DNA of 64,000 bases from the IMG/VR virus record IMGVR_UViG_3300034760_000060, positions 6,541 to 70,540 of that record. One strand, given 5' to 3'. Each line of letters opens with the position of its first letter. Positions within the stretch are counted from its first letter, which is position 1. The notes beneath the pieces are model-generated. The model did not search any database. It had not been told where the DNA came from and worked only from the letters and a program-made list of their open reading frames with translations. Source of the stretch: a virus. The position numbers were made by a program, and so were the translations under genes. This document shows, piece after piece, positions 1 through 64,000 of the stretch.

Positions 1-229
1 TGATCACGTAGCCCTCGGGCAGCTCCGCGCAGCAGCGGTTCAGTGCATCTGCCAGCGCGCCGCCTGGTTCGTCCGCCGCCACAGACGTGACCGGGATGGT
101 GGCGAGGGCAGTCAGCGCTCTTTTAGCAAGAAATTTCATGCTGCGGATTGCCAATTCCTCACCGGCATCACCCGGGTAGTCCTTGATAGTAGTGAGGTCG
201 TCGATAGCGTCTTGAATGGGGGTGGTCAT
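1..229 (-). CDS. Hypothetical phage protein, runs off the left edge
   Basis: ATG at 229 (MTTPIQDAIDDL...), open to position 1, overlaps the stop of the upstream gene by 4 nt. Confidence 0.6.
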   Translation of the reverse strand, partial: MTTPIQDAIDDLTTIKDYPGDAGEELAIRSMKFLAKRALTALATIPVTSVAADEPGGALADALNRCCAELPEGYVI

Positions 230-489
230 GTGGAACTCTCCTTTGGCGAATAGCCTTCAACCAAGCGCTTGATAGCGCAGTCCTCGCCGAGCGTGCCGAC
301 GAAGTACTGTGTGCCGCCGTGCCCGCGCAGCTCGTGAATTTTGTAGATGTAGGCACGCGGCGTCATAAGTTCGCCGCTCCCAGAATGCGCCGGAACGCCT
401 TCCCAGCGAATGTAGGTGCGGCGAGTGCTGACGGTGCACACCTGTCCGTCAAGTGGTCCGCCGAGCATAAGCACGTTGACGGTGCTCAT
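226..489 (-). CDS. Hypothetical phage protein
   Basis: MSTVNVLMLGGPLDG...; ATGA-type coupling with neighbours. Confidence 0.65.
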   Translation of the reverse strand: MSTVNVLMLGGPLDGQVCTVSTRRTYIRWEGVPAHSGSGELMTPRAYIYKIHELRGHGGTQYFVGTLGEDCAIKRLVEGYSPKESST

Positions 490-1295
490 ACAGCGCCGCC
501 CTTGTTGGGCGCGTCGATCTCCAGGCCGCCGGCGGTAAAGCCGCGCTCGACGCACGCGTTCCTGGCAGCGATCATCAGCGGCGACTCCTTGGCCGTGGGC
601 GATGGGTGCAAGGCGCGCTCGTTGTCTGGAAGCTCGGCCATCTGATCTGCGGTGCGGACCAGCGCGCGGACCACATCCATCGGGTCGACCTCGTATTCTG
701 GGTCTGGCGGGGCGACCGAGGCGATAGCGAGCCGCTGCTCCGCCTCCCACTGCATTTCCATCGCGATACCGCGATAATCCCAGTACATCTCCTCGGCTTT
801 CGCGAAGGCGTCGTACAGCTTGTCGTCGGTGCTGAACACTTCGCGCAGCTTATCCATGTCCCAGTAGGCGCTGCCCTCATCGTCAGGCGAGACTGGCGAA
901 CTCCATCCTGTCAAGTCGCCCAACGCGTCCTCGGCGTCCATCCCAATGATGATCTGCACCGCCTCCGCCCGGCCCTCGGCACGTGATGCCAAGATAATGC
1001 TGCGCAGGTCGTTCGCACCGGCTGACGCCTCCAGCTCCGCGACGCGCGCGATCAGCGCAAGCACGACGGTCGGGTTGGCGGCGGCGATGTAAGCGGCGTT
1101 GTCGCGGACCGGCAGATATTTGCAGCTGGTAGCGCAAATCTGGTGAGCGTAGTCCTCAAAATCTCGCATGGGATTTGTGCTCCCGCCGATATTCCGGTCG
1201 GCATGGCCGGCAGGAATAACCCAACGCTCAAACTTCGCTATCCACGGCCCTGGCGTGGCCGCTTCCGCAAGCCGCTTCAATTCTGTCGTATCCAT
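486..1295 (-). CDS. Ead/Ea22-like early protein
   Basis: N-terminal LKRLAEAATPGPW and YIAAANPTVVLALIARVAELE motifs typical of Ead/Ea22-like proteins. Confidence 0.7.
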   Translation of the reverse strand: MDTTELKRLAEAATPGPWIAKFERWVIPAGHADRNIGGSTNPMRDFEDYAHQICATSCKYLPVRDNAAYIAAANPTVVLALIARVAELEASAGANDLRSIILASRAEGRAEAVQIIIGMDAEDALGDLTGWSSPVSPDDEGSAYWDMDKLREVFSTDDKLYDAFAKAEEMYWDYRGIAMEMQWEAEQRLAIASVAPPDPEYEVDPMDVVRALVRTADQMAELPDNERALHPSPTAKESPLMIAARNACVERGFTAGGLEIDAPNKGGAV

Positions 1296-1310
1296 ATATT
1301 CCTCGTTTCG

Positions 1311-1550
1311 TTATTCAGGCTGCTTTTGCAGCGATACCAGCGGTGCGTCGATCGGTGTCGGGTCGCCGGACAGGTACACGACCATGTCGATGCGACCGCC
1401 GGCCCGTTGCGCGCTGACCGTGTGAATGTGCTCGACCTTTCCCGCGACCTCGACCGGGTGGCCGTTTTGCAGCGCGGCCAGCAGGATCCGTTGGTGCTTG
1501 TGCTCGGGCAGCTCCGAGCGGGAGAAGTTCGGCGGCGGCAACTGGCTCAT
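1311..1550 (-). CDS. Hypothetical protein
   Basis: MSQLPPPNFSRSELPE..., coupled within the operon. Confidence 0.6.
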   Translation of the reverse strand: MSQLPPPNFSRSELPEHKHQRILLAALQNGHPVEVAGKVEHIHTVSAQRAGGRIDMVVYLSGDPTPIDAPLVSLQKQPE

Positions 1551-1750
1551 CCGATGTCCCTCAGGCGGGTCAACCCGGTGTCGCATTCGTAAATCTGGTC
1601 AGCCGGCGCGCCCGACGCTTCGATCAAGCGGCACTTGTGATCGATCAGGTATTTGTCGCGGCGGATGCCCATGGCCTGGTCAGCGAACGTCAGCACAAAG
1701 CTGGTGAACATGACCGCGCCGAGAACTGCCAAAATAGCATTTGGCTTCAT
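1547..1750 (-). CDS. Small membrane/exported hypothetical protein
   Basis: Hydrophobic N-terminus, two Cys, coupled overlaps. Confidence 0.6.
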   Translation of the reverse strand: MKPNAILAVLGAVMFTSFVLTFADQAMGIRRDKYLIDHKCRLIEASGAPADQIYECDTGLTRLRDIG

Positions 1751-2040
1751 AGTTGATCTCCTGCTGTGATTGGAAGCTGGCGCGGGTCCGTTGACGCCAG
1801 GGTGTAGACGAAGGTGCGGCCCGTTTCGGTGTCGCGCTCGTCGCAGTCATTCATCCCGGCCAGCACTGCGGCGTGCGCGGCGGCCTCGCAGATTTTGGTT
1901 GCCTGGCCGCGAAACATGCAGCCCGCGCAGTCGCCGGCGCCGACGGCCGCCAGCTTCGCCCGGAACTGCTTTGCTACAGGGTCGAGCGGCGCGGCATCCT
2001 GGCCCAGCCAACGATGGACGGCGACGAACCCTTTCATCAT
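1747..2040 (-). CDS. Hypothetical Cys-rich protein
   Basis: CAGC...C...C pattern, coupled overlaps. Confidence 0.6.
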   Translation of the reverse strand: MMKGFVAVHRWLGQDAAPLDPVAKQFRAKLAAVGAGDCAGCMFRGQATKICEAAAHAAVLAGMNDCDERDTETGRTFVYTLASTDPRQLPITAGDQL

Positions 2041-2744
2041 TTCACCGTGGCGATCAGGGCGACGAGATCCAGGTCCGAAGCACCTGGGATCGAGTAATAC
2101 CCGTTCACGTGTGCGCGGTGCACAGCCTCGGCGATGGCGAGCTCGCGCGCGGCAACCGCGTATTCGGTGCGATATGCCTCATGGCCTGCGCGGTGCGCGT
2201 CCGCAATCGCAATGAGATGGTCGTCCTTGCGCACTACCTGGCCGACGTCGATTGCGTGGCGCAGCGCCGCATCGGCAACGGCTTTCACTTGGGTTTCGGT
2301 AATAGTCAGGCAACCACGCCGGCCAGATGCATCGATGGCGGCCATCGCTTCGCCCCAATCCATCTGCGATTCCGGATAAACCGGCGCTGGCGATGGCCAG
2401 TAACAGTCATAGAGCGAGGTTTCGCTGCGGCACATCGATGTCGCCACCCACTCCATGCCGGTCGGCGTGACTAGCGTATCGCCCACGAACACCGGCTTGC
2501 CGTCGATGATGTCGAGCGGGGTCATGACAAGATGTGTGTCGTCGTGCGCACCATTGGTGCCGCCGGCATTCCAGCCCATCACTTCCTGTGTGCTGTTGCC
2601 AATGATGCCGATGATTGAAAGGACGTGCTTGCGATCCCACGTCAGAATTTCGACTGTCTCGCCGTTGACGCAGCAGAAGGGAGCGCCGGCACGTGCGTGC
2701 TCGATGCTGAAAGGGCGAGTGTGTTCTGGTTTCATATCGTTCAT
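2037..2744 (-). CDS. Hypothetical phage protein
   Basis: Likely start MNDMKPEHTRPFSIEHARAGAP at 2744. Confidence 0.65.
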   Translation of the reverse strand: MNDMKPEHTRPFSIEHARAGAPFCCVNGETVEILTWDRKHVLSIIGIIGNSTQEVMGWNAGGTNGAHDDTHLVMTPLDIIDGKPVFVGDTLVTPTGMEWVATSMCRSETSLYDCYWPSPAPVYPESQMDWGEAMAAIDASGRRGCLTITETQVKAVADAALRHAIDVGQVVRKDDHLIAIADAHRAGHEAYRTEYAVAARELAIAEAVHRAHVNGYYSIPGASDLDLVALIATVK

Positions 2745-2746
2745 CC

Positions 2747-3217
2747 TCAAGACTTCGTGCCGCGCGGCGGCGGTTCGTGAAACTCGACGCCATGCTGGCC
2801 GCCGAATGCGTGTACCTGGTCCAAGTGCTGGGCAAAGCCCTTGATCGTCAGATCGGTGGTGCTGCCGACTAAGATGCGGCTGCCGTCCGGGCCGAAGTCC
2901 CATTTGCGGTAGTCTTCGCGCCGGCACAGCTCCGGGTCATACTCATCTGGCAAAAATTCCTTCTTGAAGTGCTCATGCCACACCTCGGCGCTGTACTGCC
3001 GCTGCCCAACCCATACCTGCTCTGCGATGTCTTTGAGCGGCCCGACCCAAAGTAGGGCGTTCTGGTCCAGCTTCCGGGTCTTTACCTCTTCGCCCAGGCG
3101 GAACTCCAACGGCTTCTTTTCATCCAGCGGCGCGTTGCGCAGCACCGCTATCGCGCGCTCCACCTGCTCCGCTTTACGCAGGAGCACCTTGCGCACTTCG
3201 AACTTGGGGCGCGTCAT
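2747..3217 (-). CDS. ninB: NinB/Orf-family recombination protein
   Basis: RKLDQNALLW...WHEHFKKEFL...STTDLTIKGFAQHLDQVHAFG...GVEF matches the NinB family pattern. Confidence 0.85.
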   Translation of the reverse strand: MTRPKFEVRKVLLRKAEQVERAIAVLRNAPLDEKKPLEFRLGEEVKTRKLDQNALLWVGPLKDIAEQVWVGQRQYSAEVWHEHFKKEFLPDEYDPELCRREDYRKWDFGPDGSRILVGSTTDLTIKGFAQHLDQVHAFGGQHGVEFHEPPPRGTKS

Positions 3218-3513
3218 GGCGGCGCCCCGGCTGGCCGATTGAACGCATTGATCGCCTCCTTCGACGCGCCTGGCAACAGACGAATCTTTATTGGGCCATT
3301 TCGTCCGTCGCCATCCATCACGGCATGCATTTCGCGCTTATCTTTGGCGTTCAGATTGCGCCACTTGGAGACGTAGCAGTCGCCGTGCCAGATAGCCTGC
3401 GGACCATCCGCCTGGCTTGGGCCAAAGGAAAACCCGCGCTCGCGCAGCCATTCTTCTGCGGCGCGCGATGCCGCGAACTCCCCCTGGTTATTGAAAGTGA
3501 TGACGTCGCTCAT
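3214..3513 (-). CDS. Hypothetical phage protein
   Basis: MSDVITFNNQGEFAASRAAEEWL..., coupled overlaps. Confidence 0.7.
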   Translation of the reverse strand: MSDVITFNNQGEFAASRAAEEWLRERGFSFGPSQADGPQAIWHGDCYVSKWRNLNAKDKREMHAVMDGDGRNGPIKIRLLPGASKEAINAFNRPAGAPP

Positions 3514-4247
3514 GCAGGTACCGCCTCGGCAGCCAGCAACGCGTTCATGACCAGCGCCTCGGCGTGGTCGCGCTCGACACGGGCGGCGTCGTACTGCTCG
3601 ATGCCCCAGGCCAGCGCGTACATGCACCAGACCATGCTGAAGGTGTAGTCCTTCATGCGGTGCTCCCACAGGTCTTCAAAGTGCCAGCTGTCGCGCGACC
3701 CGCTGCTGTCGCGATCCCGATAGCTGAACTCGTGAGCGGCCCATAGTGCGCGCTCAACACCGCCATCCTCCAGCGCACCGAAAACTTCATCATCAACTGC
3801 CTCCCAAAGGGCGCGGCGGCCGTCGGCGTCCAGTGAGTCTTCCAATTTGGCGCTGCGCATCCAGCGGACGCGGTACTGGTTGATCACGCGGCGGAACTCG
3901 GCTTCGTCGTATTCCATTGCCTTGCCGCCATCACGGCCACCGTCCACCGCAATAAGCTTCTCGGTCCAATACCCGGGATTGATGGCGAGGCGCCGGCCAC
4001 ACTGACGGTTGTATTCCCGATCGGTGCGGAAGAACTCGAACATGTCCGTCGTGCGTTGGAACACGTAAGTGCCCATGTCGCCGGTGTAGCAGAGAACGCC
4101 CGGCCAGGTGATCAAGTCGAAGTGCATGTTGCCTGTGCCTGGCTGCTTAAAGCGGATGTGACGATTCACACCGTCGTCGCGGATCACGGTCATCGTGTGC
4201 TGGGCGACGTCGCGCAGGAAGCGCTCCTGGGTGCATTCGTGGCTCAT
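3510..4247 (-). CDS. Conserved hypothetical phage protein
   Basis: 245-aa ORF, FDLITWPGVLCYTGDMGTYVF motif, coupled overlaps. Confidence 0.8.
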   Translation of the reverse strand: MSHECTQERFLRDVAQHTMTVIRDDGVNRHIRFKQPGTGNMHFDLITWPGVLCYTGDMGTYVFQRTTDMFEFFRTDREYNRQCGRRLAINPGYWTEKLIAVDGGRDGGKAMEYDEAEFRRVINQYRVRWMRSAKLEDSLDADGRRALWEAVDDEVFGALEDGGVERALWAAHEFSYRDRDSSGSRDSWHFEDLWEHRMKDYTFSMVWCMYALAWGIEQYDAARVERDHAEALVMNALLAAEAVPA

Positions 4248-4543
4248 GCCGCATTCCCGTCTACCGCCGGCGATGACTTAAGCACGCCCATGTTCTTGCA
4301 CGGGTATTTGTCGCCGAACGGCTTGATGTGCTTGTAGAAGTGCTTGCCGACTGATTCAGCACCGGCAAACGCAGCGTAGTCGTCAGCCGAAAAATTCGCG
4401 TACTGGTACACGTTGCCCGGCGCGCCCTTGTGGAAGAATTGCACGGCTAACGTGTTCGTTTCGGTGCAAAAACCGATAGCCGCGATCTGCGACGAGGTGA
4501 CAGGCGTCAGGGTGATGCGTGGTGCTTGCGCGACGATGCTCAT
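4244..4543 (-). CDS. KTSC domain protein
   Basis: VTSSQIAAIGF...TLAVQF...YQY...AESVGKHFYKHIK fits the KTSC pattern. Confidence 0.85.
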   Translation of the reverse strand: MSIVAQAPRITLTPVTSSQIAAIGFCTETNTLAVQFFHKGAPGNVYQYANFSADDYAAFAGAESVGKHFYKHIKPFGDKYPCKNMGVLKSSPAVDGNAA

Positions 4544-4570
4544 GGGTTTCTCCAGGTGGTGGGGTAGGGG

Positions 4571-6259
4571 TTATGCAGCGCAGGCCAGTGCGCCGGCACG
4601 CGCGTCCGCGATGAAGCGCTCGAGCCGGGGAATCAACTCGCCGACTTCCATGTCGTGCTCGGCGCCAAACGCCACGATGTCGTCATCGGTCATGCCGGTG
4701 TCGACCACGGCGTCAATAATTTCGGTCGCCGGGCGCGGTGCTGGCGGCCAAGCTGCGGCCGGGGTCAATCGGACCTTCGGCACGGTGGCGCGCGGGGCAG
4801 GCTCGGGCTCCACCTGCTGGACCGGCTCGGCACTTGCCAAGGCAGCCTGGGCGGCGGCAATGCGGGCTTGCTCGGCTGCCGCGGCGGCCTTCTGGCGCTC
4901 AACCTCGGCTTTAGCGGCTGCCGTCTCGGCCTTGGCACGCTCTTCGGCGGCGATGCGCGCACGCAGCTCTTCAGCCTTCTGCGCTTCGGCACGCTGGTGA
5001 TCGGCGATGCGGGTCGTCACCACCAGCTGGAAGTCGTCCATGGGCTTGGCGATGATCTGCTGCAGGTCCATCAGGAGGAACTTGTGAGCGCCGGCGTGCT
5101 CCGCGCACCAAGCTTGCTTCGCCCGGTAGTCGGCGGCCGTGGTGTTGGTGGCGATCTTGGCGCCGGCCAGCAATGTGTCAACCGCATCGTGCAGGCTGGC
5201 CAGTGTCCGCTTGTTCTTCATGGCGCCGGCGAAGTCCGGGGCGGCAGCGAACAGGCGGATCGGGCGGATCTCGGCTTCCAGCACTGCGACGTGCTCGGAA
5301 TAGGCCAGCTTGGCTTCGGCTAGGATCGTTTCCTTGATCTCGGTCTTGCGCTTCGTGACCAGCTTTTCCAGCATCAGGCGCTTGGCGCGCAGCTGGTCCT
5401 TGACCAAGTCGATCGTGCGCATCAGGTCGTCAATGCTGGCGGTCTGCGCAATGGCGGCCGACTTGGTCGCTTCCAGGTTGTTTTCGGCAGCAGCGCAGAA
5501 CTTGACGGTCGCCTCGGCGTTGGCGAAGTCCTCATCGCTTTGCAGATCGATCTTGATGTTGGCGATGAAGCGCTCGGCCGCCGCTTTGAACGTCGGCAGG
5601 TTGCTATTCGCTACCTCGCCGCGAATATGAACGACCAGAGCAGGGAGGGCCATGATTGCGTCGGCCTGCGGCTTCTCCGCCAGCTGGCGCGGGACGTACT
5701 CGGCCATGTCCTTCGCGAACTGCTCCCAGCCAGCACGTATCCGCTCGAACCATACTGTGTCCGGATACACCCACATGTAGACCATGTTCTCGGCGGTGCC
5801 GTCGGATACGACGAACAGCAGTTTCTCGGCGCCGGTCACCATTAGGATCTGCTGGCACTGTGGCATATGCTCTTCCGGCAAAGTCTCAGCACTCACGCTG
5901 GCCGCCAGCGCCGCTGCCCACTGCTTGTGTTCAAAAGCAATTAATTGGCTTAGCGTCAGCCCGTCGCATGAGGCGGACAGGCGGCCGTCCGAACAGGTTA
6001 CGGGATAGAGGTCGTCCTGAATGATGGCTTCAATAAGCGGACGCGCGGCTGCCTCGACCTCGTGACCGTAGTCCAAGACGTTGAACTGAACCCAATCAGA
6101 AAATTCTTTTGCCAAGCCGGTCGATTTCATCGCCAGCAACTCATTTCGGCTAACCGTCTTCGACAGACCCAGCATTGCTGCCGCCTCACTGGCGCCGTTG
6201 TGATCGAGGCGAAACTGATGCCAAGCGTTAGTGCCCTGAACTAATTGATGAATTTCCAT
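4571..6259 (-). CDS. YqaJ-like (lambda exonuclease family) recombination nuclease with long helical C-terminus
   Basis: QGTNAWHQFR, ASEAAAMLG, GHEVE, ASCDGL, FEHK motifs; next to recT. Confidence 0.9.
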   Translation of the reverse strand: MEIHQLVQGTNAWHQFRLDHNGASEAAAMLGLSKTVSRNELLAMKSTGLAKEFSDWVQFNVLDYGHEVEAAARPLIEAIIQDDLYPVTCSDGRLSASCDGLTLSQLIAFEHKQWAAALAASVSAETLPEEHMPQCQQILMVTGAEKLLFVVSDGTAENMVYMWVYPDTVWFERIRAGWEQFAKDMAEYVPRQLAEKPQADAIMALPALVVHIRGEVANSNLPTFKAAAERFIANIKIDLQSDEDFANAEATVKFCAAAENNLEATKSAAIAQTASIDDLMRTIDLVKDQLRAKRLMLEKLVTKRKTEIKETILAEAKLAYSEHVAVLEAEIRPIRLFAAAPDFAGAMKNKRTLASLHDAVDTLLAGAKIATNTTAADYRAKQAWCAEHAGAHKFLLMDLQQIIAKPMDDFQLVVTTRIADHQRAEAQKAEELRARIAAEERAKAETAAAKAEVERQKAAAAAEQARIAAAQAALASAEPVQQVEPEPAPRATVPKVRLTPAAAWPPAPRPATEIIDAVVDTGMTDDDIVAFGAEHDMEVGELIPRLERFIADARAGALACAA

Positions 6260-6260
6260 A

Positions 6261-6743
6261 TTATTTGCCCCTGTTGTTTTCGAGATAGCCATGCTTCACT
6301 TCAGCCTCTTTCCGAGCCGCCACTGCCGCATCAAACGTTTTAAAATGTCCGACGTAGAGGCTTGCGCAGCTGACGGAATAACCATTTTTATGATTGGTGA
6401 CCCCGGCAACTCCTGTTCGATTGTTTTTTGCGATGCGGCGGTTTCTTTGATTGCCGGAAAGCGTCGTTATCCGTAGATTCGCTAACCGGTTATTAAGTCC
6501 GTCTCCATCAAGGTGATCGATACACATGCCATCAGGGATGGCGCCGTTGACCATCTCCCAAATGACTCGGTGCGTGTAGTGCCGCTTGTGGAACAAGACG
6601 AATGACCTGTAGCGTCCGTCGTGTTTTACTGATCCGACTTCTTGGCCCACCGCTGTTTTTGGCCCTGGCCGTTTCACCTTCCATGACAAAACCCCTGTGA
6701 TTTCGTCGTAGCGCAAAAACGCATTCCAATCTGTACTCATCAA
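6261..6743 (-). CDS. HNH homing-type endonuclease with AP2-like C-terminus
   Basis: HRVIW...IDHLDGDGLNNRLANLR; lower GC than its neighbours. Confidence 0.9.
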   Translation of the reverse strand: MMSTDWNAFLRYDEITGVLSWKVKRPGPKTAVGQEVGSVKHDGRYRSFVLFHKRHYTHRVIWEMVNGAIPDGMCIDHLDGDGLNNRLANLRITTLSGNQRNRRIAKNNRTGVAGVTNHKNGYSVSCASLYVGHFKTFDAAVAARKEAEVKHGYLENNRGK

Positions 6744-7696
6744 TCGCTCTCACGAGTCCAAGAGTGGATTGTTAAGCGCTGATCTTCGGTGAGTTGGTCC
6801 CGCGTCTGAATCATGGCAATCACCTCGTCGGGGCTCTTCCCAGACAGGATCAAATTGCGCCACCCAGCCTTCTTTGCCGCGAAGGCTTCGTCGGACAGCA
6901 CTTGCAACTGCTGGCGACCGCCGGCTTGGCTGCCTTGCTGGCCTTTTTCGAGTACTTCGCTGCCGTCTTCCTGCTCGGTGACGATCACGACCTCGCCGTC
7001 GAAGGTGAAGTCTTTGCCGGCGTCGACGGCCTGGGCCACCTCCATCGCGCGGATCACCTCGATCGATTTCGGCATGTACTTGAGCACCTGCAGCAGCACA
7101 ACCTTGCGGGCGTACATTTCCATGTTCTGGCCGTTGTTGGTGAGCGCGTAGTGGCTACCGCCGACCTTGTTGTATTTGTTCAGGTGGCGCACCGCGCGGT
7201 CCATCGTCCAGACCTCGATGACCGGGTACTGGCTGCCTTGAACGCGACCGATGGCGTACACGTGGGTAATGCTTTGCCAGTCGTCTGCGTCGCTTTCTGG
7301 CTGGTGCTTCACGAACGGGTTATCGCCCAGCGCCCAGTCAAACTTATCGCCGCGGTAGACAGCGCCGGTCCAGACAGTGGCACGGCCGGCGCGGGATACC
7401 AGATCGACCAAGCCTTGCCAGCCGGGCACGAACGTCGCCTTGCCCTTGTACGGGACCAGGTAGCCCTGTCCGCCCACACCGATCTCCAGGCCCAGCTGCG
7501 CAGCGATGACCACTGAGGCGAAAATGCTGTGCATGTCGCACTTTTGAAGCGCCGCGTTCTGGCTGAATGACGTCATGGTCAAGCGCACCATACGGTCGGC
7601 CGTGATGTGCTTTGGCAGAGCGAGGGCGATCTGGCCCTTGTACTGCTCCATGAAATCGTTGAGGCGCTTGGCCGGGCTAACTGCTACTTGATTCAT
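6740..7696 (-). CDS. recT: RecT-family single-strand annealing protein
   Basis: AAQLGLE...QGYLVPYKGKATFVPGWQGLVDL...MYARKVVL. Confidence 0.9.
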   Translation of the reverse strand: MNQVAVSPAKRLNDFMEQYKGQIALALPKHITADRMVRLTMTSFSQNAALQKCDMHSIFASVVIAAQLGLEIGVGGQGYLVPYKGKATFVPGWQGLVDLVSRAGRATVWTGAVYRGDKFDWALGDNPFVKHQPESDADDWQSITHVYAIGRVQGSQYPVIEVWTMDRAVRHLNKYNKVGGSHYALTNNGQNMEMYARKVVLLQVLKYMPKSIEVIRAMEVAQAVDAGKDFTFDGEVVIVTEQEDGSEVLEKGQQGSQAGGRQQLQVLSDEAFAAKKAGWRNLILSGKSPDEVIAMIQTRDQLTEDQRLTIHSWTRESD

Positions 7697-7707
7697 TGCG
7701 TTCTCCG

Positions 7708-7800
7708 TTACAGGTTGATGTATTTGATCGCCAGGATCAGCGCGTCGTCGCGCCGGAATCCCCAGCTGCGCCACTGCTGGTACTTCCGCAGCAGCTTCAT
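7708..7800 (-). CDS. 30-aa microprotein
   Basis: MKLLRKYQQWRSWGFRRDDALILAIKYINL, ATGA overlap with upstream ORF. Confidence 0.5.
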   Translation of the reverse strand: MKLLRKYQQWRSWGFRRDDALILAIKYINL

Positions 7801-7943
7801 TTCGTTTCGGTCGTCGCCGGCGTCGTGTCGGGCTCGTCGTTGTGCGCCAGGCTGTAGGCTGCAATGACCAGCAGCACGATCGCCATGTCGGTCGCCAGGC
7901 GACCAAAGCGCCGGATCAGGTAGAACTCGCGCAGCCTTCTCAT
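7797..7943 (-). CDS. 48-aa single-TM microprotein
   Basis: MRRLREFYLIRRFGRLATDMAIVLLVIAAYSL..., coupled overlaps. Confidence 0.55.
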   Translation of the reverse strand: MRRLREFYLIRRFGRLATDMAIVLLVIAAYSLAHNDEPDTTPATTETK

Positions 7944-8047
7944 GGCAGCATCCAGGCGACAAAGTCGGACAAGGCTTGCGCCATGGAGATCAGCAGCAGG
8001 GCAGCGATGGCGTTCCGGGCCGGGTGCTTCGTTGTGTAGCGGCTCAT
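7940..8047 (-). CDS. 35-aa hydrophobic microprotein
   Basis: MSRYTTKHPARNAIAALLLISMAQALSDFVAWMLP, coupled overlaps. Confidence 0.5.
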   Translation of the reverse strand: MSRYTTKHPARNAIAALLLISMAQALSDFVAWMLP

Positions 8048-8361
8048 GGCTTGTGCTTTCCGTTGCCGTAACACTTCCAGCATTGGCTGTCGCTGCCGTG
8101 GTAAGGCCCCTGAGAGTAGATGCGTCCACGGCCGCTGCATGTGTTGCAGTGGACAAGCTCGCGCTCGGCCTTCAGAGCAGCCTTGGTTTCTGACAGCTCG
8201 CCGATCAGCGGGTTCTCAGGCTGGTAAAAGGCCATGCCGTAGTTTTCGTGGGCGCTCTCGACGTTCGCGGCGATGGTGGCAATCTGCTCGCTTGTGGCTT
8301 CGATGCCAGCCTCATCCAGCGCCTCGCTGACTACCTCATTCCAGAAATCAGCGGCGCTCAT
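8044..8361 (-). CDS. Hypothetical protein with C-terminal CxxCxGxG zinc-finger motifs
   Basis: CNTCSGRG...CWKCYGNG. Confidence 0.75.
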   Translation of the reverse strand: MSAADFWNEVVSEALDEAGIEATSEQIATIAANVESAHENYGMAFYQPENPLIGELSETKAALKAERELVHCNTCSGRGRIYSQGPYHGSDSQCWKCYGNGKHKP

Positions 8362-9362
8362 GGCGCGGCCTTGGCTGCGAGAATGGCGGCGTCGATGGCC
8401 TTGTCGAGTTCGTCGGCGACGATGTTGCCGCACGCATCAAGGATCGGAAACTGGTCGAATTGCGGACCGCACACACGCAGCCAGCGATACCGCGCCGCAT
8501 CGAGCTTGTCCTGCTCGCTCGGGCCGGCCGGCTGGACGGGCGCGGCGAGCCAGCCATTACGGAATACCTGCCAATCGTGGTCCACCATCTTGTCCAAGAA
8601 CTCGGGATTGGCGTCATCGTGCGAAATCAGCTTTTTCAGGAAAAGGTCGGGCATCAAGCCGCGAACGGGACAGTTGCGAACTGTAGCCTCAAAGGCTGCA
8701 ATCGCGCGTAGCTCGCTCGGCGCTGCCTGCTGCACCGGGGCGGGGGCGGTAGTAGGGCGAGGCGTTGGATGCTCCTGCCCGTCATGAGCCATGATCAGGC
8801 CCAATTGGACGATTGCCCTGTCGATGCGAGTGCGTTGCGCCGCCACATCGATATCACGGGTTCCAACGTCGCCGAAGTTCGGACGAATGGCGTTCAGCAG
8901 GTTTATCAGCTCGGCGGTCAGTTCGGTAGGCGCTGGCAAGCCGCCCATTCCCACCACCACAGGCGCGGCGATGGACTTGAGGGCGCGAATGCGCTTGCCG
9001 ATGATTCGACATAAGCCGCCTTGACGCAAAGGCAAGTACTCTTTGCTGGTCGAGTCTGCTACGGCAGCCGCTTCCTCCAGTGCCGCATCCCTTGCCGCGC
9101 TCGGCATGCCCGGCACCGCGACCGTGCGCTGGTAGCCGTCAGGGCCGGGGGCGATGGCTGCGCTCCAGGCGGGGGCGTGGGGTGCGGTGGCGAGCTTGCG
9201 CAGCGATGTAGCCATTTGCCACGCGAAGTCTCCAGCGAGAGCGTTGCGGCCAAAGTCGCCCCGGATGTAGCTGTGATAGGTGCGGTCCGTGAAGTTTGCC
9301 TCCATAAACGAAACGAGGTATTCGCGCGCTTCGTCGATCGTCATCTTTTTCTGTTCGTTCAT
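8358..9362 (-). CDS. Hypothetical mosaic early protein
   Basis: 334-aa ORF; C-terminal LDAARYRWLR...LDKAIDAAI motif common in phage early proteins. Confidence 0.75.
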   Translation of the reverse strand: MNEQKKMTIDEAREYLVSFMEANFTDRTYHSYIRGDFGRNALAGDFAWQMATSLRKLATAPHAPAWSAAIAPGPDGYQRTVAVPGMPSAARDAALEEAAAVADSTSKEYLPLRQGGLCRIIGKRIRALKSIAAPVVVGMGGLPAPTELTAELINLLNAIRPNFGDVGTRDIDVAAQRTRIDRAIVQLGLIMAHDGQEHPTPRPTTAPAPVQQAAPSELRAIAAFEATVRNCPVRGLMPDLFLKKLISHDDANPEFLDKMVDHDWQVFRNGWLAAPVQPAGPSEQDKLDAARYRWLRVCGPQFDQFPILDACGNIVADELDKAIDAAILAAKAAP

Positions 9363-9377
9363 CGTGATTCCCTGTGG

Positions 9378-9566
9378 TTATTTCGTTTGAGTGCCGAGCG
9401 CAGTACGGCTTTGCGCCATCAGCGTGTTGCGCATGTGCGCATCTACTGGTTCGCCGCATGCCCAGCAAGGTTGCTTGGCACTCAGCCACTCAATGCGCTC
9501 CCGGTGGTTGGCGATGTTTTCTGCATCGCGGCTCGCTTGTATTGCCTTCGCCATTTCGCTTGCCAT
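9378..9566 (-). CDS. Small hypothetical protein with CxxC
   Basis: PCWACGEP motif. Confidence 0.55.
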   Translation of the reverse strand: MASEMAKAIQASRDAENIANHRERIEWLSAKQPCWACGEPVDAHMRNTLMAQSRTALGTQTK

Positions 9567-9703
9567 GATCAGCTTTCAGTAAGTGCGCCAGGCGGCGCGG
9601 TTATTGGTGGGCGGTGCATTCACCACACGGCTGCCGACTGAATAATCCCGACGCTCGTCGGATGCCATTCGTCGGGCCAATCAGCAGCCGTGTGGTGGCT
9701 GGA

Positions 9704-10186
9704 TTACCCAGCCCTAGCAAATTCGCCGTGGTACTGCTTTGATGCTTTTTCATAAGCTACTTTTGCTGCCTCAAATTCGACAAAGTAGCCAAGGAACTTC
9801 TTTTTTCCGTCAACGTGAATTTGCGCATTCCACTTGCCCTCGCGCGCTGCCCAGCTCACTCCCTTGGTTCTGGATTTGCTGTCACTGCGTGGCGCTGCAT
9901 TCATTCGATTCTGCGAAGCTGTCACGGCTCTGAGATTTGCTATTCGGTTATCCGCACGGTTTCCATTAATATGGTCAATAATCTCCGGCAGTCCCCCATG
10001 CGTCAGAAGCCATGCAAGCCGATGCGCCTTGATCGTCTTTCCGGCGATCCCGAGGTGCACATACCCCTCCTGACTAACGTGACCTGCATGGGCCCCAACC
10101 CGAATCCCAGCGCGTGGCTTGATCCAGGTAAAAGCGCCTGTTATCGGGTCGTAAGACAGTCGCGGCTTGATTTTTTCGATATCCAT
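9704..10186 (-). CDS. HNH endonuclease with AP2 domain
   Basis: AHRLAW...IDHINGNRADNRIANLR...KGVSW...KWNAQI. Confidence 0.9.
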   Translation of the reverse strand: MDIEKIKPRLSYDPITGAFTWIKPRAGIRVGAHAGHVSQEGYVHLGIAGKTIKAHRLAWLLTHGGLPEIIDHINGNRADNRIANLRAVTASQNRMNAAPRSDSKSRTKGVSWAAREGKWNAQIHVDGKKKFLGYFVEFEAAKVAYEKASKQYHGEFARAG

Positions 10187-10591
10187 TTGTCGCCTCAAAT
10201 TTGGTACAAGCCTCACCGGCAAGAGTTGCGCCGGTGAGGCGGCACGACTGACGTGCGTGAGGCCTGCGCTATCTAGCGCGGCCGATGCCCAGGTATCACT
10301 TCAACGTGCTCTTGATTGGGTTTCGACTTCGCATGCCCGCTCTCCTTAAGTTGGTTAATCGGATTCAAGGCTTTCGGCCCTTGCACCGCCAAAGCCACCT
10401 CGCGGGTGGCAGTGGCGTTCTAGTCAACTTCGCGCTAATCAGGGTTGCCGCCCGAGAAGCGCAGCAGCTAGCCGTATTCAAGCTGGGTTGGTCGGTTAAA
10501 CGCTGCCGCCATATCGTCATGGCTGTCGGCACACAGCACCGGAGAAATCCGGTATAGGCATCGGCAAGCGGTAATTAGGATTGGGAGCATT

Positions 10592-10792
10592 TCAGTCGAC
10601 GCGCGGCAGGCGCTCAAGTGCCGCTTCAGCTTCGGCGAGCGGTCCCGGCGACGGCCTGAGGAAAATCCTGATCGTCGCCAGCGCGCCTTTTAGGTAGCCG
10701 AAGCGATACTCGTCAGCAGGCGAAATCTCGTTGACGTATTCCATGAAGGAGGCCAGGGCGTCGTCGCCATTGCACCAAGCGCCGGCGCTCAT
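10592..10792 (-). CDS. Hypothetical protein
   Basis: 66-aa ORF coupled to the upstream gene. Confidence 0.55.
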   Translation of the reverse strand: MSAGAWCNGDDALASFMEYVNEISPADEYRFGYLKGALATIRIFLRPSPGPLAEAEAALERLPRVD

Positions 10793-11133
10793 GCCATTGC
10801 CCGGTCGTGTGCGGCGTGCTCGGCGCGGGCAGCGTCAGCAGATTCCCGGCGCAGTTCTTTGCTGGTCGGCAGCACGTCGTCACACCAGCAGGACATCGAC
10901 AGCAGCAGATCGGCATCTGCACGCACGCTGATCGTGGTGCCGGGGACCGTGGCATCCGTGACCTTGTAGCCGCCTTCTGTCAGGGAGCCGTGCAGGTCGA
11001 GCGTCAAGCCGGCGTGCTCGTACGAGGCCAGCTTGGTAGGGGCTGGGGCGACGTACTTGGCGAAGATCCAAGGCAAGGCACCGTTGTGCGCGTTGCCGAC
11101 CGCTGCGATTGCGTCCAATTCTGCTTTACCCAT
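10789..11133 (-). CDS. Hypothetical protein
   Basis: 114 aa, GGAG RBS before the start. Confidence 0.7.
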   Translation of the reverse strand: MGKAELDAIAAVGNAHNGALPWIFAKYVAPAPTKLASYEHAGLTLDLHGSLTEGGYKVTDATVPGTTISVRADADLLLSMSCWCDDVLPTSKELRRESADAARAEHAAHDRAMA

Positions 11134-11142
11134 TTCGCTCTC

Positions 11143-11298
11143 CTATCGTGCGCACTCGGCGCTTTTGTTGTCCCGGACCAGCTGCCACCCAAGTTCTCGT
11201 CTGATCACCTCTGGTGTTGGCGGCGGGGTGTTCTCCGCTTGCCTCTGCTTCATCCATTCCCTGACTTGCTGCGGCGAGGGGTGAGTGACCGGTGTCAT
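11143..11298 (-). CDS. 51-aa protein, first gene downstream of pL (not in the ORF track)
   Basis: MTPVTHPSPQQVREWMKQRQAENTPPPTPEVIRRELGWQLVPDNKSAECAR, preceded by GGAG. Confidence 0.65.
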   Translation of the reverse strand: MTPVTHPSPQQVREWMKQRQAENTPPPTPEVIRRELGWQLVRDNKSAECAR

Positions 11299-11335
11299 GA
11301 CGCGCTCCTGGTGGGTTGCTGCTGTCTATGGATGA

Positions 11336-11377
11336 AGTATAGGACAACTATACATTCAATGTAAAGAGAAACTATAC
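11336..11377 (-). promoter_or_regulatory. pL promoter with tandem operators OL1/OL2
   Basis: GTATAG-GACAA-CTATAC (11337-11353) and GTAAAG-AGAAA-CTATAC (11361-11377); minus strand TTTACA-N18-TATACT. Confidence 0.8.
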
Positions 11378-11669
11378 ATTTTTTTCGGAACCGGGTAGAA
11401 TGCTTCTGTCGGAGAAGTTTTTCGCGGTCGCGCTATGTGGTCAGAGTTGACGTGCAGTACTGCGTGGTAAGCGTTGCAGTGGTTGTATAGAAGAAAGAAG
11501 AAGAAATACCGAAGGGAAACTCACACCACAAGACCGAAGGTCGCTGTAGTGAACGTAGTGAACGTGAAGTAGACAGTGTGATTGATTAGCTAAAGAACGA
11601 GCCGCCTTATATAGACACATAGCTTTAGCTACTACGCGTGCGAATACCACAAAACAGGGATGCTAAACA

Positions 11670-12242
11670 ATGAATTTGCAAGAATATTTGCGCGATTTTA
11701 AGCGCTGGCCAGCGACACTTACTGCTGCCGAGTTCGCCGTTTCTGGCGTGCCAGACATGGGGCGTAAGTGGTTGAAGAAGTATCGATATCTTGAGGTCGA
11801 GGCGGATGCAATGCGAGCCGCCTTTGATGCAGAGAGCCAGGATGGTGGGAGGGTGATCATTCGGTCGGGCAGGGTGCTATGGCGCACCACAGAAAAGCCA
11901 GTGTTCGCCAGGCCGAAAGCGTTGGATCAAGGCGGGCGTCCGAGGCCTGCGCGCCGCATCAAGGTCAGCAGCGAGAAGCTGACGCACGCGATCGTGAACG
12001 CCGACGCGTTTCTAGAGTCATTCGAATGGCGCCAGGCTCGCTTTGCAACACTACAGCGGTATGGGCGCAAGTGCCAGTGCTGCGGTGCTACTCCAGCGTC
12101 TGGTGCGGTGATGCATGTGGATCACATTAAATCTCGCCGACGGTTTCCGGAGTTAGCGCTCGACCTCGAAAACCTCCAGATACTTTGCGATGCATGCAAT
12201 CACGGCAAGTCGAATCAAACGGCGGATTTTCGATCTGAGTAG
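11670..12242 (+). CDS. HNH nuclease (C-terminal CxxC-HNH-CxxC) in the immunity region
   Basis: CQCCG...HVDHIK...NLQILCDACNHGK. Confidence 0.85.
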   Translation: MNLQEYLRDFKRWPATLTAAEFAVSGVPDMGRKWLKKYRYLEVEADAMRAAFDAESQDGGRVIIRSGRVLWRTTEKPVFARPKALDQGGRPRPARRIKVSSEKLTHAIVNADAFLESFEWRQARFATLQRYGRKCQCCGATPASGAVMHVDHIKSRRRFPELALDLENLQILCDACNHGKSNQTADFRSE

Positions 12243-12305
12243 CCCAGGGCGCGGAGCTGAGACGGTAGAGCCCGCACGCTGCGGGCTTTACATGGCGCGG
12301 ACGGA

Positions 12306-12542
12306 TCAGGGGAAGTAGGACTTGATCAGCGGCAGAAGCTGGGCCAGGAAAACGGCCGTAACGACCCACATGAGAATTGACGATTTCGCCTCGGCTACCG
12401 ACGCCTTGACGTCTGCAATGGCCGCCTTGCACTCAGCGATATCTGCCCTGGTGGCGCCATTGGCCTTGATCACCGCAACATCGACCTTGATGGCAGAGAG
12501 ATCAGCTTCCAGTTTAACGACGCGGGCTTCCATGTGGTCCAT
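12306..12542 (-). CDS. Coiled-coil plus C-terminal TM protein (XhlA/DUF1640-like)
   Basis: MEARVVKLEADLSAIKVDVAVIK heptads followed by a hydrophobic tail. Confidence 0.7.
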   Translation of the reverse strand: MDHMEARVVKLEADLSAIKVDVAVIKANGATRADIAECKAAIADVKASVAEAKSSILMWVVTAVFLAQLLPLIKSYFP

Positions 12543-12623
12543 CTTCTACGCTCCCGAAAAGGTTGTCAACCAAGCTATGCAATGGTCAACGATCCCTCTC
12601 CAGGGATTTTGATTCGGCGCAAA

Positions 12624-13148
12624 TTACTGTTCGGTGTTAGCAGACTCGGTCGCCGGTACTTTCTTTTGCAAGGGCGTGCAATCGGCCTTTGACTCCGGGA
12701 ATTTTCGCTTCTGGACATCCATCGCCATCATCATGGCGGCTCCGCACTTTTCCATCTCACTCACCTGGCGCTGCATTAATATCAATTTCGTACGCGAATT
12801 GCGCTCGTCAACAATCGATTTTTCAGAAATATCTTGATAGGATTTGAGCCCCACTTGATAGCTGCACGATGCGGAGGCTAACTCGTGCTGGTTCATGGAG
12901 TTAAGTTCGGCAAACTCGTGAGGCTTGCACATGAAGGCGCGGAGATTAAGCGTGACCGGTTTTTGCTGCGCGGGTTGAGGGGATGCAGGGGGCGGTGAGG
13001 ATGTGAGGCGATCAAGGGCACTCAAGCATTGAGTGCGTTTCGGGACCGCCTTCATCGCTACGCATGCCTCTTTGATCAGATCAATATCTGACGCATGAGT
13101 TTGCGCGCAGACAACAAGTGCTACGAAAGGCAAAAAGAATTTTAGCAT
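12624..13148 (-). CDS. Exported Cys-containing hypothetical protein
   Basis: Signal-like MLKFFLPFVALVVCAQTHA; several Cys. Confidence 0.75.
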   Translation of the reverse strand: MLKFFLPFVALVVCAQTHASDIDLIKEACVAMKAVPKRTQCLSALDRLTSSPPPASPQPAQQKPVTLNLRAFMCKPHEFAELNSMNQHELASASCSYQVGLKSYQDISEKSIVDERNSRTKLILMQRQVSEMEKCGAAMMMAMDVQKRKFPESKADCTPLQKKVPATESANTEQ

Positions 13149-13326
13149 TGGATTTCTGCGTTAGAAGCTAGTTGAAATTGCAATTTATTCACATGCATGA
13201 AGCATGCACGCGTCGAATTACGCTCGGTGCGCCCCGCCACGCTCATATGGCACTGCTTCGATAGTTCGCGGGGCCGTGAAGTCGAATCATACAGAGCGTG
13301 ATCGCTAGAAGACTCTCAAATTGTAA

Positions 13327-13554
13327 CTAGGCAAGTGAATCAAGCACCGTTTGCAGCATTGCTTTGATCTCGCTGAGTTCGGCCGGCACATGGTCGGGCG
13401 CTCCAGCTCGTAGCCGGACAAGAATTTCCGTATTCATGGAGTGTCCATTGCGCTCGGCTTCGGCTCGAATCTCAGCGTGAAGGTCAGGCGGCAGACGCAA
13501 AGCTGTCTTGATGAACTCGGCTTGTGTTGTTTTTTTGAAGGGCGGTGTCGTCAT
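13327..13554 (-). CDS. Arc-family ribbon-helix-helix DNA-binding protein
   Basis: TALRLPPDLHAEIRAEAERNGHSMNTEILVRL. Confidence 0.85.
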   Translation of the reverse strand: MTTPPFKKTTQAEFIKTALRLPPDLHAEIRAEAERNGHSMNTEILVRLRAGAPDHVPAELSEIKAMLQTVLDSLA

Positions 13555-14008
13555 CGCCCCATTTTTTCACAGGCTTAAACGCTGTAGTTGTAACCGCCTT
13601 CACCAATGGAGGCACTACAAGCCATACATGTCTTTTCGTAAGGGCAATCTTTCGTAATTTCAGGCAGAATAAAATTCTGAAATGAAAATCATCCCAGAAC
13701 TACTGATGGTATGCGTGAGATTCGGCAATATTGCTCAGCGCACGCCCGCTTCGCAGAATGAAAACTCACGGATATACACTATATTTTTGGTACTGGCAAG
13801 ATCAAAAAAAGGCTGCTAGAATTAGAAAATTAGATAACAAAAATTGCCTTGCGTCATCTACATGGTGGGCTTAATCTTAAGTTGCGCCCCAAGCCATGTC
13901 GCTGACACTCTCGGACCCTAGCACCCGCTCCGAGATGTCAAATTTCAAACCGCCAGATGTGTTGCGGGTAGGATAACTAGAAGTTTTCAGTCTACTCGCG
14001 CCCAATCA

Positions 14009-14197
14009 ATGCTCGGAAGAAATTTAATGCATAGCTCAGAAAAGATGGAAGCGCTCACAGCAAGTGAGCGGATTTTGGTCGAGAACTATCGCCACATCAG
14101 GGCGGACAAGCGTGAGATGTTTATTGACATGTCACGAAGCTATCGCCGCAACTACCCCGTGGAGTCGCCCCGGCTACAGCTTGTTCCTTCGAAATAG
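14009..14197 (+). CDS. Small protein resembling the CI C-terminal helix
   Basis: LTASERILVENYR...KREMFID aligns without gaps to CI LDETEATLIAIYR...DRATLID. Confidence 0.65.
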   Translation: MLGRNLMHSSEKMEALTASERILVENYRHIRADKREMFIDMSRSYRRNYPVESPRLQLVPSK

Positions 14198-14722
14198 AAG
14201 GCTTCCAATGTTTTGGGCGGCAGGAAGTAGGTTCGCTTGATCGATTAGGGTGGCACGGTCAGCGCCTTCTGATTCTCGGTATATCGCGATAAGAGTAGCT
14301 TCAGTCTCATCTAGGCGGTCAAGCCAAGTCAAAGCGTGCCTTGCGCCAATGTGCTGCTCAGCGTCGACTTCAGCTTCCGGACTTTTGATGGTCATGGTTA
14401 AGCGCGGAGGAGATGGCGCCACTTTCGCCGCCTCGTTTAAGCCTGAGGGAGCCAGTTCCACTTTCGCCGCTTGTCCGCCCCTCCCAGCGAGATCAGCAAG
14501 CACGTCATCCGGCAAGCCCTTGCCTGTTATTTTGACAATTCCAACAATCTGCTGAAGGCTCGGCTCGTGCTTTTCGGTTTCCCAATGGGAAATGTTGGCT
14601 CTGCTGTTGCCACGCGACTCCCCTAACTCCAGCGCGAGCTTCGTACCCAGCTCGGCACCGGAGAGGTCGGCCTCCGTTCGGGCCTCCCTGATCCACTTCG
14701 CAATTTTTTCTTTTAGCTTCAT
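14174..14722 (-). CDS. cI: CI-like XRE repressor, no S24 peptidase domain visible
   Basis: Likely start MKLKEKIAKWIREAR; HTH LSGAELG...RANISHWETEKHEP; divergent from cro. Confidence 0.85.
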   Translation of the reverse strand: MKLKEKIAKWIREARTEADLSGAELGTKLALELGESRGNSRANISHWETEKHEPSLQQIVGIVKITGKGLPDDVLADLAGRGGQAAKVELAPSGLNEAAKVAPSPPRLTMTIKSPEAEVDAEQHIGARHALTWLDRLDETEATLIAIYRESEGADRATLIDQANLLPAAQNIGSLLFRRNKL

Positions 14723-14731
14723 AGCCGGATC

Positions 14732-14796
14732 GTATAGCCAATCTGAACAAAATTGGGGTAGAAAAACTTGACATCTATGTATAGAGTTCCTATACT
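14732..14796 (+). promoter_or_regulatory. pR promoter and OR operators
   Basis: TTGACA(14768)-N17-TATACT(14791); operator GTATAG-AGTTC-CTATAC (14779-14795); weaker GTATAG-CCAAT-CTGAAC (14732-14748). Confidence 0.85.
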
Positions 14797-14826
14797 TAGG
14801 CAAGTTCAACAAATTACGGCCTAAAA

Positions 14827-15093
14827 ATGACCCCCGAAGAAGCCCTTGATAAAGCAGTTTCCTACGTTGGAACCGTGCAGAACATGGCAGATCACCTCGG
14901 TGTAACCAAGGGGGCCATCAGCCAGTGGAAGCAAGAAGGCCGCCGCATCCCTGCGGAGCACTGCCCAGCAATCGAGCGGCTTACTGCCCGAGGCGTCCGC
15001 TGCGAGCAAATGCGCCCGGATGTCGACTGGGAGTATCTGCGCCTTGTCGTCGCCGCCAAGCCGCCTCGAAGTCGCGCAAGCCCACCACCCTGA
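14827..15093 (+). CDS. cro: Cro-like (YdaS family) regulator
   Basis: MADHLGVTKGAISQWKQEGRRIPAEHCPAIERLT...EQMRPDVDW. Confidence 0.9.
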   Translation: MTPEEALDKAVSYVGTVQNMADHLGVTKGAISQWKQEGRRIPAEHCPAIERLTARGVRCEQMRPDVDWEYLRLVVAAKPPRSRASPPP

Positions 15094-15150
15094 CACATCG
15101 CCGCCCCGGCTCGTTGACCAATCTCAAAGCACGCTAACCCAGGACTCGCC

Positions 15151-15423
15151 ATGAACACCACTTCGCAAGACGCAGCACTCTCGAAAAAGGCTCTCAGCCT
15201 CGCAATTCTGGCCGAGCTGCGCAAGCACACCGATCTGCTGACCACGCTTTGCCGTCATCAGGATGACGCCGCGACTCTGGCTGACGGTGCGATGAGGTTT
15301 GCGCCTAACCGCACTGCCTCGCCTATGCCGCGTCGGGAGCGCCAGAAGCGCCAGGAAGTAGGGGTTTATGACCCTGTTCTTGGGGTGATTCTTCCTCCGC
15401 AAGCAAATCCTGAAGTTGCTTGA
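15151..15423 (+). CDS. Hypothetical protein
   Basis: 90-aa ORF after cro. Confidence 0.55.
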   Translation: MNTTSQDAALSKKALSLAILAELRKHTDLLTTLCRHQDDAATLADGAMRFAPNRTASPMPRRERQKRQEVGVYDPVLGVILPPQANPEVA

Positions 15424-15589
15424 TCGCCGTCTTAATCGGTGTCTGTCGCAACTGCTTTGCAGTGAGAGGGTCGCGATTCTCGATTGGGATTTTTACGTCG
15501 ACTTTTATGTTGATCCAGCCGAAATCGTATGTCGCCTCGAATTCGGTCATATCGCCGAACTTTAGATGGAGCGTTTGTTTGCAAGTCAT
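15323..15589 (-). CDS. Small antisense hypothetical (possible moron)
   Basis: Lower GC segment; likely start MTCKQTLHLK. Confidence 0.4.
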   Translation of the reverse strand: MTCKQTLHLKFGDMTEFEATYDFGWINIKVDVKIPIENRDPLTAKQLRQTPIKTAIKQLQDLLAEEESPQEQGHKPLLPGASGAPDAA

Positions 15590-15717
15590 GGGGGTTGCCT
15601 TTCGTGTTGATTGTTTTTTTGGAATTAACAAAGTAACACGTTTGGCAATGCCCGCCCATTTTGAAACCGTAGTCCCGCCACCTTTTCCGTGTAGTCCGAT
15701 ATATAGGAGCAATACCA

Positions 15718-15981
15718 ATGTCGCAACCAGCTAAAAACATCCCCGTCAAGTGGTACGCCACAGCAGATTCATTCGAGGCGCACCGCAACAAATGCGCAGC
15801 GCTCGGCATCTCGCAGAGCCAGGCGCTCAACCAGGCCGCGCACCAGTGGATGCGAGAACCGCATATTACCCGGCTGCCAGGTCGCCACGATAGGGCCACT
15901 CTGGTCCCAGTCCGGGCCCGCCGCGCCACGGACTCGCGCAGGCACCGAGGCGGCGCGCCGATGCCCCGGATGTCGGTTTAA
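15718..15981 (+). CDS. Small DNA-binding-like protein (CII position)
   Basis: GGAG RBS; CAALGISQSQALNQAAHQWM helix pair. Confidence 0.6.
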   Translation: MSQPAKNIPVKWYATADSFEAHRNKCAALGISQSQALNQAAHQWMREPHITRLPGRHDRATLVPVRARRATDSRRHRGGAPMPRMSV

Positions 15982-16034
15982 AGGCTTCCGCGTGCTGGGC
16001 CAGTAAGAACAGACGGAGAAATGAGGGGGGCTTT

Positions 16035-16247
16035 ATGCAGAAAACCAACGTGGGCGCAACGCCGGAAGAGCAGATCGTCCACTACGCAATCGAATTCATT
16101 GGAGCGCGTGACGCTCACAAGCGCGCAGCACCAAGCCAGAAGGACGCAGCCAGGGACGCCAAGCACGAAAAGGAGCGCGCCCTGGACAAGGCAGTTAGAG
16201 CTTTGCCCAGGGCGACAGTCAAAACGCCTCCCACAGATACACGATAA
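16035..16247 (+). CDS. Hypothetical protein
   Basis: GAGG RBS, 70 aa. Confidence 0.6.
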   Translation: MQKTNVGATPEEQIVHYAIEFIGARDAHKRAAPSQKDAARDAKHEKERALDKAVRALPRATVKTPPTDTR

Positions 16248-16296
16248 CCCGCAGGAAATCCGCAGGACTGATGCACCACAACGAGGGAGTTGAGAA

Positions 16297-16545
16297 ATGT
16301 CAGCAAAAGAAGAAGTCAAGTACGACCCGAACGGCCTGCTTAACGCCCTGATCAGCAGGCACGGGCTCAAGAACGACGCCGCCCTGGCGCGCTTCATCGA
16401 CGTCGCGCCGCCAGTAATTAGCAAGATGAGGCACCACACCCTGCCGCTGGGCGATTCGTTCGTCGTGCGCTGCCAGGAGATTGGCAAGATGACGCTGGCG
16501 GAAGTTCGCGCGTTCGTGCCTTCGCCGTACGTGGGTGCCGCATGA
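16297..16545 (+). CDS. Small HTH DNA-binding protein
   Basis: YDPNGLLNALI...LKNDAALARFIDVAPPVISKMRH. Confidence 0.8.
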   Translation: MSAKEEVKYDPNGLLNALISRHGLKNDAALARFIDVAPPVISKMRHHTLPLGDSFVVRCQEIGKMTLAEVRAFVPSPYVGAA

Positions 16546-16757
16546 CGACCGCCATCACCATCGGCCTTGCTGCCGCGCTGTGCAGCGCCTGTCAGCCGCA
16601 TATCCCGAAAGTCGAATACGCGTGCACTGCGGCTCAGCGCGAGGCTGCGCAAGTTGAAGCTAGCCGTGAGATCGATGTCGTCGGCGCATCTGACGGATGG
16701 ACGCGCGGCGCTATCTACGACGCTGCGCTTGCGCGGAATTGCGTGGTGAAGTCATGA
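16542..16757 (+). CDS. Putative lipoprotein
   Basis: Hydrophobic N-terminus with LCSAC lipobox-like motif. Confidence 0.6.
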   Translation: MTTAITIGLAAALCSACQPHIPKVEYACTAAQREAAQVEASREIDVVGASDGWTRGAIYDAALARNCVVKS

Positions 16758-17050
16758 CCGCGCCGCTGATCAAGTACCGCACCGGCTGGCTCGGTGATGC
16801 GATCGAAAAGGTTGAGTGCACCCGCGAGACCGACAAGTGCGTGTACCTGGCTGGTCGCGGGAAAAAGGTTGAGCGTCGCGAAGCGAAGCGCGCTGAATTT
16901 GCGCAATACCACGATAGCTGGTCCGACGCTCGGGAGTATTTGCGAGCCAACGCGGAGGAAAAGCGTGACGATGCCGCCACTGCACTGAAGCAGGCCGAAG
17001 CGAAGCTGGCGGCCCTTATCGCCATGAAGCAGCCGCGAGGTGTCGCATGA
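16754..17050 (+). CDS. Hypothetical protein
   Basis: MTAPLIKYRTGW..., coupled overlaps. Confidence 0.65.
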   Translation: MTAPLIKYRTGWLGDAIEKVECTRETDKCVYLAGRGKKVERREAKRAEFAQYHDSWSDAREYLRANAEEKRDDAATALKQAEAKLAALIAMKQPRGVA

Positions 17051-17322
17051 GCGCCCAACCAGTGACCGGCGACCTGCGTGTCTGGCACGCCCCGCAAGTT
17101 CCTGGGAAGCCGTTCCATGTTCGCGTCGCCAGCATCGGCGACGCAAAGCTGGTGCTGAGTGCGCTCGCCGACTATGACCTGTTCCAGTTGGCGAACAACA
17201 TCAAACCGGATTACTGCAACGCGGCCGGCCTGGAAGTCTTCGACGACGGCGAGTGGTGCGAGTGGACCAGTGATGACGGCTATTCAATTGATGAAGTCGA
17301 TGCCGAAGGAGTTCACGCATGA
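17047..17322 (+). CDS. P22 gp17-like protein (anti-exclusion family)
   Basis: LRVWHAPQVPGKPF...LADYDLFQLANNIKPDYCNAAGLE matches, from memory, the P22 gp17 pattern LRVWHIPQVP...LADYDAFQYDNNIKPDYCNANGL. Confidence 0.7.
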   Translation: MSAQPVTGDLRVWHAPQVPGKPFHVRVASIGDAKLVLSALADYDLFQLANNIKPDYCNAAGLEVFDDGEWCEWTSDDGYSIDEVDAEGVHA

Positions 17323-17585
17323 GCGCCCAATCCAAAGCCAAGGCCGCGCAGGGCTATGACCCGAAGCCAGAGCCGAATCGGTGCGCCACGTGCGGGCACT
17401 TCAAGTCCGATTTCGTCCTGCCTGAATGGATGATCAAGTCCAACAGTGTAAAGGCGCGGTGGTCAGCGCCGCTTTACACGCTGGAGAACGACGCGGTCGA
17501 GAAGAACGCTCGTTGTGGGCTCGGCGGCTTTGCGGTCAAGAAGACGGCGGTTTGCAATTACTACATCAATCCGGTGTCGGCATGA
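17319..17585 (+). CDS. Hypothetical Cys-rich protein
   Basis: CATCGHF...RCGLGGFAVKKTAVC. Confidence 0.7.
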   Translation: MSAQSKAKAAQGYDPKPEPNRCATCGHFKSDFVLPEWMIKSNSVKARWSAPLYTLENDAVEKNARCGLGGFAVKKTAVCNYYINPVSA

Positions 17586-17914
17586 GCGCGCCAACCGACC
17601 GCAAGCTGCTGGAGCAGGCCGCCAAGGCGGGTGGCGTCGCACTGTGGCCGCAAGGTGACGCATGGCGCGCCTATGGTAAGCACTACGGCTTTTTGCTGGC
17701 CAACGGGAGAGTGTTGTGGAATCCACTCACTGATGCCGGCGACCGCTACCGCCTAGCGCGCACGCTCGGCCTGAACATCGAGTTCGCTGACTGCCGCGTC
17801 TGGAAGCGCACACCTACCGGCATTCTCCAAGAGTTCTGGGGTTCGGATGCTGCCGGCGACGACGATGCGCACGCCATTGTGCGGCTTGCGGCCGTGATCG
17901 GGCGGGCGCAATGA
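17582..17914 (+). CDS. Hypothetical phage protein
   Basis: WNPLTDAGDRYRLA motif. Confidence 0.7.
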   Translation: MSAPTDRKLLEQAAKAGGVALWPQGDAWRAYGKHYGFLLANGRVLWNPLTDAGDRYRLARTLGLNIEFADCRVWKRTPTGILQEFWGSDAAGDDDAHAIVRLAAVIGRAQ

Positions 17915-18141
17915 TCGGCGCCCCAGCTTTCGCCCTGAGCCGCGAGCGCACGCTGCCGCACTCGCTCGACAACAACGCCTGCTGCGAGTACTGCGGCTTC
18001 GACGCGGCAGAGGGCTATCACCAGCTCGTTTTGATAACGCCGGACCACCTGCAGGTCCGCATGCCGGACTATGCGCGGTTCTGCGAGGAGCGCCGGAAGG
18101 TGATGCGCGAAGTAGTCGGAAATGAAAAAGCCCGGCTGTAA
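17911..18141 (+). CDS. Hypothetical protein
   Basis: CEYCG motif, coupled overlap. Confidence 0.6.
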   Translation: MIGAPAFALSRERTLPHSLDNNACCEYCGFDAAEGYHQLVLITPDHLQVRMPDYARFCEERRKVMREVVGNEKARL

Positions 18142-18149
18142 CCGGGCTT
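18125..18149. terminator. Hairpin terminator-like element
   Basis: AAAAAGCCCGG-CTGTAA-CCGGGCTT. Confidence 0.5.
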
Positions 18150-18176
18150 AGTTTGAAACTTACCTATGGAGTAGGC

Positions 18177-18920
18177 ATGAACGAGATTGTACACCACAAG
18201 CATATTGACGTCGCCGGCGTCGCTATTGCGCAGGATCAGGCGGGGCGCTACTGCCTGAACGATTTGCACAAGGCGGCGATGCTAGCTAAGAAGGCGACCG
18301 AATCACATCGACCCGGCAACTTCCTAAAAACGGCGGATGTTGTGAAGTTTGCTCAAGTTTTAAGCGATGCTACGAATGTAGCACCGGTCGAGACAATCAA
18401 GGGCGGCACACGTCAAGGTAGTTACGGCGTCGAATTGATCGTCATGCGTTACGCCGCTTGGATCGATCCCGCGTTCGAAGTCCAGGTGTACCAGACCTTC
18501 CAGGCCGCCGCGAATGGAACGCTGCAGAAGTTCATGGACGACCAGATCCGCGCGCAGTCCCGGCAAGCGGCCCGGCTGGAGGCGCCATATCTCACTGACG
18601 CCATCAAGCATCGCCGCAAGGTGCTGGGCAAGCCGACCGCGCACTACCACTTTTCCAATGAGTTCGACCTGATCAACCGGGTCGCGCTGGGCAAGTCGGC
18701 GAAGGCCTACCGCGAAGCGCACAGCATGACGTCAACAGAGGCAATCCGCGATCACCTGACCCCGATGGAGATCCGTTGCATCGAGCACCTCCAGCGCGCC
18801 AACGCCACGATGATCGACCTGGGCTACGACTTCGAACAACGCAAGACCGAACTGCACAAGCTGTACGTGCTGCGCCACTCTGCCGGCCTGATGGCCGAAG
18901 TTGAAAGGATTGAATCATGA
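18177..18920 (+). CDS. KilA-N domain DNA-binding protein (antirepressor-like)
   Basis: QDQAGRYCLNDLHKA...GSYGVELIVMRYAAWIDPAFEVQVY. Confidence 0.9.
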   Translation: MNEIVHHKHIDVAGVAIAQDQAGRYCLNDLHKAAMLAKKATESHRPGNFLKTADVVKFAQVLSDATNVAPVETIKGGTRQGSYGVELIVMRYAAWIDPAFEVQVYQTFQAAANGTLQKFMDDQIRAQSRQAARLEAPYLTDAIKHRRKVLGKPTAHYHFSNEFDLINRVALGKSAKAYREAHSMTSTEAIRDHLTPMEIRCIEHLQRANATMIDLGYDFEQRKTELHKLYVLRHSAGLMAEVERIES

Positions 18921-19336
18921 CTGCCGCCCGAACAACTGTTTTCTTCCACTCTGGCGGAAAGTCCCCTAACGGGCCAATCCTTCCCGTTGGTTGGTATTGC
19001 ACCAGCAGCACTGGATTTGTCCCTATCGATCTGGTTATGCCAGGCGCCGTTGACAAGAAAGGCGGTCCCTTAATCAAGGTCGGCGCGCTTGCCGTAGACG
19101 CGCACTATGCGGTCGCCGCGATCCAATCGGCGAAGGGCCGCTACTACGCCCGCATTCGCAAGTTCGAAGAGATTTACGGGCATGTCGAAGGCAGGATTGA
19201 CCCGGTCGACCCGAAGTACAAGGCAATCCGCAACTACACGCAACTCCAGTTCGCCGCGCTGCTTGAGGCTAAGCGCAAGGCCTACAACATTAAGCGCCGC
19301 CTGGAAAACGCCTGCCGGAAAGTGGGGAATGTATGA
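18917..19336 (+). CDS. Hypothetical protein
   Basis: 139 aa, coupled overlaps. Confidence 0.65.
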   Translation: MTAARTTVFFHSGGKSPNGPILPVGWYCTSSTGFVPIDLVMPGAVDKKGGPLIKVGALAVDAHYAVAAIQSAKGRYYARIRKFEEIYGHVEGRIDPVDPKYKAIRNYTQLQFAALLEAKRKAYNIKRRLENACRKVGNV

Positions 19337-19569
19337 CGAACCCATGCATCCATCACCAGGGCAAGGTACTCATCCGCGAGATTTCTCACGCGTTTGCGCA
19401 AGAGCACTCCGGGCGGGACAAGAAGCTGATCGCATGGCGCTTGGCGGACCTGGCCAAGATCGAGAAAGCGCCGGGCACCAAGTTCCAGGATCTGGTCGAT
19501 GACGAGCCCGATGCGCGCTATGCGCTGCGCGAGGTTGCTGATTCCCTGATCGCAAAGGGGCACCCATGA
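19333..19569 (+). CDS. Hypothetical protein
   Basis: 78 aa, coupled overlaps. Confidence 0.65.
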   Translation: MTNPCIHHQGKVLIREISHAFAQEHSGRDKKLIAWRLADLAKIEKAPGTKFQDLVDDEPDARYALREVADSLIAKGHP

Positions 19570-20093
19570 CCGCGCCAAAATTAGCAATCCCTCGCCCATC
19601 ACGTAGCGAGAACATGAAGCGTTTGATTGCCGCTTTGCGCCACGGGCGAATGAATCGGTACGAAGCTGCGGAAATGATGAAAGTCTCGCCGGAGAACGCA
19701 GGCAAATACCTGTGCGAACTGAAGCGCGATGGTATTGCGGCTTTCGCTGGCGCGGACGTCATGAATCGGGGAGGGTACAAGCGCACGGCCTACGTGCTTG
19801 TGCCCAACGAGCAAAAGATCCGGTGGTATCTCGCCAGCCTCGATGTTCCGGAGAAGCCAGCTGTTCGTCAGGCGCGGCTGATCGCTGACCGGGTCCGTCG
19901 GGAGGCGCGAGCCGCGACGCCGCGCGTAGAAACCACGAAGATCGACCCGCTAGCCCTGCCGGCCAAGTTCTTCAAGCCATCGGCCGATCTCGCGCCGCCC
20001 GCCGAGCGCATCGAGCGCGCGCCGGCCAAGCCGACCGGCTTCGCGGCCCTGGCTACCGTCCGTTTCCAGCTGGCCAGCGAGGTATGCGCATGA
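19566..20093 (+). CDS. Hypothetical winged-helix-like protein
   Basis: MNRYEAAEMMKVSPENAGKYLCELKRDG. Confidence 0.65.
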   Translation: MTAPKLAIPRPSRSENMKRLIAALRHGRMNRYEAAEMMKVSPENAGKYLCELKRDGIAAFAGADVMNRGGYKRTAYVLVPNEQKIRWYLASLDVPEKPAVRQARLIADRVRREARAATPRVETTKIDPLALPAKFFKPSADLAPPAERIERAPAKPTGFAALATVRFQLASEVCA

Positions 20094-20647
20094 TCGCCGT
20101 TACCCTCCACGGCGCCCACGCCACCCGCGACAGCTGGAACGCAATCCGCCCGCACCTGGGCGAAACAATCGACCTTAGCTATGACGTTGCTGAAGGCTTC
20201 GACGCCATCACTACGCGCCTCACGTCCGAGCTTGCTGCGGTCGACGGGCCGATCGGGCTTATCGCCCACAGCCAGGGCGGCAACCTGGCGCTGGCCCTGG
20301 CAGACCGGCTGGGCGATCGAGTTCGCGGCGCGGTGTCGATGTGCAGCCCGTTCGGCGGAAGCGCGGCGGCGGCAATCCTGCCGTTCCTCGCGCCGCTCTA
20401 CCACCCGCAGCTGATGCGCGACATCCACCCGCGCAGCCTGCCTATCAGCCGGGGCCGCGCGATCAAATTGCGCTGCCCGTGGACGCAGATTGTCGCAACC
20501 GAGGACCGGATCGTATCGCGCATCTCGGCCGAGAGCCGGAGCGACATGCGGATCGTGCGCGTCGCCACGACTCATACCGAGGTTCTTTTGAATGCCGAGG
20601 CGCTGGATGTTATCCGCGCCGCGGTGGCGCAGTGGGGTGAGCAATGA
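20084..20647 (+). CDS. Alpha/beta hydrolase (esterase/lipase-like)
   Basis: TLHGAHA, nucleophile elbow AHSQGG, SPFGGS, C-terminal THTEVL. Confidence 0.8.
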   Translation: MRMIAVTLHGAHATRDSWNAIRPHLGETIDLSYDVAEGFDAITTRLTSELAAVDGPIGLIAHSQGGNLALALADRLGDRVRGAVSMCSPFGGSAAAAILPFLAPLYHPQLMRDIHPRSLPISRGRAIKLRCPWTQIVATEDRIVSRISAESRSDMRIVRVATTHTEVLLNAEALDVIRAAVAQWGEQ

Positions 20648-20730
20648 AAGCAATCGACCTTTTCGCCGGGGCTGGCGGTTTCAGTACCGACCCGCGCCAG
20701 CTCGTGCTGCCTGATGAGGTGCTGCCGTGA
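20644..20730 (+). pseudogene. 28-codon remnant of a C5 DNA methyltransferase
   Basis: MKAIDLFAGAGGFST (motif I) then early stop. Confidence 0.6.
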
Positions 20731-21809
20731 CCGCCTACTACAACGAAATCGACCCGTACGCCGCCCAATGGCTGCGCAACCTGATCACCGCCGGGCACAT
20801 CGCTGACGGCGTGGTCGACACCAGGAGCATTGAAGATGTACAGCCCGACGACCTGCGAGAGTTCACCCAGTGCCATTTCTTTGCCGGCGTCGGCGTTTGG
20901 TCGCATGCCCTCCGCGCCACGGGGTGGGGTGATGATCGACCTGTTTGGACCGGTTCCTGTCCTTGCCAACCTTTCAGCCAGGCAGGCGAAGGCGCTGGGT
21001 TTGCTGACGAGCGGCACCTGTGGCCTGCCTTCCACCACCTCACCAAAGAGCTGCGCCCTTCAGCGGTCCTTGGAGAGCAGGTTGCGAGCAGCCACGTCGA
21101 CGCTTGGATCGACCTTGTACACGCTGACCTGGAAGGCATGGGTTACACCTTCGGGGCAATCCCGTTCCCGTCTGCGGGCATCGGTGCGCCGCACATCCGA
21201 GACCGGCTGTACTGGGCGGGCACCATGGCCGACGCCGTCGAAGGCAAACGGGGACGGCGGGCAAACAATGGGGCATTGCTCGGCGACCGGACGGCGACCG
21301 GACGGGACCAAGTCGCAGGTGACGTTGAACGGGGTGGCAGCGCTGGCGGGCTGGCCTACGCCGGGGGCGGCGTTAGTGGATCACAAGCCACAACCACCGA
21401 TCATTGGGAGCCGAAAGCCAACGGACCCGCAGATCGGGCTGGCGGACGTAGCGTTCTACCTGGCCGGGTGGCCGACGCCGAGTGCGAGCGACGGGAACGG
21501 GGGCAAGGGTTTCCGGCCAGGGGTATCGATGACTGGGCGCATGCCGGACGGCTCGAAGATAACGATGGACCTGTCGGCCGCGACGAAACTGGCGTTCTAC
21601 GAACTGAGCGGGCCGGTCCGACTAACGGCCTCTGGCGAGATGCTGACTGGCTCGCATGCACAGATGGAAAGTGGCGGCCAGTTGAACCCGGCACATTCCC
21701 GCTGGCTCATGGGGCTGCCAGCCGCGTGGGACGACTGCGCGCCTACGGAAACGCTATCAATGCTGAAGCGGCTCGCGTCTGGATCGAAGCCGTGATGGAG
21801 GGCGTATGA
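20727..21809 (+). CDS. DNA cytosine-C5 methyltransferase, alpha polypeptide
   Basis: Motif [47 protein letters not shown]; motif IX absent. Confidence 0.9.
20932..21795 (+). CDS. Nested alternate-frame ORF: methyltransferase beta polypeptide carrying motif IX
   Basis: Open for over 280 codons inside the alpha gene; ends [20 protein letters not shown]. Confidence 0.75.
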
Positions 21810-21811
21810 AA

Positions 21812-22423
21812 TCAGCATCTACTTGCTATTTGCGCAATGCAAAGGTCAGAGCCATCTTTCGCAAGCTTCAGCGCGTCGTCAACGGCCGTATTGGTTGCAG
21901 CGCTGCGGGTATCAATATTTTGCCTGGGGGCTTCAATCTGTTGCCGCCACAGGCCATATCCCAAGGAGATTGTCGGAATTTCTTGCTGAAGCCCATGGCA
22001 AATCAGGACCAGATCTTCGTGGGGCATGTCAACAGGGGCTACCGAGCCGAGCAATTTTTCGCAGTCGTTCAGCAGTGTCTCGAAATTCTCGGGAGGCATT
22101 TGAAAGACATTGTTGGCACGCGCTGCGGCCAAATTGCTGATCGTCGTTTCGGTTTTGGTGAGAATCGCAAGAACGATCTTGAAGCGCTGCCGCTCGTCCG
22201 CCGCACGCCTAGCGTTTTCTGCATTGCGTTCGTTCACATGCTGTCCATTCGCAATCGCAAACGCCCCACCAATGGCAGCCATGGAGCCGATCGCCTGAAC
22301 CCAGCTGGCCCACTCGCCAGCGTTCAAACCAAACATCAATCCGGTATTGCTCGTGGCTATCAGCACTGCTGCAACCAACGAGTATTGGATGCTTCGGCGA
22401 ATTTGCATATCAGCCCTTATCAA
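21812..22423 (-). CDS. Antisense membrane-protein moron
   Basis: Two hydrophobic N-terminal segments, WASWVQAIGSMAAIGGAF; lower GC. Confidence 0.8.
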   Translation of the reverse strand: MIRADMQIRRSIQYSLVAAVLIATSNTGLMFGLNAGEWASWVQAIGSMAAIGGAFAIANGQHVNERNAENARRAADERQRFKIVLAILTKTETTISNLAAARANNVFQMPPENFETLLNDCEKLLGSVAPVDMPHEDLVLICHGLQQEIPTISLGYGLWRQQIEAPRQNIDTRSAATNTAVDDALKLAKDGSDLCIAQIASRC

Positions 22424-22437
22424 ACAGGAATCCTACC

Positions 22438-22629
22438 ATGTCACTAGGCCACGCCCCTAACGACCGCTACCGCGCGGCGACGCAGCAGATTATCCCGGTG
22501 AGCACATCGAAGCGCATGACGTGCTCGTGCTGTAAAAATTTCAAGTCGATTGGCCAGTTCCCAGTAGGTCAGGACGTGTGTGTGAAGTGCAATCCACAGC
22601 CAGCAGGCTGGAGAAGGGGAGGGATTTGA
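22438..22629 (+). CDS. Small zinc-finger-like protein
   Basis: CSCC...CVKC. Confidence 0.55.
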   Translation: MSLGHAPNDRYRAATQQIIPVSTSKRMTCSCCKNFKSIGQFPVGQDVCVKCNPQPAGWRRGGI

Positions 22630-22630
22630 C

Positions 22631-22912
22631 ATGAAAGCGATACACAAATATCAACTGGGCATGGCCGAGCAAGCGAGCGTGATGATGCCAGAGGGCGCTG
22701 TTGTGATCCGCGTTGATGGCATCGATGGCTTCCTTTGGCTCTGGGCGGTAGTCGACACCGATGCACCAATGATCAAGCGGGACTTTCTGCTGTTCAAAAC
22801 TGGTGCGTCAATGCCGGCCGACATTTTGCAAACGCACTGCTACCTGGGCTGCGGGGGAATCTTCGTCCAGATGGAATTGATGATGTACGTATGGGAGGAT
22901 GCAAATGTTTAG
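22631..22912 (+). CDS. Hypothetical phage protein
   Basis: MKAIHKYQL...LWAVVD. Confidence 0.7.
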   Translation: MKAIHKYQLGMAEQASVMMPEGAVVIRVDGIDGFLWLWAVVDTDAPMIKRDFLLFKTGASMPADILQTHCYLGCGGIFVQMELMMYVWEDANV

Positions 22913-23507
22913 CCGCGAACCCTTGTTTTTGGGTCGATTTGTCATCGATTGCCCCGAACTTATGTTCGTGCAGTACATGCCGATCGCTATGCCCGGAACT
23001 GAACTTCGAATCCCGAAAAACCTGTGGTGTTTTGCAGGATTGATAGAGCAAGCGGAATGCCGCGCTTCGGATGAGCAGTACATCTACCTGACGGCCAAAC
23101 GCCTTTTCGTCGGGCCGCACTGCCTTGGCAATCGGCCTGGGTGGCACACAGACGGCTTCGGCACCGACGACATCAACTACATCTGGTCCGATACGCTCCC
23201 CACTGAGTTCTGTGTTGGGCAGCGATTCGATCTGTCCGACGACCACGACATTTCCTTGGCTCAGATGGCGCAGCAAGCGTCGCCAGAGAACTTTCGCACG
23301 TATGCGCCGGGCTCTCTACTGCAACTCGATAGCACGATTGTTCACCGTGCCGCTCAGCCGGTGAGCGAAGGCTACCGTACCTTCGTGAAGGTTTCCGTGT
23401 CGCGCCATCAATACAACCTCATTGGCAACGCACACAACTACCTCTTCGACTACGAATGGCCGATGGTCGAGCGCCAGGCTAGCCGCAACCATCCTATCGG
23501 GGCTTGA
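22905..23507 (+). CDS. 2OG-Fe(II) dioxygenase-like protein
   Basis: HxD in GWHTDG, distal H in IVHR, R in YRTFVKV; GGAGG RBS. Confidence 0.65.
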   Translation: MFSREPLFLGRFVIDCPELMFVQYMPIAMPGTELRIPKNLWCFAGLIEQAECRASDEQYIYLTAKRLFVGPHCLGNRPGWHTDGFGTDDINYIWSDTLPTEFCVGQRFDLSDDHDISLAQMAQQASPENFRTYAPGSLLQLDSTIVHRAAQPVSEGYRTFVKVSVSRHQYNLIGNAHNYLFDYEWPMVERQASRNHPIGA

Positions 23508-23826
23508 CATGAGCACGACAAAAGAAATCCAAAAGCTCTATTCGGTCACGGTGACGGTCACCGCGGTAATTCTCGCGACGAGTGAGCGCAGCGCTGAGAG
23601 TGCATTCAGAAGCGCGCAGAGCGAAATTCTCAGCGACTACAGCGGCGACGTTTGGACCGACTGCGAGGTTAAAAATGCCGCCGACTTGCCTCCTGGTTGG
23701 GATGAGGAATGTTTGCCATACGGGACCAAGGTTCAGCACACGATTGGTCAATGGCTCGACCTAGCGCCGCCCGAGGTAGTTCGTGACACCAAGACCATCG
23801 ACATGTTCGCTGGGGTGGCGCCGTGA
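23504..23826 (+). CDS. Hypothetical protein
   Basis: 107 aa, coupled overlap; ends DTKTIDMF. Confidence 0.65.
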
Positions 23827-23828
23827 CT

Positions 23829-24056
23829 CTATCGCTCGTCCACTTTGGTATCAATCAAAGCTTTGGCAGACGAATTCATGTTTTCGATGGCGAGTTCGAC
23901 GGTTCCAAATTCGAGCGGGCCATCAGTTCGGTAGACCATTCGACCGAAAGGGGTCTCTTCGTGAATGGAATAGGCACCGTTAAATTTACCGCTTGGCAAG
24001 ACGTGCGGGTGACCAACGGCAATGTACCCGCGGTGCGCAAAAGTCGGAAGGTTCAT
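23829..24056 (-). CDS. Small antisense hypothetical (moron)
   Basis: 75 aa, fills the gap between sense genes, lower GC. Confidence 0.5.
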   Translation of the reverse strand: MNLPTFAHRGYIAVGHPHVLPSGKFNGAYSIHEETPFGRMVYRTDGPLEFGTVELAIENMNSSAKALIDTKVDER

Positions 24057-24091
24057 GACCGCTCCATAAATTATCGAAATGGAATCCTACC

Positions 24092-24631
24092 ATGATGCGC
24101 CGCGCACCGATGAAACAAGGGGTAGGCCTGAAGCGCACGGCGTTCAAGCAGAAGGCGCCGTCGACCAGCACCGGGACCCTGCGCGTCGCCGCGGCGGAGC
24201 GCAAGGCCCCGGCCAGAAAAGCGGCGATGAAGTCGAAGCAGCGCGCCGTGAGCGCCGACGAAAAGCTGATGTGGGATCGGCTAGCCCAGCTGGGCTGCGT
24301 GGCATGCATGAAGGACGGGCACTACAACCCGCACGTCAGCATCCATCACGTCGACGGCCGGACGAAGCCGGGATGCCACAAGCTTGTGCTCCCGCTGTGC
24401 GGACCGCACCACCAGGACGACGGCTCGGGCGCGATCGCCGTGCACCCGTGGAAAGCCAGGTTCGAGGCGCGCTACGGCAGCCAGGTCGAATTGATGGCGC
24501 TGTGCCAGCACCTTTTATCAAGCAAGAAAAGCGAGTCCGCATCGGTTGCAGCCGGCACGGACTCTGATCAAACAATACCTAGGGGCACTATCTTGACTAA
24601 AACGAATGTTAGCACGTGGGTGGAATCATGA
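24092..24631 (+). CDS. ref: Ref-family (recombination enhancement function) nuclease
   Basis: GCVAC...IHHVDG...LPLCGPHHQ...FEARYGSQVEL. Confidence 0.8.
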   Translation: MMRRAPMKQGVGLKRTAFKQKAPSTSTGTLRVAAAERKAPARKAAMKSKQRAVSADEKLMWDRLAQLGCVACMKDGHYNPHVSIHHVDGRTKPGCHKLVLPLCGPHHQDDGSGAIAVHPWKARFEARYGSQVELMALCQHLLSSKKSESASVAAGTDSDQTIPRGTILTKTNVSTWVES

Positions 24632-26295
24632 AGCCCTACACCCTCATTCACGGCGACTGCATCACCGAGATGGCCAAGCTGCCGGAGAACAGCGTCGACG
24701 CGATCGTCTGCGATCCGCCGTACGGCCTCGAATTTATGGGCAAGGAGTGGGACGGCGCCGACGGGTTCCGCCGATCGCTGAACGCTGCCGATGCTGGCCG
24801 CGACAACACGTTCGGCCGCATGTCGAAGAAGGCGCCGGAATATCGTGCTGGTCGGCTGTTCCAAGAGTGGTGCGAGGCATGGGCGACCGAAGCCCTGCGC
24901 GTGCTCAAGCCGGGCGGCCATCTGCTGGCCTTCAGTGGAACGCGCACGTCGCATCGCATGGTGTGCGCGATCGAGGACGCAGGGTTCGAGATCAGGGACA
25001 GCATCCCCTGGATTTACGGGTCGGGCTTTCCGAAAAGTATGAACGTGAGCAAGGCGATCGACAAGGCGCGTGACGACAGCACTGAAGGGAGGGCTGTAGG
25101 CGCGTGGCTTAAGGATCAGCGCGAAGGGCGCGGGCTCAAGCAAAAAGATGTTGCTGCACTGTGGCCTTCGGTTACTGGCGGGCTTACCGGCTGCGTTGCG
25201 AACTGGGAAACGTTGGGCAAGGTGCCGAAATGGGACCAATGGCTACAGCTCAAGGCCTTTATCGGTTTTGGCGACGAAATGGACGCCGAAGTGTGGCGGC
25301 TCAACGGCCGCAAAGGCACGCCAGGAAACGAGCGCGAAATTCTGAGCGAGCGGCCAGCGTCCGGGATCGGGCACAACGGTGTCGCTTTCGGCGGGCATGC
25401 CGACGGTGCCACACAGAAGTTTGACGCGGGGGCGGTTACCGACGCCGCCCGCCAATGGGAAGGCTGGGGCACCGCCCTCAAGCCGGCGCACGAGCCGTGC
25501 TGCATGGCGCGCAAGCCGCTGGCTAAGGGCGCGACCGTGGCGGCCAATGTGCTGGCGCACGGCACCGGCGCGATCAATATCGATGCGTGCCGGGTGCCTG
25601 GAAACGAGAGCTCGGCGCGCGATGGCGAGGGCAGCGTAGAGCGCCGGTACAGCGTCGGCGGCGATGCTAGGTTCGCCATGCTGCCAGGCCCGCGTGGGGG
25701 TGACGCCGCTGGGCGGTGGCCCGCCAACATCATCCACGACGGCAGCGCCGAGGTGGTGGCGCTATTTCCTGAATCGACAAGCGGATCGCGCGTGGCTGGC
25801 GTGCGCAAGGGCATCGGGTTTGGCAGCAACGCCAAAGGCGACGGCGGCCCGGCGATTGAGGCGAGCGCCGGCAGCGCCGCCCGCTTCTTCTACTGCGCTA
25901 AGGCCAGCCGCGCCGACCGCAATGCCGGGCTGCCAAGCGGCGCCGCGCCGGCTGTGGCCACCGAAGCGACCATGCGCGAGCGCGAGAACGCTGACTGGCC
26001 TGAACGCAACGGGAACCATCACCCGACCGTGAAACCGACCGACCTCATGGCCTACCTGGTGCGCCTGGTCACGCCGCCGGGCGGCCTGGTGCTGGATCCG
26101 TTCATGGGCAGCGGAAGCACGGGCAAGGCGTGCATGCGTGAGGGATTCCGGTTCGTCGGCATCGACATGACGGCGGAATACCTGCCGATCGCCAGGGCGC
26201 GCATCGAGCACGAGCTCGCAAAGGCGACCGCGGCAGCTGAGTTGGCTGCCACCCCAGCCCCACAGTTGGATATGTTTGCAGCGGAGGTCGCATAA
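24628..26295 (+). CDS. Beta-class amino (N6A/N4C) DNA methyltransferase with an inserted XRE HTH
   Basis: DPPY, HPTVKP, LDPFMGSGSTG; internal WLKDQREGRGLKQKDVA...VANWE. Confidence 0.9.
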   Translation: MKPYTLIHGDCITEMAKLPENSVDAIVCDPPYGLEFMGKEWDGADGFRRSLNAADAGRDNTFGRMSKKAPEYRAGRLFQEWCEAWATEALRVLKPGGHLLAFSGTRTSHRMVCAIEDAGFEIRDSIPWIYGSGFPKSMNVSKAIDKARDDSTEGRAVGAWLKDQREGRGLKQKDVAALWPSVTGGLTGCVANWETLGKVPKWDQWLQLKAFIGFGDEMDAEVWRLNGRKGTPGNEREILSERPASGIGHNGVAFGGHADGATQKFDAGAVTDAARQWEGWGTALKPAHEPCCMARKPLAKGATVAANVLAHGTGAINIDACRVPGNESSARDGEGSVERRYSVGGDARFAMLPGPRGGDAAGRWPANIIHDGSAEVVALFPESTSGSRVAGVRKGIGFGSNAKGDGGPAIEASAGSAARFFYCAKASRADRNAGLPSGAAPAVATEATMRERENADWPERNGNHHPTVKPTDLMAYLVRLVTPPGGLVLDPFMGSGSTGKACMREGFRFVGIDMTAEYLPIARARIEHELAKATAAAELAATPAPQLDMFAAEVA

Positions 26296-26675
26296 TGCCC
26301 GCCCCAGGATTCCGCCATGTCGTAATCGCAGCTCTACCAGGCGCACTGTCCGAGTTAATAGAAAAATCAGGCCTCACGAAATCGTCCGTGATCCGCTGGC
26401 TCCGAATCATGCGCGACGAGAACGTATGCCACGTCAGTGGATGGAAGCGCACGGGCGGGAATGGCCCAATCAAGCGCGTCTATTCCTACGGGCCTGGGCC
26501 GGATGCGCCTTGCAATCTCAAGCCGATGGGAGGTGCCTGCTACAGCGCGCGCAGCAGGAAGAAGCACCCTGAGAACTGCGAGATTTACAACGCTCGGCGT
26601 CGCGCTCGAACTACGGCTGACAGGGTGGCTAAGACACCGAATACCTGGCTGAACATTCTTGGAGGTGCCGCATGA
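26295..26675 (+). CDS. Hypothetical HTH-like protein
   Basis: LIEKSGLTKSSVIRWLRIM. Confidence 0.65.
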   Translation: MPAPGFRHVVIAALPGALSELIEKSGLTKSSVIRWLRIMRDENVCHVSGWKRTGGNGPIKRVYSYGPGPDAPCNLKPMGGACYSARSRKKHPENCEIYNARRRARTTADRVAKTPNTWLNILGGAA

Positions 26676-27115
26676 ATCCGACATACGAAGAATTGCTTGA
26701 CGAGGTGGAGGTGTTGCGCGCCGAGGTCATCGCACTACGCGCGCTGGCCAAGGTCAAGCCGGCAAAGAAGAACGATTACCCGGACGAGTTTGAGGAGGTC
26801 TGGGCAGCCTATCCGCAGCGCTCCGGCGCGAACAAGGTCAGTTCATTCAAAGCCTGGGGCGCGCGCGTCAAGGGTGGTGCCAAGCCAGCGGAAATTCTGG
26901 CCGGCGTGAATCGCTACGCCGACTACGTGAAGAGCGAGCGCACCGAGGACCGCTTTATCAAGCAGCCGGCGACGTTCTTCGGACCCGACGAGCATTTCTT
27001 GCTGCCCTGGGCTTCCAAGCGCGGCGGCGCGGGGCGCCAGTCACTGAACGACGAGGCCAAGCGCCGGCTGTTTGGGGGCTATGACGAGTTCGGAGGCCTG
27101 GATGCGCCAAGGTGA
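26672..27115 (+). CDS. Replication initiator-like protein (C-terminal domain only)
   Basis: FEEVWAAYP...K...FKAW...FIKQPATFFGPDEHF motif typical of phage replication-protein C-termini. Confidence 0.7.
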   Translation: MNPTYEELLDEVEVLRAEVIALRALAKVKPAKKNDYPDEFEEVWAAYPQRSGANKVSSFKAWGARVKGGAKPAEILAGVNRYADYVKSERTEDRFIKQPATFFGPDEHFLLPWASKRGGAGRQSLNDEAKRRLFGGYDEFGGLDAPR

Positions 27116-27866
27116 CTACGACGCCTTCGCGAAGCTGCTGGACGACGCCTACGACATGATCAGCTGCGGCACTAAGGTGCTCAGCGCCGATGCCAGGGCG
27201 ATGTTCTTCCGCGCCGTCGCCAAGTATCCGTTGGAAGTGTTCCGCGCCGCGCTGCACGCTCACATCATGGGCAAGGACGGGAAGTTCGTTCCGCAGCCGG
27301 CGCACATCAATGAGCAAATTGCGCTGATGGCGGAAGGCGACGGCCGCCCGGGTGCCGAGGAGGCTTGGGCGATTGCGTTGACGGGGCGGGATGAAGAATC
27401 GACAGTGGTATGGACGGCGGAGACTGCAGCTGCGCTGTTCATCTGCCGCCCGGTGCTCGACTCGAGCGGTGCGATCAGCGCGCGGAAGTCGTTCCTTGAG
27501 GCGTACACCCGGCTGGTTGCCGAGGCGCGCGCTGCACACCGACCGGCGGAATGGGTCGCGTCGATCGGCTGGGACAAGCGGCAGCACACGACGGTAATCA
27601 AGGGCGCTGTCAACGCCGGGCGCCTGCCTGCGCCTGCAGCCGCGGCGCTTCTCGAAGGACCGGCCGGCGACCCAACGCCCGATGCCGAAGCCCGCGCGCA
27701 GCTGGCCAAGGTGAAGCAGATGATCAAGGACGGCGCCGAAGAGCGCGAACGCAAGCGCCTGGCGGAGGTGGAGCGCGTGCGCTTGGCGGACGAGGAGTTC
27801 AAGCGCGTAACGAATGACCAGGTGCAGCAGCGCCTGGCGGAACAACAACTGGAAGGGCAAACATGA
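27102..27866 (+). CDS. Putative helicase loader/inhibitor-like replication protein
   Basis: KFVPQPAHI...DGRPGAEEAWA motifs; directly after the initiator-like gene. Confidence 0.6.
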   Translation: MRQGDYDAFAKLLDDAYDMISCGTKVLSADARAMFFRAVAKYPLEVFRAALHAHIMGKDGKFVPQPAHINEQIALMAEGDGRPGAEEAWAIALTGRDEESTVVWTAETAAALFICRPVLDSSGAISARKSFLEAYTRLVAEARAAHRPAEWVASIGWDKRQHTTVIKGAVNAGRLPAPAAAALLEGPAGDPTPDAEARAQLAKVKQMIKDGAEERERKRLAEVERVRLADEEFKRVTNDQVQQRLAEQQLEGQT

Positions 27867-28252
27867 TGGGCGAACACGAAATGCTGACATTTGGCGCAAT
27901 CGAAAGTATTGGCGATGTCAACAGCAAGGAGAAGGGCAGCGGCGCGCGCTTCAACGGAGGGAAGCCGGATTTTTCGCTGATACCGATGTCCACGCTCGAA
28001 GATGAGGCGCGCGTCTGGATGTATGGGAAGGCGAAGTACGCCGCCTGGAACTGGACCAAGGGCATGCCCTGGTCCGTTCCATTCGCCTGCGCAATGCGGC
28101 ACATGGCAGCGTGGCAGCGCGGGGAAGAATGCGACCCAGAGTCCGGGCTGCCGCACTTGGCCCACGCGATGTGCAATTTACGCATGCTCACGTTGTACGC
28201 GTCCAACTATCAACAGGGCGACGACCGTCCAACCAAGGAGTTGCAGCCATGA
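27863..28252 (+). CDS. dATP/dGTP diphosphohydrolase domain protein (DUF5664-like)
   Basis: RFNGGKPDFSLIP...YGKAKY...NWTKG...RH...DPESGLPHLAHAMCN. Confidence 0.85.
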   Translation: MMGEHEMLTFGAIESIGDVNSKEKGSGARFNGGKPDFSLIPMSTLEDEARVWMYGKAKYAAWNWTKGMPWSVPFACAMRHMAAWQRGEECDPESGLPHLAHAMCNLRMLTLYASNYQQGDDRPTKELQP

Positions 28253-28503
28253 ATCAGACGCGACTCGGATCATTGATCGAAGCGGTCATCAATACTTGCA
28301 TCGGCTTCGGGATCAACTTCACAGCCAATATGTTCATTTTCCCGCTTTTCGGATTTCACATTACGCCGGGCGCAAACTTCGTCCTGGGCATGCTCTACAC
28401 AATCATCAGCGTTGTGCGATCGTACTGCATCCGACGATGGTTTAACGCCAAATTGCACAGCATGGCACAAGCCGTTGCCGCGCGCATGGAGGCTGGAAAA
28501 TGA
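28249..28503 (+). CDS. Small two-TM membrane protein
   Basis: QTRLGSLIEAVINTCIGF...RSYCIRRWF. Confidence 0.75.
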   Translation: MNQTRLGSLIEAVINTCIGFGINFTANMFIFPLFGFHITPGANFVLGMLYTIISVVRSYCIRRWFNAKLHSMAQAVAARMEAGK

Positions 28504-28928
28504 TCACCTTCACTATCCCCGGCCAGCCGGTTGCCAAGGGCCGCCCGAAGTTCGCGCGCCGTGGCGCCCATGTCGTCGCCTACACGCCGGAGAAGACCGC
28601 CAGCTATGAGAACTTGGTCAAGATGGCGGCGACTGAGGCGATGGGAGGCCTGGCCCCGAGCGGCGCTCCGATATACATGAGCATCGAGCTGCGCATGCAA
28701 ATTCCCGCAAGCTGGTCGGCCAAACGCCGCGCGCTGGCGGTGTTGGGGGAGGTTTTGCCAACGAAGAAGCCAGACGCCGACAACGTGCTGAAGGGAATCA
28801 AGGACGGGTGCAACGGAATTGTGTGGCGGGACGATGCTCAGGTCGTGCGGATTGGCTTGGCCAAGGTCTACGCAGATTCGCCATGCGCCATCGTGATCAT
28901 CACTGAAAGCGAAAAGGTCTCGGCATGA
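28500..28928 (+). CDS. rusA: RusA-family Holliday junction resolvase
   Basis: PVAKGRP...KPDADNVLKGIKDGCNGIVWRDDAQV. Confidence 0.92.
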   Translation: MITFTIPGQPVAKGRPKFARRGAHVVAYTPEKTASYENLVKMAATEAMGGLAPSGAPIYMSIELRMQIPASWSAKRRALAVLGEVLPTKKPDADNVLKGIKDGCNGIVWRDDAQVVRIGLAKVYADSPCAIVIITESEKVSA

Positions 28929-29353
28929 GCCGCCCTAAGCCCAAGCGCACGAAGGCCTACCATCCCAAGCCATGCGTGAAGCCGCTCGGGATGCGCCAAG
29001 CCTTGATGATGGAAATGCCGGGCTATGTTGCCTCCTTGGCGCTCGGCCTGCCGCACTTCTGCGAGCGGCACGTCTACGACCTGTTGAGCAACGCCGACTT
29101 GACGCGCCGGATCGCCCCGGACGGACATCCCATCCTGCCGATCGCAAAGGCCATGGTTCTGGCCATAGCCGAGATCCAGCACCGCGCGCAGGAGACGGAA
29201 AAAACCGAATGCACTGCGGGCGAATTGGCCGTGCTGCGTGAAGGCGTCGGTCGGACTATGGACTACCTACGGACGGTGCCGAACGTCGAGATATCGCGCG
29301 CTTCGGCAGCCGCCCTGGCGGAGTTCGACCGACTGGGGTGCTTGCGAGTATGA
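28925..29353 (+). CDS. Hypothetical protein
   Basis: 142 aa, coupled overlap. Confidence 0.7.
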   Translation: MSRPKPKRTKAYHPKPCVKPLGMRQALMMEMPGYVASLALGLPHFCERHVYDLLSNADLTRRIAPDGHPILPIAKAMVLAIAEIQHRAQETEKTECTAGELAVLREGVGRTMDYLRTVPNVEISRASAAALAEFDRLGCLRV

Positions 29354-29468
29354 ATGGGCGAGTTCGTCAAGCGATTTGGGCATTGCAGCGAAGAAAAATA
29401 GTTCCCATTGGACTCTTGTAAACTTGCAGCAATATGGTAAGGTGGGAAGGTCTTCTTGTGGGGAAACT

Positions 29469-30026
29469 ATGGGATTCGCTGAAAAACACCTTCAATCGCT
29501 CGGCTCATCCAATCTCATGGATGACTGCTTCCATCATCAAACCGATGCGCTGCAAGCGGCTGCGCGTGCCGACAAGTCTGCGCGCAACATCGGGTCGCTG
29601 CTTTCGCGCGTCAAGTACGCAGACGGGACGCTCGGCAAGCAGTTCGAGGGCAATGCCCAGAACTTGGCCGCCCTGTTGCGCGAATGGCTCGCCATCGTGA
29701 CGGAGAAGGGCACCGCGCGCCGCTGGGTCAAGCCCGAGGACATTGCAATCGCCCCGATCACGTTTCGCCGCGTGGCCAACGCCTCCCTGGCTCACTTCTT
29801 GGACGGCAAATGCGTGCAGTGCCACGGCACCGGCGTCGCCGAGAGCAAGCGCGCGTGCATTCCTTGCAAGGGCTCAGGGCAGATCGAATTGACCGGCCTG
29901 AGCGGCTACGAGGCAAAGCTGGTGCTCGACATGGTGTCTGAGCTGGGCGCCATCGAATCGACGCACGCAGCCATCGCAAGCGCACTGTTGCGTAAGCGCG
30001 ACCTGACGGCGGAAGAAATCGCATGA
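29469..30026 (+). CDS. Q-like late antitermination protein
   Basis: Last early gene before the late leader; CVQCHGTG...CIPCKGSG zinc finger. Confidence 0.65.
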   Translation: MGFAEKHLQSLGSSNLMDDCFHHQTDALQAAARADKSARNIGSLLSRVKYADGTLGKQFEGNAQNLAALLREWLAIVTEKGTARRWVKPEDIAIAPITFRRVANASLAHFLDGKCVQCHGTGVAESKRACIPCKGSGQIELTGLSGYEAKLVLDMVSELGAIESTHAAIASALLRKRDLTAEEIA

Positions 30027-30027
30027 A

Positions 30028-30043
30028 CTGTGTATACGAACAG
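30028..30043. promoter_or_regulatory. LexA (SOS) box at the pR'-like promoter
   Basis: aCTGT-GTATACGA-ACAGt; TAGAAT -10-like element at 30053-30058. Confidence 0.65.
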
Positions 30044-30067
30044 TATTTCGTGTAGAATTGAAGTTCT

Positions 30068-30249
30068 CGACGTAACGTAAATTTCTCTCAGGCTTGTGCC
30101 AGACGCGAAAGCGACAACGACCCCTGAGACACATATAGTGCAAGCCTACCAACGGTTTCGCTCGCACTGAAATTTACGAGTTGCCGTCGCACGTAGTACC
30201 CCGCAGATAGCGGGGACGAACCCGGAAGCCACCCTTGAGGTGGCTTTTT
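30068..30249 (+). ncRNA. Structured late-leader RNA (lambda 6S/tR'-like) ending in an intrinsic terminator
   Basis: CGTAAATTT(30076)/AAATTTACG(30170) and TCTCAGG(30086)/CCTGAGA(30123) stems, GAAA tetraloop, terminator GCCACC-CTTGA-GGTGGC-TTTTT. Confidence 0.55.
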
Positions 30250-30267
30250 GCATTTAGCAAGGATTTT

Positions 30268-30492
30268 ATGCGCTTCTACGAACAGGTTTTCGATGGGCGC
30301 ACGATTATCTGCGCCGATCTTGTTGCACGCGCCGATGTGCAAGGCGATCGCGTCATTCGGGATATCGATGCGGATTGCTGGATCGATGCTAAGCGCAAGC
30401 TCGGGTACATGCTGAGCGCCGTGCAAGAGTGGTTGCTGGATGAGTTCTACGCCAAGCGCGCCCGGTCCGGACGCGTTGATCTGAACGCATAA
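30268..30492 (+). CDS. Hypothetical protein
   Basis: AAGGA RBS, MRFYEQVFDG... Confidence 0.6.
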   Translation: MRFYEQVFDGRTIICADLVARADVQGDRVIRDIDADCWIDAKRKLGYMLSAVQEWLLDEFYAKRARSGRVDLNA

Positions 30493-30804
30493 TGAAATGC
30501 TGGCGAAGCGACCGCGTGCACATACCGCGTCGATTAGCTGGCGAAGGAGGTGCGCCATGACGTAGCTCCACGTTCCACCGCAATGAAGCCCTCGCAAGAG
30601 GCCAGTCGGGTTGATCTCCGGTTGCTGTAGTACGGGCAAAATAGGCCGCCAGATGCGACCCGTCATCGATCAGGCCGACCAACGTCGAAGTTTATACGCA
30701 GGAAACAGTCGAGCGTCCGCCTGACAGCGGCGCTGCCCCGGAATGCGCCCCATATGGGTTGTTGCGTTCCACGACGCCGGACGCTGTAACCGGCACCAGT
30801 TTTA

Positions 30805-30892
30805 GGTAGCATGGCTGAGAGGCCGAAAGCAACGGCTTGCTAAGCCGCACGGTCGAAAGGCCGCCCAGGTTCGAATCCTGGTGCTACCGCCA
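30805..30892 (+). tRNA. tRNA-Ser (GCT)
   Basis: Acceptor GGTAGCA/TGCTACC, anticodon loop TT-GCT-AA, long variable arm, GGTTCGAATCC, G discriminator and CCA. Confidence 0.9.
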
Positions 30893-30898
30893 GTTCAA

Positions 30899-30987
30899 GG
30901 AAGATTGGCCGAGTGGTCGAAGGCACTGGTCTTGAAAACCAGCAGGTGTAACAGCCTCGGGAGTTCGAATCTACCCATCTTCCGCCA
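30899..30987 (+). tRNA. tRNA-Ser (TGA)
   Basis: Acceptor GGAAGAT/ATCTTCC, CTGGT-CTTGAAA-ACCAG, variable arm, TTCGAAT, GCCA; one extra A in the T stem. Confidence 0.85.
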
Positions 30988-30989
30988 CT

Positions 30990-31523
30990 TTCGTACCCGC
31001 CGCGCCGATAGCGACGCGCGCCGGGTTGAGCAACCACCCAGGTGCTGCTGACCGAGCTCGCGGACGCGCGCGCGACGAAGCAGCCGACTCCCTCACGAAA
31101 CGAGGGGCAACACGCATGATGATTGCAAAGCCGCGCTTAAATGCGCACCAGCACCGGACTAATAACCCGAGCAATCGTCATCCGTGTTGATGAATGCGCC
31201 TAGCTGGCGCGACGCAAAGCTAGTCTGTCGTGATGCGACTCGACGAGGATGTGCTGACCGAGAATGCGCATAGGTCAGTGCTGGTTCCCGGCTCGTTGGA
31301 TGGGCCTGCCCCAAGGCGAAAGCCAATATCACAGCCGGGTCGCGCCGGCCATCAACAAATGCGCAGTGATGATGCGCGACGAAGGCAGCGGGGTGACCCG
31401 CGAGAAATCGACACCGGATAAAGAACACCAGCCATCGGGCTGGAAGGCAGCGGGCACCGGACCCGCTTCGGGCCGCGCCATGGCCTGATAGTTTAGGTCA
31501 AGCCGGGATCATCGCCGGCACCA
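30990..31523 (+). ncRNA. Candidate large structured RNA after the tRNAs
   Basis: Nested stems ACCAGCAC/GTGCTGGT and CCCGGCT/AGCCGGG, GAAA loops, repeated GAAGGCAGCGGG...ACCCGC, ends GCCGG-N8-CCGGC-ACCA. Confidence 0.45.
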
Positions 31524-31714
31524 ATCTCCCTCAGGGCGCTTCCCAGCGCTCTTCGCCGCTGCGCATACGCGACTGCGGCTCTTCTTATTCGAAGCCTCGA
31601 CCCTAGCCGGCCGGGGCTTTTTCGTTTCAACGCGCAGATAGGGTTGCAACCCGAAGGGCAGTTCGTCACTGCTTCTGCGCACCCATTTCAACGACGGCCA
31701 CTGACGAAGGAATT

Positions 31715-31954
31715 ATGGGCTACCTAAATCCGCTACTGAATTTACCTGCTGGGCGCGCGCTGCTACAGCTTCCCGCCGAAGACCGTAAGAGAGTTGAGGC
31801 AGTAATGCGCGACCTGCGTGACCAGGCCAACACCGAAGCAGAGAACGCATGGCGCCGCAGGAAAGGTCCGATGGCGGCGTATTGGCGTGCTGTATCAACT
31901 TACGCGCGGCACATGGCGCACGCACTATCGACCACCATCAAGGAAACTCCATGA
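31715..31954 (+). CDS. Conserved hypothetical phage protein
   Basis: AWRRRKGPMAAYWRAVSTYARH; AAGGA RBS. Confidence 0.75.
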   Translation: MGYLNPLLNLPAGRALLQLPAEDRKRVEAVMRDLRDQANTEAENAWRRRKGPMAAYWRAVSTYARHMAHALSTTIKETP

Positions 31955-32148
31955 TTCCCCGCCACTGGTACAGCCTGATTGTCCGCGCCGTAGAGGCCAA
32001 GGACGAGACGACGATCAACTCCCTGGCCCAGCACCTGTCCGAGTGCGCGAAGGCCAACGAGATCCTGCACGCTAAGGGATACGGCACATTGGGGCAGGGC
32101 ATTGCAGCAGTCGCCGCCCAGGTGCCGCACATGATGGGGCGCGAATGA
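31951..32148 (+). CDS. Hypothetical protein
   Basis: MIPRHWYSLIV..., coupled overlaps. Confidence 0.6.
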   Translation: MIPRHWYSLIVRAVEAKDETTINSLAQHLSECAKANEILHAKGYGTLGQGIAAVAAQVPHMMGRE

Positions 32149-32468
32149 ACGGCATCCAGAACCTCGACGCTTTGCCATGGGTCGATATGACGTACGCAAC
32201 CGCGCTCGATCTGCAAGCCCCGGCCAGCGGCACAGGGCCGGCGGTGAGCGAGACCAAGCGCGCGGTCAGCGAGATCGCCAAGATGCGCCGCGACCTTGAG
32301 CGGCGCCTGCAAGCGATGATCAACACCGAGCTCGGTGCATTCATTGATGCGACGGGCATGGCGGTCGACGCGCTGACCGTGAACATGCTGCGCAGTGAGA
32401 CGGTCGACGCCACGCGCCAGGTCGGCCGCATCCAGTCGGTCGTGCTCGATATCTCGGTGCGCCGGTAA
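32145..32468 (+). CDS. Hypothetical protein
   Basis: 107 aa, coupled overlap. Confidence 0.7.
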   Translation: MNGIQNLDALPWVDMTYATALDLQAPASGTGPAVSETKRAVSEIAKMRRDLERRLQAMINTELGAFIDATGMAVDALTVNMLRSETVDATRQVGRIQSVVLDISVRR

Positions 32469-32511
32469 GTCAAACCTCACCCGCGCCTAGTGCGCAACGC
32501 AAAGGAATGTC

Positions 32512-32865
32512 ATGAAGATTCAAACTGCGGACGCGCTGTACCCGGCGCTGCAAAAGCTGCTCGGCCTGCCCGATCATGTGATCGCATTCGACCTTCACGT
32601 ACGCGCTGGCGGCATTGTAACTGTTGACTGCAAGTACCATCCTGTCGCTGACGATGGTCGCATTGCTGCACTGGGTGCCGTGTTCGCGGGATACGAATTA
32701 GTGCCGCGAGCGATTGATAATTTTGGCAATGTCGAGATCATGACGCGAGCCAAGCGCACCGAAGCAAACCAAGACTTCGACGCCTGGATGCGCACTCGCA
32801 CCGATTCGGCCCACGCCGCTTACATGGCGCAGCACAGCGCCGGTGGTCAGGCTTACCAGCCATGA
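32512..32865 (+). CDS. Hypothetical protein
   Basis: AAGGA RBS, 117 aa. Confidence 0.7.
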   Translation: MKIQTADALYPALQKLLGLPDHVIAFDLHVRAGGIVTVDCKYHPVADDGRIAALGAVFAGYELVPRAIDNFGNVEIMTRAKRTEANQDFDAWMRTRTDSAHAAYMAQHSAGGQAYQP

Positions 32866-33053
32866 TCGAGACGTTGCAATCGCTCTATGCGGGGGCTGCT
32901 GTTCTGCACTTCCGGCGAATTTACCTTAGCGCCATGGTGGAGTATTTGATTCGCGATGATCGCCTCGGGGGCCCGTCGCAACTTGCGCGCCAGTATTTCG
33001 CAGGCCACGTGCCTGAGACGCCGCAAGCCCGGCGCGCCAAGACCCAAAAGTAA
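32862..33053 (+). CDS. Hypothetical protein
   Basis: 63 aa, coupled overlap. Confidence 0.45.
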   Translation: MIETLQSLYAGAAVLHFRRIYLSAMVEYLIRDDRLGGPSQLARQYFAGHVPETPQARRAKTQK

Positions 33054-33205
33054 TTCGCTCCGCCTGTGGTTCAGGCGGCCTGCCAGCGCACTCCAGCGGC
33101 AGGAGACAGGAAGCGGGCGCAGTCCCCGACGAACCAAAGCCACAAGGCTCCTGCCGCAGCTCACCGCGGTCCCGGTGTGGCGCGGGCGGGGATAGAAGGA
33201 AGGGC

Positions 33206-33451
33206 ATGATGAACAAAATGCAGCACCCATCAAACAACGGCGTCCTCGGCGCACCAGCCGGTTGGAACCAGGCAGAGCTTCCGTGTAGCGCCTTGCCGAT
33301 CACCCGCACTGAGTGCGAAGGACAGCCCGCCATCGTGTCGTACTGGCGCCCGACCGCCGAAGAGTTGGTCGCGCTGAATGCCGGCGAAGCTGTCGCGTTG
33401 TGGGTGATTGGGCACTCGATGCCGCCTGTAGCGCTGTGCGTTGGCAACTGA
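33206..33451 (+). CDS. Conserved hypothetical phage protein
   Basis: LGAPAGWN...CSALPI...SYWRPTAEELVALNAG. Confidence 0.75.
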   Translation: MMNKMQHPSNNGVLGAPAGWNQAELPCSALPITRTECEGQPAIVSYWRPTAEELVALNAGEAVALWVIGHSMPPVALCVGN

Positions 33452-33478
33452 CAGAAATACAAATTAACTAAGGCACCA

Positions 33479-34099
33479 ATGGCGCAGACCGACAAGGCTA
33501 CGCCGGACTGGGAGCGCATTGAGTCTGATTACCGGGCCGGGCTGCTGTCCGTCCGGGAAATCGCCGCACCCCAAGGCATCACCGAGGGGGCGGTCCGCAA
33601 GAGAGCAAAGCGCGACGCATGGACGCGCGACCTCGCGGCCAAGATCAAATCGAAGTCCGATGATCTGGTACGCAAGGAAGCAGTACGCAATGCGGTACGC
33701 ATCGAGCGCGCCGATACCGATGCCTTTGTCGTAGAGGCGAACGCTGAGGCAATCGCCGCTGTGCGTATCTCGCACCGAGGAGACATTGCACGCTTCCGTC
33801 GACTGGCGCGAAGCCTGCTGCGCGAGATCGAGATTGAGACCGAAAGCCTGGACCTGTTCGAGGAGCTGGGCGAGTTACTGCGCAGCGAGGACGACAAGGG
33901 GCAGGACAAGCGCAACGACATCTACCGCAAGGTGATCACCGGCGCATCCCGCGTCGACAGCATGAAGAAGCTCGCTGAGACGCTGAAAACGCTGATCGGG
34001 CTTGAGCGCGAGGCCTACAACATAGGTGAGGTCATGAAGCCATCGGATACGGACAGCGCGTCGCTGCTGCGGGAAATTGCATCCTGCCTGCCAGACTGA
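33479..34099 (+). CDS. terS: Terminase small subunit
   Basis: PDWERIESDYRAGLLSVREIA...TEGAVRKRAKRDAW HTH; directly before terL. Confidence 0.85.
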   Translation: MAQTDKATPDWERIESDYRAGLLSVREIAAPQGITEGAVRKRAKRDAWTRDLAAKIKSKSDDLVRKEAVRNAVRIERADTDAFVVEANAEAIAAVRISHRGDIARFRRLARSLLREIEIETESLDLFEELGELLRSEDDKGQDKRNDIYRKVITGASRVDSMKKLAETLKTLIGLEREAYNIGEVMKPSDTDSASLLREIASCLPD

Positions 34100-35463
34100 T
34101 GGCGCTCAGTCTGCAAACTCAGCGAGAGTTGGCCCGCTGGTATAAGTTGGTCGATCATCCGGTGCAGCTCGCATTGGTCGCCGCTGTCGCTAATGGGGTG
34201 CGCTTCCCGGTGGTGCCTGCCGGGCGTCGATCAGGCAAGACTGAGCGCGCCAAGCGCTTTGTCGCCAAGATGGCCATGAAGAACGCCTCCGAGCGGTACT
34301 TCATTGCGGCACCGACGCACACCCAGGTCAAGAAGATGTATTGGGCGGACATGAAGCAGCTTTGCCTGTGCAGCTTGCAGAGCAAGGCGCCGTCCGAGAC
34401 CGATCTGATCATCTTCATGGACAACGGCACCGAGATCCACTTGATCGGACTGGACCGGCCGCAACGCATCGAGGGCGTGTTCTGGTCGGGTGGCGTGATC
34501 GACGAGATCGCCGACATCAAGGCTGAAGCATGGGAGGCGAACATCAGGCCGGCCCTGGACACGTTCAACCCGACCCGGCCAGATTATCGCGCATGGTGCT
34601 GGCTGATCGGCGTGCCGGATGGTCTGAACCACTATTACGACATGGCCAAATACGCCGAGTCGGCAAACGACCCGGATTGGCAGGTTTTCCACTGGAAGAG
34701 TTCGGAAATCCTGCCGGCGTCGACCATTGCCGCGGCGAAGCGCCAAATGTCGGCCAAGCAGTACAAACAGGAATACGAGGCTAGCTTCGAGGGCGCCACC
34801 GGGCGAATTTACGAGGACTACGACCTCAACAATCACACGAACGCGACGATTGAGCCGCACGAGCAGCTGATGTGGATGCACGATCAGAACTTTACGCCAC
34901 TGTCGTCGGCGATTGCAGTGCGGCGCGTGCGCGAGCAGACGCAGCAAGAGCGCGCGATCGGCGCCGCCGTGTTGCATGACCTCTACCTGCTGGACGAGAT
35001 CGTGCTGACCAGCGCGGTATCGAAGCAGTCGGCAATGGAGTTTGTCGAGAAGTACAAGGAACACAAAAACAAGCATGTCCTGATCTACGGCGATCCCGCT
35101 GGTCGAGCCGGCGAGAAGCACGCGCACGCATCGGACTATACCGACATCGAGGGCGTGCTCAAGGCGAGCGGATGGGCCTTTACTCGCAAGGTGAAGCACG
35201 CGGCTCCCGCCATCAAGGACCGCCAGAACGCGGTGCGCGCCAAGGTTTGCACCGCCGACGGCACGCGAACCCTGTTCGTGAACCCTTCCACCGCCAAATG
35301 GTGCGACAAGGGCTTAGCCACCGTCCAACTGCAAAAGGGCTCGACTTTTCAAGAAGACCAAACCAATAAGTATCAGCACATCACCACTGCGATCGGCTAT
35401 TGCATCGATGTCGAATGGCCGTCGGCGAAGACTGCCGCCACAGTAGCGCCGCTGCGCATGTAA
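34099..35463 (+). CDS. terL: Terminase large subunit
   Basis: Walker A AGRRSGKT, Walker B GVIDE, YKQEYEASF, nuclease DQNF and YGDPAG. Confidence 0.95.
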   Translation: MALSLQTQRELARWYKLVDHPVQLALVAAVANGVRFPVVPAGRRSGKTERAKRFVAKMAMKNASERYFIAAPTHTQVKKMYWADMKQLCLCSLQSKAPSETDLIIFMDNGTEIHLIGLDRPQRIEGVFWSGGVIDEIADIKAEAWEANIRPALDTFNPTRPDYRAWCWLIGVPDGLNHYYDMAKYAESANDPDWQVFHWKSSEILPASTIAAAKRQMSAKQYKQEYEASFEGATGRIYEDYDLNNHTNATIEPHEQLMWMHDQNFTPLSSAIAVRRVREQTQQERAIGAAVLHDLYLLDEIVLTSAVSKQSAMEFVEKYKEHKNKHVLIYGDPAGRAGEKHAHASDYTDIEGVLKASGWAFTRKVKHAAPAIKDRQNAVRAKVCTADGTRTLFVNPSTAKWCDKGLATVQLQKGSTFQEDQTNKYQHITTAIGYCIDVEWPSAKTAATVAPLRM

Positions 35464-35477
35464 TAACGAGGATTTCC

Positions 35478-36920
35478 ATGACCGACGCCGTACGCAAGAT
35501 TTCTGACGAGGCGGCTGCGCTGCACCAGCATTGCGACCTGATTGATGCACTCCTGGGCGGCACCTGCGCTATGCGGGCAGCCGGCAAGACTTATATGCCT
35601 CAGTGGCCCAACGAGGATGATGAGAGCTACAGGCTGCGCCTCGCTGTGGCCACGCTGTTCCCTGCCTATGCTCGCACCGTCGAAGTGCTGGGCGCCAAGC
35701 CATTCTCGAAGCCTGTCACCTTGGGCGAGGACGTTCCAGCGCGTGTGAAACTCTGGTGCGAGGACATCGACCGCGCGGGCCGCAACCTGCATTCCTTCCT
35801 GGCTGAGGTAGGGCAGGAGGCGCTGGGCTACGGCTTCAGTGGCATCTTGGTGGACTATCCGCCGACGCGCGACGAAGAGGGGCGTCCACTCTATGTGACC
35901 AAGGCGGACGAAGATAAAGCCGGCGTGCGGCCGTACATGGTGCATATTCACCCGCGCAATATCCTCGGCTGGCTCAGCGACGCTGCGGGCCTGACGCAGC
36001 TGCGGTTGCTGGAGTCGGTCTCTGTGCCGGATGGCGAGTTCGCCAAAAAGGATGTCGAGCAGGTGCGTGTGCTGCGTCGGGGCGGCTGGGAGACCTGGCG
36101 CCAGCGCGAGGCCGGCGGGAAAAAAGAATGGGTGTCGTTTGCAAAGGGTCTTATCACCCTGGCCGAAATCCCATTCACGCCTGTCTATGGCAATCGTCTC
36201 GGCTTCATGCGGGCGCGACCGGCGCTGCTCGAACTGGCATATGCCAACGTCGAGCATTGGCAATCGAAGTCGGATCAGCAGAACATCCTGCACGTCGCGC
36301 GGGTGCCGATCTTGTTTGCGAAGATGCTGGGCGAGAGCCCCATCACTGTCGGGGCCGGCAGCGCTGTCAAGTCGGAATGTCCCGATGGCGATATGAAATT
36401 CGTTGAGCACAGCGGCGCGGCCATCGAGGCCGGTCGGGTATCCATCCTCGACTTGGAAGATCGCATGCGCCAAGCCGGCGCCGAATTGCTGGTGATCAAG
36501 CCTGGCAATACGACCGAATCGCAGACCCTGGCCGACAACGAGCAAGGCGCGTGCGCGCTGCAGAAGGTCGCCCAGAACATCGAGGACAGCGGCGATCGTG
36601 CCTTGCAGCACGTGGCGGAGTTGGGGAGCGAAGCCCAGGGCGGGCACATCACGATCTATAAAGACTTCGGCGCCGCCACCCTTGCTGAGGCCAGCGCAGA
36701 GCTGCTGTTCAAGAGTGCGACGTCGGGCAAGCTGTCCGCCGAAAGCTATTTCAACGAACTGCAGCGCCGCGGCATCATCTCCCCCGATCTTGACTGGGAC
36801 GAGGAGCAGAAGCGCATCGAGGAGGACAAGGCGAAGGCCGACAAGCCAGAGTTCGATGTCCTGATGCCAGCCGCGCCGACGAAGCCGGGCACCAAGCCTA
36901 ATCCGGTACCGCCAGCATGA
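35478..36920 (+). CDS. Portal protein (DUF4055-like)
   Basis: Follows terL; YLPQW-like motif YRLRLAVATLFP, LLELA...HWQSKSD. Confidence 0.85.
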   Translation: MTDAVRKISDEAAALHQHCDLIDALLGGTCAMRAAGKTYMPQWPNEDDESYRLRLAVATLFPAYARTVEVLGAKPFSKPVTLGEDVPARVKLWCEDIDRAGRNLHSFLAEVGQEALGYGFSGILVDYPPTRDEEGRPLYVTKADEDKAGVRPYMVHIHPRNILGWLSDAAGLTQLRLLESVSVPDGEFAKKDVEQVRVLRRGGWETWRQREAGGKKEWVSFAKGLITLAEIPFTPVYGNRLGFMRARPALLELAYANVEHWQSKSDQQNILHVARVPILFAKMLGESPITVGAGSAVKSECPDGDMKFVEHSGAAIEAGRVSILDLEDRMRQAGAELLVIKPGNTTESQTLADNEQGACALQKVAQNIEDSGDRALQHVAELGSEAQGGHITIYKDFGAATLAEASAELLFKSATSGKLSAESYFNELQRRGIISPDLDWDEEQKRIEEDKAKADKPEFDVLMPAAPTKPGTKPNPVPPA

Positions 36921-37972
36921 GCGCGCTTGAGCAGTGGTTGATGGACTTGCTCATCGAGCACAACGTCCTGATGCTGCGCGCCGAGGCTCGAATCAAGGCC
37001 AAGGTGCTCGCGCTGCTGATCCTGCTGCAGAAGGACGTGGTCGGCGTGCTGGCCAATGCGCCAGCGCTGTCCGAGCTGGGCAAGGCGGGCAAGAATGCCT
37101 TGCTGCGCGAATCAAATGTGTTGATCGCTGACTACTACGGCCGGGCCCAGCTGGTGGTCGACCTGGGCGCGGTTGCCGAGGTCGAGGCGCTTGGCGTGCG
37201 GTCCGCGCTGTCGACCGTGATCGAAGGCCGTCTTGGCGTGGGCATGCCGACCGAGGGCTACTTGCGCACGCTGGTCAGCGACACCCTGGTGCAGGGCTCG
37301 CCGGCGAAGGCTTGGTGGTTGCGCCAGCAGCAGGACACCGCGTTCAAGTTGGCGACCCAGATACGCATCGGTGCCGCGCAGGGCGAAACGAACGCGCAGA
37401 TCGTTGCGCGCGTGATCGGCACCGACGAGTTCCCCGGCGTGATATCCAAAGCCCGCGCGAACGTAGCGGCGATCGTCCAGACCAGCATGCAGACCGTGGC
37501 CGCCGAGGCGCGCCGCGCCACGTTCCAGCTGAATGCAGACCTGATGACGGGCATTGAGCAGGTATCGACGATGGACGGGCACACCAGCCCGATGTGCATC
37601 GCCTACAGCGGCGCGCAGTGGGATCTGGACTACGAGCCGATGGGCGAGAACGATCTTCCGTACAACGGTGGCGTGCCCCGGCACTTCAACTGCAGGTCGA
37701 CCGAAATCGCGGTGATGAAGACGTTCCGCGAGATGGGCATCGACCTGGACGAGCCGGCAGAGGGCACGCGTGCATCGTCAAGCGGGCCGATTTCAGCCAA
37801 GACGACGTTTGCCGAGTACCTGACCATGAAGGGCGCCGACTACCAGAACGAGGTGCTTGGCCCGGGCCGCGCTGCGCTGTTCCGCGAGGGCAAGCTGACG
37901 CCGCGCGACCTGGTCAACATGGACGGTCGGCCGCTGAAGCTGTCTGCCCTCAAGGAGATGTATTCGCAGTAG
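36917..37972 (+). CDS. Head morphogenesis/minor capsid protein (SPP1 gp7/Mu F-like)
   Basis: STMDGHTSPMC...PRHFNCRST. Confidence 0.9.
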   Translation: MSALEQWLMDLLIEHNVLMLRAEARIKAKVLALLILLQKDVVGVLANAPALSELGKAGKNALLRESNVLIADYYGRAQLVVDLGAVAEVEALGVRSALSTVIEGRLGVGMPTEGYLRTLVSDTLVQGSPAKAWWLRQQQDTAFKLATQIRIGAAQGETNAQIVARVIGTDEFPGVISKARANVAAIVQTSMQTVAAEARRATFQLNADLMTGIEQVSTMDGHTSPMCIAYSGAQWDLDYEPMGENDLPYNGGVPRHFNCRSTEIAVMKTFREMGIDLDEPAEGTRASSSGPISAKTTFAEYLTMKGADYQNEVLGPGRAALFREGKLTPRDLVNMDGRPLKLSALKEMYSQ

Positions 37973-37986
37973 GGTAGAATCGGCGA

Positions 37987-38202
37987 ATGACCTTCGATCC
38001 GAAATCCCTGCTGAAATCGCCGACGCCGCTGGCGCCACCTAAACCCATGACCATCGACGACCTGGCAGCCAAGCTGGCGCAGATATCAGCGATCGGCATG
38101 GGTGGCGCGCTGGTTGCGCTGCCTGACGGGCGGGCGGTAACTGTGGTTGATCTGGTGGCACATGGCGAGGTGCCGGCGCATTTTGTCGTAACGCATAAAT
38201 AG
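37987..38202 (+). CDS. Hypothetical protein
   Basis: 71 aa, followed by a terminator. Confidence 0.6.
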   Translation: MTFDPKSLLKSPTPLAPPKPMTIDDLAAKLAQISAIGMGGALVALPDGRAVTVVDLVAHGEVPAHFVVTHK

Positions 38203-38270
38203 ACGACAAATTATTCCCAAAATTATTCTAGCTCGCTTCGGCGGGCTTTTTTTACGCCCGGAGTAGCTGA

Positions 38271-38681
38271 ATGCCCTATGTGCTGACCATACTCGCCGTT
38301 GCGTGGGCCGCCTGGGCGGGCGCCAACTTGGCCGCCTTGATCCTGGCTGCACTGCTTGTACGCCCGAACCAACCGTGCTTCAACGGCTTCAAGATAGTGA
38401 TGCCGGCCTGGCTGGGCCAAGTGCTGACGCCGGCAGAAGTCGTCGCAGTGCTCGAACATGAGCGCGGACACCGGCGCCACCTGCATATCTGGACCAACCT
38501 GGCGCTGACCTGCTGCTTCGTGTCGATCAGCGTCGCACGTCACCGCCGGCTGGAGTTCGAGGCAGACGACTACGCCGCGCGCGGTGGGCATGCGCCGGCC
38601 CTGGCCTCGGCACTCGACAAGATGTCGGCCCACCGGCTGGACATCGAGCGGGCCGAGCGCCTGCGCAACCTATATCCCTGA
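38271..38681 (+). CDS. Membrane-anchored M48/M56-like zinc metallopeptidase
   Basis: N-terminal TM, VLEHERGH (HExxH), EFEADDYA, LASALDKM. Confidence 0.8.
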   Translation: MPYVLTILAVAWAAWAGANLAALILAALLVRPNQPCFNGFKIVMPAWLGQVLTPAEVVAVLEHERGHRRHLHIWTNLALTCCFVSISVARHRRLEFEADDYAARGGHAPALASALDKMSAHRLDIERAERLRNLYP

Positions 38682-38815
38682 CCCGGCACGCCGGGCAACA
38701 ATTTCACGAGGACACCCGGGCGACTAGGTGGCCTTTTTCATTGCCGCTAGCGGACGCGACGCGGCGCACGGCCGGAAGGCCATTTAAACGGGCGGATGCC
38801 CAGAAAGTCCAGACC

Positions 38816-39628
38816 ATGCCATTCAAATTCAATGCAGACGGAACCATCGCAATCGACGCCGATAAGAAGTTGCCGATTTTCATCCACCCCAACGGTACTG
38901 AAGCGCCATTTGACGCAGATACCACGCTGGGCACGATCACACGGCTGAACGGCGAGGCGAAGACGCACCGCGAAGGTAAGGAGGCTGCCGAAGCAAAGCT
39001 GAAGACCTTCGAAGGCATTGATGATGGCGTCGCTGCGCTGGCGGCGTTGAACACCGTGAAGAGCCTCAGCTCGGGCGAGCTCAAGACCGCCGCTCAGGTC
39101 AAGGAAATCCAGGATGCTGCGGCGAAGACTGCCCAGGACCAGGTTGCCGCGCAAGCGAAGACCAGTGCGACCCAACTGCAGGATCTGACCGCCCAGCTGG
39201 AAAAGCGCACGCAGGAACTGAACAACCACATGATCGGCGGAGGCTTCACGAGTTCGAAACTGTTCTCCGAAGAAGCTAAGCACCCAAGCCGCTTGGCGAT
39301 CCCACCGGAAATGGCGCGCGCGTACTTCGGCAACAACTTCAAGGTCGAGGACGGCAAGATGGTTCCGTATGATGCGGCCGGCAACAAAATCTTTTCGCCT
39401 ACCCGCCCAGGCGAGATCGCTGACTTCGACGAGGGTTTGGCGCAGTTGGTAGCCGCTTGCCCATTCAAGGAAAAGATCCTGGCGAGCTCCGGCGCTTCCG
39501 GCGGCGGCGCCCAGGGCGGTAGCGGCGGTGCTGCTGGCACCAAGCAAGTCACTCGCGCCCAGTTCGATGCGGCCGACCCTTCCGCGCGCGCCGGACTGAT
39601 GAGCGGCGGCGCCGTACTCGTCGACTGA
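38816..39628 (+). CDS. Capsid scaffolding protein
   Basis: Coiled-coil, Gly-rich SGGGAQG tail, directly before the capsid gene. Confidence 0.8.
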   Translation: MPFKFNADGTIAIDADKKLPIFIHPNGTEAPFDADTTLGTITRLNGEAKTHREGKEAAEAKLKTFEGIDDGVAALAALNTVKSLSSGELKTAAQVKEIQDAAAKTAQDQVAAQAKTSATQLQDLTAQLEKRTQELNNHMIGGGFTSSKLFSEEAKHPSRLAIPPEMARAYFGNNFKVEDGKMVPYDAAGNKIFSPTRPGEIADFDEGLAQLVAACPFKEKILASSGASGGGAQGGSGGAAGTKQVTRAQFDAADPSARAGLMSGGAVLVD

Positions 39629-39649
39629 TTACCTGCAACACCGTATGAA

Positions 39650-39673
39650 GCCCGCCGCGTGCGGGCTTTTTTG
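39650..39673 (+). terminator. Intrinsic terminator
   Basis: GCCCGC-CGCGT-GCGGGC-TTTTTT. Confidence 0.75.
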
Positions 39674-39785
39674 TATCCGTTTCACCGTATCGCAATAGCC
39701 GCAACCTGGATGGGAAGTGGTGCTTTGGGCTGGATGGCCTGTCTGTTCGAAAACTCAAATCACTCACTTAAAAGGCAATACCCAA

Positions 39786-41117
39786 ATGAAAAAGATTTTC
39801 ATGATCGTCCTGGCACTCGCCGCCATGGCTACCAGCTCGGCAGTCCAAGCGGCGACCGCCGTGGCCTGCAAAGCCGAGCACGTCACCCGTAGCGCGGCGG
39901 ATTTCGTGCTCGCCCACCTGTGGAGCTATTCGGTCAGCACCGGCATGGCGCTGGGCGCGAACACCCTGACCGGCCTGATCACCTCGATCTACAACGCGAT
40001 GGACGTCGTGTCGCGCGAGCAGGTTGGCATGATCCCGGCGGTGACTTCCGACATGACTTTCGCCCGTGCGGCCGTCGGCCAGGTCGTGACGTCGCCAGTC
40101 GCGCCAGCAGCAACCGCCTCGGACATTACCCCAGCCGTGACGCCGCCGAATGATGGCGACCAGAACATCGGCAACAAGTCGGTGACGATCACCAAGGCGC
40201 GCCGCGTTCCGATCCGCTGGAACGGCGAAGAAAAGCTCGCCCTCGACAACAATGGCGCCAGCTACAACGTCATCCTGCGCGACCAGATCGCCCAAGCGAT
40301 GCGCACGCTGTGCAACGAAGTCGAGTCCGACCTGGCTGGCCTGCACGTCAAAGCATCGCGCGCTTACGGTACGCCCGGCACCGCGCCGTTCGGCACCGCA
40401 AACGACCTGAGCGACACCGCTGGCGCATTGCGCATCCTCGAAGACAACGGCGCCGCCGGCCTGGACTTCCAGTTGGTTCTGGGCAGCGCCGCGATGCAGA
40501 ACATGCGCGGCAAGCAGTCGGGCCTGTTCAAGGTGAACGAGTCCGGCCGTGAAGACATGCTGCGCAACGGCATCACCGATCGCCTGCAGAACTTCGCGCT
40601 GCGCCAGTCCGGACAGATCAAGCGCCCAGCGAAAGGCACTGCGGCCGGCGCGACCACCAACGCGGCGGGCTACGCCTTCGGTGCAACGGTAATCACCCTG
40701 GCTGCAGCCGGTACCGGTTCGCTGATCGCTGGCGATGTCATCACGTTCGCAGGCGACACCAACCAGTACGTGGTGTCGAGCGGCGATGCCAGCACGGCTG
40801 ATGCCGGCACCATTACCATCGCGGCACCTGGCCTGATGCAAGCCATCCCGGCCGCAGCTACCGCCATCGCCGTGGCGAACGTCGGCAACCGCAACATGTT
40901 CTTCGCTCGCTCGTCCATCGTGCTGGCGACCCGTGTACCGGCGCTGCCGGCGCAAGGCGATTCGGCGGTCGACCGCACCATCGTGACTGACCCGGTCTCG
41001 GGCCTGTCGTTCGAGATCAGCATGTACATGCAGTACCGCCAGGTGCAGCTCGAAGTCGCGCTGGTCTGGGGCGTCGGCGCTGCGAAAGACGAGCACATCG
41101 GCATCCTGCTGGGCTAA
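39786..41117 (+). CDS. Major capsid protein (P22 coat-like) with an N-terminal hydrophobic leader
   Basis: ANTLTGLITSIY...VVSRE core after a 53-aa leader; position after the scaffold gene. Confidence 0.9.
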   Translation: MKKIFMIVLALAAMATSSAVQAATAVACKAEHVTRSAADFVLAHLWSYSVSTGMALGANTLTGLITSIYNAMDVVSREQVGMIPAVTSDMTFARAAVGQVVTSPVAPAATASDITPAVTPPNDGDQNIGNKSVTITKARRVPIRWNGEEKLALDNNGASYNVILRDQIAQAMRTLCNEVESDLAGLHVKASRAYGTPGTAPFGTANDLSDTAGALRILEDNGAAGLDFQLVLGSAAMQNMRGKQSGLFKVNESGREDMLRNGITDRLQNFALRQSGQIKRPAKGTAAGATTNAAGYAFGATVITLAAAGTGSLIAGDVITFAGDTNQYVVSSGDASTADAGTITIAAPGLMQAIPAAATAIAVANVGNRNMFFARSSIVLATRVPALPAQGDSAVDRTIVTDPVSGLSFEISMYMQYRQVQLEVALVWGVGAAKDEHIGILLG

Positions 41118-41177
41118 TCGAACTGAACCCGGCCCGGCGCGCGCTTCGGCGTGCCCGGGCTATACCACGAGAACACC

Positions 41178-41558
41178 ATGACCTTCAAAATCAAATCGAC
41201 CGACCCGCGCAGCCAAGGCCCGTTCGTCGTGATCAACCGTGCCGACTTCAATCCGCAAGTGCATGAGCTGTACGGCGACGACAACGACCAAGCAGCGCTG
41301 GGCGAGCGCGTCCCCACCAAGGAAGAACTGCTGGCGGCGCACGAAGAGCTGGAACGCCGTGCCGCTACCGATGCGCGCAATGCGGCGGATCAGTTGACTC
41401 ACATCCAGAAGCTGCAAGCCGACCTCGATGCCAAAGCCGCCAACCTGGATAAGCAGGCCGCAGCCCAGGAAATCGAAGCACAGCGCCTGCGCGCTGAAGC
41501 CGCAAAGCAGGCCGAAGGCGCCGCCCCAATGAGGATGAAGGCCAGCAAACACGAGTAA
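41178..41558 (+). CDS. Hypothetical head-associated protein
   Basis: QGPFVVINRADFNPQVHELY then coiled coil. Confidence 0.75.
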   Translation: MTFKIKSTDPRSQGPFVVINRADFNPQVHELYGDDNDQAALGERVPTKEELLAAHEELERRAATDARNAADQLTHIQKLQADLDAKAANLDKQAAAQEIEAQRLRAEAAKQAEGAAPMRMKASKHE

Positions 41559-41584
41559 CACGATTCACGTCAGCACCAGTACCT

Positions 41585-41608
41585 GCCCGCCGTGCGCGGG
41601 CTTTTTTA
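41585..41608 (+). terminator. Intrinsic terminator
   Basis: GCCCGC-CGTGC-GCGGGC-TTTTTT. Confidence 0.7.
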
Positions 41609-41627
41609 CGTCCATACAAGGTAAAAC

Positions 41628-43499
41628 ATGACCACAATCGCCGCCGGCCAGCAGAGCACGATTTTAGTACCAAAGGGGCAAGTAATTTCCATTGTCGGGA
41701 TGGTTGGCGCCAGCGGCGTGGCATATCGCTTGAATCAAATTCTGGGGGGCACGAACTCGGTCCAGTCGTATCAGATCAGTTCTAGTCCGAGTGAGCCAAT
41801 TGGCCCATTCCCGAACTCGGAAAAATTCTTGATCACTTGCTCTGTAGGGGCAATCCTGGCCACTGTGGATGCCCCGGCTGCTGTCACCTATGATGCGTCG
41901 GGCCCGCTATTCACGCCCTTGACTCTGGGTAGGATAATCCCGCGTGGGCGCCTCGTAGTATGCGGGGATTCGCTCAGCCTTCATGGACAGCCGGGGCGCT
42001 GTGACCGGAATGCCCAGTTCCAATTCGCTACAACCACGGTCACGACGCCTGCGAATTTCGGCGGCCTGACCTGGATCGCCTACGGAATGGTTGATGGCCG
42101 GGCCAACGGTGGGGTCGCCCTCGCGAACGCAGGCACGCTGGCGAGTGATGCACAAGGACGTCTTTCATGGGCGTTTGCAGGCGATACCGCAGGGCCAGCT
42201 GTCGATGTGAGCACCGGTGGGTGGTTCTACCTAGAGAGCGGGACGCTGACACGCCACGGCATCACTGTTGTTGTGCGAGGCGCTACGGCGCCAGTGCTCA
42301 ACGCCAGCAGCGCCGTGCAGACGGCTGGAACGCCTGTGATCAACGACTACAATCTGACCGGTTTTGCCGCATACATCGCTGGCATGCTGGGCGATACGTT
42401 CAGCAGCTACGAAGCATGCGCAATTGCCGGCGCGACTACAGGGGATATTCTTAAGTTTTTGCCCCAGGCGTTCCAGCTGGGCACGGAGGTCGCCGTCATC
42501 ACTGCTGGCGTGAACGATCTGCCGACAACGAGCGCAGCATGTGTCGCAACGATCGCCAACCTCAAGAGCATCATCGATTTCGCGGCCAGCAAAGCGCGCT
42601 TCGTCTATGTAAACGAAATTTTCCCGGACATCCTTGCCACGCCGGCCATTGTTCGCAATCTGGCCTTGGTGTCGGAGGCGATCAAAAAATACTGCGCAAC
42701 GAAGAAAAACGTCCGGTTCGTCAGCTCGTTCGACAAGCTGATCGCGCCCAATGCATATGTTATCGGTAGCGGCGCGGGTGGCAGGCCGGGTGCGTACCAA
42801 GCCGACAACCTGCACCTCAAGCCATTCGGCGCGTATTGGGCAGGAAAGGGGATCGCCGACGCCATCGCAAAGGATTATGCAATCGAGCCTGGCGACCGGG
42901 GTACGGTGGCCACGTGGGATTCGACGCTGCAGCTGGGCTCGCTGAATTTGAACCCGACCCTGCGTGGCACTGCCGGCGCAGTTCCGGGCACCGGCATCAC
43001 CGGCACAGCGCCCGATAGCTGGTCGCTCAATCGCGCCGGGTCAACGCAGCTGTGCACCACCGCATTTGTTGCGGCGGCTGACGGCGGCATCGATTTCTGG
43101 ACGATGGATGTATCTGGCGCGACCGCAGGCGATTACAACGAGCTTTCGCAGAGCGTGCCGTTGCCTGCCGGCGTCGCCGTAGGCGATTACGTGCAGTTTG
43201 CTTGCGAGACGGTGGTGCTGACCACGTCCGGGGCTGGGCTCAATATCTTCAACGTGTACGCGGTTACCAATGGAAATCTTCAGTCGGCGTATCTGCTGCA
43301 GACGTCCCAGAACGTCGCAAACTTCACCACGGAAGCGCCGGTTCTGCACCATCGGTCGGAGCCGATGGAGATTCTTCCAGGGGTGACCTCCTTCGCCATG
43401 CGGGTGCGAGCGGGTGCCGCCGGCGCGAGCGCAGGCACGGGCAAGGTGGGAATCCGCAAGTTCCGCTTCGAGAAGTGCGCCGCGCCGGTGTACGCCTAA
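41628..43499 (+). CDS. SGNH/GDSL hydrolase with flanking beta-rich domains
   Basis: Block I GDSL, block II GATT, block III GVND, block V DNLH. Confidence 0.85.
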   Translation: MTTIAAGQQSTILVPKGQVISIVGMVGASGVAYRLNQILGGTNSVQSYQISSSPSEPIGPFPNSEKFLITCSVGAILATVDAPAAVTYDASGPLFTPLTLGRIIPRGRLVVCGDSLSLHGQPGRCDRNAQFQFATTTVTTPANFGGLTWIAYGMVDGRANGGVALANAGTLASDAQGRLSWAFAGDTAGPAVDVSTGGWFYLESGTLTRHGITVVVRGATAPVLNASSAVQTAGTPVINDYNLTGFAAYIAGMLGDTFSSYEACAIAGATTGDILKFLPQAFQLGTEVAVITAGVNDLPTTSAACVATIANLKSIIDFAASKARFVYVNEIFPDILATPAIVRNLALVSEAIKKYCATKKNVRFVSSFDKLIAPNAYVIGSGAGGRPGAYQADNLHLKPFGAYWAGKGIADAIAKDYAIEPGDRGTVATWDSTLQLGSLNLNPTLRGTAGAVPGTGITGTAPDSWSLNRAGSTQLCTTAFVAAADGGIDFWTMDVSGATAGDYNELSQSVPLPAGVAVGDYVQFACETVVLTTSGAGLNIFNVYAVTNGNLQSAYLLQTSQNVANFTTEAPVLHHRSEPMEILPGVTSFAMRVRAGAAGASAGTGKVGIRKFRFEKCAAPVYA

Positions 43500-43525
43500 T
43501 CAACATCGAAATTCGAAAGACGCAC

Positions 43526-44041
43526 ATGAGCTTGATCGTTGAAGACGGTACCGGCCTGGCCGGCGCTGAGTCGTATGCCAGCGTTGTCGCAGCGGATGCG
43601 CGGCTCGGTGGCCTCGGTAACGCTGACTGGGTAGCGCTGACGGTGGCGAACAAGGAGATCGCGCTGCGGAAGGCGGCGATCTTCTTGGGAATCTATCGCA
43701 CGCGCTGGGCCGGCCGCCGGATGTATCAGCACCAGGCGCTGGACTGGCCGCGCTACGGCGTGGTGGTCGACGGCTTCCCGGTGCTCAGTACCGTAGTGCC
43801 GGTCGACGTCGTGAAGGCATGCATTGATTTGGCCGCGCGCTCTAGCGCCGGCGAGGATCTGATGCCTGACCTCGACCTGGGCTCGAACGTGATCAAGAAG
43901 GACAAAACCGGACCTCTGGAAACAGAGTACTTCCAGAACACCACGGATGTGCGCGAGCGCTTCGTCGCCGTCGACGCGCTCCTGGCGCCGTACCTGGGCA
44001 CGGCCAGCGGTTCGAACTCAATCAAGCTGGTACGGGGATGA
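43526..44041 (+). CDS. Head-tail adaptor (DnaT-like phage family)
   Basis: MSLIVEDGTGLAGAESYASV...QALDWPR. Confidence 0.8.
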   Translation: MSLIVEDGTGLAGAESYASVVAADARLGGLGNADWVALTVANKEIALRKAAIFLGIYRTRWAGRRMYQHQALDWPRYGVVVDGFPVLSTVVPVDVVKACIDLAARSSAGEDLMPDLDLGSNVIKKDKTGPLETEYFQNTTDVRERFVAVDALLAPYLGTASGSNSIKLVRG

Positions 44042-44517
44042 AACATCCATTGCGCAAGCCCGTGCGCCGGGTTCGCACGAAGCGTGAGTATGCGCCCACA
44101 CGATCTGCAATTGCTCGACACTTTACCGCCTACCCGGTCATTGGCCTGCCATTTAAGGTACGCGTCTACATTTCGCCGACCAGGCGCCACATGCAAAAAG
44201 CCGCCGAGTTCATCACCGGCTTTCCAGATCCGGAAGATTTTCATGGGATGGTGCGGCACTACATGAGCAAGGTGACCGGGCGTTACGTTGTGCGCCCGCG
44301 GCACGTTGTTGCCGATATGTTCCTGAATGCCTCCGATCTGCGCCATAACGCGAATGAAATCATTGCGCACGAATGCGGGCACGCTGGAATGGCGTGGGCC
44401 CGCCTTTGCAAGGCCAACTTGTCGACGATGGATGGTGAAGAGGTGTTGTGCTATGCGATCGGCGTACTACACAAGCAAATCATTGGCTTCGGCTATGGCA
44501 TGGGGATCTGGAAATGA
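44038..44517 (+). CDS. Hypothetical HExxH metalloprotein
   Basis: IIAHECGHA...EEVLCY. Confidence 0.65.
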   Translation: MKHPLRKPVRRVRTKREYAPTRSAIARHFTAYPVIGLPFKVRVYISPTRRHMQKAAEFITGFPDPEDFHGMVRHYMSKVTGRYVVRPRHVVADMFLNASDLRHNANEIIAHECGHAGMAWARLCKANLSTMDGEEVLCYAIGVLHKQIIGFGYGMGIWK

Positions 44518-44891
44518 CCGACTACACCAAGACCGCCGCGCGCGCTGACCAGTCGCTGCGCCGCAAGGGCGGCACCGTGGTGCTGCGCCGGGTGCTGGCT
44601 GGGACTTACGATCCGAGCACCGGTACCGGCACCGACGCCAGCACCATCGACTACGACGGCACCGGCGTTAAGTTCGGCTACAAGGCTGAGGATATCGATG
44701 GCACGCTGATCAAGGCCGGCGATCAGCAGCTTTTGCTGTCTCCGCTCCAGCGTAACGGAATGCCGATGCCAAAGCCCTCGACCTCGGACCTAATGCTGAT
44801 CGGACCGAAGACCTACACCATTGAATCAAACGGTGAGGTCGAGCCGACTGACGTGCCTGTGCTGTTCACGCTGCAGCTGCGAGGTGTTTGA
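44514..44891 (+). CDS. Head closure/stopper protein
   Basis: YDPSTG...IDGTLIKAGD. Confidence 0.75.
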   Translation: MTDYTKTAARADQSLRRKGGTVVLRRVLAGTYDPSTGTGTDASTIDYDGTGVKFGYKAEDIDGTLIKAGDQQLLLSPLQRNGMPMPKPSTSDLMLIGPKTYTIESNGEVEPTDVPVLFTLQLRGV

Positions 44892-45385
44892 TGGCCGGCA
44901 AATCGTTCTCGCTCCAGATCGCGGCGTTCATCGCGAAGACCAAAGCGAATCAGGACCTGGCAGTGCGCGCCATCCTGATGAAGATCGACGGCCGGCTGGT
45001 CCAGCGCTCGCCGGTGGGTGACGCCACCTATTGGCAGCACGCGCCACCGAAGGGCTACACCGGTGGCCGTTTTCGTGGCAACTGGCAACTATCCATCGGA
45101 TCGCCAGCGTCCGGACCGGTCGACCTGGTGGACAAGACCGGCAGCGCGACCTTGGCTGCGCACGCCGGCACCATCGGCACCGCCAAGGCTGGCCAAGTCT
45201 TCTACCTGGTGAACAACCTCCCGTACGCCAAGCGAATCGAGGAGGGCTGGTCCCGCCAGGCGCCCGTCGGCTTGGTAGCCTTGACCGTGGTGGAGTTCCG
45301 CACGATCGTGGATGACGCGGTGAACGGCGTGCGCGCCGGCACAAGCGCCCAGGACTTCTCACAAGGATTCTCGACCTACTCATGA
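44891..45385 (+). CDS. HK97 gp10-like tail completion protein
   Basis: SPVG...GRFRGNW...NNLPYAKRIEEGWSRQAP. Confidence 0.85.
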   Translation: MAGKSFSLQIAAFIAKTKANQDLAVRAILMKIDGRLVQRSPVGDATYWQHAPPKGYTGGRFRGNWQLSIGSPASGPVDLVDKTGSATLAAHAGTIGTAKAGQVFYLVNNLPYAKRIEEGWSRQAPVGLVALTVVEFRTIVDDAVNGVRAGTSAQDFSQGFSTYS

Positions 45386-45783
45386 GCCAGATAAAAATCC
45401 GGGCCGCGCTGGAAACGGCGCTGGCCAGCATCGTGCCGCCCATCGACACCGCGAATCAGAACTTCCCTTACACGCCGGTGACCGGGCAGCCGTATCAGGC
45501 CGTCTACCTGCTGCCTGCGCAGCCGAACAACTGGGCCATGGGCGACGCGTCGCGGCAAGAGCGCGGCATCTTCCAGATCAGCCTGCAATACCCAACAGGG
45601 CAGGGGCCGACCGCCGCCGGCGCGCGCGCCGAAACGATCCGGGCCCTATTTCACCGCGGCGCCAGCTTCACGAAGGATGGCATCACGGTCCAGGTCGAAC
45701 GCACGCCAGAGATTGGTGAGGGCCGCGAGGACAACGGGCGCTGGATGCTGCCCGTACGCATCCGGTACTTCTGCAACCTGTAA
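45382..45783 (+). CDS. Tail terminator protein
   Basis: GIFQISLQYPTGQG motif; position before the tail tube gene. Confidence 0.8.
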   Translation: MSQIKIRAALETALASIVPPIDTANQNFPYTPVTGQPYQAVYLLPAQPNNWAMGDASRQERGIFQISLQYPTGQGPTAAGARAETIRALFHRGASFTKDGITVQVERTPEIGEGREDNGRWMLPVRIRYFCNL

Positions 45784-45849
45784 CAAGAACCACCCAACAC
45801 AGATCGCCTCGGCGGTCTTTTTTTTCGACCAAAGAAAGGCAATCCCATC

Positions 45850-47055
45850 ATGGCAACAACCGCAAACGGCATCGACACCTTAGTCGTCATCGGCAAACAG
45901 TCGGCCGAGGGCGTCAAGGCCCTGGCTCCCAACGGACGCTTCTACCCGCGCGTGACCGGCACCTTCGATACCGACGCCGACAAGTACAGCTCGAACGAGA
46001 TCGATCCGTCGCAGCAAATGACGGACACCAGGCTGGGCAATTTTCGCGTCAGCGGCGACATCAAGGGCGAAGCATCCTGCGGCGCCTATTCGTTGCTGAT
46101 GGCCGCGCTACTGCGCCGCGACTTCACCGTCGGCGGCGTCACCACCGCGCAGATCACCATCTCGTCGGCTGCAGGCGGCCTGACCCGTTCGGCCGGCTCC
46201 TGGCTGGCGGATGGGCACCGCGCCGGTACCGTCGTGCGCATCACTGGCTTTGCCACCACTGGCGCCGCAAACAACGGCAAGAACTTTTTCGTCACCGGAG
46301 TCACCGCCCTGGTGCTGACGGGCCAGTTCATGGACGCCTCGGCAATGACGGTCAAGGCCGCTGGCGACACGGTCACCGTCACCGCGCCAGGTAAGCGCAC
46401 GTTCACGCCGCTCCTGGGCCACACGAAAGACTGGTTCACCGTCGAAGTGCAAGACCCGACGATCTCGGTCAACCGCGCCTTCATCGACCTCATGGTCAGC
46501 AAAATGGATATGGCGGTTCAGCCGAACGGCATGACCAGCTGCGACATCTCGTTCATGGGCAAGCTCGAAGGGCCAACCACGCCGGCCGCGTACTTCACCA
46601 CCCCGGCCGCCGCGCCAACAAACGGCAAGTTCTCCGGCGCCACCGCTCTGCTGTCCGTCAACGGCATTCCGTCGCAGATCTGCACGGGCATGTCGCTCTC
46701 GATCGACGGTCAGGTAAAGATCGATCCGGTCATCGGCAATAAGTACGCGACTGCCGCCTCGCGCGGGAAGGTGATGGGTACCGGCCAGTTCACGGTGCTG
46801 ATGCAAGACGCAGTGTATATCGACTACTTCAAGGCCGAGACCGAAGTGTCCGTGGCCTACGGCATGGCGTCCGACAGCTCGCCGCTGGCCAACGTCATGA
46901 CCCTGGCGATGGGCCGCATCAAGATCACCTCGGCAAAGGTCTCGGACGGCGAGACGAACAAGATCATCACGTGTTCGTTCGATGTACTCAGGTATGTGGG
47001 GGCTGATGCACAACACGAAGGCAGTACGTTAAGTATTCAAGACTCCACCCTCTGA
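45850..47055 (+). CDS. Major tail tube protein
   Basis: 401 aa; YSSNEI...DTRLG...GDI motif; position. Confidence 0.85.
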   Translation: MATTANGIDTLVVIGKQSAEGVKALAPNGRFYPRVTGTFDTDADKYSSNEIDPSQQMTDTRLGNFRVSGDIKGEASCGAYSLLMAALLRRDFTVGGVTTAQITISSAAGGLTRSAGSWLADGHRAGTVVRITGFATTGAANNGKNFFVTGVTALVLTGQFMDASAMTVKAAGDTVTVTAPGKRTFTPLLGHTKDWFTVEVQDPTISVNRAFIDLMVSKMDMAVQPNGMTSCDISFMGKLEGPTTPAAYFTTPAAAPTNGKFSGATALLSVNGIPSQICTGMSLSIDGQVKIDPVIGNKYATAASRGKVMGTGQFTVLMQDAVYIDYFKAETEVSVAYGMASDSSPLANVMTLAMGRIKITSAKVSDGETNKIITCSFDVLRYVGADAQHEGSTLSIQDSTL

Positions 47056-47057
47056 CC

Positions 47058-47606
47058 ATGATCGAGGAATGGAAGTCTGTCGGAGGTGCCGAGGGTGCCT
47101 ACGAAGTCAGCAGCTTGGGCGCCGTCCGATCGCTGGATCGGATGGTGAGCACGTTCAGCAAGACCAGGACGCCAATGAAGCGGCTGCAGCGTGGGCGCGT
47201 CTTGAGGACTTGGTTTGACTGTAACGGCTATGCCGTTGTCTACATCTGCGGGGACGGCCGCCGCGAGGCGATCAATGTGCACAGGATCGTTGCCTTTGCA
47301 TTCTGTGCTACCCGGACAGGTTGTAACGACGTGAACCACATCAATGGCGACAAGGCCTGCAATGCGGCTACAAATCTTGAATGGATGACCCGAAAAGAGA
47401 ATGTGGCTCACGCCATCGACATAGGACTGGTCAGCCGACGTATGCGCATCCTCTCCAAGTCAATTGAGACTGGGGAGCAGGTCGAGTACGAGTCAACCGC
47501 CGCCGCTGCATTAGCACTTGGCAACAAGAACAAGGGCGGCAACATTTCCAGCGCGGCCAACGGCAAATTGAAACAGGCGTACGGCTTTCTCTGGTCGTAC
47601 GTGTAA
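47058..47606 (+). CDS. NUMOD4-HNH endonuclease
   Basis: EEWKSV...YEVSSLGAVRS, VHRIVA...VNHINGDKACNAATNLEW. Confidence 0.9.
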   Translation: MIEEWKSVGGAEGAYEVSSLGAVRSLDRMVSTFSKTRTPMKRLQRGRVLRTWFDCNGYAVVYICGDGRREAINVHRIVAFAFCATRTGCNDVNHINGDKACNAATNLEWMTRKENVAHAIDIGLVSRRMRILSKSIETGEQVEYESTAAAALALGNKNKGGNISSAANGKLKQAYGFLWSYV

Positions 47607-47686
47607 CCGATCAGGGCTACGCGCCCTGTGCTTGGCCCACCTCAGACGTGGGCCTTTTTTATTCCCAAAACAGAAAGCTCAAAACC

Positions 47687-48202
47687 ATGACTAGCGCACA
47701 AAACACTGCACTGAACACCGCTCAAACCATCGCTTCGGTCGGCTTCGACATCTCGAACTTCACCGCGCCCGCCGCCCAAGTCACCTTCAAGGTGCCAGTC
47801 ATGTTCGACGACGACGGCGAGCCCACCCACGGCTTCATCATCGTCGGCAAGAACAGCGACGAGCACCGCAACGAATGGGCTGCCGTGCGCGCAGAAGGCC
47901 GTCAACGCTCGGCCAATCGTCGCACTGCGATCGACGAAACGAAGATCGAGGGCGCCGAAAAGCTGGTCAGCCTCATCGATAGCAACAACAAGCGCCTGGC
48001 CGTTGCTGTGGTGGTCGGTTGGTATGGCTTCACCAGCGCAGGCGCGCCAGCTCCTTTCAACAAGGCGCTGGTCGAGGCGGCTTTCAATAAATACCCAACC
48101 TGGCAGGAGCGCGTGCAGATCGCCATGGAGGACGACGCCAATTTTTTGAAAGTCTCGTCGCAAGCCTCCTTGCCTACGCCGGCCACCAGTTCGGCCGACT
48201 AA
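47687..48202 (+). CDS. Tail assembly chaperone (G-like)
   Basis: Between tail tube and tape measure; ends ...DANFLKV. Confidence 0.8.
   Translation: MTSAQNTALNTAQTIASVGFDISNFTAPAAQVTFKVPVMFDDDGEPTHGFIIVGKNSDEHRNEWAAVRAEGRQRSANRRTAIDETKIEGAEKLVSLIDSNNKRLAVAVVVGWYGFTSAGAPAPFNKALVEAAFNKYPTWQERVQIAMEDDANFLKVSSQASLPTPATSSAD
48142..48148 (+). other. Programmed -1 frameshift slippery site
   Basis: T TTT TTG in frame (AAT TTT TTG); the -1 frame is open to 48504. Confidence 0.8.
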
Positions 48203-48504
48203 AGAAGGCAGGGGACGGCAGCGCCAAAGGCGATCACCTCGACGCCGCGCGCGCCAATCCGTTCTACAAGGCAGCCGCCGCGCCACCGGTGCCGCAGCTG
48301 CCGCCTGAGCTCGAATACATCTGGACCTGGTTCACGCGCTTGAACAAGAGGCGTCAGAACGGCATGGACGTCAATCCGCTGTCGAGCCAGGAGATTCTGG
48401 CTTGGCAAGCCCGGCACCAGATCGCGATGGACCCGTTCGAGCAGGAAGTCATTGACCGCCTGGACGATCTGTTCCTGTACCACCACCACAAGAAAGAAGA
48501 CTAA
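48142..48504 (+). CDS. Frameshifted C-terminal extension of the tail chaperone (GT-like)
   Basis: -1 frame reads FESLVASLLAYAGHQF...PPELEYIWTWF...NG...NPL. Confidence 0.75.
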   Translation, partial: FFESLVASLLAYAGHQFGRLKKAGDGSAKGDHLDAARANPFYKAAAAPPVPQLPPELEYIWTWFTRLNKRRQNGMDVNPLSSQEILAWQARHQIAMDPFEQEVIDRLDDLFLYHHHKKED

Positions 48505-51500
48505 ATGACCGACCTCGTTGAACTGGGAATTGTCGTCAACAGCGCACCCATGAATGAGGGTGCGAAAGCGATGGACGCAATGGGCGATGCCGCGGTTCGG
48601 GTTGAGCCTAAGGTCATTAACACCACAAAGGCGGTGGATGGTCTGAGTGACGCCAGTTCGAAAGTTGGGCGCACCGGGGTTGACGCGACAAAAGTCGTTG
48701 ATGCGCTTGGCGAGGCTTCAGTCAAAGTGGAGCCGAGGGTGGTCGGCGTAACTAAGGCGGTTGATGAACTGAGCACGTCAAGCATCAATGTATGGCGCCG
48801 TGGCACAGAGGCGACCAAGAGCATCGATTCGTTAGGTGAGGCCAGTCAGCGAACAGGGCAGCGCACGGCCGTCAGTAATGGTCAGATGAACGACACGGCC
48901 AAGATCATGCAGGCTCAGGCCGACCAAGCGCGTCAGACCGCCCAGGCGAATGCGGCTTTGGGGCAGTCGACGGACCGGCTGACAGTAGGTCAAAGCGCAT
49001 TTATCGACAGGATGCGCGAGCAAGTCGCTGTGCTGGGAATGAGCCGCACGCAGCTGATGCAGTATCAAGCCGCTCAGCTAGGCGTTACCACGCAAACGCA
49101 AGATCTCATCAACAGGATGAAGCAGTTCGAAGACGCCACGAAAGCCGCGACTGAGGCCAGTAAGGCGGCTGCGGCTGCGAAGGGGCAGCAGGAGAAGTCC
49201 GCAATCTCGCTGACCGGTGCACTGGGCTTGCTATCAGCTGCGTATGGCGCCCTGAAGATCGGCGAGTATGTGAAGGAGTCAGCTCTGCTCGCGGCCCGCT
49301 ACGAAACCCTCGGGGTGGTGATGGAAGTGGTTGGTCGGAATGCCGGCTACACCAAAACCCAAATGATGACGGCGACCCAGGCGATTGCCGCGCAGGGTAT
49401 CACGATGGTCGAATCGCGTGAGTCGGCTGTAAAGCTGGTACAGGCTCACGTGGACCTGAAGCATGCGACCGCGCTGGCGCGCATCGCACAGGACGCGGCC
49501 GTTATCGGTCACATGAATTCCAGCGATGCCTTCGATCGTTTGGTGAACGGTATCGCTCGAGGCAACGTACTGATTTTGCGGAATATCGGTATCAACGTCA
49601 ATCTTCAAAGTGCGTACCGGCAGATGGCCGAAGAGCTTGGAAAGTCGACCAAGGAGCTGACAGAAAACGAGCGTGTGCAAGCTCGTCTGAATGCGGTGCT
49701 GGGGCGTGGTGCAGATATCGCCGGTACCTACGAGGCCGCAATGGGCACCGCCAGCAAGCAGATTACGTCGATGCAGCGCTATATCACCGACTTGAAAACG
49801 GTCGTTGGTGAAGTCGGCCTGGAATTGCTGACGGTATCGGTAATGGCTGTAGGTAAAGGCTTCAAGGACGCCAACTCTGAAATGAAGGGCATGTCCGAGA
49901 ATGGAGATCTGAAGCGCTGGGGCGAGAATCTGACCGATGTTTTTGTTGGCATCGCCAACTCCATCAGCAACGTCATCGTCATGACTAAGCTCGCTGCTGT
50001 CGAGGCAGCACACGCCGTGGGTGCAGGCGGAGGGAAAGGTTTCGCCGCGCCGTCTCCCGATGATTCGCTTGGTAAGAGCCTTAGCAAAAAATGGTTCTCA
50101 CTGTTCGGCGCAAGTACCGCGCAGGGGAATTCGGAGACTGAAAAGGCATATGAGGAGACTATTGCCCAACTATCAGGGCAGCTGAATCGTTTCGACGCAG
50201 CTCTAGGCGAGCGCCGCGCATCAAATCGGGCGAAGGACAAAGCTGAGTTAGACGCCCGTCTGAAGATGGATGCGGATTACGCCAAAGCGGCCACCGAAGT
50301 GCTTATGAAGGCCAAGGACGGGGGTGCCGTAGCACAGGAAGCAGCCCGCAAAAAAGTTGTGGAAATGCACCGCACGATCTACGAGGGCACTCCGACCTAC
50401 CGTGACACCGAAGGCCGGGAGCCGAAGCCCAAGGTAGATCGCGCGGAGAATACCGAAATGACCGATCGCATGGCTCGCATCCAGGATGCGGTCGATGCGG
50501 AAAAGTTATTGTCGCAACACCTGTCTAAAATCGATGACATGCGACACAAGGCCGGCCTCATGAGCGAGGCGGAGTTCTACCAGAACAAGAGGGCATACGC
50601 CGAGGCCAACGCAGCGGATGAGATTGCCGGCTACAGCTCAAAAATCGCAATTCTGCGCGAGCACCATAGCGCGACAAAGGCAGAGGAGGCAAAGCACACC
50701 AAGGAGATCAACGACCTTCTCGGTAAACGGAGCAAAGCCGAACTGGCGGCGCAATACGAGCGGAACGAGTTGGCTCAAGAAGAAATCCTTCGACAGGCTG
50801 CCGTCGAATCTGCATCCGATAATGCGATGAATGCATATCTCTCGGGCTTGGACCGCGAGGCCGAGAAGCTGGAAGCCGCCAATGCTGGGCGCGAGGTCTC
50901 TCTAGCTTCAGTGGAGCGCGAGGAGGTTGCACGCTTGAACCTCGCCATCGCGTACCAGCAGCAATTCATGGCTGAGCAAGCGCTCGGCGGGGCAACTGCC
51001 GAGGAATTGGCGCAGGCGCCCGCCACCCTTAAATACCTGGAAGACCTGCGTGCGAAGCGTGAGCGGATCGCGGTCGGGCTGGAACAGAAGGATACTGACC
51101 AGTATCACAAGAAAGCAGCCGATCGCGCTATTCAAGACTGGGAGCGCGCCGGGAATTCGATCGCGGATAGCCTCTCGAATGCTTTTGGCAAAGGCGGTAA
51201 GGCCATTGGGGGAATGTTCAAGGCTTACTCGACCGGTGTGGCTGGACAGTTGCGTGCCGAGAAAGAACTGGCAGCAGCTAAAAAGCTAACCGACGACAAC
51301 CCGGAGAAGATTCAGGCAATACAGAGCGCCCAGCTCTCCGGGGCTCAGGCACAGCTTAAATCCTACGCGGACATGGGCGAAGCCGCGAAGACCTATTTCA
51401 ATGAAAATTCCCGTGGCTACCAAGCCATGACCGCTGCGGTCGGCGTTATGCGCGCGGCCGAAGTGGCGCTAAGCCTGGTCAAGGGCGTCAACGCGGTGCT

Positions 51501-54500
51501 AACGCAGGGTGGGGGAGACCAATACTCGGCATTTGCCCGCATGGCCGCCATGGCTGCAATTGTCACCGGGCTCGGTGTTGCTCTCAGTGGCGGACTCGGC
51601 GGTGGCAGCAGTGGCGGCAAGAGCGCTGCTGATGTGCAGAAGTCGCAGGGCACCGGTGGCGTGTTTGGCGATATCGGAACGAAGCAGGCAGACGGTTCGA
51701 CCCTGTATGCACAGCAGTCAGAATCGATCAGCCGCTCGCTGGCAATCTTGGAGGACCACAGCGGTAGCTTGATCCCGATCAATCGGGGCATGCTCGCCGC
51801 GTTGCGTTCGATCGAGGCGTCGATGAAGGGGCTGACGAACCTCATCGTGCGCGCGCCGGGCATCACCGAAGGCAGCAACCTCGGGATAAAGACTGGCCAG
51901 CTCAACATCGGCAAGCCGGTCGACGGGATTTCTACCGTCATGACCGAGGTTACAAAAGGGCTGTTTGGCCCTGGCCTTGGCGACAAGATCGCGAGCTTCG
52001 TCAACAACCTGTGGGGCAAGACAAAGCAGTCGATCGTGGACAGCGGCATCCAGTTCGGCGGCAGCGTGCGGGATCTGCAAGGCGGGAAGGGCTATGACCA
52101 GTACGCCAGCGTGGACACCACGAAGTCGAGTTTCTTCGGCCTGAGCAAGAAGACGAGCAACGCTGTGCAAACGGCCGGGCTGGAAGGGGAACTTCCAGCG
52201 CAATTCGGTCTCGTGTTCAAGGGCGTGGAAGGCGCCCTGACGGAGGCGGCAGCAGTGCTCGGCGTTGGCGCTGACCACGTCAAGAAGTCGCTCGATGATC
52301 TGACCATCGACGTCACCAAGATTTCCCTCAAGGGACTGAAGGGTGATGAGTTGACGGCAGCGCTCAACGCTGTGCTGTCGAAGACGATGGACGACATGTC
52401 GGCCGCAGTGTTTCCGGAGATGGACGCCTTCCGTCAGGTCGGCGAGGGCTACACCGAAACCATCGTCCGCCTGGCCTCGAACTACGCCACTCTGGATAAC
52501 GCGCTGACCTCGATCGGTGTGACATTCGGCGCTACGGGTATCAGCAGCCTGCGTGCGCGCGAGGATTTGATCGCCGCTGCGGGTGGCATTGATAAATTCG
52601 CCGAGCAGACCAGCAGCTTCGCCGACAACTTCCTGACCGAGGCCGAACGTCTGGCACCGGTACAGAAGTATGTGAACGAGGAGCTTGCGCGCCTTGGTCG
52701 GGCCGGCATCAAAACCCGCGACGACTTCAAGGCCGCAGTGCTGGGCCTTTCTGAAGGCGGCCAGCTCGCCACCGCGGCGGGTGCTGAACTGTTCAGCGGC
52801 CTCATGGCGATCGAAGGTGCTTTTGCTGCCGTGGTGCCATCGCTCGAAAAAACGAAGACGGCAGCCGAGAAGCTGAGCGAGCGTGAAAGTCTGATTGACC
52901 GACGCGACGATCTCAAGATGACGCCGGAGCAACTGGCAACGAAGAGCCGGAACAAAGTCGACAAGTCGAACTGGGACGTCTACGACGAGGTAGCCGGCTT
53001 GGAGTTGGCGAACAAACTCCGTGGGCTGGAAATTCAGAACATGGAATTGGCTGGCGATAAGTTGGGCGCCTTGGCCGCCACGCGCGCCGACGAAATCAAA
53101 AGCCTTGATCCGGTAACAGCCGAGCTCGTCAAACGGCGCAACGCATTGGAGGATGCGAACACGGCCGCAGCCTTGGCGACGAAAAATCGCGGCATTGAGA
53201 TCCGGAACATGGAGCTGGTGGGGAACAAATCGGCCGCCTTGGCTGCATCCCGGGCCGAGGAAGTGGTCGGGCTGGACGCGTCGACTGCGGCGCTCATCAA
53301 AAATGGTCACGCTCTTCAGGACCAGGCGGCTGCGGCTGCGCTGGCCGTCGGCACGGCAAACACGGCCCTTACCGGGCTGAAGAACTCGGTAGGCTCGCAA
53401 AAAGACATCCTCAACCAGCAATACGACGCGCAGGTCAAAGCTATTAAGGATTCAGCACCGACAGCGGACACCTACAAAGGCCAGATCGACGCGGCGAAGA
53501 AACTGACTGATGCCGTTAAGTCTGTGTTCGACAAGCTTGCTTCTGCGCTTGAATCGACTGAGATTCAGTCGACCGCGATGGACGCGGCGCGCCGGCGTGC
53601 TGCCCAAGATCTTCTGGCGCAGGCTGCCGTTTTCACGCGCGGCGGTGGCACCGGAAATATCGCAGGGCTGGACGAAGCTCTCGATGCGATTTCGAAGCCG
53701 AGCGAGGATATGTTCGCGACCTTCGAGGACTACGCCCGGGACCAGAATCGGGCAAAAGCCTCGCTTGAGGCGCTGCAGTTGAACGCGAAGAAGGAGCTCG
53801 ATTTCGGTCAGTTGACCGTCGAAGGGCTCGAAGCTACGTCCAAGACTATCGATGCAGCGTCGAACGCTCAACTCAAGCTGCTCAGCGATCAACACATCAA
53901 TGACCTGGCCCGCCTGGATGCCATCGTCACGAATGGCCAGAAAGAGCTTGATGCCGTGACCGGTGTGGATACGTCAGTGAGGAGCTTGGCTGACGCCCTC
54001 AAGGAGTTCGCCGCAGCAATCAAAGGTGTGAAGGAAGCGCCGAGTGGACTGTCGGTTGAGGGCCTGTACCAACAGGTTCTCGGCCGCGACGGCGAAAAGG
54101 CGGGCGTCGACTTTTGGAAGAAGGCATACGGCGAAACGGTTGATGGAGGCGAGAAGGCTGACTTTATCAAAAATGCTCAGCCTGAGCTCGATGCCAAGCG
54201 AAACGGCAATTGGGCCGAGTTCCTTCGTTCGCACGGGGTGCCAGGGTATGCCACCGGTGGCGACTTCGGCGGCGGCATGCGCCTGGTCGGCGAGAACGGT
54301 CCTGAGCTTGAGGCAACCGGGCCAGCCCGAATTTTCAACGCTGGACAGACCCGCTCGATGCTGAGCGGCGGCAACCCGGAGTTGCTGGAGGAAGTTCGCC
54401 GGCTGACGGCGACTGTCGCCCGGCAGCAGGTCGCGATCGAGCGTCAGCAGGAAGCGCTCGACAAGACGGCGACGAACACCAAGCGCTTGGCCGACGCCTT

Positions 54501-54552
54501 TGAAACTGTAACCGATGGGAATAATGCCATGCGCACGAAGGAGCAAGCATGA
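48505..54552 (+). CDS. Tape measure protein
   Basis: 2015 aa, Ala-rich helical, C-terminal GYATGG...VGENGPEL. Confidence 0.95.
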   Translation: MTDLVELGIVVNSAPMNEGAKAMDAMGDAAVRVEPKVINTTKAVDGLSDASSKVGRTGVDATKVVDALGEASVKVEPRVVGVTKAVDELSTSSINVWRRGTEATKSIDSLGEASQRTGQRTAVSNGQMNDTAKIMQAQADQARQTAQANAALGQSTDRLTVGQSAFIDRMREQVAVLGMSRTQLMQYQAAQLGVTTQTQDLINRMKQFEDATKAATEASKAAAAAKGQQEKSAISLTGALGLLSAAYGALKIGEYVKESALLAARYETLGVVMEVVGRNAGYTKTQMMTATQAIAAQGITMVESRESAVKLVQAHVDLKHATALARIAQDAAVIGHMNSSDAFDRLVNGIARGNVLILRNIGINVNLQSAYRQMAEELGKSTKELTENERVQARLNAVLGRGADIAGTYEAAMGTASKQITSMQRYITDLKTVVGEVGLELLTVSVMAVGKGFKDANSEMKGMSENGDLKRWGENLTDVFVGIANSISNVIVMTKLAAVEAAHAVGAGGGKGFAAPSPDDSLGKSLSKKWFSLFGASTAQGNSETEKAYEETIAQLSGQLNRFDAALGERRASNRAKDKAELDARLKMDADYAKAATEVLMKAKDGGAVAQEAARKKVVEMHRTIYEGTPTYRDTEGREPKPKVDRAENTEMTDRMARIQDAVDAEKLLSQHLSKIDDMRHKAGLMSEAEFYQNKRAYAEANAADEIAGYSSKIAILREHHSATKAEEAKHTKEINDLLGKRSKAELAAQYERNELAQEEILRQAAVESASDNAMNAYLSGLDREAEKLEAANAGREVSLASVEREEVARLNLAIAYQQQFMAEQALGGATAEELAQAPATLKYLEDLRAKRERIAVGLEQKDTDQYHKKAADRAIQDWERAGNSIADSLSNAFGKGGKAIGGMFKAYSTGVAGQLRAEKELAAAKKLTDDNPEKIQAIQSAQLSGAQAQLKSYADMGEAAKTYFNENSRGYQAMTAAVGVMRAAEVALSLVKGVNAVLTQGGGDQYSAFARMAAMAAIVTGLGVALSGGLGGGSSGGKSAADVQKSQGTGGVFGDIGTKQADGSTLYAQQSESISRSLAILEDHSGSLIPINRGMLAALRSIEASMKGLTNLIVRAPGITEGSNLGIKTGQLNIGKPVDGISTVMTEVTKGLFGPGLGDKIASFVNNLWGKTKQSIVDSGIQFGGSVRDLQGGKGYDQYASVDTTKSSFFGLSKKTSNAVQTAGLEGELPAQFGLVFKGVEGALTEAAAVLGVGADHVKKSLDDLTIDVTKISLKGLKGDELTAALNAVLSKTMDDMSAAVFPEMDAFRQVGEGYTETIVRLASNYATLDNALTSIGVTFGATGISSLRAREDLIAAAGGIDKFAEQTSSFADNFLTEAERLAPVQKYVNEELARLGRAGIKTRDDFKAAVLGLSEGGQLATAAGAELFSGLMAIEGAFAAVVPSLEKTKTAAEKLSERESLIDRRDDLKMTPEQLATKSRNKVDKSNWDVYDEVAGLELANKLRGLEIQNMELAGDKLGALAATRADEIKSLDPVTAELVKRRNALEDANTAAALATKNRGIEIRNMELVGNKSAALAASRAEEVVGLDASTAALIKNGHALQDQAAAAALAVGTANTALTGLKNSVGSQKDILNQQYDAQVKAIKDSAPTADTYKGQIDAAKKLTDAVKSVFDKLASALESTEIQSTAMDAARRRAAQDLLAQAAVFTRGGGTGNIAGLDEALDAISKPSEDMFATFEDYARDQNRAKASLEALQLNAKKELDFGQLTVEGLEATSKTIDAASNAQLKLLSDQHINDLARLDAIVTNGQKELDAVTGVDTSVRSLADALKEFAAAIKGVKEAPSGLSVEGLYQQVLGRDGEKAGVDFWKKAYGETVDGGEKADFIKNAQPELDAKRNGNWAEFLRSHGVPGYATGGDFGGGMRLVGENGPELEATGPARIFNAGQTRSMLSGGNPELLEEVRRLTATVARQQVAIERQQEALDKTATNTKRLADAFETVTDGNNAMRTKEQA

Positions 54553-55598
54553 GCGCGGATTTCCGCATGATCCGGCCGGTCGCAGTGACAGATGTGCGAT
54601 TGATCAGCAGTACCGTTCCGGAGGCACTGGTGCAGGAGTACGCAGGTGCCACCACGTACATTCTCGGCGCTGTGGTCGGGGTTACAACTGGCACACAGCA
54701 GGTCGTTTATCAAGGCCTGCAAGCGAGTAACGGTGGGCACGTTCCCGCCAGTTCGCCCACATGGTGGAAGCTGCTGGGCACGGTGTACGCGCCATACTCG
54801 GCCGGGACGACGTACGCCAAGGGAGATCTCGTATCGAGCGTTGGTGCCGACGTCCATGAACTGTATGAGTCGCAGATCGCGAGCAATGTCGGTCAATCGC
54901 TGGCAGGGAATCCCACCAAGTGGTTGCGGCGCAGCGCGACGAATCGCTGGAACATGTTCGACAAGGCGATCAACTCGCAAACGGTGGCGCCGAACGCCGT
55001 CACCGTCGTGATCAAGCCAGGGGTGGTGGTGAACACCATCACCCTGTTGAACGTCGAGGGCGCGCAGGCATCGATCTCGCAAACGATCAGCGGCTATTCG
55101 CTCATCAAGAGTCTGGTTCGACACGAGGTGCTGAGCTGGTACGACTTTTTTTACGAGGAGCCGATCCGGTCTGGCGATGTCGTTTTCGACGGCATTCCGC
55201 CCTACGCAGCTGCTGAAATCACCATCACGGTCGACAACGCTGGGCTGGACGCTGCCATTGGTGGCTGCTTCGTCGGAAAGTCCCGAACGATCGGCCTCAC
55301 CCAATGGGAGCTGACGGCCGGCGTGCTCAGCTACTCCACCACCACGACCGACACGTTTGGTAACACGACGATGGTGAAGCGGGCGAACGCAAAGCGGATG
55401 AACTTTGACGTGCGCATCCCGGAGGGGTTCGAGAGTGAGGCTTTCCGCTTGCTCACCGAATACACGGACGTTGAAATGGTCTTCATCGCATCGTCGGACT
55501 ACTCCATGACCATCGCCTACGGCTATCTTGGCCAGTGGGAAGTCCCAATCTCAAATAGCGGCCGGGCCGCACCAATCGAAGTACGAGGACTGATATGA
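54549..55598 (+). CDS. Distal tail / tail-tip protein
   Basis: Directly after the TMP; ATNRWNMFD motif; internal W/Y-rich repeats YAGATTY and YSAGTTY. Confidence 0.7.
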   Translation: MSADFRMIRPVAVTDVRLISSTVPEALVQEYAGATTYILGAVVGVTTGTQQVVYQGLQASNGGHVPASSPTWWKLLGTVYAPYSAGTTYAKGDLVSSVGADVHELYESQIASNVGQSLAGNPTKWLRRSATNRWNMFDKAINSQTVAPNAVTVVIKPGVVVNTITLLNVEGAQASISQTISGYSLIKSLVRHEVLSWYDFFYEEPIRSGDVVFDGIPPYAAAEITITVDNAGLDAAIGGCFVGKSRTIGLTQWELTAGVLSYSTTTTDTFGNTTMVKRANAKRMNFDVRIPEGFESEAFRLLTEYTDVEMVFIASSDYSMTIAYGYLGQWEVPISNSGRAAPIEVRGLI

Positions 55599-56581
55599 CA
55601 ATAACGCAGGTTATCACCCCACTGCCAGTGGCGCCAAATCCGGCCACGGACCCGCCGGCAGTGTTCAGCGAGAAGGCAGCGGCTTTCGTCGCGCAGCAGC
55701 AGTTGATGGTGCCGGAGATTAACACTTGGCGCATCCAGGCGAACGCGCTGGAAACCAACGTCAACGCGAAGGAAGGATCAGCCAGTGGCTACGCAACTGC
55801 CGCGCAAGGCTTCCGAGACACAGCCAATTTTGCAGCTGATGCGGCGGTCGGTTATCGGGATCAAACGCAGGGATGGGCGGTAGCAGCTGCAGCAAGCGCC
55901 ACCACCATCGGCACCACGGCGGCCTTCTCGGATGCAAATCCGATGGTAAAAAACGCCACGGTCAATACGAAGCAAGGGCGGTTCAAAGCAACGTTAATCA
56001 CTGCTGCGACTATTCGTGATTACCTGTTGCCTGATAAAGATGGAACTATGGCCCTGACGAGCGATATGGGCTCAGCACTTGTTGCCGGGCCGCTCGCGAC
56101 AACTGCCGTACCGTACGTTGACTTCCTCACGTTATTCAGTGCTGGTGCGGGTAACTTCGATAATTACGACATCATTCTTAATCGTATTCAGCCTGTGTTT
56201 GCAGCGAATAGCGATTCACTGTGCTTGCGCGTCGCAAATGCCGGCACCGTAGACACTGGCAATTTCTATGCTGGGGGCGCTGTCGGTGCCGGGTTCGGCT
56301 CGCTTGTTGGCACAATCACAGGCCCGAGTATCAGGGGCCAAGACGTCCAGGCCGGGAATATCGAAATTCAAATCCGCAATGCGAACTCGGTTACTGGTTC
56401 GAAAACAGTCTTCATTCGGGCGATTGGCAACACGTCGCCGGCAGTCAGTTACCAGATTCAGCAGTTTTGGGGCCTGTACACCGGCGCCAATGCGATATCT
56501 GGCTTCCGACTGTATTGGGCCACCGGAGCTAACTTTGCCGCAGGTGGCTCCGTTCGTGTCTACGGTTGGAAAAGCGCATAA
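55595..56581 (+). CDS. Tail fibre / receptor-binding-like protein
   Basis: Helical N-terminus, beta-rich lower-GC C-terminus ending VRVYG. Confidence 0.7.
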   Translation: MTITQVITPLPVAPNPATDPPAVFSEKAAAFVAQQQLMVPEINTWRIQANALETNVNAKEGSASGYATAAQGFRDTANFAADAAVGYRDQTQGWAVAAAASATTIGTTAAFSDANPMVKNATVNTKQGRFKATLITAATIRDYLLPDKDGTMALTSDMGSALVAGPLATTAVPYVDFLTLFSAGAGNFDNYDIILNRIQPVFAANSDSLCLRVANAGTVDTGNFYAGGAVGAGFGSLVGTITGPSIRGQDVQAGNIEIQIRNANSVTGSKTVFIRAIGNTSPAVSYQIQQFWGLYTGANAISGFRLYWATGANFAAGGSVRVYGWKSA

Positions 56582-56588
56582 GGAAAAT

Positions 56589-56951
56589 ATGGAACCCTTG
56601 AAAATAGATTATTGGGATGTGGCTGAAGGCGTCCAAAAACAGCGGGATATGACCAGCGATGAAGTGACGCAACGGGAGTTCGATATCGCAGCCGCTGCCG
56701 TGCCGGTGGTGCCGGCATCTGTGCCGATGCTGAACGCGCGCCTGGCCTTGATCGCCGCCGGCCACATGGCTGCAGTGAAGGTCTTCGTCGACGCGATGCC
56801 AGGCGTTGACGGCGAGCAGGCGCGCGCGTACCTCGAATACGCGCAGAACGTGCGGCGCGACCACTGGCTGGTCGAGGGCATTCGCCAGGTGCTGGGGCTG
56901 GGCCCGGCTGACATCGACGAACTGTTCATCACCGCCGCAGCGATCGACTGA
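56589..56951 (+). CDS. Tail fibre-associated protein
   Basis: PASVPMLNARLAL...LGLGPADIDELF. Confidence 0.7.
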   Translation: MEPLKIDYWDVAEGVQKQRDMTSDEVTQREFDIAAAAVPVVPASVPMLNARLALIAAGHMAAVKVFVDAMPGVDGEQARAYLEYAQNVRRDHWLVEGIRQVLGLGPADIDELFITAAAID

Positions 56952-56969
56952 TCACGCGCAACATCCTCT

Positions 56970-56994
56970 AAGCCGCCTTCGGGCGGTTTTTTTA
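56970..56994 (+). terminator. Intrinsic terminator
   Basis: CCGCC-TTCG-GGCGG-TTTTTT. Confidence 0.75.
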
Positions 56995-57014
56995 TTGGCC
57001 GGCCAGAGACCCTA

Positions 57015-57296
57015 ATGACACAAGCATCCACCGAAGTACAGATCGCCCTGCTCATCCATGGGCAAGCGCTCTTGCAGCGCGAAATTGAAGAGAACAAGCG
57101 CGAGGCCGAGGTCGACCTCAAGCGCGTACAGGAGAAGGCTGACGCCGGCGAGCGCGCCAATGCCGCCCGCATCGCTGCAATTGAAGCCGAGCGAACAAAG
57201 GCTCTGATTTGGGGCATATCGACGCTGGGCGCGGCCGTGCTTCTGATGGGGAGTTGGATTCTTACGAAACTGTTTACAGGAGGCATCAAATGGTAA
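57015..57296 (+). CDS. Coiled-coil plus C-terminal TM protein (holin/antiholin-like)
   Basis: First gene of the lysis cassette, single TM. Confidence 0.6.
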   Translation: MTQASTEVQIALLIHGQALLQREIEENKREAEVDLKRVQEKADAGERANAARIAAIEAERTKALIWGISTLGAAVLLMGSWILTKLFTGGIKW

Positions 57297-57604
57297 AGGG
57301 CAAATTGGATACTGCGTTTTATTGGATGCTGCGCTTCGCCGTGATGGTCGCGGCCGGCGTGGTCGTGGTGGCCATCGTCTACCCGAGTCCGATCCTGCGC
57401 GGCGCGCCGGGGCCGGCCGGCGCGGTGGGCGCTACTGGCGCAACCGGCGCCGACGGCGTAGGCGAGAAGGGCGACCCCGGGCGGCGCGGCCCGGCTGGTG
57501 CCGACGGCGATACAGGAAAAACCGGAGGCACTGGCGCCAAAGGAAAGCAGGGCGATACCGGCGCAACTGGCGCCAAGGGCGGCGGATTCTGGAGTGGAAA
57601 ATGA
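57290..57604 (+). CDS. Membrane-anchored collagen-like (Gly-X-Y) protein
   Basis: TM FAVMVAAGVVVVAIVY then about 20 Gly-X-Y triplets; coupled to both neighbours; GGAGG RBS. Confidence 0.85.
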   Translation: MVKGKLDTAFYWMLRFAVMVAAGVVVVAIVYPSPILRGAPGPAGAVGATGATGADGVGEKGDPGRRGPAGADGDTGKTGGTGAKGKQGDTGATGAKGGGFWSGK

Positions 57605-58122
57605 GCGTGACACTGGAACAACTCAAGAAGATCATGCCGCGCGCGGGCAAGCGGGCGGACGTGTTCTGCGCACCGCTCAATGCGGCGATGGCAGAATTCG
57701 GCATCAGCAGCCCGGCCCGGCGCGCATCGTTTCTTTCGCAGATCGGACACGAGTCTGGCCAGTTGCTCTACGTGCGCGAGATCGCCAGCGGCGAAGCCTA
57801 CGAGGGTCGCCGCGACCTGGGCAATACCAACCCCGGCGACGGGCGGCGGTACCGGGGGCGCGGCTTGGTCCAGATTACGGGCCGGGCCAACTACAGCGCG
57901 TGCGGGCTGGCGCTCCGGCTGGATCTGCTGGCCAGTCCAGAATTGCTCGAGCAGCCGGTCAACGCCTGCAGGTCCGCTGCCTGGTTCTGGAAGTCGCACG
58001 GCCTGAACGAGCTGGCCGACGCTGGCGACCAGGTCAAGGTAACGAAGAGGATCAACGGCGGCACGAACGGACTCGCGGACCGGCTGGCCCTGTTTGCAGT
58101 CGCTGCACAGGTGCTCGCATGA
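57601..58122 (+). CDS. Endolysin, glycoside hydrolase family 19
   Basis: FLSQIGHESG...E...YRGRGLVQITGRANY...RINGGTNG. Confidence 0.92.
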   Translation: MSVTLEQLKKIMPRAGKRADVFCAPLNAAMAEFGISSPARRASFLSQIGHESGQLLYVREIASGEAYEGRRDLGNTNPGDGRRYRGRGLVQITGRANYSACGLALRLDLLASPELLEQPVNACRSAAWFWKSHGLNELADAGDQVKVTKRINGGTNGLADRLALFAVAAQVLA

Positions 58123-58475
58123 TGATCGATTGGATGCTGGTCATCCTGGCCGCCGCGGCTGCGCTGATCGCGCTGTCGATCTGGCGCGCGCACCGGGCAT
58201 CAGGCATTTCGTTCAACGCCTTCGACTTGATCATGGAGGACGGGAAGGTCAGTAAGATCGCGCTGGCCTTCATGCTCGTCCTGGCCGTGACAACGTGGAT
58301 CGTGGTCGACCTGACCATCAAGGGCAAGCTTACTGAAGGCTATTTCACAATGTACGGCTCAATGTGGGTAATCCCGCTGGTGGCCAAGGTCGTCTTCAAC
58401 AAATCCGAGGCGCCGACGTCGGCCGGAACAACGACCATTACCAAAATCGAATCTGTGGAGAAAACGACGCCATGA
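58119..58475 (+). CDS. Holin-like multi-TM protein
   Basis: Three hydrophobic segments and a polar tail. Confidence 0.65.
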   Translation: MMIDWMLVILAAAAALIALSIWRAHRASGISFNAFDLIMEDGKVSKIALAFMLVLAVTTWIVVDLTIKGKLTEGYFTMYGSMWVIPLVAKVVFNKSEAPTSAGTTTITKIESVEKTTP

Positions 58476-58867
58476 GCGCATTTAACACTATTGCCGCCGG
58501 CGTCACCGGTGGCATCTGGAAGATCATCGCCGTGGTGCTGCTGGCGGCCCTGCTGGTGGTGGGCGCCTGGGCCGGTGGCGGCTGGTTCCTGGCGGCGCGC
58601 GACCGTGACGCCGTCCGGGCCGACCTGGTCGCCGAGCGCAGCGCGAACGCCGAACTGCGCGCCGGCATCGCGTTGCAGAACAGCGTGGTGGAAGCAGCCG
58701 GCGCCGCCAAGCTGGTTGCCGAGGCGCGCGGCCAGGACGCCCAGCAGGTGGCCGCCGCCGCCGGCCGGCGCTTCGACGCTGCGCTGGCCAAGGTCGCCGG
58801 CGCGCGCGCGACCACCTGCGACGAGGCCATGCCGACCGTGAACCTGATCCTGGAGGCTACCCGATGA
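58472..58867 (+). CDS. Inner-membrane spanin (Rz-like)
   Basis: N-terminal TM followed by an Ala-rich coiled coil. Confidence 0.75.
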   Translation: MSAFNTIAAGVTGGIWKIIAVVLLAALLVVGAWAGGGWFLAARDRDAVRADLVAERSANAELRAGIALQNSVVEAAGAAKLVAEARGQDAQQVAAAAGRRFDAALAKVAGARATTCDEAMPTVNLILEATR

Positions 58868-59229
58868 AACTTTCGAAATTTCGAAATTTCGATTTTTCGC
58901 AATTTTTTCGCCGATTCCTGCGCTGGCCTGCTGGCGGCGGTGAAAACGCTCAGAACCCGCATGGATGCTCACTCTTGCCCGGCCTGCTACTGGCCATCTT
59001 CATGCTATTGACGCCCGGTTGCACGAGCTCGCCACCACTTGTGCAAGAGGTCAAGATTCCGGTGTACCGCTCCTGCGTGACGGAGGTTCCGGCCAGGCCG
59101 ACGTTCGGCACGCGCACCCTGGCGCCGGATGCCAGCAACGGCGAGAAGATCCTGGCCCTGGCGCGCGACCTGCCCGTGCACCTCAAGTACGAGGCGCAGC
59201 TCGAAGCCGTGATCGCGGGGTGCTTATGA
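58864..59229 (+). CDS. Outer-membrane spanin lipoprotein (Rz1-like)
   Basis: Lipobox LLTPGC, Pro-rich, ends IAGCL. Confidence 0.75.
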   Translation: MKLSKFRNFDFSQFFRRFLRWPAGGGENAQNPHGCSLLPGLLLAIFMLLTPGCTSSPPLVQEVKIPVYRSCVTEVPARPTFGTRTLAPDASNGEKILALARDLPVHLKYEAQLEAVIAGCL

Positions 59230-59567
59230 CCCGATATGGGAATTCACATATCGGGACCGACGACCTCCCGCAACCCCATCAAAATGAACAACTGCAAAAA
59301 TTGCAGCAGTTGCCAACGCCGACAGATGAGCATGACCCACTCGGCACGCTGCTGTTCGAAATGACCGTGGTGGACGACAGCACCTCGCCGCTGCAACTGG
59401 TGAGCGCCGAGCTGCTGGCGTATTACCGGCGCTGCGAGGCCGAGCTGATCGCGCTCAAGGCTGCGCCCGCGGTCGCAGAACGTGCTCACGGCACCACGCT
59501 CATGTGCGCAAAGCGGAGGGCCGGCCAAGATGATCCAGGCAGCAGAGGATGGCTGGCAGTTAGCTAG
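59226..59567 (+). CDS. Hypothetical protein
   Basis: Coupled to the spanin stop; 113 aa. Confidence 0.5.
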   Translation: MTRYGNSHIGTDDLPQPHQNEQLQKLQQLPTPTDEHDPLGTLLFEMTVVDDSTSPLQLVSAELLAYYRRCEAELIALKAAPAVAERAHGTTLMCAKRRAGQDDPGSRGWLAVS

Positions 59568-59977
59568 CCAGTATTCTTGAACGTTTCAAGCCGCGCTCGT
59601 AAGACTGGCCAGGAGCTTCGAATAAATTCAGTGCCGAGTTCGAGGCTCGATTCATTTAATAGGTTATCGATGGCGTCTATATACCGGTTAGTGCGCTCCG
59701 ACATCGATACGCCGATCAAGTCTTGAGCTAGTGATGCCTTGACCTCCGCGCTGGAAATAGGCGGGGGCGTCGGAACGTCTTTAAGAATATTCGGATGCCA
59801 TAGTTTCAACACTGTCAGAACCGATTCGCCCAGGGTAAGCGCTGCGTTGTCTTCGCCTTTTGCTAGAAATTGATCAAGCGAGAAATCGAAAATAAAAGTC
59901 TCACGATCATCCTTCACGTGAGCAACTGAAATGTCAGATTTTTCATTTATATAAATCTCGATGCGAGGAAGTCTCAT
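59564..59977 (-). CDS. Hypothetical moron protein
   Basis: 137 aa, low GC, downstream of the secreted-protein gene on the same strand. Confidence 0.75.
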   Translation of the reverse strand: MRLPRIEIYINEKSDISVAHVKDDRETFIFDFSLDQFLAKGEDNAALTLGESVLTVLKLWHPNILKDVPTPPPISSAEVKASLAQDLIGVSMSERTNRYIDAIDNLLNESSLELGTEFIRSSWPVLRARLETFKNTG

Positions 59978-60034
59978 TTTTAGTCCTTAAAACAGGCAAA
60001 CTGTAGGACAGCTTGCCTGGCGTTCTAATGATGC

Positions 60035-61048
60035 TTATGGAAGCTCGGCAGCGCGAAGGCAATCCGCGTGGTATTGCGCTGCTCTTTCTCTACACGCCCT
60101 GAATGAGCGTTGATCCATTGCTCGCGAGTACGCTTTGCACTCGTCCATATCCCGGTCTAATTTCCGATCGCACCCTTGCTTTCGTTCCTCGACGGTTTCG
60201 GGCGGAGGGAGCGGAACGTCTCCAGGGACGGCGCAGAAAAACCCCGTCATACCGCAGATCGTCGGAGTAGCCGGACCCATTGGCGACAAACCGCCATCGT
60301 TTGGGGATGCGCCCGGATTCGGCCAGCGCTCGGTAATGGTGCAGACAACAATCGGGCCTACCGTGCAGCTATATCTGGATTCATAACTTCCATCATTACC
60401 TCCAGGCGTCCAATCCCAACCGCCGCCGCCACCGTCGTTGCTACCACAGTCGTTTTTCTGAGGCAGACGGTCATCAAAGTCGCAGCCCCATGAATAGTGC
60501 GTTGGCGGACGATTCATCTTAGCTTTCAGCGCCGCCGTCGCCGCGCTTACTGCCGATGAAAACTGGGCTACGTCACGATGAAGTTCGTCGGAATTTTTCG
60601 ATTTTGCGTCGTCGGAGCCAACAAACTGGAGGACGTCTATTCGCCCCGCGAGAACCTTGGCGCTTATAGAGACCCCGACTGGGAAGCGGGCCTTAACTGG
60701 CTCGCAAACCACCGATGTCTGGCCTTCGCGCGAGGCGCAAATTGTTGACCCCTTTTGCGATTGAACCAAAAAACTACTGCGCCCCGGAATAAAGTTCGCT
60801 TGAATTACACCGCTAACCTCGCCTAGCGCTTCTGGAAGTAGCGCTGTTTGGCACGTTACACCGGATCGAGAGCCTTCGTCACAGATCAATATCTCTCGCC
60901 CGGCGCTCCACGCGATCTGTTTGGCCGGCTTAAACGCCTTGATCTCGGGCTGCGTCTTCCCAGTAGCGAGTTCCGCAGCATTGGAAAATATCGGCATAAA
61001 ATTCATGCCGGCGAAAATTAATGGAATAACTGAAAGATGTAAGCGCAT
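60035..61048 (-). CDS. Exported Cys-rich protein (moron)
   Basis: Signal-like N-terminus, Gly-rich linker, C-terminal helical four-Cys domain. Confidence 0.8.
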   Translation of the reverse strand: MRLHLSVIPLIFAGMNFMPIFSNAAELATGKTQPEIKAFKPAKQIAWSAGREILICDEGSRSGVTCQTALLPEALGEVSGVIQANFIPGRSSFLVQSQKGSTICASREGQTSVVCEPVKARFPVGVSISAKVLAGRIDVLQFVGSDDAKSKNSDELHRDVAQFSSAVSAATAALKAKMNRPPTHYSWGCDFDDRLPQKNDCGSNDGGGGGWDWTPGGNDGSYESRYSCTVGPIVVCTITERWPNPGASPNDGGLSPMGPATPTICGMTGFFCAVPGDVPLPPPETVEERKQGCDRKLDRDMDECKAYSRAMDQRSFRACRERAAQYHADCLRAAELP

Positions 61049-61445
61049 GTTTGTACCCAGAATTGAATTTATTAAACTGCTGCGATTGATTTGCGCAGCG
61101 CCTATCAATGGAATATTGACAGGTAAAGTTTATATGACCCGTCGAGTGAAGGTTTATCAAAAGTCAATCGCACTCACCTACTAAAAACTTTCAGCAATTA
61201 GATTTCAATGAGGAAGCTTTCCGAGTTAACATGCGCGAGTATATATTGCTTTCTTTGTTTGGCGTGAAGCGAGTATGCGCTAGCAAGCACATCAAATAGA
61301 ATTTGCTTACCCTAGCTATTACAAAGATTTACTCGGCTGGGATTACAGTTAGACGGGGGTTCCGCTGGGGAGTTCCCTGGCGTTCGGGCGGGGCCGTGTC
61401 GCGGTCGATTTCACGTAGGCCTGAAAGCGTCGAGGATGCGATATA

Positions 61446-61461
61446 CTGTACGCATGTACAG
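61446..61461. promoter_or_regulatory. LexA (SOS) box
   Basis: taCTGT-ACGCATGT-ACAGta, overlapping the ATG at 61454. Confidence 0.85.
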
Positions 61462-61804
61462 TATCGTGAAAAGATTGAGAGTCCGGGGAGCGCGCCGGCC
61501 AGACCGAGACATCTTCGCCGACCCTGGCGCGGCAGGGCAGCTGACGATGTGCCGGGTTGAGGGATGGACCGAGCTGAAGCTGTATGCATCGGGGACTGAT
61601 GCGCGTCCGGAGCCGTTGATACCGGTGCTTATTGACCCGGTTCTAGTCGTGATGCACGGGAGCAAGATGCTGTTTCGAGGGATGGAGCGTCAGGGCGCCC
61701 AAGGCGATCCGAACTCAGCGACGATATTGCAAGAGTGGTCAGTCCAGATCGTGACCGAACCGCAGCCGGGGGTGGCGCAGCAGTCTCATCGGCCGCCGTC
61801 ATAA
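61454..61804 (+). CDS. Putative SOS-inducible small protein
   Basis: MYSIVKRLR...LFRGMER...LQEWSVQI; start codon inside the LexA box. Confidence 0.75.
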   Translation: MYSIVKRLRVRGARRPDRDIFADPGAAGQLTMCRVEGWTELKLYASGTDARPEPLIPVLIDPVLVVMHGSKMLFRGMERQGAQGDPNSATILQEWSVQIVTEPQPGVAQQSHRPPS

Positions 61805-61971
61805 TGCTGCCGTCGCTCATACTGTCCAGCTAGCGCGGCTTTGGCCAACTCGTCGGGCACGTGCTGCCGGCGCAACAGCGTCAGCCCAGCGCCTTCGTCA
61901 AATGCTCGCTTCATGCGCAGCGCCTCACGGATGAGGTCGGCGGTCTTCTGGTCCTGGCGTCGATCGGTCAT
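61786..61971 (-). CDS. Small hypothetical protein
   Basis: GGAGG RBS, 61 aa. Confidence 0.6.
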   Translation of the reverse strand: MTDRRQDQKTADLIREALRMKRAFDEGAGLTLLRRQHVPDELAKAALAGQYERRQHYDGGR

Positions 61972-62165
61972 GGCAGATCCTCCTGCCGCGACTGTAGTGC
62001 GAGCGTGGTGAAGTAGTGTTGAGGCGCATCAGGTACGCGCGGGCGCGTCAGAATTGTGGCGCGGAATATTGCCGCAAACTAGGCTCGCTTCCACAGAATT
62101 AAACTTTCGCTTGCTTCTGCGCATCCCGCCAAGCCTTGTACTCTGGCTTGCGGTAGAGCGATTCC

Positions 62166-62849
62166 TCACGAACTCCGGCTTGCTTCGCAGCTTCCCGACC
62201 GGATATCCCTGTCGTCACAAGACGTAACGCTTCCCGCATTTCCGCTGATATTTTGGCCGTCATTATATTGCTCTCTAGTCATTCGATCACCTATTCGCCA
62301 CCCCATCCAGCTACTGGTCCGTGGCTCTCCATCCCGGCCAATTTCGAATAAGCTGTACAGTCCCTTGACTGCCCTGCACAGGCCGTCCTTCCATTGCAAG
62401 TGACGTGGATGGAAAAGGTGGGAGTTGTCGCGAACAAGGTTGCATAAATTAATACCTTCAAGTACCACCATATTTGGGCCGATTAAATACCAATATTTCG
62501 CAGCCCAATTATCAATATCTTTCGAGCATCGCCCCGGTGGGTTGGGCTTGCCTCTGCGGCTATCGGCCAATTTTTTATACATCTCGGGAGGGGGTGCCTT
62601 TCTTGTGCCACTTGCCCATTTTCTTTTCAAAGAGTCAGCGCCTCGCTTGATTTTCTCGGGGTCTCTATTGATGCACCCGCAGCTCTTGATTTTGCCTCGC
62701 CTCATGCCGGATAGATAAAATGCTTTTTCAACTCCGCAATCACACAAACACAAAGCCATTGTTCCGCCAATTTCATTGCGCGGAGCACTTCCTATGACGA
62801 GAAGGTTTCCGTAACGCTCGCCGGCCACGGCTTCAAGTTTTTTGGACAT
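62166..62849 (-). CDS. Endonuclease-related protein with a CxCxCG...SCGC zinc-binding N-terminus
   Basis: GERYGNLLVI...CLCDCG...KSCGC; low GC; GGAGG RBS; no clear HNH core. Confidence 0.7.
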   Translation of the reverse strand: MSKKLEAVAGERYGNLLVIGSAPRNEIGGTMALCLCDCGVEKAFYLSGMRRGKIKSCGCINRDPEKIKRGADSLKRKWASGTRKAPPPEMYKKLADSRRGKPNPPGRCSKDIDNWAAKYWYLIGPNMVVLEGINLCNLVRDNSHLFHPRHLQWKDGLCRAVKGLYSLFEIGRDGEPRTSSWMGWRIGDRMTREQYNDGQNISGNAGSVTSCDDRDIRSGSCEASRSS

Positions 62850-63093
62850 ACAGCCTCCGTTATGATTAACCTTATAATATGACATTAAGTCATGCGATGC
62901 AAGCTATCTTTGTGATGGATGGCGGCGCAAGTCTTTCGCGAAGCCGCACAAAAGCCGCGCTACCGTCCTGCGGGATCATGCTGGCAAGTGGTCGGGGAAA
63001 TTCCCGGGGAATTTGCGCCAGATTGTAGGGTTGCGTAGGGGCACTATCACTATGATGCTCCACCCCTCTACCACCCTGAAACCCCATCGTTAC

Positions 63094-63137
63094 AGGTTCA
63101 TAGCCTATCCGGGGTTCGAATCCCCGTCTCTCCGCCA
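63094..63137 (+). repeat. attR core: displaced 3' half of a tRNA-Ser gene
   Basis: Variable arm AGG-TTCATAG-CCT, T arm CGGGG-TTCGAAT-CCCCG, TCTCTCC-G-CCA; no 5' half upstream. Confidence 0.85.
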
Positions 63138-63192
63138 GGAACACAAAAGAAAGCCACCCTCGGGTGGCTTTTTTGTTTCCTGGCGGAGAGAA
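63128..63192 (+). terminator. Long inverted repeat and terminator built on the tRNA 3' end
   Basis: CTCTCCGCCAGGAA...AAAGCCACC-CTCG-GGTGGCTTT...TTCCTGGCGGAGAG. Confidence 0.75.
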
Positions 63193-63523
63193 GAAGATCC
63201 CCTGCGGGATCTTCGGCGGGGATTCGAAGGGCTGGGCGTACTCGCCCGGCCCTCTCCGAATCGTCCAACTGCCACCGCTACGCGGTGGCGCGCCGGAGGC
63301 GCCGCGCGTAGCGCACGCAAAATTCCCATAAACACTATTCTTTCAATCAATTTGCCTACTCGGAAGTGAGCCACCGCCCAAGCGGCGCACACGGCCGCCA
63401 TCGGCAAGGCCCAAGCGAAGGTTCTAGTTCAAAACGAGATTAAAGTATCGCGACCGCATCAACAAGGTTTCTCTGAAAAGGGCCGAGCACAACAAAATGA
63501 TGCAGGCTGCTAGATCGCCATGG

Positions 63524-63754
63524 TCACGGCGTCACAGACCAGCTTGGCTGGGGATGCTCGGCGCTATCGCCCAGGTCCACTACGACGGCCAGGTACAGCC
63601 ATCCGGTACCGGTCCGGATGTACGTGATGTCTGAAACATATGCCATGTTTGGTGCCACCGGATTGAACTGCCGGTTGAGCACGTTGGCGGCGACAGGCAA
63701 GTCGTGCTTGCTGTCCGGCGTGTGGATGAAATTAGCTGTGGCACGATGACGCAA
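63524..63754 (-). pseudogene. IS3-family transposase fragment
   Basis: VAANVLNRQF...PNMAYVSDITYIRTGTGWLYLAVVVDL (integrase core start), truncated. Confidence 0.85.
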
Positions 63755-64000
63755 GGACCTCAGCGCGGACGATTAGAAAAGTCCTTATCGTAATGCCATC
63801 GTTGCCCCTTAATAGGAGTTTTTTCCTCAATTTACCGTTCAGGAGCGCGCCACCTCATTTCCAAGTTTTTCAAATACCGGCCATCAGTTGATCCATTCAG
63901 CGCCCACCGCTGCGAGCGCATTGCAGCCAACCACGCTGGTACCCGTGCTGGTCACGGCGACTTTCGCCAAGGCACGCCCGGCAATGGATCCCCCGGTCAA

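Follow-up and report, generated by a model that had tools for sequence, protein, structure and literature searches.

A conserved small gene overlapping cI in a lambdoid prophage encodes a helix hairpin shared with the repressor tail and may specify an antirepressor

The induction of prophages whose repressors cannot be cleaved is known for only a few systems, and the best parallels for the locus described here come from small proteins that act on repressors directly. According to a recent account (10.1101/2025.11.23.689978), the XRE-type helix–turn–helix (HTH) repressor SinR forms an oligomer through its C-terminal helices, and SinI, a protein of about 57 aa with similar helices, enters a heteromer in which it replaces the repressor–repressor contacts. 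The same source describes AimX of the arbitrium Bacillus phages, a very small helical protein that binds the oligomerisation domain of AimC and blocks both oligomerisation and DNA binding (10.1101/2025.11.23.689978). In Vibrio and Aeromonas phages, TF-smORF modules consist of two divergent genes, one for a transcription factor and one for a protein of about 50–80 aa that inactivates cI by a route requiring neither proteolysis nor SOS; the transcription factors are HTH activators, the modules occupy telN–repA or par loci of plasmid-like phages, and the cI in question is often autoproteolytic (PMC10432266). Finally, short HTH repressors without an Ala-Gly/S24 cleavage apparatus, such as GfoR and DicA, are inactivated by small antirepressors (PMC3121763; 10.1101/2023.04.14.536235).

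Here, we analysed a stretch of viral DNA of 64,000 nucleotides (positions 6,541 to 70,540 of the IMG/VR record IMGVR_UViG_3300034760_000060; hereafter, the window), which contains a lambdoid prophage of a soil-dwelling proteobacterium. An earlier note, made from the sequence alone, had pointed to its cI gene and to a small convergent open reading frame (ORF) beside it, and both ORFs are present as that note described them (Table 1). The small gene and a divergent gene for an Arc-like protein, separated by an AT-rich spacer of about 450 bp, lie within a block on the cI side that is bounded by OL. Four sites of the form GTATAG-N5-CTATAC, assigned to OR and OL, were found in the window, a number that occurred in none of the shuffled sequences, and the same operator is present in the cI–cro spacers of two related loci.

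Table 1. Features of the region around cI and the small gene, in coordinates of the window
Feature	Position	Strand	Remarks
Arc-like ribbon-helix-helix gene, 75 aa	13327-13554	minus	divergent from the small gene
Promoter-like site for the small gene	13793-13822	plus	CTGGCA, 18 nt, TG-n-TAGAAT
Conserved structured 5′ leader of the small gene	13830-14026	plus	hairpin at about 13909-13938 with compensatory changes
Small gene, 56 aa	14027-14197	plus	62-aa form of the earlier note starts at 14009
Small-protein residues 10-36 (56-aa form), segment aligning with the CI hairpin	14054-14134	plus	
3′-3′ overlap of the convergent cI and small gene, 24 nt	14174-14197		
cI	14174-14722	minus	182-aa repressor: HTH domain, disordered linker, C-terminal helix hairpin; without S24 domain
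CI residues 137-165, two-helix hairpin, motif L-D-x-x-E-x-x-L-I-x-x-Y-R ... R-x-x-L-I; presumed oligomerisation element	14228-14314	minus	
CI residues 1-85, XRE-type HTH DNA-binding domain	14468-14722	minus	
OR operators GTATAG-N5-CTATAC	14779-14795; 14732-14748		first perfect; second with 2 mismatches
PR-like promoter TTGACA-17-TATACT	14768-14796		in the cI-cro spacer
cro-like gene, YdaS/P22_Cro family	14827-15093	plus	divergent from cI
OL operators GTATAG-N5-CTATAC	11337-11353; 11361-11377		first perfect; second with 1 mismatch

As in SinI/SinR, a helix motif is common to the repressor tail and the small protein at this locus. The two systems differ in that no sequence relation between them is detectable (the Pfam SinI family was matched neither by 20 members of the small-protein family at E ≤ 10 nor by CI), and in that the repressor here is the CI of a proteobacterial prophage, encoded by a gene that is convergent with, and overlaps, that of the small protein. 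AimC joins an HTH through a flexible connector to a helical domain for oligomerisation at its C-terminus, an architecture that is also that of CI, where the last element is presumed, and the aimX gene is likewise easily missed by annotation. However, AimX is switched on by AimR/AimP signalling, whereas arbitrium genes are not evident at this locus and the small gene is flanked by an Arc-like gene and a structured leader. Moreover, no sequence shared by AimX and AimC has been reported, whereas here the two families have a motif in common, and the host phylum differs as well.

The layout also recalls the TF-smORF modules, since the Arc-like gene is divergent from the 56-aa gene beside cI, not only in the window but also in four related loci (L011, L012, L015 and L016), and no LexA box is nearby. 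In those modules, however, the smORFs have neither homologues nor a reported likeness to cI, whereas the small gene described here overlaps it. With GfoA and GftA of the Gifsy prophages and with Rem of Qin, the small protein would have its target class in common, namely short repressors of the DicA/Gifsy type; yet the genes for these antirepressors are under LexA control and lie at a distance from the immunity region, whereas none of the LexA boxes in the window (CTGT-N8-ACAG, found only at 30028 and 61446) lies near the small gene. Homology of the small protein with Rem/GfoA was rejected, because the profile of the small family gives no alignment with E. coli Rem. Separately, the LexA box at 61446 is a strong one and may mark a Gifsy-type module in this prophage.

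A further comparison is with the immI region of P22 (Arc, Mnt, Ant and the sar RNA), in which an Arc-family gene adjoins an antirepressor gene; Ant, with its ANT/pRha domains, is about 300 aa long, and immI lies far from c2. The present locus resembles P22 immI and coliphage 186 in having an Arc-family ribbon-helix-helix gene next to a presumed antirepressor gene (P22) and in the convergent or antisense transcription that would form part of the switch. It departs from P22 in that the gene concerned encodes a protein of 56 aa instead of about 300 aa and overlaps cI instead of lying at a distance from the repressor gene, and searches against Pfam and PHROG detected no ANT, pRha or Bro domain in the small protein. 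In view of SinI/SinR and AimX/AimC, which follow the same logic, and of the small non-proteolytic antirepressors of Vibrio phages, the description of this arrangement as an unusual switch in the earlier note was overstated.

The pattern of sequence change indicates that the small ORF is a real, conserved protein-coding gene. It is present in L011, a Massilia prophage, and in the metagenomic contig L012, uncalled in both, and the differences among these two copies and that of the window are concentrated at third codon positions, with dN/dS values of 0.14–0.37. The gene proposed in the earlier note, a 62-aa ORF at 14009-14197, stands, but its start is more likely the ATG at 14027, giving a protein of 56 aa, because a 1-nt indel between the two ATG codons in L012 puts that at 14009 out of frame, because GGAAG lies 7 nt upstream of the ATG at 14027, and because it is the form of 56 aa that is recorded among the proteins of this genome.

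When 1.84 billion representatives were searched with a profile, 23 proteins were returned at E ≤ 0.001, of which 17, beyond the protein of this genome itself, were retrieved and are 57–77 aa long. The members of this family have in common the motif L-T-x-x-E-R-x-L-I-x-N-F-R ... L-S-x-x-Y-x-R-T-x-P ... R-L-x-L-V, and the structural model of the small protein (mean pLDDT 81) places helices at residues 12–22 and 26–42, followed by an extended P...R-L-x-L-V tail. Most gene callers miss these genes, as the uncalled copies in L011 and L012 illustrate. This genome carries three copies, the small gene and two paralogues, and no member was found in about 900 other genomes of the same genus, family, order and class. 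The family has no match in Pfam, PHROG or NCBIfam; Foldseek found nothing under E 2.8 for the model in the PDB; a search of the ESM Atlas gave only unnamed clusters; and a word-index protein search with the small-protein alignment recovered only the protein of this genome. Neither the small protein nor CI was matched by tblastn in 50,697 phage records, and profile searches of the PDB with the alignments of both proteins yielded only chance-level rows, with no SinR or SinI chain among them.

The claim that CI combines an XRE HTH with the absence of an S24 autoprotease domain is borne out by a Pfam search and an AlphaFold2 model. The former gave weak matches to HTH_3 and HTH_31 and none to Peptidase_S24 (PF00717) at E ≤ 1. 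In the latter, a monomer model built on 10 sequences, a helical HTH domain (residues 1–85) is predicted confidently, with a pLDDT of about 90, residues 84–128 are disordered, and a helix hairpin (139–150/153–165; pLDDT about 86) precedes a disordered tail; no beta-rich domain was modelled, and past residue 85 there are only helices and disorder. Model and search together confirm CI as a repressor without an autoprotease domain, predicted to be non-cleavable. It has the features of the DicA/Gifsy type, being a short XRE-HTH repressor with a divergent YdaS/P22_Cro neighbour and no cleavage apparatus, and as a protein without an S24 domain, it would need a non-proteolytic route of inactivation.

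For the same reason, we presume that the C-terminal hairpin provides the contacts between CI subunits. A metagenomic relative (P0008) has the same HTH domain, with an S24 peptidase domain (PF00717) replacing the hairpin, so that the hairpin sits in the position of an oligomerisation domain and is presumed to be an oligomerisation element itself. Among the called genes around an S24-type repressor with the same HTH domain, there is no convergent small gene, an observation of little weight. Few homologues of CI were found, 8 among 5.8 billion clusters, and the most similar of them, with 66% identity, is that of Massilia sp. CCM 8734.

The resemblance between the CI tail and the small protein was reported in the earlier note as a gapless alignment of 27 residues with 8 identities, and this is exact: CI residues 137–163 align with residues 16–42 of the 62-aa ORF, with a BLOSUM62 sum of 30. 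The best ungapped segment scores 36, compared with 23.2 ± 3.6 for shuffled sequences, 4 of 500 of which reach this value, and BLASTP of CI against the small protein gives no alignment. At the level of profiles, hhalign, the kind of comparison that the earlier note had proposed as a check, aligned 20 small proteins with 10 repressor tails over 29 columns in the same register (E 2.4e-5, probability 75%). A hidden Markov model (HMM) built from 13 repressor tails was run on about 950 six-frame decoy ORFs of the window together with 18 small proteins, and all of its 14 top non-self matches were members of the small family.

Each of the two HMMs finds proteins of the other family in related loci. 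That of the small family recognises XRE repressors by their tails in L015, L016 and L021; its matches include the tail of an XRE protein of 131 aa from a different genome, and the family aligns weakly with residues 80–106 of E. coli DicA. One paralogue in this genome is matched by both models (1e-10 and 2e-6), and the predicted helices of the CI tail and of the small protein fall in a common register. Judged on these sequence comparisons, the small proteins and the repressor tails resemble each other, as families, clearly above chance.

The origin of this resemblance is a separate matter. When small proteins and CI tails from eight loci were combined in this register, all 64 combinations scored positive, with a mean BLOSUM sum of 29 for cognate pairs versus 33 for non-cognate pairs. 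Because cognate pairs are no more alike than the others, the hairpin is an old shared module, not a recent copy, and nothing in the aligned segment points to matching between the members of a pair. On this comparison, we rejected the idea that the small protein derives recently from the tail of its own CI; of the earlier claim that it copies the C-terminal helix, what holds is the helix-hairpin motif common to both profiles. Nor can the 24-nt antisense overlap have forced the similarity, a possibility that we also rejected, since the segments encoding the motif are on separate DNA, about 100 nt apart.

The earlier note had further suggested looking at synteny in related prophages, and the small gene indeed stands beside such repressors in eight independent loci, which we term class A (the window, L011, L012, L014, L015, L016, L026/L027 and L028). 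In each of them, it is convergent to the gene for a hairpin-tailed HTH repressor of 125–182 aa, and in all eight the two genes overlap at their 3′ ends, by 21–57 nt. The class-A repressors share the ending L-E-R-L-D-x-x-E-x-x-L-I-x-x-Y-R ... R-x-x-I and are only about 20–30% identical to the CI of the window, whereas the CI proteins of the window, L011 and L012 are 52–66% identical among themselves. Two class-A repressors, P0036 (1.4e-8) and P0034 (3.3e-4), match the DicA model NF007257 below its cut-off; the CI of the window has no NCBIfam match. Beyond the repressor, a gene of Cro/YdaS type was recognised in four of the eight loci (the window, L011, L015 and L028), and in the other four the next gene has no family match or the contig ends. 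On the opposite flank, five of the eight loci have an Arc-like gene, which is absent in L026.

The position of the Arc-like gene is conserved in L011, L012, L015 and L016, and also in L061, a locus with a more distant CI and the same layout. There, the convergent ORF encodes 79 aa and has no significant similarity to the small family or to the tail of its own CI.

Our preferred explanation, which we hold tentatively and to which we would give slightly less than an even chance, is that the small protein is an antirepressor that pairs its hairpin with that of CI and blocks the formation of CI oligomers, and that its expression is opposed to that of cI in cis. CI would occupy its palindromic operators of 17 bp in the form of a dimer or a higher oligomer, with the subunits in contact through the C-terminal two-helix hairpin. 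The homologous hairpin of the small protein would pair with this element and replace the second CI subunit, and the mixed complexes would no longer bind, or no longer cooperate on, OR and OL. Expression of the small gene would oppose that of cI in cis through convergent transcription across the overlapping 3′ ends, and the structured leader, which would pair the ribosome-binding site, and the divergent Arc-like regulator may act as further gates. We infer the binding of the small protein to CI, derepression, the role of the hairpin as an oligomerisation element and all of the regulation. A predicted complex of the small protein and CI residues 120–182 reached a score of 0.20, the mark being 0.32, and we counted it neither for nor against binding.

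This explanation is supported by the reality of the gene, the shared module, the conserved linkage, the non-cleavable CI, the precedent of SinI and AimX and a regulatory setting that fits it. Weighing against it are the lack of pair-specific similarity, loci in which the small gene has other neighbours (class B, below), the unrelated 79-aa ORF of L061, and the restriction of the leader and promoter-like site to three close loci.

The shared module and the conserved linkage would apply equally well if the small protein helped CI instead of opposing it, binding through the common hairpin and thereby stabilising CI, altering its cooperativity or choice of operator, or protecting it from turnover. 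Its gene lies with cI inside the OL–OR block, the usual place of genes expressed in the lysogen, which would suit such a helper. Nevertheless, convergent overlap predicts opposed and not joint expression, and SinI and AimX, the known stand-alone look-alikes of repressor oligomerisation domains, are antagonists, so we consider a helper role improbable.

The small family is also found in another context. In class B, to which L017, L029, L030/L031 and, from this genome, contig C179 belong, the small gene is preceded by other small genes of the same orientation and lies downstream of Arc-like genes where these are present. Just upstream of it in L017, L030 and C179 is a gene for a protein of 100–140 aa with one or two copies of the motif and no HTH, and in L029 a weaker match to the family lies one gene further upstream; AlpA or integrase genes are near the small gene in L017, L029 and L030. 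No hairpin-tailed HTH repressor was seen near the class-B small genes, which argues that the role of the family is not tied only to CI.

These loci, where hairpin modules occur in tandem and as separate small genes, fit a model in which the hairpin docks on a third partner, be it the Arc-like protein, another hairpin protein or a factor of the host. In that case there would be no binding between CI and the small protein, which would instead compete for the third partner or serve a separate circuit, as in the integrative-element loci in which its gene comes after those of tandem-hairpin proteins. The motif also turns up in contexts of a different kind, such as the N-terminus of a chromosomal protein of 118 aa in L020, which points the same way, as does the finding that cognate pairs show no extra similarity. 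However, the strict adjacency and 3′ overlap in eight loci are most simply understood as those of a direct functional pair, and no candidate partner is conserved in all loci, the Arc-like gene being absent in L026. We thus see little likelihood that docking on a third partner accounts for the arrangement and return to the antirepressor reading, for which the control of the small gene has to be considered.

Transcription from the promoter-like site upstream of the small gene, the extended −10 element of which is also present in L011 and L012, would produce a leader of about 200 nt. Conservation is higher in this leader than in the coding sequences. The leader includes a hairpin in which two changes are compensatory and is predicted to fold with the ribosome-binding site paired; relative to shuffled sequences, its folding has a z-score of −2.85 on the plus strand, compared with −0.77 on the minus strand. 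The leader has no match in Rfam, and together with the promoter-like site it was seen only in the three close loci, namely the window, L011 and L012. Several other candidate signals were set aside. A scan of viral contigs for exact words of the leader retrieved only the known Massilia prophage, and its 28 word matches in metagenomes were all due to chance and lay inside an unrelated gene. A 13-nt match between the leader (13933-13945) and the −35 region of PR is at chance level, with no covariation in L012, and a perfect 13-nt inverted repeat (14100-14112/14468-14480) was rejected because it is not conserved in relatives.

Because cI and the small gene overlap, there is no space for a terminator between them, and each transcript must run antisense into the other gene; we infer that this mutual antisense transcription matters for regulation. 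Face-to-face promoters, as in coliphage 186, and antisense RNA, as with sar of P22, are established elements of phage switches. Accordingly, one could imagine that the locus acts in cis at the level of RNA, convergent transcription interfering with cI or supplying an antisense RNA to its 3′ end, and cI read-through doing the reverse, with the peptide having an unrelated or minor role. The conserved 3′–3′ overlap with no terminator between the genes would be in keeping with this, as would a leader that exceeds the coding parts in conservation and has structure on the plus strand, and the precedents of 186 and P22 are of this kind. On the other hand, the peptide is under purifying selection, and the protein motif and the R-L-x-L-V tail are conserved throughout the family, also in loci without the overlap, which indicates that the protein itself matters. 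A mechanism confined to RNA is therefore unlikely in our view; an RNA-level role as such is compatible with the antirepressor explanation and does not exclude it. Lastly, the absence of a BLASTP alignment, the hhalign probability of only 75% and the lack of any Pfam, PHROG, NCBIfam or PDB relative that would give a function might suggest a chance resemblance of generic amphipathic helices, with the small gene an accessory gene unrelated to the lysis–lysogeny switch, but this is very improbable, as the family stands clearly apart from about 950 decoys in both of the reciprocal HMM tests, the cross-matches recur in independent loci, and the synteny with hairpin-tailed repressors holds at low sequence identity.

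A broader proposal extends beyond this locus, and we regard it as doubtful. The motif L-x-x-x-E-x-x-L-I-x-x-[YF]-R would mark a portable two-helix pairing module that occurs in the tails of short DicA-like repressors, in free proteins of 56–77 aa and in tandem repeats. The free proteins would poison the oligomers as subunits and would constitute the first SinI-type antirepressor family in proteobacterial lambdoid prophages, wired to cI by the obligatory antisense overlap and an RNA leader, and prophages and integrative elements that share a cell, such as the one with the three copies described here, could influence one another through it.

The logic of the mechanism that we favour is already known; what is uncharacterised is a family of small proteins in proteobacterial prophages that share a motif with their presumed target and whose genes overlap, in antisense, that of the repressor. 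The analysis supplies an unannotated, conserved small-protein family, a candidate target in the CI hairpin and a testable mechanism, for a class of prophages in which few routes of induction have been described, and the sequence signature can be used to locate both partners in other prophages. If the antirepressor explanation is true, it would extend the principle of SinI and AimX from Bacillus to proteobacterial lambdoid phages and would add to it a layer of antisense control in cis, through a 3′ overlap that has been kept in all eight class-A loci.

P0008, a metagenomic 251-aa repressor, has the HTH domain in common with the window's CI, the two being 70% identical there, but a Peptidase_S24 domain where CI has its hairpin tail. 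The two proteins represent a natural C-terminal domain swap on one DNA-binding domain.

The two-helix hairpin motif common to the CI tail and the small protein also occurs in proteins without an HTH. Such are the proteins of 127-139 aa encoded at L017 and L030, each with two copies of the motif in tandem; their genes lie in integrative elements, with AlpA or integrase genes near, and, judging from the coordinates, each overlaps the start of the next small-family gene by 4 nt. A second element was seen on contig C179 of the window's own genome (loci L024/L025), where two Arc-like genes are followed downstream by two further small-family paralogues and a 101-aa motif-bearing protein. In this element the small-family HMM recognises the 71-aa paralogue at 1e-10, as does the repressor-tail HMM at 2e-6. 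At L061, the locus of the more distant CI relative P0010, the order Cro, CI, convergent small ORF and Arc is retained, but the 79-aa product of this ORF does not significantly resemble either the small family or the tail of its own CI.

Directly upstream of the small gene lies a leader of ~200 nt, which in the related loci L011 and L012 retains >85% identity, whereas the flanking proteins retain 52-73%. Its folding is stronger on the plus strand (z -2.85) than on the minus strand (z -0.77), one hairpin carries two compensatory changes, and the ribosome-binding site of the small gene is paired in the predicted fold. Rfam returned no family for this leader, which is not present in the more distant loci where a small gene converges on a hairpin-tailed repressor.

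Features of the prophage and of related loci
Feature	Position	Strand or orientation	Remark
OL operator pair	11337-11377		GTATAG-N5-CTATAC
HNH nuclease gene	11670-12242	counter-oriented	inside OL-OR block
Leader	13830-14026	+
Leader hairpin	~13909-13938
OR operator pair	14732-14795		GTATAG-N5-CTATAC
KilA-N domain protein, 255 aa	18153-18920	+	early right operon
LexA box	61444-61463		overlaps TATACT -10 hexamer
85-aa ORF	61547-61804	+	no family
C179 element genes (examples)	L025:1402-1683, 2446-2751, 2930-3145
Tandem-motif proteins	L017:2621-3004; L030:2085-2504
Convergent 79-aa ORF	L061:2810-3049	-

The same operator palindrome occurs as a pair at both OL and OR, and the block between the two pairs holds cI, the small gene, an Arc-like gene, the HNH nuclease gene and two genes whose small products are exported or membrane proteins. 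The KilA-N protein, with a faint C-terminal match to the 'Derepression' family (E 0.054), is possibly another antirepressor-type gene product of this prophage. At the far prophage end, a near-consensus LexA box (TACTGT-N8-ACAGTA) is followed by the 85-aa ORF, a position like that of Gifsy-type SOS-controlled antirepressor modules; box and ORF together may provide an SOS route for inactivating the non-cleavable CI.

Follow-up and report, generated by a model that had tools for sequence, protein, structure and literature searches.

Two conserved RNA motifs beside serine tRNA genes in the probable late-operon leader of a Massilia prophage

The stretch of DNA analysed here (the window, 64 kb) belongs to a Massilia prophage, and a 1.2-kb gap within it is a string of RNA genes, in which two serine tRNA genes are flanked by two conserved motifs, U and H. 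Both motifs are RNA structures whose base pairing is conserved and specific to one strand. Many phages of one bacterial family (Burkholderiaceae, in the GTDB sense throughout) carry them, and they recur next to each other and to tRNA genes. Judging from the sequences, the likeliest reading, to which we would give an even chance, is that U and H are stable RNAs excised, together with the tRNAs, from the transcript of the late leader.

Layout of the array

The array appears to occupy the leader of the late operon, from a terminator lying 3' of a zinc-finger (Q-like?) gene to the first late gene, the ATG of which is at position 31715. The proposed order on the + strand is U, tRNA-Ser(GCU), tRNA-Ser(UGA), H, a trailer, a second terminator and a structured 5'UTR. 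The left border is an intrinsic terminator identified by sequence inspection (GAAGCCACC-CTTGAG-GGTGGCTT and a T-run; 30226..30250, + strand). This terminator is 83–93% conserved in Massilia rubra, M. polaris and one metagenomic phage contig, and the next element in these relatives is an H unit, a tRNA array or a moron ORF. In the window, it is followed by a small ORF of about 75 aa from the ORF list (30269..30492, + strand), for which Pfam and PHROG searches gave no match. This ORF is missing from the nearest relatives, one of which (G016) has the terminator joined directly to a homologue of the sequence from 31014 onward, and it looks like a moron.

The original prediction that structured RNAs cluster here with two tRNA genes in their midst is borne out by these data. 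Its description of the region as nearly ORF-free was loose, given that ORFs of 50–190 aa are open on both strands, but the one frame examined as a possible peptide gene (MMIAK..., at 31118) was rejected because an indel breaks it in the nearest relative, M. rubra. The sequence from 30988 to 31523 folds better than 100 of 100 shuffled sequences (z = -3.3); folding of 30493-30804 is no better than that of shuffles (z = +0.3), and this part is conserved all the same.

The tRNA genes were identified with ARAGORN and with the Rfam tRNA model (RF00005): tRNA-Ser with anticodon GCU at 30805..30892 (+ strand, 56.2 bits) and tRNA-Ser with anticodon UGA at 30899..30987 (+ strand, 37.5 bits). They are the only genes of the array with both a cloverleaf above the RF00005 gathering score and an ARAGORN anticodon, and the flanks yielded no tRNA match even at E up to 10. 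The tRNA-Ser(GCU) is 86% identical to its counterpart in the tRNA array of the M. polaris prophage. Linkage to tRNA genes is a family trait: at 22 of 117 loci the U hairpin has such genes no more than 1.5 kb away, on the same strand in every case, and at six listed loci the tRNA starts 10–13 nt past the terminal hairpin of U (P2), although four of these six are near-identical tRNA-Gly loci. A permuted beta-tmRNA adjoins H in a single viral locus (L135); ARAGORN and Rfam found no tmRNA in the window.

The U and H motifs

The array had been singled out for two matching modules, GCCGG-ACGCTGTAA-CCGGC-ACCA at 30776-30798 and GCCGG-GATCATCG-CCGGC-ACCA at 31502-31523. Both are present at these positions, the ACCA of the first 6 nt 5' of tRNA-Ser(GCT) as described, and they are genuine paralogous terminal hairpins; the pattern GCCGGN{6,12}CCGGCACCA, picked post hoc, has exactly two matches in the 64 kb, versus about 0.01 expected from shuffles. 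Two different conserved RNA units, U and H, each have one of these ACCA hairpins as their 3'-terminal hairpin. The proposal that they mimic a T-arm did not hold, as the T-loop motif UUCRANY is absent from both, the loops being ACGCUGUAA in U and GAUCAUCG or (A/G)GAUCAGCG in H. The idea of an encoded CCA survived for H only. The terminal hairpin of H is followed by R-CCA in about 15 of 19 units and by R-CCG in the others, whereas NCCA follows the U hairpin at 12 of 116 loci, no more than in shuffles, and a CCA occurs within 8 nt past it at 31 of the 116, versus 24 expected.

The U-motif RNA (30587..30798, + strand) was delimited by a covariance model, conservation and covariation. Its 5' domain (30587-30693, + strand) consists of a CCUC-GCAA-GAGG hairpin and a GUAGUACGGG...GAUGCGACCCGUCAUCGA...GGCCGACC block, and is common to three loci from other genera (G066, G183 and G092). 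The core (30694-30799, + strand) is matched by covariance model R1 with 32.9 bits (E ~1e-6 to 1e-5); it includes an outer stem, P1 (GUCG 30708-30711 with CGAC 30772-30775, + strand), and the invariant terminal hairpin P2 (GCCGG-ACGCUGUAA-CCGGC, 30776-30794, + strand), after which comes the ACCA. The exact P2 18-mer is present in at least 120 IMG/VR phage contigs with unrelated flanks. Among sampled bacterial genomes, it occurs in 9 of 400 belonging to this family and in none of 400 belonging to other families of the class. A blastn search of GenBank phages with the canonical U sequence gave no match, only P2 variants being found.

The upstream helices of U are paired in 95.5% of alignment cells, versus 16–43% when the partners are slid. 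In the large alignments, which were fitted to the models for both U and H and in which the invariance of P2 is a product of the search design, 12 of the 18 pairs of U (n = 98 sequences) show compensatory changes, with double-sided changes in 138 cells versus 33 in shuffles. A MAFFT alignment that was not fitted to the structure gave 96.8% paired cells, against 26–39% in the slid controls, with one pair represented by all four Watson-Crick types (AU19/CG8/GC6/UA6). Two further ideas about U were discarded. A pseudoknot between CAG (5' of P1) and CUG (in the P2 loop) is left uncompensated in the sole natural loop variant, CUC in G092, and P2, on inspection, does not have the key A2 and T6 positions of a -10 promoter element.

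The H-motif RNA unit (31078..31523, + strand) was defined by covariance model R2, covariation and alignment of its terminal hairpin. It begins with two directly abutting hairpins, the small H1 (31088-31106, + strand) and the long H2 (arms 31108-31126 and 31171-31189, + strand), and these are followed by a GAAUGCGC hairpin (31192-31216, + strand). Then comes an expansion specific to the window (31217-31495, + strand), with two further AAUGCGC copies (31263 and 31358) and a 12-nt direct repeat, GAAGGCAGCGGG, which is located at 31381 and 31443 as originally noted. The unit ends with the terminal hairpin (31502-31519) and ACCA (31520-31523), both on the + strand. This hairpin aligns with the AAGCCGG-(A/G)GAUCAGCG-CCGGCC-R-CCA-CAAC of other H units. 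Model R2 matches 31078-31196 at 131 bits, the window sequence being a member of the seed, and has 16 matches outside the seed with E < 2e-5. Over 21 matches, 94.5% of cells are paired, 22 of the 24 pairs are compensatory and the covariation score is 0.589, versus 0.18 for shuffles. The presence of G-U pairs in U and H indicates that the + strand is the one that folds.

Where viral loci hold both motifs, H mostly lies 0–400 nt 3' of U, and a second copy of H is present in the prophage of the window, in an operon facing the opposite way (9617-9723 on the - strand, versus 31078-31196 on the + strand). Scans of genome and metagenome collections with exact H patterns yielded no loci beyond those already known. 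The H2 arms enclose inserts of 30–87 nt in the 21-sequence alignment, with variable content. In some phages, the apical part of H2 holds D- and T-arm sequences that score 41–42 bits with the Rfam tRNA model, and in some members ARAGORN calls a tRNA spanning H2; T-loops were found only in this apical domain, in some phages other than that of the window, the H2 of which has lost all tRNA-like features. A long-range stem had been proposed between 31147 and 31278. It is present in the window sequence, but its 5' arm is part of conserved hairpin H2, and relatives that keep this arm lack the 3' partner.

The motif RATGCGC is clustered, with five copies in 238 nt versus about 0.1 expected from its frequency across the window. 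A comparison of the middle region of the window with Burkholderia phage phi644-2 was abandoned, only an AAUGCGC...UGAUGCGCGAC hairpin and the terminal hairpin being common to both. The sequence at 31413-31524 was also considered as a second, degenerate U core, but it scored only 13–15 bits, and the match obtained with filters off did not include the second module, which is better explained as the terminal hairpin of H. A P0-like hairpin, CCAGCC-AUCG-GGCUGG (31428-31443), is also present in this sequence.

Trailer, 5'UTR and relation to known RNAs

The trailer of the array (31524..31597, + strand) comprises AUCUCCCUC, a hairpin a (GGGCGCU-UCCC-AGCGCUC) and a terminator-like hairpin b (GCCGC...GCGGC followed by UCUUCUUAUU). 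The same trailer is found 3' of the last tRNA CCA or of the terminal hairpin of U or H in G022, L013, G016, G066, G000:C179 and many viral loci, and its stems, read by eye from the sequences, vary between copies. Further downstream, 31596..31714 (+ strand) contains a second terminator (~31596-31625), a three-way junction (31632-31680) and a hairpin pairing CAUUUC with the GAAGGA Shine-Dalgarno region. This segment is 80–90% conserved in G024 (two copies), G066 and G125. The GCGCAGA/TCTGCGC junction had been predicted, and it is indeed kept in four prophages with compensatory changes; RNAalifold analysis of four sequences gave 34 pairs, five of them compensatory, including a change from AU to GC in the stem closing the junction.

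U and H appear to be undescribed. When Rfam 15 was searched with cmscan, using gathering thresholds for the whole window and E up to 10 for 30200-32000, only the two tRNAs and chance-level matches were returned; apart from tRNA, tmRNA and RF02278, 22 related loci likewise gave chance-level matches only, and a full-text literature search with the signature sequence found no paper. The original suggestion of a possibly new class of non-coding RNA is thus upheld, with at least two conserved RNAs that show covariation and are absent from Rfam 15. Apart from its two tRNA genes, the region matches neither GOLLD and ROOL, which had been named for comparison, nor any other Rfam family. GOLLD (RF01998) and ROOL (RF03087) are likewise phage-borne, often adjacent to tRNA genes and found by comparative genomics, but U (~75–210 nt) and H (~105–450 nt) are smaller and the architectures are unrelated.

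Several other phage RNAs provide points of comparison. The "species 1" and "species 2" RNAs of T4 are stable non-tRNA RNAs inside a phage tRNA cluster, and the M3 RNA of phi80 and the C4 RNA of P1/P7 are non-tRNA substrates of RNase P. All are structured, in some cases with a regulatory function, lie among phage tRNA genes or are processed by the tRNA machinery, and have a stem followed by a CCA-like end. U and H are likened to them by description; they differ in belonging to temperate Burkholderiaceae phages, in their position in a late-operon leader and in the conservation of CCA for H only. The bacterial Y RNA-like YrlA is a tRNA mimic on a long stem, and the H2 of some phages is similarly a tRNA-like D-arm/T-arm domain, carried by a long helix into which its flanks pair; unlike YrlA, the H2 of the window is devoid of a tRNA-like domain, and no Rfam Y-RNA or YrlA match was obtained.

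RNAs of the put type act while nascent, binding the zinc-binding domain of RNA polymerase beta' and suppressing terminators that lie 3'. The put RNA of HK022 is a cis-acting antiterminator, the putL and putR sites of which, about 70 nt long, form two stem-loops 3' of PL and PR (PMC9378689). It is known from about ten sequences only, just 3' of early promoters (PMC9378689). When compared by architecture and position, H resembles put as a phage leader RNA of adjacent hairpins, with two copies per phage in different operons and terminators 3', but its long hairpin carries inserts that vary and are sometimes tRNA-like, it also has a 3' R-CCA hairpin, and U and H have no sequence similarity to put. 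The layout of the trailer (31524-31597 only, not U or H) is like that of RF02278, a toxic small RNA of Betaproteobacteria expressed in Burkholderia cenocepacia (PMC4603805): UGUCUCCUCC at the 5' end, then a hairpin, GAUUC and a terminator. In related phages, trailers reach 40.0, 36.4 and 29.9 bits with this model, below its gathering score of 50, and that of the window gave no match at E up to 10; the relation is a resemblance, not membership.

Possible roles of U and H

If U and H are indeed stable RNAs excised with the tRNAs, the array would be transcribed as a single precursor and cut by the host tRNA-processing machinery, the 5' end of each tRNA probably being made by RNase P and the 3' ends by RNase E or exonucleases. 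This would free U and H as stable small RNAs, their 3' ends shielded by the GC hairpin, and the released H would end in a tRNA-like R-CCA tail. H may be derived from a tRNA whose acceptor helix has lengthened, or may mimic one, and an interaction with tRNA-binding host or defence factors would then be the most natural guess. Counted against free RNAs are the lack of a conserved CCA after U and an H2 without tRNA-like features in the window. A search of RNA sequencing runs for the window region and for a consensus U locus gave no match.

The main rival, which is possible but doubtful, is that U and/or H act in cis within the nascent late transcript, as put-like elements conferring resistance to terminators or as stems for RNase III-type processing or stability, and would let transcription or expression pass two to three leader terminators into the late operon of about 20 kb. 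Their placement in the late leader among intrinsic terminators is in keeping with such a role; terminator-like sites around P2 are enriched at -400 to -100 and at 0 to +100, just 5' and 3' of U, and would fit a regulatory leader equally. At 25 of 116 loci, the U hairpin lies 15–25 nt 5' of a Shine-Dalgarno sequence and ATG, a position that would suit a 5'UTR element acting in cis no less than a free RNA. The abutting hairpins of H and its two copies in oppositely oriented operons recall putL/putR, and the 19-bp stem of H2 is the size of an RNase III substrate. The upstream regulator genes, in addition, vary while U remains constant: the gene 5' of U encodes the zinc-finger protein in the window, an unannotated 142-aa protein family in 13 viral loci (no Pfam or PHROG match, homologues all named "hypothetical", AlphaFold2 model with a pLDDT of 47) and other ORFs elsewhere, a combination consistent with a conserved target in the host, for example RNA polymerase. 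However, H is found 16–20 nt past a terminator rather than before it in two loci (G016 and G035), and the order of U and H is interchangeable, with tRNA genes sometimes intervening, more like genes of an array than position-dependent cis signals. The tRNA-like domains in some H2 hairpins and the lack of sequence similarity to put also argue against a cis-acting role.

The conserved hairpins seem unlikely to act as DNA, whether as linkers for mosaic recombination, as integrase sites or homing sites of tRNA cassettes, or as signals for packaging close to the terminase genes, even though mosaic junctions coincide with conserved blocks, look-alike hairpins bracket the tRNA and H block of the window, the H2 arms enclose inserts variable in size and content, and terminase genes (at one locus also HNH) lie 0.4–1.5 kb 3' at two annotated loci. 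The G-U pairs and strand-specific compensatory changes point instead to a single-stranded transcript of one strand, the elements are always on the strand of the adjacent tRNA genes, and an unsystematic look revealed no consistently adjacent integrase or homing endonuclease. A very improbable reading, in which a phage tRNA array is shrinking, the modules are what is left of its decayed genes and the remaining spacer is functionless mosaic DNA, draws on the intact tRNA arrays in the same slot of related prophages (seven tRNAs in M. polaris, a tRNA-Thr in L013), on tRNA-like remnants that ARAGORN does not call but that have canonical T-loops, located at the equivalent positions of G016 and G066, and on the alignment of the ACCA and spacer 5' of tRNA-Ser(GCU) with the 3' end of an M. 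polaris tRNA-Tyr. Ten related tRNAs, however, aligned locally with both flanks no better than shuffles (p = 0.15–0.98), tRNA-Tyr and tRNA-Thr matches seen by eye in the flanks being dropped for this reason, and the flanks contain no sub-threshold tRNA matches at E up to 10. Decay would also leave unexplained an 18-mer identical in at least 120 phages and the compensatory changes in P0, P1, H1 and H2; covariation and conservation mostly rule it out.

A broader proposal is rather unlikely to hold in full. U and H might be two new classes of trans-acting phage RNA matured by the host tRNA machinery, H being a CCA-tailed tRNA mimic with a lengthened acceptor helix that possibly engages factors of the host or its defences that bind tRNA, such as anticodon nucleases, the CCA-adding enzyme or RNase P; alternatively, U or H might be a put-like RNA reprogramming RNA polymerase. 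In Burkholderiaceae phages, the late operon may then begin with a modular "RNA cassette array" made up of U and H together with tRNAs, tmRNA and the toxic-sRNA-like unit.

These two widespread motifs, supported by covariation and apparently undescribed, mark a conserved slot in which temperate phages of soil Burkholderiaceae gather tRNAs, tRNA-like RNAs, tmRNA and small RNAs. U, H or close variants are carried by Massilia rubra CCM 8692, M. polaris RP-1-19 and Burkholderia phages phi644-2 and BcepIL02, making their function directly testable in cultivable hosts and phages. If they are tRNA mimics or RNA-polymerase modifiers, they would have a bearing on phage counter-defence or on the control of late genes.

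A late-leader array of RNA units

The window is prophage DNA from Massilia, the genus being assigned from relatives; its 1.2-kb RNA region is an array of units in the late leader: motif U (30587-30798), two tRNAs, motif H (31078-31523), a terminator unit resembling a toxic small RNA and a structured 5′UTR. On the same, plus strand, RusA (28500-28928), a zinc-finger gene (29238-30026; Q-like in the original prediction), a strong intrinsic terminator kept in relatives (30226-30250) and a 75-aa ORF precede the region in that order, and small late genes lie between it and the terminase small subunit (33479-34099). Both GCCGG...CCGGC-ACCA modules (30776-30798 and 31502-31523), tRNA-Ser(GCU) (30805-30892), tRNA-Ser(UGA) (30899-30987), a 12-nt direct repeat and the GCGCAGA/TCTGCGC junction are present where the original prediction placed them. 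The modules are paralogous hairpins that terminate U and H, respectively; in the window phage, they have an identical 5-bp GC stem and ACCA flank, with 8-9-nt loops differing in sequence. The stretch at 30988-31523 folds better than 100 of 100 shuffles (z = -3.3); that at 30493-30804 folds no better than shuffles (z = +0.3). A search of the region against Rfam 15 (E up to 10) returned nothing beyond the two tRNAs.

The array trailer (31524-31597, plus strand) consists of AUCUCCC followed by two hairpins, the second of them terminator-like; in relatives, it comes immediately after the CCA of the last tRNA or after the U or H hairpin. Canonical copies score 30-40 bits, under the gathering score of 50, against RF02278 ('Betaproteobacteria toxic small RNA'), a family expressed in B. 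cenocepacia and of unknown function (PMC4603805); the window copy is too diverged and had no RF02278 match at E up to 10. A second trailer copy, 82% identical to 31524-31597, lies elsewhere in the window's own genome (L010:1501-1574, contig C179), probably in another prophage, directly upstream of an ORF; the gene downstream of this copy shares 87% identity with window 31949-32150. The plus-strand segment at 31596-31714 contains a second terminator, a three-way junction and a hairpin covering the Shine-Dalgarno region; conservation across four further prophage copies is 80-90%, and five pairs are compensatory.

In the related genomes and viral contigs searched, the region is made up of blocks recurring in varied combinations. 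In M. rubra, the terminator is fused directly to a homologue of 31014-31197, followed by a tRNA-like remnant and then a homologue of 31513-31589; in M. polaris, seven tRNAs occupy the corresponding slot. A genome from another genus (G066) has nearly the entire arrangement, with one tRNA-Ser.

The U motif

A family-level search with 30493-30804 recovered the module-1 hairpin, called P2, at 89-100% identity and with unrelated flanks in six genomes of other genera. At least 120 IMG/VR contigs contain the exact P2 18-mer (GCCGGACGCTGTAACCGG). Among sampled genomes, it occurs in 9 of 400 belonging to the bacterial family and in none of 400 drawn from elsewhere in the class. From 5′ to 3′, U consists of a hairpin P0 (most common form, CUGGC-AUCG-GCCAG), a bipartite hairpin P1 abutting P2, and P2 itself. 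P2 is invariant in the U alignment because the search required it; natural variants, which retain the stem and GUAA, include GCCGG-AUGACGUAA-CCGGC in Burkholderia phage phi644-2 and GCCGG-AACCCGUAA-CCGGC in BcepIL02, both in unannotated intergenic DNA.

Covariation, put forward in the original prediction as a check on these structures, was found for U in unfitted and fitted alignments alike. When 42 sequences were aligned with MAFFT without fitting, pairing reached 96.8% of cells, versus 26-39% with partners slid, and one P1 pair occurred as AU19/CG8/GC6/UA6. In an alignment of 98 sequences fitted to the U covariance model (R1), 95.5% of cells were paired, with compensatory changes in 12 of 18 pairs and both-side changes in 138 cells versus 33 in shuffles. 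R1 matches the window at 30694-30799 (32.9 bits); the longer 5′ domain of the window U (from 30587) is common to three genomes of other genera (G066, G183, G092).

The consensus 3′ of P2 is C-A-(C/A)-N-(A/C)-A, and NCCA occurs in just 12 of 116 loci; the encoded CCA proposed after module 1 is, thus, no family trait of U. P2 is followed by a Shine-Dalgarno sequence and ATG in 25/116 loci, by a UCUCC trailer in 23/116 and by an H unit in some others; a tRNA gene starts 10-13 nt 3′ of P2 in six of the cases listed, four of them near-identical.

Thirteen viral loci (L077:9189-9617 and 12 others) have, 120-330 nt upstream of U, a gene for a member of a 142-aa protein family, which also occurs at L004:about 1010-1442. 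W41 is invariant and C40 nearly so. Neither Pfam nor PHROG yielded a match, each of the 91 homologues is named 'hypothetical', and the AlphaFold2 pLDDT was 47; the family may act as a late regulator. One viral contig encodes a homologue of the CBASS inhibitor Acb3 (L136:12109-12963; PF25187, E = 1e-66) about 0.6-1.5 kb upstream of U.

The H motif

The core of H (31078-31196) is a 5-bp hairpin, H1, abutting a 19-bp hairpin, H2, with seven compensatory pairs among five relatives. A search with the H covariance model (R2) yielded 16 further copies (E < 2e-5), and H lies 0-400 nt downstream of U in most viral loci where both were found. Covariation extends to H: in the R2 alignment, 94.5% of cells are paired and 22 of 24 pairs are compensatory, with a covariation score of 0.589 versus 0.18 for shuffles and at most 0.12 for slid controls.

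The apical part of H2 varies from 30 to 87 nt in an alignment of 21 sequences. H2 looks like a tRNA with its leader and trailer paired, lengthening the acceptor helix, because canonical D- and T-arm sequences lie within this part in some phages, the Rfam tRNA model gives 42.1 bits for L105 and 41.4 for L082, and ARAGORN calls a tRNA spanning the entire H2 in L082 and L038. The window's apical domain is down to 44 nt, without tRNA features.

Most units continue 3′ of H2 with a GAAUGCGC...UGAUGCGC hairpin and then a variable segment, and close with the terminal hairpin, AAGCCGG-(A/G)GAUCAGCG-CCGGCC-R-CCA-CAAC or, in short form, GGUUGGG-NGUU-CCCGGCC-R-CCA. Module 2 of the window (AAGCCGG-GAUCAUCG-CCGGC-ACCA) aligns with this hairpin, and the H unit therefore extends over 31078-31523. 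The encoded CCA proposed after module 2 holds for the family: about 15 of the 19 H units have R-CCA and the remainder R-CCG. An expansion in the middle of the window H carries three copies of AAUGCGC as well as the 12-nt repeat. Within it, a hairpin at 31428-31443 (CCAGCC-AUCG-GGCUGG) has an AUCG loop identical to that of P0, suggesting that sequence was exchanged or duplicated between the two motifs. A second H copy (9617-9723, minus strand; R2 31.9 bits, E ~1e-6; downstream flank GAAUGCACCGCCCACCAAUAACC) lies directly 3′ of an ORF for a putative HNH/AP2-type endonuclease (read by eye), so that H is in two oppositely oriented operons of one prophage.

Linkage to tRNAs and possible roles

Linkage to tRNAs across the U family is real, being seen in 22 of 117 loci with the strand shared in all. 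Local alignment of ten related tRNAs to both flanks, with the ACCA modules considered as remnants of decayed tRNAs, was no better than with shuffles. In M. rubra, a tRNA-like RNA not called by ARAGORN (L002:1392-1520, minus strand) occupies the position that the 3′ domain of H has in the window; its T-arm is canonical (AUGGG-UUCGAAU-CCCAU), its acceptor-like helix has 7 + 5 bp (GUUGGCG...CGCCAAC), and it carries ACCA. Directly upstream of tRNA-Ser(GCU) in G066, P2 of the U unit is replaced by a pseudo-tRNA (L031:1690-1790, minus strand) with CAU in its anticodon loop and a CCGG-UUCGAUU-CCGG T-arm, the stem of which, CCGG, also occurs in P2. One IMG/VR contig encodes a permuted (two-piece) betaproteobacterial tmRNA about 180 nt 3′ of an H unit (L135:5873-6206; 127 bits with Rfam beta_tmRNA, 121 bits with tmRNA_permuted), the only locus adding a tmRNA.

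Among the RNA sequencing runs searched, none contained the window region or a consensus U locus. On sequence grounds, there is perhaps an even chance that the array would be transcribed as a single precursor and cut in the manner of a tRNA operon, freeing U and H as stable RNAs, each ending at its GC hairpin, with H a tRNA-derived mimic. The main rival, a cis-acting role of the elements in transcription, processing or stability, seems rather unlikely; it would fit the several terminators within the leader, the enrichment of terminator-like sites around U, the frequent position of U immediately 5′ of a ribosome-binding site and the presence of H in two operons of the window prophage, as for putL and putR, but in two relatives H stands after, not before, a terminator. 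Strand-specific G-U pairs and covariation oppose both DNA-level roles of the elements, which are improbable, and an origin by tRNA decay, which is very improbable. Processing into stable U and H remains the preferred reading.

The tRNAs and terminators of the array are ordinary. Neither U nor H matched a family in Rfam 15, a full-text literature search with the P2 sequence found no paper, and the canonical U sequence was not found among 50,697 GenBank phage records; for these reasons, U and H are apparently undescribed motif families within a known general kind, the phage-borne, tRNA-linked structured RNAs.
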